Shown here: piece by piece, positions 1 to 5,065 of the stretch | Layout of the letters: every line of letters starts with the position of its first letter | Numbering within the stretch: position 1 is the stretch's first letter | Source: a plasmid | Direction: 5' to 3' (one strand) | DNA length: 5,065 bases | Sequence record: NZ_CP040890.1 | The notes under the pieces: generated by a model | What the model was told of the DNA's origin: nothing | Database searches by the model: none | The model's input: only the letters and a program-made list of their open reading frames with translations | Translations under genes and position numbers: made by a program

Positions 1-3
1 ACG

Positions 4-1179
4 CTATTTTTTGAAGGAAAAATGCTCTTTAAAGACAGAGAGTATTGAAGTGGTACTTTCCGGCAACTCGACGATCCCGGTTTCTTTGTTGTAGTAGGAA
101 ACCAGAACTTGGATGTAAGCATGACCTACGGCTTGGGTAAGAGCTACAGCAGTAGCTGCAGAAATGGCACCACCAATAAGGGAACCTACACCAGGAATAA
201 ATTTTAACGCATTAGAAACAACAGCCTTACCTACTTGAGCAACAGCTGTAATACCAAGAATGCCTGCTACAACAGATGTAGTTGTTGATGTAGATGTGTC
301 CAATTCAAACTCAGAGTTTATTTTATATATCATTCCACTTTGTACAGCTGCAATTAACGGCGCATCAGACCCCGGAATAGGAGAAGCTCCGACAGCTCCA
401 GCTGCTGCTGACGCTCCATGAACGATGTTTCTCGCGCCACTTTTCATGGCTTCAAGCCGTTCTCCCATCTTAACCATTTGAGCCTTTTTTAAGGCTTGCT
501 TTGCACCTCTCTTAGCTTCTGGAAGACATTTAAAACTCGAGTCAACTAACTCATCCAAACCACTTACTGGAACAGTAAACTTCCCTATTTTTCTTTCTCT
601 TGAATTAACACAAACATAGTTACCAGAAACATAACTTCCATGATGGCTATCAATTTCATTGATAGCCTCGCGAACAAATTCATCAGTGTCATCTTCAAGA
701 GTTTTAGTGAATACAATTACAATAGGTATGTCATATTCTTTTAATATCCCGATAAGCTCTATATCTCTTGGTTCAACTCTGGCGCCAGAAGCATCAATGC
801 ACATCCAACCAAGGTGAGGAACATCATCCAAGTGTGAGTAGTTATCAAAGCTAGATTTAATTTCTTTTTTTAATTGATTTATTGTTTCTTCATAATCTTT
901 AGATTCAATCCCTTTAGTGTCCCATAATACCATTCCTTTTTTGGGAACTTTAATTTTACTCAGATGCTGAGTAACTGGTTTACCCACTCCAGACTTGACT
1001 ATTTCCTCCCCAAAAACAGCATTAACTAAGGAGCTTTTCCCAACGCCAGTGGCACCGAACAATATAATATTAAATCTTTCTTTTTTTTCTTCTGCTTCCT
1101 GTTTTGCTTTGTCAGCATCGAAAGTTTGTGAGTTGTAGTCATAAGAATCGCCTAAAAAGTCTTCATAAGAACTAGCCAT
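4..1179 (-). CDS. P-loop GTPase (TRAFAC-class, MMR_HSR1/Era-like G domain) fused to a C-terminal DUF697-like glycine-rich hydrophobic (probably membrane-associated) domain; 391 aa.
   Basis: ATG at 1177-1179 (minus strand). An SD aaAGAGGt (reverse complement of 1184-1192) lies 4-5 nt upstream and overlaps the rep stop codon. G1/Walker A is GATGVGKSS. G3 is LWDTKG (DxxG). A G4-like FTKTL is present. The C-terminal region reads ...GASPIPGSDAPLIAAVQSGMIYKINSEF...GILGITAVAQVGKAVVSNALKFIPGVGSLIGGAISAATAVALTQAVG, which is typical of the DUF697 family that Pfam notes is sometimes associated with GTPase domains. The stop is tag (reverse complement of 4-6). The gene is strongly AT-rich compared with the rest of the window. 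Confidence 0.85.
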   Translation of the reverse strand: MASSYEDFLGDSYDYNSQTFDADKAKQEAEEKKERFNIILFGATGVGKSSLVNAVFGEEIVKSGVGKPVTQHLSKIKVPKKGMVLWDTKGIESKDYEETINQLKKEIKSSFDNYSHLDDVPHLGWMCIDASGARVEPRDIELIGILKEYDIPIVIVFTKTLEDDTDEFVREAINEIDSHHGSYVSGNYVCVNSRERKIGKFTVPVSGLDELVDSSFKCLPEAKRGAKQALKKAQMVKMGERLEAMKSGARNIVHGASAAAGAVGASPIPGSDAPLIAAVQSGMIYKINSEFELDTSTSTTTSVVAGILGITAVAQVGKAVVSNALKFIPGVGSLIGGAISAATAVALTQAVGHAYIQVLVSYYNKETGIVELPESTTSILSVFKEHFSFKK

Positions 1180-1181
1180 AG

Positions 1182-2084
1182 TTACCTCTTTAATTGTCGA
1201 TAATACGTGCTTCTACTTATCCCCATGCTTAGCCATGGTTTTTTTGATGTTAAGGACTCAGGATTAAAAGGTCGTCCACCACCTTTACTCTTTTTACCCC
1301 GTAAAGACTGGATATCGGATGTATGTGTTTTTTCTACATACTCTTTAAAAGATGATTCTGTTATTTTTATACTCGTCCACTTAGCAATGCTTTTAGCAAT
1401 ACCGTTCACCTCATTATCATCCAGTGGTGCTGCAAATTGCAGGTTATAGGCACTGGCGCGTTCGTAGCAGGCTTGAAGCCACTGGTCATACTCAGGCCAG
1501 CCCTGACGGATAGCGCGGTATGCCCACTTGCGGGTTCTGTCGAACAGGGTGCAGTTACGGCCTAAACCGTAGTCAGCAACGATTTCTTTGTCGTTCGCCG
1601 CATTCAGGTCGAGAAAGTCAGCCAGCCAGTCCAGCGTGTAAAGTTCAGGTTGCCATACGGCAATTTTCCAGTGGCCGTGGTTCGGATTTTTGCAGATTAG
1701 CCCCGAATACCCCGCGTCAGCCTCTAATTTTTTGCGTAGCGCGTTCTCAACGGCGGCGGCGTAGCGCAATGGCTTTATTTTTCCGTCCGGTGCGGTGCGT
1801 ATCGAGGTTTTCAACGCGTACAGCAGGTGCGCATGTCCGTTGTCGGGGTTGGTGATGGTCAACGTAGGCGCGGGGGCGTTGCGATCGCTCCAGTCGATGG
1901 CGGCACCGGCGCGATCGACGTCGAATCCCAGCCAGAACATGGCGTGAGGCTGATTAAACTGGATGTATTTCGCCAGAATGGCGCGTTCCTTACCGGCAAT
2001 CCGTACACCAAAATGCAGATCGTCCGAAAAGTACGGCTTGTGCGGTAAGCGGTCGTTGAAGAGTGTGAGTGCGGCGTTATGCAA
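1182..2084 (-). CDS. rep: ColE2-family plasmid replication initiator Rep (priming Rep; Replicase/PriCT_1-type), 300 aa. The start is TTG.
   Basis: The N-terminus reads ...FNDRLPHKPYFSDDLHFGVRIAGK...PHAMFWLGFDVD, which matches the conserved LPHKPY...GVRI...FD motif block of ColE2/ColE3 Rep primases. A PriCT-like segment ...NEVNGIAKSIAKWT is present, followed by a basic C-terminal tail (KGGGRPFNPESL...RSTYYRQLKR). The only in-frame start after the upstream stop (taa at 2097-2099) is TTG at 2082-2084, and its SD is weak. The 3' third of the gene (below about 1440) is AT-rich. Confidence 0.85.
   Translation of the reverse strand: MHNAALTLFNDRLPHKPYFSDDLHFGVRIAGKERAILAKYIQFNQPHAMFWLGFDVDRAGAAIDWSDRNAPAPTLTITNPDNGHAHLLYALKTSIRTAPDGKIKPLRYAAAVENALRKKLEADAGYSGLICKNPNHGHWKIAVWQPELYTLDWLADFLDLNAANDKEIVADYGLGRNCTLFDRTRKWAYRAIRQGWPEYDQWLQACYERASAYNLQFAAPLDDNEVNGIAKSIAKWTSIKITESSFKEYVEKTHTSDIQSLRGKKSKGGGRPFNPESLTSKKPWLSMGISRSTYYRQLKR
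1184..1192 (-). promoter_or_regulatory. Ribosome-binding site of the GTPase gene, overlapping the rep stop codon (translational coupling).
   Basis: The reverse complement of 1184-1192 is taaagaggt (AAGAGGT). The rep stop TAA is at 1182-1184. Only 2 nt separate the two CDSs. Confidence 0.6.
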
Positions 2085-2109
2085 TGCGCCCTGCGCTTAT
2101 GGCGGGCTG

Positions 2110-2220
2110 TTGTCTGGCACGTTTCATGTGCTAATATCCTTTCAAGGTTTCGTACCTGGCCCTGGTTATCATGCGGATCCGCCAAGATTTGAGCATGATG
2201 CCGGGGCTTTGTTTTTTCTG
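2110..2220 (+). ncRNA. Candidate antisense copy-number-control RNA (ColE2 RNAI analogue), complementary to the rep mRNA leader. Includes its putative promoter.
   Basis: A plus-strand sigma70-like promoter is present: TTGTCT (2110-2115), a 16-nt spacer, then TAATAT (2132-2137). It points away from rep, into the rep leader. The transcript would cover the perfect 10-bp palindrome GCGGATCCGC (2173-2182), a possible kissing loop. It would run into a T-run, ctttgttttttct (2207-2219), just before the proposed rep -10 element. ColE2 plasmids are known to control Rep translation with an antisense RNA against the leader. No convincing terminator stem is seen, so the 3' end is uncertain. Confidence 0.3.
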
Positions 2221-2224
2221 TTGC

Positions 2225-2260
2225 CGTTAAATTACACGCGAACGGCCTCGCCTGTCGAAT
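2225..2260 (-). promoter_or_regulatory. Putative rep promoter.
   Basis: On the minus strand, TTCGAC (reverse complement of 2254-2259) is followed by a 17-nt spacer and TGTAAT (reverse complement of 2231-2236). This would give a leader of roughly 140 nt to the TTG start. It lies immediately downstream of the antitoxin stop (2278-2280). Confidence 0.35.
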
Positions 2261-2277
2261 CCTTCTGTCACAACGGC

Positions 2278-2562
2278 TTAGTGCGCCGCCAGCTCCTGGA
2301 AGAATTTCGGGTTCGCCTGGATGGTTGCCAGCACCTTCGCCGCCAGTCCGGTCGGATTACGGCGTCCGGTTTCCCAGCTTTTTATGGTGTCGAGGCTGGT
2401 TCCCAGCACTTTCGCCATCTCACTCTGTGAAACGTTCAGTTGTGCCCTGATAGCCTTCACGTCTGCCAGCTCGTAACGGGTGACGCGGGCAGGCTCTCTG
2501 ACGCCGTTTTTGATTTCAACGGCTTCTTCCAGCGATGCTTTCAGCTCGTCAAAAAAACTCAT
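2278..2562 (-). CDS. Type II antitoxin, HTH XRE-family DNA-binding protein (HigA-like; downstream partner of a RelE/ParE-family toxin), 94 aa.
   Basis: The HTH region reads QLNVSQSEMAKVLGTSLDTIKSWETGRRNP. ATG at 2560-2562 is 1 nt from the toxin stop (tga, reverse complement of 2564-2566). The toxin-first arrangement is typical of HigBA-like modules. Confidence 0.8.
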   Translation of the reverse strand: MSFFDELKASLEEAVEIKNGVREPARVTRYELADVKAIRAQLNVSQSEMAKVLGTSLDTIKSWETGRRNPTGLAAKVLATIQANPKFFQELAAH

Positions 2563-2563
2563 G

Positions 2564-2896
2564 TCACACCTCGTCTTTCAGTTGTTGGGTCAGCGTCTTC
2601 AGCGCGGCTTTCTCCGCGTCCGTCAGGCTGTCTTTGGTGCTTTTCGGGTAGGCCATCACCAGATAAATCACCTCGGCGGTGGCCAGAAAATAAATCACCC
2701 TCGCGCTGCCGCTTTTTCCCTGGTTGCCCGTCGCCATTCTGACTTTTCGCAGCCCGCCGGTTTTCTGGATGAGATCGCCTTTGTCCGGCGACTCAATCAG
2801 CGTCTTTTGCAGCTCCCTGAGCTCTTCATCCGTGGCGATCTGTTTTATCTGACGGGTAAACATCGGGGTCTCGATAAATTCAATCGTGTGACTCAC
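2564..2896 (-). CDS. Type II toxin of the RelE/ParE superfamily (HigB-like; toxin encoded upstream of the antitoxin), 110 aa. GTG start.
   Basis: GTG at 2894-2896 has a good SD AGGAGA (reverse complement of 2902-2907) 5 nt upstream. The motifs ...GLRKVRMATGNQGKSGSARVIYFLATAEVIYLVMAYPKSTKDSLTDAEK... are characteristic of the RelE/ParE-like toxins that pair with HTH antitoxins (core: basic-Gly-Lys-Ser-Gly...RVIYF...IYLL..Y.K). The gene is tightly coupled to the downstream HTH gene. Confidence 0.8.
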   Translation of the reverse strand: MSHTIEFIETPMFTRQIKQIATDEELRELQKTLIESPDKGDLIQKTGGLRKVRMATGNQGKSGSARVIYFLATAEVIYLVMAYPKSTKDSLTDAEKAALKTLTQQLKDEV

Positions 2897-2899
2897 GGT

Positions 2900-2956
2900 T
2901 GTCTCCTGTATTTAACGGAGTACATAGTACACTTAATTCTGATTCCGGAAAAGAGG
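2900..2956 (-). promoter_or_regulatory. Putative toxin-antitoxin promoter/operator region.
   Basis: A 60-bp gap separates the mbeA stop (2957-2959) from the toxin start. It holds the near-palindrome GTACATAGTAC (2920-2930) overlapping -10-like hexamers (TACTAT / TTAAAT on the minus strand). A second CATAGTAC copy is at 2971-2978. Such palindromes are typical auto-repression sites of antitoxin or TA complexes. The exact -35/-10 assignment is ambiguous. Confidence 0.3.
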
Positions 2957-4519
2957 TCACATCGAGGGGCCATAGTACCGGGTCGGCTTTTTCTGCGGCT
3001 CCGGCTGTTGCTCGCGCAGCTTTTCCGCACGGGCGCGGTCATGCTGCGCAATCAGCGCATCAAGCGGCTGACGTTCCTGCTCAAGCTCTCGACCTGCGCG
3101 CGCAAGCTGTCCACCTGACTGCTCAAGTGCTGACACACCCGGTCGCTGTGCGTCAGCGCCTGTGAGGTAGCCTCGAACATGTGCTGCAAACTGCTGTAGC
3201 TGTCCTGCCACGCCTGCTGCTGTTGCTCGTAGCCTGCCTGTAAGCTCTCTAAGGCGCTCAGAAGCTGTTTTTCCATCTCGGTCATGGTTTTGGTCATCCT
3301 CGGTGTTAAAAACATGCTGTGGCGTTTCATGGCGCTCTGATGAGGTTATTTCGCCGTGTATTTCACCACGGTATTCCCGGCCTGCGAGGTGTAGGTTTCC
3401 ACGCCGTGCGCCTGCTTCGGCAGCACCGCCAGGTAGGTGTTCCGGTTCTTTTCGTCGCTGTAAATCGTCACGCCCGCGCCGCTTTTCGCTTTCAGGCTCG
3501 CCAGCTGCTGGCTGTAGCTGTCCATCTCGCTCAGGCGTGAGGTGATGATCGTGCCCTGAAACCAGATTATCCCGCCCATGATGCCGATCAGCAGGGCGAA
3601 GCAGATGAATATCCACGCCATTGCTGTTGAGACTGACTTCCTGAGCATGCCCGTCAGCCTGCCGTTCTGCTCGCGGATAGCGTTGCTGATGCTCTGCGCG
3701 CTTGATTGCAGTTCCGCGCTGATAGACGTCTCCAGCCTCGCGAACTCGCGCTTCACGCTCTGCTCGGTATCCTGCGCCTGCTGCTTCGATTTCTCCTCGA
3801 AGCCCTTCGCCAAATTTAAAATCTCGCTCATAGATCATTCCTTTCAGCCGGATATTTCGGCCGCCGTCCGGATCGGCAATGCTGATACTGCTTTTAGTTT
3901 CCCGCGCCACGGTCAGGCCGTAGCTTTCCAGCTGCGTCACCACGTCCTGCCGGCTGCGGATCACGCCCTGCTGCATCAGGTTCATCAGGCCGGCGGTGAT
4001 TTTCTCTGCCGCCTGCTGTTTGTCGCGGGGCAGATCACTGGCCTGCGTCAGCGGGCGGCGGTAAGTCGGGTCGTTCGGGTCGCGCAGCCCCAGTCGGTCG
4101 TTGGTCAGGGTCTGCCAGGCATTGACACGGGGGCGGTCAGCGCGGTCAAAGTAGGGTTGCAGGCGTTTGCCGCTCTGCAATTCGATGTTCGGGATGACAA
4201 AATTCAGCTCAAGCCGTCCCTTGTCGCGGTGCTCCACCCACAGGCAGGTGTACTGGTCGCGGTCGAGGCCGGTCAGCAGCGTGTGCTCCCATTCATCCAT
4301 CAGGCGCGATTTCTCCGCGTCTGCAATGTCAGGTTCCTGGAATGACAGCACGCCGGAGGTGTAGGCGCGGGCAAAGTCGCAGCCGTCGATCAGTTCGCGC
4401 ACATGTTCAGGGTTGCCGCGCAGTACGCTGGCCTGTTCGCGCTGCCGGTCTTTACCCAGCAGGTAATCCACCGGACCACTGCCGGAACCCGCACCGCGTG
4501 AGTGAATTTTAACGATCAC
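2957..4519 (-). CDS. mbeA: MbeA/MobA relaxase of the ColE1 (MOB_HEN) family, 520 aa. The true start is probably GTG at 4517-4519, not the TTG at 4553-4555 used by the ORF track.
   Basis: From the GTG the N-terminus reads (M)IVKIHSRGAGSGSGPVDYLLGKDRQREQASVLRGNPEHVRELID...YTSGVLSFQE, which aligns residue-for-residue in pattern with ColE1 MbeA (MIVKFHARGKGGGSGPVDYLL...). An SD GGAG lies about 8 nt upstream of the GTG. The start overlaps the mbeC stop (4509-4511) by 11 nt, as in ColE1. The C-terminal half is Arg/Glu/Gln-rich and low-complexity, and hosts the nested mbeB and mbeD frames. Confidence 0.88.
   Translation of the reverse strand: MIVKIHSRGAGSGSGPVDYLLGKDRQREQASVLRGNPEHVRELIDGCDFARAYTSGVLSFQEPDIADAEKSRLMDEWEHTLLTGLDRDQYTCLWVEHRDKGRLELNFVIPNIELQSGKRLQPYFDRADRPRVNAWQTLTNDRLGLRDPNDPTYRRPLTQASDLPRDKQQAAEKITAGLMNLMQQGVIRSRQDVVTQLESYGLTVARETKSSISIADPDGGRNIRLKGMIYERDFKFGEGLRGEIEAAGAGYRAEREARVREAGDVYQRGTAIKRAEHQQRYPRAERQADGHAQEVSLNSNGVDIHLLRPADRHHGRDNLVSGHDHHLTPERDGQLQPAAGEPESEKRRGRDDLQRRKEPEHLPGGAAEAGARRGNLHLAGREYRGEIHGEITSSERHETPQHVFNTEDDQNHDRDGKTASERLRELTGRLRATAAGVAGQLQQFAAHVRGYLTGADAQRPGVSALEQSGGQLARAGRELEQERQPLDALIAQHDRARAEKLREQQPEPQKKPTRYYGPSM
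3052..3330 (-). CDS. mbeD: MbeD-like mobilization protein nested inside the 3' part of mbeA. 92 aa from the first ATG; the true start may be a downstream ATG (3283-3285, giving 77 aa).
   Basis: The protein reads ...MTKTMTEMEKQLLSALESLQAGYEQQQQAWQ...SLRAQVESLSRNVSRLMR, a coiled-coil-like Gln-rich small protein of the expected size. It sits in the ColE1 mbeD position, after mbeB and overlapping the mbeA 3' end. Several in-frame ATGs (3328, 3313, 3295, 3283) are present; none has an ideal SD. Confidence 0.6.
   Translation of the reverse strand: MKRHSMFLTPRMTKTMTEMEKQLLSALESLQAGYEQQQQAWQDSYSSLQHMFEATSQALTHSDRVCQHLSSQVDSLRAQVESLSRNVSRLMR
3346..3831 (-). CDS. mbeB: MbeB-like mobilization protein nested inside mbeA in another frame, 161 aa. 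One predicted TM helix.
   Basis: ATG at 3829-3831 has a strong SD AAGGAA (reverse complement of 3838-3843) 6 nt upstream. The protein starts MSEILNLAKGFEEKSKQQAQ... and contains a hydrophobic segment AMAWIFICFALLIGIMGGIIWF. The nested mbeB-within-mbeA arrangement is the known ColE1 organisation. Confidence 0.7.
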   Translation of the reverse strand: MSEILNLAKGFEEKSKQQAQDTEQSVKREFARLETSISAELQSSAQSISNAIREQNGRLTGMLRKSVSTAMAWIFICFALLIGIMGGIIWFQGTIITSRLSEMDSYSQQLASLKAKSGAGVTIYSDEKNRNTYLAVLPKQAHGVETYTSQAGNTVVKYTAK

Positions 4520-4835
4520 GGTTCTGCTCCAGCAGGTCGCCAAGCTGCCGGTCAAGGCTGGTCAGTACGACAAGCAGCGAGGCACGTTCAGACGGCGTCA
4601 GGGAATCAGTCTGGTTCAGGCGGCGGGCTATCTGGTTCAGGTTGTTGCCAATCCCGCTGACCTGTCGCAGCAGTTCGGGCGCAACCTCTGGCACACGGCG
4701 CCTGCGTGAGGTGTGTTCTCCCAAACCAAGCTGACGCAGCCACTCCGCAAGATGAGCCCGGTCGCAGCGATCAAGCAGTCGCTGATGCTCAGTTTCAGTA
4801 AGACGGATTTTGATCTCTTTCGTTCGCTTTTCCAT
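4509..4835 (-). CDS. mbeC: MbeC/MobC-family relaxosome accessory protein (oriT-binding), 108 aa.
   Basis: ATG at 4833-4835 is preceded by GCGGAG. The protein is a small basic protein (MEKRTKEIKIRLTETEHQRLL...NLNQIARRLNQ) with the ...L..E...L...GNNLNQIAR... motif typical of MobC/MbeC. It sits immediately upstream of, and overlaps, the relaxase gene, and is adjacent to oriT. Confidence 0.85.
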   Translation of the reverse strand: MEKRTKEIKIRLTETEHQRLLDRCDRAHLAEWLRQLGLGEHTSRRRRVPEVAPELLRQVSGIGNNLNQIARRLNQTDSLTPSERASLLVVLTSLDRQLGDLLEQNRDR

Positions 4836-4889
4836 AGGCTCCGCTGAGAAAAAATTCGCACCACCGTGAGAATTTTTCGCAGTGGATGC

Positions 4890-4975
4890 CAGGGGTTTCG
4901 GGGGGCGGCGAGCCCCCTGAACCAGTCACGGTGGCACCTCGCTAGAGGGGACGCTGTGTGTACTGGCTTAAAGAG
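4890..4975. other. Origin of transfer (oriT/bom), ColE1/pBR322 type. Probable nic site between 4966 and 4967 (tactgg/ctta).
   Basis: ggggtttcgggg...ccagtcacg...gtgtgtactggcttaa matches the pBR322 bom sequence GGGTGTCGGGG...CCAGTCACG...GTGTATACTGGCTTAA, including the nick-region core. An upstream GC inverted repeat GGGGGC-ggcga-GCCCCC is at 4901-4917. The region lies directly upstream of mbeC as in ColE1. Confidence 0.8.
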
Positions 4976-5007
4976 TAATGCAGTATGTCAGATTCTGTGC
5001 TGACTGC

Positions 5008-5035
5008 AAAAAAAAAAGCCCCGCTTATACGGGGC
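5008..5035 (-). terminator. Rho-independent terminator-like hairpin read on the minus strand (GCCCCG-tataag-CGGGGC followed by a 9-10 nt U-run). In ColE2 the equivalent structure immediately follows the ori.
   Basis: The plus strand has a10 (5008-5017), then gccccg (5018-5023), cttata, cggggc (5030-5035). On the minus strand this is a perfect 6-bp GC stem with a 6-nt loop followed by T9-10. Confidence 0.6.
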
Positions 5036-5065
5036 TGTTATCTGATATAGGTTGTTATTGTCTCA
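5018..5065 (-). other. ColE2-type origin of vegetative replication (Rep-binding and priming site).
   Basis: The minus strand reads tgagacaataacaacctatatcagataacagccccg.... The 14-mer TATCAGATAACAGC and the TGAGAC boundary match my recollection of the ColE2-P9 minimal ori (TGAGACCAGATAAGCCTTATCAGATAACAGCGCC). CAATAAC/CAGATAAC repeats are present. It is followed by a hairpin and T-run. It is separated from rep only by the GTPase gene if the molecule is circular. Confidence 0.7.

Follow-up and report, generated by a model that had tools for sequence, protein, structure and literature searches.

Organization of the plasmid

The window, that is, the whole 5,065-nt stretch of DNA analyzed here, is a complete circular ColE2-type (class C theta) mobilizable plasmid of the pUB6060/pHW66-like subgroup. 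Its circular junction (5065/1) was verified by the concatemeric metagenome contig L057 (18.7 kb), in which the full unit is repeated with identical junctions. The features of the replication region are as follows.

1446..2084, minus strand: rep 5' part (Rep residues 1 to ~212), primase core and start of the DNA-binding domain; high-GC conserved backbone
1182..1445, minus strand: rep 3' part (Rep residues ~213-300), C-terminal two-thirds of the DNA-binding domain; left end of the proposed module
1182-1184, minus strand: rep stop, within the rep 3' part
1185..1191, minus strand: Shine-Dalgarno sequence AAAGAGG for the GTPase gene, inside the final rep codons; read from the sequence
4..1179, minus strand: cargo gene encoding a 391-aa GTPase, TRAFAC G domain plus C-terminal DUF697 hydrophobic glycine-rich region
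5052..5065, minus strand: ori left half, TGAGAC plus the 8-nt spacer AATAACAA; variable and matched to the Rep tail; right end of the proposed module
5034..5051, minus strand: ori core CCTATATCAGATAACAGC, invariant in the clade, where the backbone begins; includes TATCAGATAACAGC, common to classical ColE2
5007..5036, minus strand: terminator-like hairpin and T-run found by a terminator scan; adjoins the ori core with a 3-nt overlap

The Rep protein matches the primase families Replicase (PF03090, 155.7 bits, E 8.5e-46) and PriCT (PF08708, 34.6 bits), both above cut-offs, and its residues 176-299 match the DNA-binding domain of the ColE2-P9 Rep (PDB 3VW4 chain A, E 1.2e-26). Positions 5065-5034 of the minus strand (TGAGACAATAACAACCTATATCAGATAACAGC) form a short ColE2-type ori that shares the TATCAGATAACAGC core, including the AGA primer site, with the ori of the classical plasmid pO26-S4 (TGAGACCAGATAAGCCTTATCAGATAACAGC). 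The ori does not lie directly 3' of rep: its core is 1195 nt past the rep stop. We also looked for antisense RNA control of the ColE2 type in the rep leader and found plus-strand hairpins at 2090-2133; the Rfam PK-repBA match at 2095-2209 is below threshold (35.5 vs 45 bits). Pfam matches to Relaxase, MbeB_N, MbeD_MobD and MobC/NikA-like families reveal mobilization genes of the ColE1 superfamily (mobA-D / mbeA-D), and the PLSDB relatives of the window are typed MOBP.

Only 2 nt separate the rep stop from the GTPase ATG, an arrangement identical in a related plasmid, L055, and in sibling plasmids the cargo starts overlapping the rep stop. The ori left half begins 3 nt past the GTPase stop, across the circular junction, and its spacer is found identical in L055 only. 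A promoter scan of the window found no promoter-like site on the minus strand upstream of the GTPase gene. The rep-cargo transcript likely ends at the hairpin at 5007..5036, whose stem sequence differs across the family while the hairpin itself is retained. The window thus has the layout of pUB6060 and pHW66, namely a low-GC insert between repA and oriV with predicted co-transcription (Shine-Dalgarno sequence in rep, no internal promoter-like site, terminator after ori).

A step in base composition within rep

A first-pass annotation had placed an abrupt change in base composition near position 1440, about 70 codons ahead of the end of rep. Such a change is indeed present, and the profile over 1300-1600 is not smooth. 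In 200-nt windows, GC rises from 0.36 (1201-1400) to 0.55 (1401-1600), and 60-nt windows give 0.33 (1361-1420), 0.42 (1391-1450), 0.57 (1421-1480) and 0.62 (1451-1510). The maximum-likelihood change-point lies at nt 1420-1448, so that the break is 79-88 codons ahead of the rep stop, somewhat further than had been proposed. When rep was analyzed by itself, the log-likelihood ratio was 14.5 at nt 1420, which was matched by 0 of 5000 shuffles. The 5' part of rep has a GC content of 0.56, and GC3 falls from 0.67 (143/212) in codons 1-212 to 0.29-0.30 (26/88) in codons 213-300 (Fisher p = 2e-9). Because synonymous codon use shifts, amino-acid content alone does not account for the change, and amino-acid composition was ruled out as the cause of the low GC.

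The same annotation had set AT-rich sequence in the rep 3' end and the GTPase gene against GC-rich genes elsewhere, which agrees with the values obtained: 0.375 for the rep 3' part and 0.39 for the GTPase gene (GC3 0.28) vs 0.54-0.60 for all other genes of the window. It had also extended the AT-rich block across the circular junction to include the ori. Fitted with two segments on the circle, the sequence divides into a low-GC block (4961-5065 plus 1-1420, GC 0.387) and a remainder with a GC content of 0.576. The AT-rich stretch 4961-5033 (hairpin, T-run and flank), however, is part of the conserved backbone, and therefore the variable block holds only 5052-5065 of the ori.

The window was assembled from metagenome data, and a step of this kind might reflect a chimeric contig in which two unrelated molecules were fused at nt ~1440. 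Such an artefact is hardly credible, given that rep is an intact ORF of 300 codons running across the break, that the concatemer repeats the whole unit with the same junctions, and that L055, from an independent sample, has an identical architecture.

The step and the cargo slot across the clade

All 112 full-length rep genes of the enterobacterial clade to which the window belongs (112/112) show the step: their first 630 nt have a GC content of 0.49-0.60 and the rest 0.315-0.50, always lower. In the codon alignment, the step falls at residue ~211, where GC3 drops from ~0.6 to 0.2-0.4 and identity from 0.85 (also the approximate mean pairwise identity of the rep 5' part) to 0.5-0.7. It is present in minimal clade plasmids of 2.5-3.1 kb as well. 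An exact-pattern search detected the ori core at 78 clade loci, where it lies 435-2752 nt past rep, and all intervening slots are low in GC (0.32-0.42) regardless of the identity or orientation of the cargo. No clade member with an empty slot was found, the smallest slot being 435 nt. The step is absent from the classical ColE2 control pO26-S4, in which rep GC changes from 0.55 to 0.51 and the ori overlaps the rep stop, and from the distant rep genes L035-L044; the idea that it is a general trait of all ColE2 rep genes was therefore rejected.

The first-pass annotation had explained the step by one recombination that swapped the Rep C-terminus and ori as a cassette, with the donor to be looked for among low-GC plasmids. 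Because the step occurs at the same codon in 112/112 clade rep genes and in L055, whatever the cargo, it precedes any event specific to the window. It is thus an old, clade-wide trait of a module boundary and no scar of a window-specific event.

The AT-richness might have been selected because it eases unwinding next to the ori, lets H-NS silence the cargo, or reduces translation of the Rep tail and cargo. The narrow range of slot GC for any cargo or orientation and the lack of a step in the slotless classical ColE2 control are consistent with this. On the other hand, the low-GC region reaches 2.7 kb, well beyond what an unwinding element needs, and horizontally moved defence genes are commonly AT-rich, so we consider selection as the explanation distinctly unlikely. 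The low GC itself may stem from AT-biased decay of a segment that evolves fast and does not recombine, from a gene pool of low GC, or from selection.

Relatives of the window and of its module

Klebsiella and E. coli plasmids with other cargo share 92-95% identity with the backbone of the window. As the first-pass annotation had anticipated, the two segments of rep have separate relatives in PLSDB: the 5' part is 91-95% identical at the nucleotide level to >130 plasmids, many of them from Klebsiella, E. coli and Salmonella, and the low-GC, hypervariable 3' part reaches 69-73% at best. The closest 5' parts are those of L045 and L017 (0.945), and L055 ranks 24th of 35 (~0.86). Relative to the nearest backbones, the proportion of synonymous differences (pS) stays at 0.1-0.3 through residue 210, is 0.3-0.4 at residues 211-225 and climbs to 0.7-0.96 at residues 226-240, where the protein is nevertheless conserved. 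Identity to these backbones falls off gradually from nt ~1455 to ~1365, so that the left crossover is not sharp.

L055 is the sole plasmid that matches the module of the window (~80-82%), with collinear rep, 2-nt gap, GTPase gene and ori, including the same ori spacer. It provides the donor-like rep-GTPase-ori arrangement that had been predicted to exist. As its module is only ~80% identical, L055 is related to the donor but is not itself the donor. Its GC content is 0.48 overall, with 0.53 in the rep 5' part and 0.38 in the 3' part. Between the window and L055, identity is ~80% in the module and ~84% in the backbone, with similar dS throughout. The two may therefore share vertical ancestry, in which case the backbone and not the module would have been replaced later.

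Beyond L055, decayed rep'-GTPase-ori remnants were found in a Pectobacterium chromosome, a Morganella prophage and other contigs. Where the GTPase gene lies in a chromosome or prophage, it is still accompanied by a decayed ori and often by remnants of the rep 3' part; the rep'-GTPase-ori block has thus been co-transferred to other replicons. A ColE1 plasmid contains a rep'-ATPase-ori block. The order and spacer of L055, together with the chromosomal and prophage remnants, bear out the proposal that one linkage block comprises the C-terminal part of Rep, the left half of the ori and the GTPase gene between them.

Searches of PLSDB DNA and protein, GTDB genomes, a collection of 5.8 billion proteins and metagenomes turned up no close donor (>90%) for the block; the best matches in these sources had ~80% DNA identity and 92% amino-acid identity of the GTPase. 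Four ColE1/Rop plasmids with a 70% identical GTPase were rejected as donors, having no rep or ori remnant and their own upstream region, and their small ORF annotated as 'replication initiation protein' is unrelated to the ColE2 Rep.

Two further explanations have to be weighed against these data. According to the first, one recent recombination brought a cassette of Rep C-terminus, GTPase gene and ori from the plasmid of a low-GC host, and the step is its scar. This would explain why the rep 5' and 3' parts have different nearest relatives and why synonymous divergence jumps across residues 211-226, and it would suit the lower-GC backbone of L055 and the labelling of the L055 GTPase as Xenorhabdus bovienii in its source record. 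However, the step is found in L055 as well and throughout the clade, whose different cargos number at least 62, and therefore was not produced by an event of the window's own; together with the failure of the donor searches above, this makes a recent swap unlikely.

According to the second, there was no recombination: the whole plasmid descended vertically, and relaxed constraint with AT-biased mutational decay affected the Rep tail and the accessory gene. Residues 241-270 are highly diverged even between the window and L055 (64-69% DNA identity, dN/dS 0.25), so the divergence partly reflects fast local evolution and not ancient allelism, and the similar dS of backbone and module in this pair also agrees with vertical descent. 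Against it, residues 226-240 are conserved in protein and synonymously saturated in comparison with backbones whose upstream identity is 93-95%, unrelated cargo and tails occur in plasmids whose rep 5' parts are 93-96% identical, and the module sibling L055 is distant from the nearest backbone. We regard purely vertical descent as very unlikely.

Co-variation of the Rep tail and the ori spacer

Indels in the Rep tail predict the length of the ori spacer by a simple rule: spacer length = 7 + (ins1-5)/4, plus 0, 1 or 2 for linkers of 5-6, 11 or 14 aa, respectively. The rule was derived from the first 25 sequences and afterwards held on 32 new ones, fitting all held-out metagenome loci (32/32). 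Overall it fits 52/53 sequences and 40/41 alleles, a result equalled by 0 of 100000 shuffles. The earlier proposal that the Rep C-terminus and the ori co-vary and set specificity is therefore upheld as regards co-variation; for specificity, we infer by analogy with ColE2 and ColE3, whose chimeras are reportedly informative on initiation specificity (work attributed to Hiraga and colleagues in 1994 and to Shinohara and Itoh in 1996), that the match of tail and spacer sets it in this clade as well.

The cargo is linked to the Rep tail as well. All 33 pairs of plasmids with the same tail (33/33) have a common cargo, and unrelated cargo was observed in 2966/2970 pairs with different tails, giving one cargo per Rep tail and 62 modules among 78 plasmids. 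Across pairs, identities of the rep 5' and 3' parts show almost no correlation (Spearman 0.14); 93-96% identity in the 5' part can be accompanied by 55-69% in the 3' part.

A probable reassorting module within a split replicon

Taken together, the low-GC block is probably the hypervariable module of the pUB6060/pHW66-like family, which is reassorted between backbones and occupies a split replicon of rep, cargo slot and ori. The module would begin at Rep codon ~212-226 (nt ~1410-1450), take in the GTPase gene and end with the ori spacer at 5052-5065. The Rep DNA-binding tail would have to suit the spacing of the ori left half, and since the two ends are functionally matched, both ends and the intervening cargo would be inherited as one unit. 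Modules may have moved onto different backbones by homologous recombination, with the conserved 5' two-thirds of rep on one flank and the invariant ori core with the downstream backbone on the other. The window would then combine a Klebsiella/E. coli-type backbone with a rare GTPase module that has a single plasmid relative, L055.

For the window itself this result is mostly clarifying, as the GC step becomes a family trait of a known plasmid type, with no one-off transfer scar. In addition, natural variation connects indels of the Rep tail quantitatively with the length of the ori spacer, and this simple rule could guide the design of orthogonal ColE2-type replicons.

The GTPase and a possible anti-phage hotspot

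The cargo protein has a G domain followed by a C-terminal DUF697 of the YcjF type, with Pfam matches to MMR_HSR1 (47.6 bits) and DUF697 (29.6 bits), both above the gathering cut-offs. The motifs G1 (GATGVGKS), G3 (DTKG) and G4 (TKTL) and hydrophobic segments at 299-352 can be recognized, and homologues are named YcjF family or GTP-binding DUF697 in their source records. NCBIfam and PDB sequence searches gave generic GTPase similarity only, the top PDB match being GIMAP7 (E 4e-5). PADLOC 2.0 defence models gave no full-length match, only partial G-domain matches to LeoBC (7e-9, residues 19-103) and LeoA (5e-5). Compared with the L055 copy, dN/dS is 0.075, a value that indicates strong purifying selection. 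Among other copies, one is at a prophage end beside tail-fibre genes and one adjoins an integrase.

Anti-phage models in PADLOC are matched by 20/28 of the sibling cargo modules tested, which makes the GTPase a defence candidate. A tentative reading is that the rep-to-ori slot is a dedicated anti-phage hotspot, in which the cargo is locked between co-evolving halves of replication specificity, and that the membrane-associated GTPase-DUF697 protein of the window is a new single-gene defence or exclusion system. It is prompted by the slot of the defence-bearing siblings, the recurrence at a prophage end and beside an integrase, and the strong purifying selection. If it is true, every defence gene moves with a private Rep-ori pairing, and this pairing might let sibling plasmids with different defences coexist. 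As the slot holds at least 62 alternative modules, mostly anti-phage among those tested, the 'cryptic' 5-kb plasmids that abound in Klebsiella, E. coli and Salmonella may form a reservoir of defence genes that has been overlooked. Modules that lack annotation, the GTPase of the window among them, make up a short list of possible new defence genes that would be cheap to work through.

Comparison with known systems

In the hotspots of P2/P4 prophages, many different AT-rich anti-phage genes alternate at one fixed site of a conserved mobile backbone. Defence islands are the subject of PMC10121019. The slot of the clade resembles P2/P4-type hotspots in its fixed backbone position, its alternative AT-rich genes and the share of PADLOC matches given above. 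Unlike them, it is located within a minimal replicon, between the two halves of a putative initiation-specificity determinant.

The classical plasmids ColE2-P9 and ColE3-CA38 share with the window a Rep primase with a C-terminal DNA-binding domain (PDB 3VW4) and a short ori with the TATCAGATAACAGC core. In classical ColE2 plasmids, Rep C-terminal indels match single-nucleotide indels of the ori, and mosaic replicons are ascribed to homologous recombination. The replicons of classical ColE2-related colicin plasmids were reportedly studied in 1994, 1996 and 2006 by Hiraga, Sugiyama and Itoh, by Shinohara and Itoh, and by Yagura and co-workers, respectively. In pO26-S4 the ori overlaps or abuts the rep stop and the step is slight, whereas in the window 1.2 kb of cargo lies between the co-varying elements. 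ColE2 replicons have been described as exchanging segments and as having two incompatibility determinants (Hiraga 1994, as cited in PMC5304414), and papers by Hiraga and by Yagura on ColE2-related plasmids are cited in PMC5304414 and PMC6856555.

Swapping of ColE2-related RepA modules by recombination between related co-resident plasmids, which resembles the exchange proposed for the window's family, is found in the exchangeable REx-C and REx-R modules of Pseudomonas PFP plasmids (Bardaji et al. 2017, PMC5304414). There, the upstream control region is exchanged, with the break at the start of rep, whereas in the window exchange would affect the 3' end, with the Rep tail, the cargo and half of the ori.

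The closest parallels are pHW66 (Rahnella) and pUB6060 (Plesiomonas), which, like the window, have a ColE2-type repA, a putative oriV separated from repA, and mobA-D of the ColE1 superfamily. In pHW66 an insert of >2 kb with low GC (36%) appears cistronic with repA and parts it from oriV (Rozhon et al. 2010, PMC2831885), and the repA-oriV insert of pUB6060 is a different one (Avison et al. 2001, as cited in PMC2831885). The inserts thus differ between plasmids, the cargo of the window being a GTPase-DUF697 gene. In the papers on these plasmids the insert is placed adjacent to repA, whereas here the block starts ~80 codons inside rep and ends inside the ori throughout the clade. Low-GC inserts between repA and oriV were already known from pHW66 and pUB6060, and the clade-wide limits of the block inside rep and ori go further.

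Organization of the plasmid

All genes of the window are located on the minus strand, in the arrangement listed below.

Features of the window
4835-4509, minus: mobC
4555-2957, minus: MobA/MbeA-type relaxase
3831-3346, minus: mbeB, nested in the relaxase gene
3330-3052, minus: mbeD, nested in the relaxase gene
2896-2564, minus: RelE-family toxin
2562-2278, minus: HTH antitoxin
2084-1182, minus: rep (Replicase + PriCT_1)
1179-4, minus: 391-aa GTPase with a DUF697 C-terminus
5065-5034, minus: ori TGAGACAATAACAACCTATATCAGATAACAGC, 3 nt past the GTPase stop across the window ends, followed by a hairpin and T-run

In an 18.7-kb metagenome contig (L057, JGI20225J20221_1001839), which is a concatemer of the window unit, position 5065 is joined to position 1. 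Therefore, the window is a complete circular plasmid of 5,065 bp. The metagenome that gave the window also contains another plasmid of this clade in concatemeric form (L124-L126, JGI20225J20221_1001483; Rep 83% identical), so sibling plasmids co-occur in one sample. By clade we mean enterobacterial ColE2-type plasmids of the pUB6060/pHW66-like subgroup, in which a cargo slot separates rep from ori. The rep leader (minus strand, 2095-2209) matches the Rfam PK-repBA family below threshold (35.5 bits, E 3e-5; gathering score 45). Two terminator-like hairpins on the plus strand, at 2090-2106 and 2115-2133, may be part of the antisense control RNA that a ColE2-type replicon is expected to have.

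The composition step in rep is a property of the clade

The first-pass annotation had placed an abrupt composition change inside rep near position 1440. The computed profile is indeed not smooth: windowed GC falls from 0.55-0.62 to 0.30-0.42 across nt ~1480 to ~1390, and the maximum-likelihood change-point is 1420-1448. For rep alone, the log-likelihood ratio for a break is 14.5, which was reached by 0 of 5000 shuffles. The break lies within the 3' part of the gene as described, at 79-88 codons before its end, slightly more than the ~70 originally estimated. The shift is synonymous (GC3 143/212 before codon 212 versus 26/88 after, p = 2e-9). The GTPase gene has a GC3 of 0.28, and all other window genes have a GC content of 0.54-0.60.

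The step had been read as the record of one swap of a Rep C-terminus, GTPase and ori cassette from a low-GC donor. This reading is not supported, as the step is present throughout the clade, including the sibling plasmid L055. Among 112 full-length rep genes drawn from one-genome-per-species contigs, PLSDB and metagenomes, the GC content is 0.49-0.60 in the first 630 nt and 0.315-0.50 over the rest of the gene, which is lower in all 112. When 35 rep genes are aligned by codon, the transition falls at residue ~211 (window nt 1455-1425), where GC3 drops from ~0.6 to 0.2-0.4 and mean pairwise identity from ~0.85 through 0.72 to ~0.5. The ori core lies 435-2752 nt past the rep stop in 78/78 loci with a findable core, with a slot GC of 0.32-0.42, and even minimal plasmids of 2.5-3.1 kb have both a 669-nt slot and the GC step. 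In contrast, the rep gene of a control, the classical colicin-E2 plasmid pO26-S4 (L143), whose Rep matches PDB 3VW4 exactly in the DNA-binding domain, only changes from 0.55 to 0.51, and no GC step was found in distant reps. Thus, the step tracks the split rep-cargo-ori architecture and not any event particular to the window plasmid. In pO26-S4 (6560-6595), ori overlaps the rep stop codon, whose TGA supplies the first three bases of TGAGAC in ori; any sequence inserted between the two must therefore have remade the C-terminus of Rep. The AT-richness of the module (Rep tail, cargo and ori left half) may be caused by AT-biased decay of a segment that evolves fast and has diverged too far to recombine, by a shared low-GC accessory gene pool, or by selection.

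Rep tail, cargo and ori left half form one linked module

That the Rep C-terminus, the GTPase gene and ori belong together, as had been proposed, is borne out for the left half of ori by tail-cargo linkage, by a rule relating Rep indels to ori, and by copies of the block elsewhere. The 78 clade plasmids carry 62 distinct modules. All 33 pairs sharing a Rep tail (≥90% aa) also share cargo, whereas cargo is unrelated in 2966 of 2970 pairs with different tails; the four exceptions, among them the window and L055, are diverged versions of one module. Many clade cargo genes are co-directional with rep, with starts overlapping the rep stop. The window GTPase has its Shine-Dalgarno sequence within the final rep codons and its ATG 2 nt past the rep stop.

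Backbones and modules are shuffled relative to each other in the clade. The two parts of rep, compared separately, have different relatives, as the annotation had anticipated. Their identities are nearly uncorrelated (Spearman 0.14), and the 3' parts share 55-69% identity in pairs whose 5' parts share 93-96%. The window rep is 91-95% identical to Klebsiella/E. coli/Salmonella plasmids in its 5' part and at most 69-73% in its 3' part. The backbone as a whole (nt ~1265/1375 to 5065) has 92-94% identity to more than 100 Klebsiella, E. coli and Salmonella plasmids, which carry dCTP deaminase, AIPR, DUF262, DEAD/DEAH, AAA-ATPase, TIR or other cargo. When the window rep is compared with the nearest backbones, the proportion of synonymous sites that differ stays at 0.1-0.3 as far as residue 210, is 0.3-0.4 over residues 211-225 and reaches 0.7-0.96 over residues 226-240, where the Rep protein is nonetheless conserved. 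Among plasmids, a related module was found only in L055, whose rep 5' part ranks 24th of 35 in similarity to that of the window.

Read on the rep strand, the clade ori has three parts: [T]GAGAC or its GCAC variant, a spacer that varies, and the core CCTATATCAGATAACAGC, which is invariant. In the alignment of clade loci, homology is absent upstream of GAGAC, and the backbone resumes downstream of the core. Rep is conserved as far as ~'IAKWT' (residue ~237) and hypervariable beyond, with two indel sites. The 3VW4 structure-based DNA-binding domain aligns to window Rep residues 176-299, so the variable block starts some 40-50 residues within this domain. The proposed co-variation of Rep tail and ori takes a quantitative form, in which spacer length can be predicted by adding up the effects of the Rep indels: 4 aa inserted after 'IQSxR' lengthen the spacer by 1 nt at its 3' end (AA to AAG), and a GGGR-to-PW linker of 11 or 14 aa, versus 5-6 aa, adds 1 or 2 nt. 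The rule, derived from the first 25 sequences, fits 52/53 sequences (40/41 distinct alleles; matched by 0 of 100000 permutations) and then holds in 32/32 metagenome loci obtained afterwards. It matches the ColE2/ColE3 pattern reportedly described by Hiraga et al. in 1994 and by Shinohara and Itoh in 1996. Two incompatibility determinants and exchanged ColE2 replicon segments are mentioned where Hiraga et al. is cited in PMC5304414.

In locus L014, the whole ori is duplicated in tandem ~2735-2830 after the rep stop (GTTGACACCATAACAAGCCTATATCAGATAACAGCCCTCTT twice). A hairpin with a T-run (window 5007-5036, minus strand) abuts the ori core at the same position in nearly all clade members. Its stem differs between plasmids (CCCCG...CGGGG versus CCCTCT...AGAGGG) with pairing retained, which points to conservation of a terminator or structural element at ori.

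A sibling plasmid and relocated copies of the block

A donor-type replicon in which the GTPase gene sits between rep and ori, whose existence had been predicted, is represented by L055. This contig of 5,098 bp comes from an independent sample and aligns collinearly with the entire window at ~82%. Its Rep is 300 aa long and is followed after a gap of 2 nt by the GTPase (85% aa; named as Xenorhabdus bovienii in the source record), and it shares the AATAACAA spacer and the GC step with the window. Between the two plasmids, dS is ~0.8-1.2 in backbone and module alike, and the dN/dS of Rep is 0.05 over residues 1-210 and 0.25 over residues 241-270, with 0.075 for the GTPase. Hence, the rep-GTPase-ori arrangement is old, and purifying selection acts on the GTPase. 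L055 itself is related to the donor but is not that plasmid.

In every other examined GTPase-clade copy (≥80% DNA identity), the gene is followed by the decaying remains of a ColE2 ori and hairpin, and in most it is preceded by a frameshifted rep 3' fragment. These copies lie in a Pectobacterium chromosomal islet by an integrase, at a Morganella prophage end by tail-fibre genes, and on several short contigs.

Relocated GTPase copies (mutated ori and hairpin downstream, often a rep 3' fragment upstream)
L136/L137: 5556-7282
L138/L139: 5976-7235
L051: 355-1958
L052: 1128-2760

These copies are captured plasmid fragments. In the ColE1/Rop plasmid L141 (NZ_CP030330.1), at ~1935-2504 and in the flanks, a ColE2 rep truncated to residues 101-296 occurs together with an AAA ATPase and a ColE2-type ori that is complete (GAGACTAAACAACCTATATCAGATAACAGC), a further rep'-cargo-ori block relocated to another replicon; the plasmid also carries a ToxN/AbiQ gene. 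Since the ends of the relocated fragments differ, the block is not a discrete transposable element; it is a plasmid piece that tends to move whole. Four ColE1/Rop plasmids of ~4.98 kb (L001/L002: NZ_CP142048.1, NZ_CP070184.1) carry a 70% identical GTPase as sole cargo, with their own AT-rich region upstream of it, and ColE2 remnants were not found in them.

Cargo and comparison with known plasmids

Anti-phage defence models of PADLOC match 20 of the 28 sibling modules tested (E ≤ 1e-8). The matches comprise dCTP deaminase (E 1e-158), AbiU (E 1e-123), RexA and RexB, Pycsar cyclase (E 1e-113), NsnA (three modules), HEC-06/DUF262 (two modules), OLD, Gabija, PARIS or Septu-like ATPases, ThsB-like TIR, type II methyltransferase and PDC-S58. 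About 30% of the at least 62 different modules in the rep-to-ori slot of the 78 plasmids (loci L003-L135) are without annotation. The E. coli Nissle plasmid pMUT2 is presumably a member of this plasmid family. Kiwa has been reported on it (PMC13226779). The window GTPase has only weak G-domain matches in PADLOC, generic GTPase matches in NCBIfam, and GIMAP7 as its best PDB match (E 4e-5). Its G1 and G3 motifs are intact, G4 is unusual (TKTL), and residues 299-352 include hydrophobic, glycine-rich segments. From its position and the other contexts, it is plausible as a candidate membrane-associated defence or exclusion protein.

In the literature searched, we found no description of a clade-wide boundary position inside rep, a quantitative indel rule holding across cargo, one-tail-one-cargo linkage, or the nature of the slot cargo. 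The plasmid pHW66 has a ColE2-like repA, a putative oriV separated from it by an insert of >2 kb with 36% GC that is apparently cistronic with repA, and ColE1-type mob genes; a different low-GC insert was noted in pUB6060 (Rozhon et al. 2010, PMC2831885). The window likewise has a low-GC insert between repA and oriV, and thus belongs to the pHW66/pUB6060 type, with its GTPase as a new cargo.

Follow-up and report, generated by a model that had tools for sequence, protein, structure and literature searches.

What does a GTPase-like gene do when it is lodged between the replication gene and the replication origin of a small plasmid? The question is raised by 5,065 nucleotides of plasmid DNA (record NZ_CP040890.1), a stretch that was analysed whole and is called the window below. 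An open reading frame with an ATG start, encoding 391 residues (positions 4–1179, minus strand), was assigned from Pfam domains, homologues and dN/dS as a GTPase-DUF697 gene carried as variable plasmid cargo. The encoded protein has 800+ homologues (best match 92%). The dN/dS of the gene is 0.05–0.09 against six relatives, across plasmid, islet and prophage copies. Judged by these sequence comparisons, the gene is real and functional, and its close homologues are under strong purifying selection.

An earlier interpretation made from the letters alone (the sequence-only reading) had placed the gene between rep and ori with a tight junction to rep, and this was borne out. On the minus strand the junction reads ...AAG AGG TAA CT ATG, with the rep stop codon at 1182–1184 and a gap of 2 nt. 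The final two sense codons of rep form the Shine-Dalgarno sequence of the cargo gene (AAGAGG, 1185–1190, minus strand), 5 nt before the ATG. At its other end the gene stops ~3 nt short of the ColE2-type ori, a distance that assumes the window to be a closed circle. A promoter scan of the minus strand gave none for the cargo, but it overlooked the promoter of rep itself as well, so this null result is weak. The foreign base composition claimed earlier was confirmed in direction, with GC at 39.0% in the cargo gene against 57.3% in the plasmid backbone, but the gene does not fall to about one third. The low-GC block extends beyond it into the final ~270 nt of rep (37.5%). The sequence-only reading called it the sole cargo of the plasmid; no other variable cargo is present, but the backbone also bears a toxin-antitoxin pair (RelE/HigB-NadS/HigA, Pfam).

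From its sequence features, the carrier is a mobilizable replicon of the ColE2 type (class C theta), with Replicase and PriCT_1 domains in Rep and a short ori downstream. The rep gene (1182–2084, minus strand, 300 aa) was identified by its ORF, Pfam matches (PF03090, 155.7 bits; PF08708, 34.6 bits) and Rep alignment. Its C-terminal tail (residues ~237–300; 1185–1376, minus strand) is divergent and low in GC. In the Rep alignment this tail co-varies and is co-inherited with the cargo, and homology with sister plasmids breaks within 1265–1375. The ori-like element, TGAGACAATAACAACCTATATCAGATAACAGC (5034–5065, minus strand), presumably resembles the ori sequence of ColE2-P9. It is kept after the cargo of every sister plasmid, and remnants of it accompany chromosomal copies. 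The ori of ColE2 is 32 bp long and located downstream of rep (PMC6856555). A hairpin (GCCCCG-TATAAG-CGGGGC) with a T-run (5008–5035, minus strand) is likely the terminator of a rep-cargo transcript; its stem differs from those of sister plasmids through compensatory changes. For antisense RNAI control of the rep leader, the one Rfam match was PK-repBA at 2095–2209, below threshold (35.5 bits against 45). A search of PLSDB showed the plasmid itself to be absent from that collection.

The domain search upheld the architecture proposed earlier, a G domain followed by DUF697. The G domain (residues ~35–205; 565–1077, minus strand) was delimited by Pfam, motifs, PDB profiles and Foldseek, and MMR_HSR1 (PF01926) matched residues 38–159 at 47.6 bits (gathering cutoff 21.9). 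On the homologue alignment, G1 (GATGVGKS, residues 42–49; 1033–1056, minus strand), the switch-I threonine T70 and G3 (DTKG, residues 87–90; 910–921, minus strand) are unvarying in 41 homologues. The lysine of the P-loop is K48; the first numbering, K47, was one residue off. The TKTL motif (697–708, minus strand) does lie at the G4 position, within FTKTL at residues 157–161, but it departs from [NT]KxD and lacks the guanine-specifying Asp. F157 and T158 alone are invariant there, and variants such as FTRVTG and FTKDMG have no conserved Asp at the fourth position. Specificity for GTP over ATP is therefore not established.

Profile searches of the PDB matched the G domain to GIMAP7 (E 1.4e-7), EngB, septins, Der, Toc34 and IRGB10, and Foldseek matched it to IRGa6, IRGb6, GM4951, septins and GIMAP2/7 (global TM-scores 0.36–0.40). 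The N-terminal region is a TRAFAC G domain that falls in the GIMAP/septin/Toc/IRG/EngB neighbourhood. AIG1/GIMAP (PF04548) scored 26.7 bits, below its gathering cutoff of 27, which places the GIMAP/AIG1 kinship of the protein at superfamily level only. A viral structure library returned giant-virus G domains as the sole matches. YfjP, a GTPase of an E. coli K-12 cryptic prophage, was rejected as a relative, its match being restricted to 21 P-loop residues.

The DUF697 helical domain (residues 238–361; 97–468, minus strand) was defined by Pfam, an AF2 model, hydropathy and conservation. PF05128 passed narrowly at residues 243–359 (29.6 bits, gathering cutoff 27.7), and homologues scored 34.8, 31.8 and 23.6 bits. 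This is the best-conserved region of the protein (0.79, against 0.66 in the G domain), and its SPIPGSDAP loop is unvarying among homologues. According to the AF2 model and hydropathy, it ends in a hairpin of two helices, each 29–30 residues long and rich in small and hydrophobic residues (residues 298–361; 97–288, minus strand), connected by an invariant FIPG turn (conserved motif KFIPG). Mean hydropathy of the two helices is 1.0 and 1.25, with 2 and 0 charges. In the AF2 model (pLDDT 81.7 for the domain) the hairpin is packed into a helical bundle; its insertion into a membrane is a prediction only, with borderline hydropathy. A PDB profile search yielded no solved structure specifically homologous to DUF697.

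The sequence-only reading had regarded the fusion as unusual. Instead, full-length proteins with both domains form a large family, with 3850 representatives (clusters at 50% identity) at E<=1e-3 and 300 at E<=1e-30. Forty aligned homologues share 52–92% identity over 97–100% of their length. Databases already list members of the family under the labels 'GTPase', 'YcjF family protein' and 'GTP-binding DUF697 domain-containing protein'. Hosts of the family (~390 aa) include Pectobacterium, Morganella, Xenorhabdus, Serratia, Salmonella, Vibrio, Halomonas, Aeromonas, Pseudomonas, Acinetobacter, Neisseria and H. pylori. Within E. coli the gene is rare, being carried by 1 of 5426 complete genomes, and a search of 50,697 phage genomes gave no homologue. 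The earlier statement that the role is undescribed agrees with the searchable literature (DUF697, YcjF, GTPase defence), in which no published function for the family was found.

Several homologues were located on mobile elements. Intact copies with 81–92% amino acid identity lie in a Pectobacterium integrase islet with a decayed rep pseudogene and ori remnants, and at the end of a lambdoid prophage of Morganella, directly after the tail-fibre genes and with no rep. The Salmonella copy lies in a satellite-like island with integrase and DUF3987, the Vibrio copy in an integrase/AlpA/Dam island, and Klebsiella copies on ~110-kb plasmids with a type I HsdR nearby. Several neighbours are defence-related: the Halomonas copy adjoins a PD-T4-10B-like toxin (128 bits) and toxin-antitoxin modules, one homologue adjoins PDC-S31 (174 bits), Pseudomonas and Salmonella copies adjoin WYL regulators and an Rx4H HEPN-like protein, and a TIR-NLR lies 936 nt from the Mixta copy. 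Across 13 non-Helicobacter species the neighbourhood differed in each (13/13). In H. pylori the homologue has one fixed locus with no obvious mobile element, 23 nt upstream of an FtsW/RodA gene. The 145 neighbouring ORFs, which form a listing and not a statistical test, mix defence and integrase matches with many housekeeping genes. Two candidates were discarded. The PD-T4-10B match belongs to the Halomonas neighbour only, and the GTPase matches neither component of PD-T4-10. A fixed operon partner was also considered; the upstream or adjacent ORFs (~184–231 aa; Salmonella/Pseudomonas, Vibrio, Halomonas) belong to three families without mutual relationship, and no equivalent is present in the window.

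The site itself was compared in related plasmids. From ~1265 to 5065 the backbone matches hundreds of plasmids at ~93% identity, but 1–1265 is covered by none of them. The gene-neighbourhood survey recovered the rep-GTPase-ori arrangement in a second plasmid (L017), but ten sister plasmids inspected hold other cargo between rep and ori. Six of the ten carry anti-phage genes already known: the slot was found to contain a convergent dCTP deaminase (PADLOC, 528 bits), DUF262/HEC-06 (PADLOC, 255 bits), PARIS AriA+AriB (86 and 38 bits), an OLD-like ATPase (68 bits) and an AbiU-like AIPR protein (74 bits). A DEAD/DEAH helicase was present as well. The cargo is not uniformly defensive, and a J-domain protein and a hypothetical protein also occur. 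In four sister plasmids the AIPR/AbiU-like, DUF262, OLD-like ATPase and helicase genes abut or overlap the rep stop (overlaps of 11–20 nt). Coupling to rep, which had been taken as a clue that the GTPase is wired into the replication operon, is thus a property of the slot and uninformative on the GTPase-DUF697 protein. A rep-ori defence hotspot was not found described in the searchable literature.

Of the roles proposed in the sequence-only reading, genomic context favours defence or exclusion. Our leading explanation, held tentatively and with nearly an even chance of being right, is that the gene encodes a mobile single-gene anti-phage or anti-invader defence or exclusion factor, acting at the inner membrane under nucleotide control. 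The cargo would be transcribed on the rep mRNA, at a low level linked to copy number, and translated from its own Shine-Dalgarno sequence. Nucleotide binding and hydrolysis may govern self-association of the G domain, a behaviour known from GIMAP, septin, IRG and dynamin-type GTPases, and this could in turn govern how the DUF697 hairpin inserts or rearranges in the membrane. On a phage cue, the membrane might be permeabilised (abortive infection), or genome entry or lysis blocked. Phage resistance by the GTPase DynA needs membrane binding (PMC12998192), and phiX174 infection induces YcjX and YcjF (PMC8125068). The PADLOC 2.0.0 defence models gave no significant match, with LeoBC and LeoA matched at P-loop level only (33.3 and 20.6 bits).

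The best-surviving alternative, although unlikely, is an envelope-stress or membrane-maintenance factor: a fused analogue of YcjX and YcjF, or a DynA-like protein, that stabilises or repairs the inner membrane under stress and is carried by mobile elements for general fitness, phage resistance being a by-product. The protein shares DUF697 with YcjF, an annotated inner-membrane protein; ycjXF is tied to psp operons and the heat-shock regulon (PMC3041696), and its induction by phiX174 would fit this role. DynA protects membranes (PMC12998192), and the position of the H. pylori copy upstream of the FtsW/RodA gene points the same way. That copy, however, is disrupted in 20 of 21 genomes. The family is patchy, borne on mobile elements and set differently in each species, as a conserved stress regulon would not be. 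The likeness to YcjF holds only at profile level, the N-terminal transmembrane region of YcjF is missing, and there is no similarity to YcjX.

The same pseudogenisation in H. pylori fits a costly gene, and so bears on a somewhat less probable alternative, in which the protein is a weapon of competition between mobile elements that keeps out incoming plasmids and further elements, or acts in addiction as a toxic membrane protein stabilising its carrier, and is not a phage defence. Its carriers (plasmids, phage-plasmid-like replicons, prophages and satellite-like islands), the frequent adjacency of toxin-antitoxin modules and the hydrophobic small-residue hairpin, which would suit a membrane toxin, are all consistent with it. 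Against it, the slot in the window has no antitoxin or immunity ORF, the cargo filling it with gaps of 2–3 nt; the plasmid already has a RelE/HigB-type pair; and the identifiable cargo of sister plasmids is anti-phage.

A replication or segregation accessory, that is, a membrane-tethered GTP switch through which the membrane or cell cycle would be coupled to ColE2-type replication or copy number, had been among the roles first proposed and is now very improbable. The position between rep and ori, the probable sharing of the rep transcript and the recurrence of the arrangement in a second plasmid had spoken for it. The ~93%-identical plasmids nevertheless replicate without the gene, with unrelated genes in its place, and classical ColE2 replicons require rep and the 32-bp ori only (PMC6856555). 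Furthermore, intact copies under purifying selection lie next to a decayed rep pseudogene at two loci (L005 and L014) and within a prophage lacking rep (L007), which indicates a function separate from plasmid replication. A ribosome-associated GTPase acting on translation, for instance in ribosome assembly or hibernation, as the label '50S ribosome-binding GTPase' would have it, is hardly credible: MMR_HSR1 is the top Pfam match and NCBIfam models of Der, Era, EngB (YsxC), YlqF and RsgA gave weak matches, but these reached 16–39 bits against cutoffs of 100–631 and covered the generic G domain only, a KH or other RNA-binding domain is absent, the C-terminal half is the hydrophobic DUF697 domain, and the label is a historical name of the Pfam G-domain model.

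Defence or exclusion at the membrane can be extended to a broader proposal, which is possible but doubtful: that G-domain+DUF697 proteins are an unrecognised, widespread family of single-protein bacterial immune effectors related to the membrane-acting GIMAP, septin and IRG GTPases, and that the rep-ori slot is a portable defence hotspot. Phage infection would trigger nucleotide-controlled assembly that drives the conserved DUF697 hairpin into the membrane, and the Rep specificity tail on one side and the cognate ori on the other would lock each cargo genetically in place. If phage defence were true, DUF697, a domain of thousands of bacterial proteins with E. coli YcjF among them, would gain its first function, and a GIMAP/septin/IRG-like GTPase would join the immune modules common to bacteria and eukaryotes. 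Whatever the GTPase does, the window reveals a defence-cargo slot within a minimal replicon. The exact cargo sequence is new; the G-domain+DUF697 family was already known as an annotation. With anti-phage genes in so many of the sister plasmids, the remaining cargo (GTPase-DUF697, helicase, J-domain protein and hypothetical proteins) makes a short and cheap screening list, and the slot could yield further systems. Clinical Klebsiella, E. coli and Salmonella commonly carry mobilizable plasmids of this type (5–6 kb), which may therefore spread phage resistance among strains relevant to phage therapy.

Among known systems, the protein belongs to the G-domain+DUF697 family (45–92% full-length identity), from which it differs in nothing essential and with which it shares GxxGxGKS, T70, DTKG, SPIPGSDAP and KFIPG. 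YcjX-YcjF of E. coli (a DUF463 Ras-like GTPase and a DUF697 inner-membrane protein), associated with envelope stress and phage infection, likewise links GTP-binding and DUF697 modules. That pair is split in a conserved chromosomal operon, whereas the cargo protein is fused and mobile, and no DUF463 (ycjX) gene was found among the ORFs and Pfam matches of the window. YcjX was rejected as a relative of the G domain (hhalign probability 0.9%), while YcjF, in which DUF697 spans residues 183–341, shares the profile but is not significantly similar pairwise (BLASTP E 0.39). With a G domain in place of transmembrane helices before DUF697, the protein falls outside YcjF/UPF0283 proper.

Eukaryotic GIMAP/AIG1, septin, Toc34 and IRG (p47) proteins have the closest solved G domains by profile and fold. 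In these proteins G domains are followed by helical or membrane-targeting regions, and several are immune and act on membranes. The cargo protein differs in lacking the G4 Asp and in its DUF697 domain, which has no counterpart there. The matches to Eleos LeoA and LeoBC cover ~85 P-loop residues (~19–103) of models of ~560–600 positions. Compared with Eleos and DynA, the protein is only half as large and lacks a dynamin-type middle/GED architecture, and it is encoded by a single gene and not by a multi-gene operon, which sets it apart from Eleos. The slot is best compared with the defence hotspots of mobile elements (P2/P4, prophage moron sites), which likewise combine a fixed backbone with one highly variable slot, here filled by alternative, mostly single-gene defence systems. 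Unlike those hotspots, it is embedded in a minimal replicon, with the C-terminal tail of Rep on one side and ori on the other, where the cargo usually overlaps the rep stop and the Rep tail co-varies with it.

The window (5065 bp) has the layout of an entire small mobilizable plasmid of ColE2 type, with all genes on the minus strand. These are mobC (NikA-like/MobC, 4509..4835, -), a relaxase gene (2957..4555, -) with mbeB (3346..3831) and mbeD (3052..3330) nested inside it, a RelE/HigB-type toxin gene (2564..2896, -), a NadS/HigA-like HTH antitoxin gene (2278..2562, -), rep (Replicase and PriCT_1 domains, 1182..2084, -) and the flagged GTPase-DUF697 ORF (4..1179, -; 391 aa), whose length and motifs are as first read. 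The toxin-antitoxin pair (2278..2896, -) belongs to the conserved backbone. Apart from the cargo between rep and ori, the plasmid is thus already equipped with a module of addiction or defence type, and the GTPase, which the sequence-only reading took for the sole cargo, is the only variable one. The rep leader (2095..2209, -) gave a sub-threshold Rfam match to PK-repBA (35.5 bits, gathering score 45) at the position where ColE2 plasmids hold their antisense-RNA control region.

The junction of rep and cargo is as tight as had been proposed (...AAG AGG TAA CT ATG: stop, two bases, start), the strong Shine-Dalgarno sequence AAGAGG being the last two sense codons of rep. The element TGAGACAATAACAACCTATATCAGATAACAGC, which we take to resemble the ColE2-P9 ori sequence, starts ~3 nt past the cargo stop, across the circle junction, and is followed by a GC hairpin and a T-run. 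It is kept downstream of the cargo in all related plasmids examined, and as a putative origin it fits the description of ColE2 origins, in which a 32-bp element lies downstream of rep (PMC6856555). The hairpin stem past ori (window 5018..5035) is GCCCCG/CGGGGC in the window and GCCCTCT/AGAGGGC in plasmids of the same backbone, pairing being retained by changes in both arms (alignment A4). Base composition differs as noticed earlier: GC is 39.0% in the flagged gene against 57.3% in the backbone, and the low-GC block runs on into the final ~270 nt of rep (37.5%).

Window ~1265-5065 is ~93% identical to hundreds of plasmids from Klebsiella, E. coli, Salmonella and Enterobacter, none of which covers window 1-1265. 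In four of these sister plasmids the cargo lies on the rep strand and overlaps the rep stop by 11-20 nt (AIPR; DUF262; a DEAD/DEAH helicase with a 77-aa ORF; an AAA ATPase). A fifth holds an AAA ATPase and a 292-aa partner (the PARIS pair) in the slot on the same strand, rep being absent from that record's gene table, and in three more the cargo is convergent with rep (dCTP deaminase, J-domain protein, hypothetical protein). PADLOC assigned the dCTP deaminase to dCTPase (528 bits), the DUF262 protein to HEC-06 (255 bits), the ATPase and partner to PARIS AriA and AriB (86 and 38 bits), an AAA ATPase to OLD (68 bits) and the AIPR protein to AbiU (74 bits). The same rep, 2-nt gap and GTPase order recurs in a second plasmid (L017, 5098 bp; protein 85% identical). 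Wiring into the replication operon had been noted for the GTPase; since unrelated sister cargo is placed alike, coupling to rep is a property of the slot, not of the GTPase.

Rep residues 1-236 are nearly invariant, and the last ~65 are divergent yet homologous (alignment A5). The low-GC tail (residues ~237-300, window 1185..1376) co-varies with the cargo, so that the cargo is nested between Rep tail and ori; the three seem to be exchanged together as a single cassette. The rep-ori interval of this ColE2-type family (window 1..1376 and 5008..5065; L002, L003, L018-L021, L035 and L036 among the retrieved relatives) is a cargo hotspot. No description was found of a 'Rep tail - cargo - ori' cassette leaving chromosomal remnants or, in the searchable literature, of the slot as a defence-cargo hotspot. 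Both points go past the sequence-only reading.

Copies in unrelated settings share more DNA with the window than the ORF. One is a Pectobacterium chromosomal islet adjoining an integrase (L005), which aligns with window 4..1629 and 4962..5064; contigs L013, L014 and L015 align with window 4..~1500-1600 and with the ori region. Upstream of the GTPase ORF, which is intact in both L005 and L014, the rep-like sequence of these two has broken up into frameshifted fragments. In Morganella the homology is the gene alone, directly past tail-fibre genes at a lambdoid prophage end. dN/dS was 0.05-0.09 when the window gene was compared with six relatives, which cover plasmid, islet and prophage settings. 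The gene is thus intact and under purifying selection where rep is decayed or absent, so its selected function needs neither rep nor plasmid. Against a replication or segregation role, this is the chief argument; the replication-linked role among those first suggested is unlikely.

The GTPase copies at L005 9556-11282, L014 1128-2760, L013 355-1958 and L015 2584-4216 have a frameshifted remnant of the rep 3' part on their upstream side and a degraded ori with hairpin on their downstream side. Such remnants around chromosomal copies suggest that an integrase islet of Pectobacterium took up the plasmid cassette. E. coli pL9-4 (L001 2083-3748, NZ_CP142048; ColE1-type, Rop-encoding, 4989 bp) carries a 70%-identical GTPase-DUF697 gene, so the cargo has also moved to a different replicon type; a 56-aa 'replication initiation protein' fragment lies on the opposite strand.

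Both expected domains were found with Pfam: MMR_HSR1 (residues 38-159) scores 47.6 bits, and DUF697 (residues 243-359) scores 29.6 bits, narrowly over the 27.7-bit cutoff. The full-protein AF2 model, with 41 homologues as input, had a pLDDT of 79.9 and a pTM of 0.82. The P-loop lysine is K48, not K47 as first numbered; 'TKTL' does occupy the G4 position, but without the guanine-reading Asp, only F157-T158 being invariant there. For the G domain the nearest profiles were GIMAP7 (E 1.4e-7), EngB, GIMAP4, septins, Der, Toc34 and IRGB10. A YcjX-like G domain was rejected, no YcjX likeness being seen on comparison, and a ribosome-GTPase identity missed every equivalog cutoff by a wide margin.

The DUF697 half has the highest mean column conservation (0.79, against 0.66 in the G domain) and includes an invariant loop, SPIPGSDAP, as well as a KFIPG turn. 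For residues 211-391, a separate domain model (63 sequences, pLDDT 81.7) predicts helices at 238-264, 272-290, 298-326 and 332-361, with a small beta-hairpin and a last helix after them. The two long helices have mean hydropathies of 1.0 and 1.25, two and zero charged residues, and repeats of small-xxx-small spacing, which makes predicted membrane insertion plausible. The annotated location of YcjF, the DUF697 type member, is the inner membrane.

A word-indexed search gave 800+ matches to the protein. The best ~120 were full-length (~391 aa), 52-92% identical and drawn from Pectobacterium, Morganella, Xenorhabdus, Serratia, Salmonella, Vibrio, Halomonas, Aeromonas and Pseudomonas; labels at source were 'GTPase', 'YcjF family protein', 'GTP-binding DUF697 domain-containing protein' and '50S ribosome-binding GTPase'. 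When cluster representatives (50% identity) were searched exhaustively, 3850 proteins came out at E<=1e-3, of which 300 also passed E<=1e-30; the majority align over query residues ~30-365 and hence both domains. Further members, from Acinetobacter, Psychrobacter, Neisseria, Actinobacillus, Conchiformibius, a spirochaete and Helicobacter pylori, turned up when genomes were scanned at species level. The fusion, thought unusual at first, is a family and not an oddity. It is already in databases, unnamed and unstudied; as had been said, no function is assigned to it in the searchable literature.

Neighbourhoods differ in all 13 non-Helicobacter species loci. The Salmonella homologue lies in a P4-like island with integrase and DUF3987, that of Vibrio parahaemolyticus adjoins an integrase, its island also encoding AlpA, Dam, WYL and RadC, that of Pseudomonas is downstream of a WYL regulator, and that of contig L015 adjoins PDC-S31 (174 bits). 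The Halomonas homologue is directly past a PD-T4-10B-like ORF (128 bits), among IS elements and toxin-antitoxin modules (ParDE, Phd/YoeB). In a toxin-antitoxin system validated for abortive infection, PD-T4-10B is the toxin (PMC9519451). Among 145 flanking ORFs of the 13 loci, PADLOC found TIR-NLR, MzaA, a PtuA/AriA-like ATPase, mad2/mad3, WYL and PDC-S68, and Pfam found three integrases and also ordinary housekeeping genes. The defence genes favour a defence reading as supportive evidence only, the count having no background control.

On Halomonas-type contigs the PD-T4-10B-like ORF is at L032 8224-8889, L033 1773-2438 and L034 563-1228, and no recognisable PD-T4-10A was noticed beside it. 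A ~220-aa protein adjoins the homologue in Salmonella and Pseudomonas in differing orientations (L011 3525-4184, +; L025 10200-10895, -; L027 10200-10874, -). It is 66-68% identical between the two, contains RNQLIH (Rx4H, HEPN-like) within LYTLRNQLIHGGATW, has no Pfam or PADLOC match and is absent from the window. A 36%-identical GTPase-DUF697 gene occurs in about 35 Klebsiella records, most of them IncFIB-type plasmids of ~110 kb that are non-mobilizable; in p1605752FIB_2 (L022) it lies at 8944-10050 in an accessory region near type I HsdR, and nrdAB, thymidylate synthase (thyA) and DHFR give a phage-plasmid-like gene content. In E. coli K-12 (L037, CP4-57, 1538-6574) the GTPase gene yfjP is directly past rnlAB and near abpAB, known anti-phage genes; yfjP is unrelated to the window protein, the P-loop alone being in common. 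H. pylori is the exception, with one syntenic locus (L050-L072, match ~7950-9170; ~45% identical) between a pseudouridine synthase gene and, 23 nt downstream, an FtsW/RodA gene. The homologue is intact in 1 of 21 representative genomes, with varying break positions, and is therefore dispensable and decaying there.

The functional proposal is built on what was observed: architecture, conservation, slot position, nature of the sister cargo, mobility and rep-independent purifying selection. The cargo would be transcribed on the rep mRNA, ending at the hairpin past ori; a minus-strand promoter scan found none, rep's own promoter being missed too. In ColE2 control an antisense RNA blocks rep translation (PMC6856555, PMC5304414), and the cargo's own Shine-Dalgarno sequence may permit its translation even then. 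Transcription on rep mRNA with this separate ribosome-binding signal would make expression low, constitutive and copy-number-linked. Nucleotide-dependent G-domain association may govern what the DUF697 hairpin does at the membrane, and a phage cue would then bring about either membrane permeabilisation (abortive infection) or else exclusion or protection.

The flagged gene may be membrane-acting defence or exclusion cargo, a general statement to which we give slightly less than an even chance, and any specific variant less again. The evidence for defence is associative, the mechanism is one that we infer, and new defence candidates are common; as a candidate the gene is concrete, cheap to test and well supported by its context. 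If the proposal is true, it would add a new protein family to an already known type of defence: single-gene, NTPase-controlled and membrane-acting. Among known systems, the closest G-domain folds are those of IRG proteins, septins and GIMAPs, yet at global TM-scores of just 0.36-0.40, and the exclusion or protection variant would be likened to DynA (PMC12998192).
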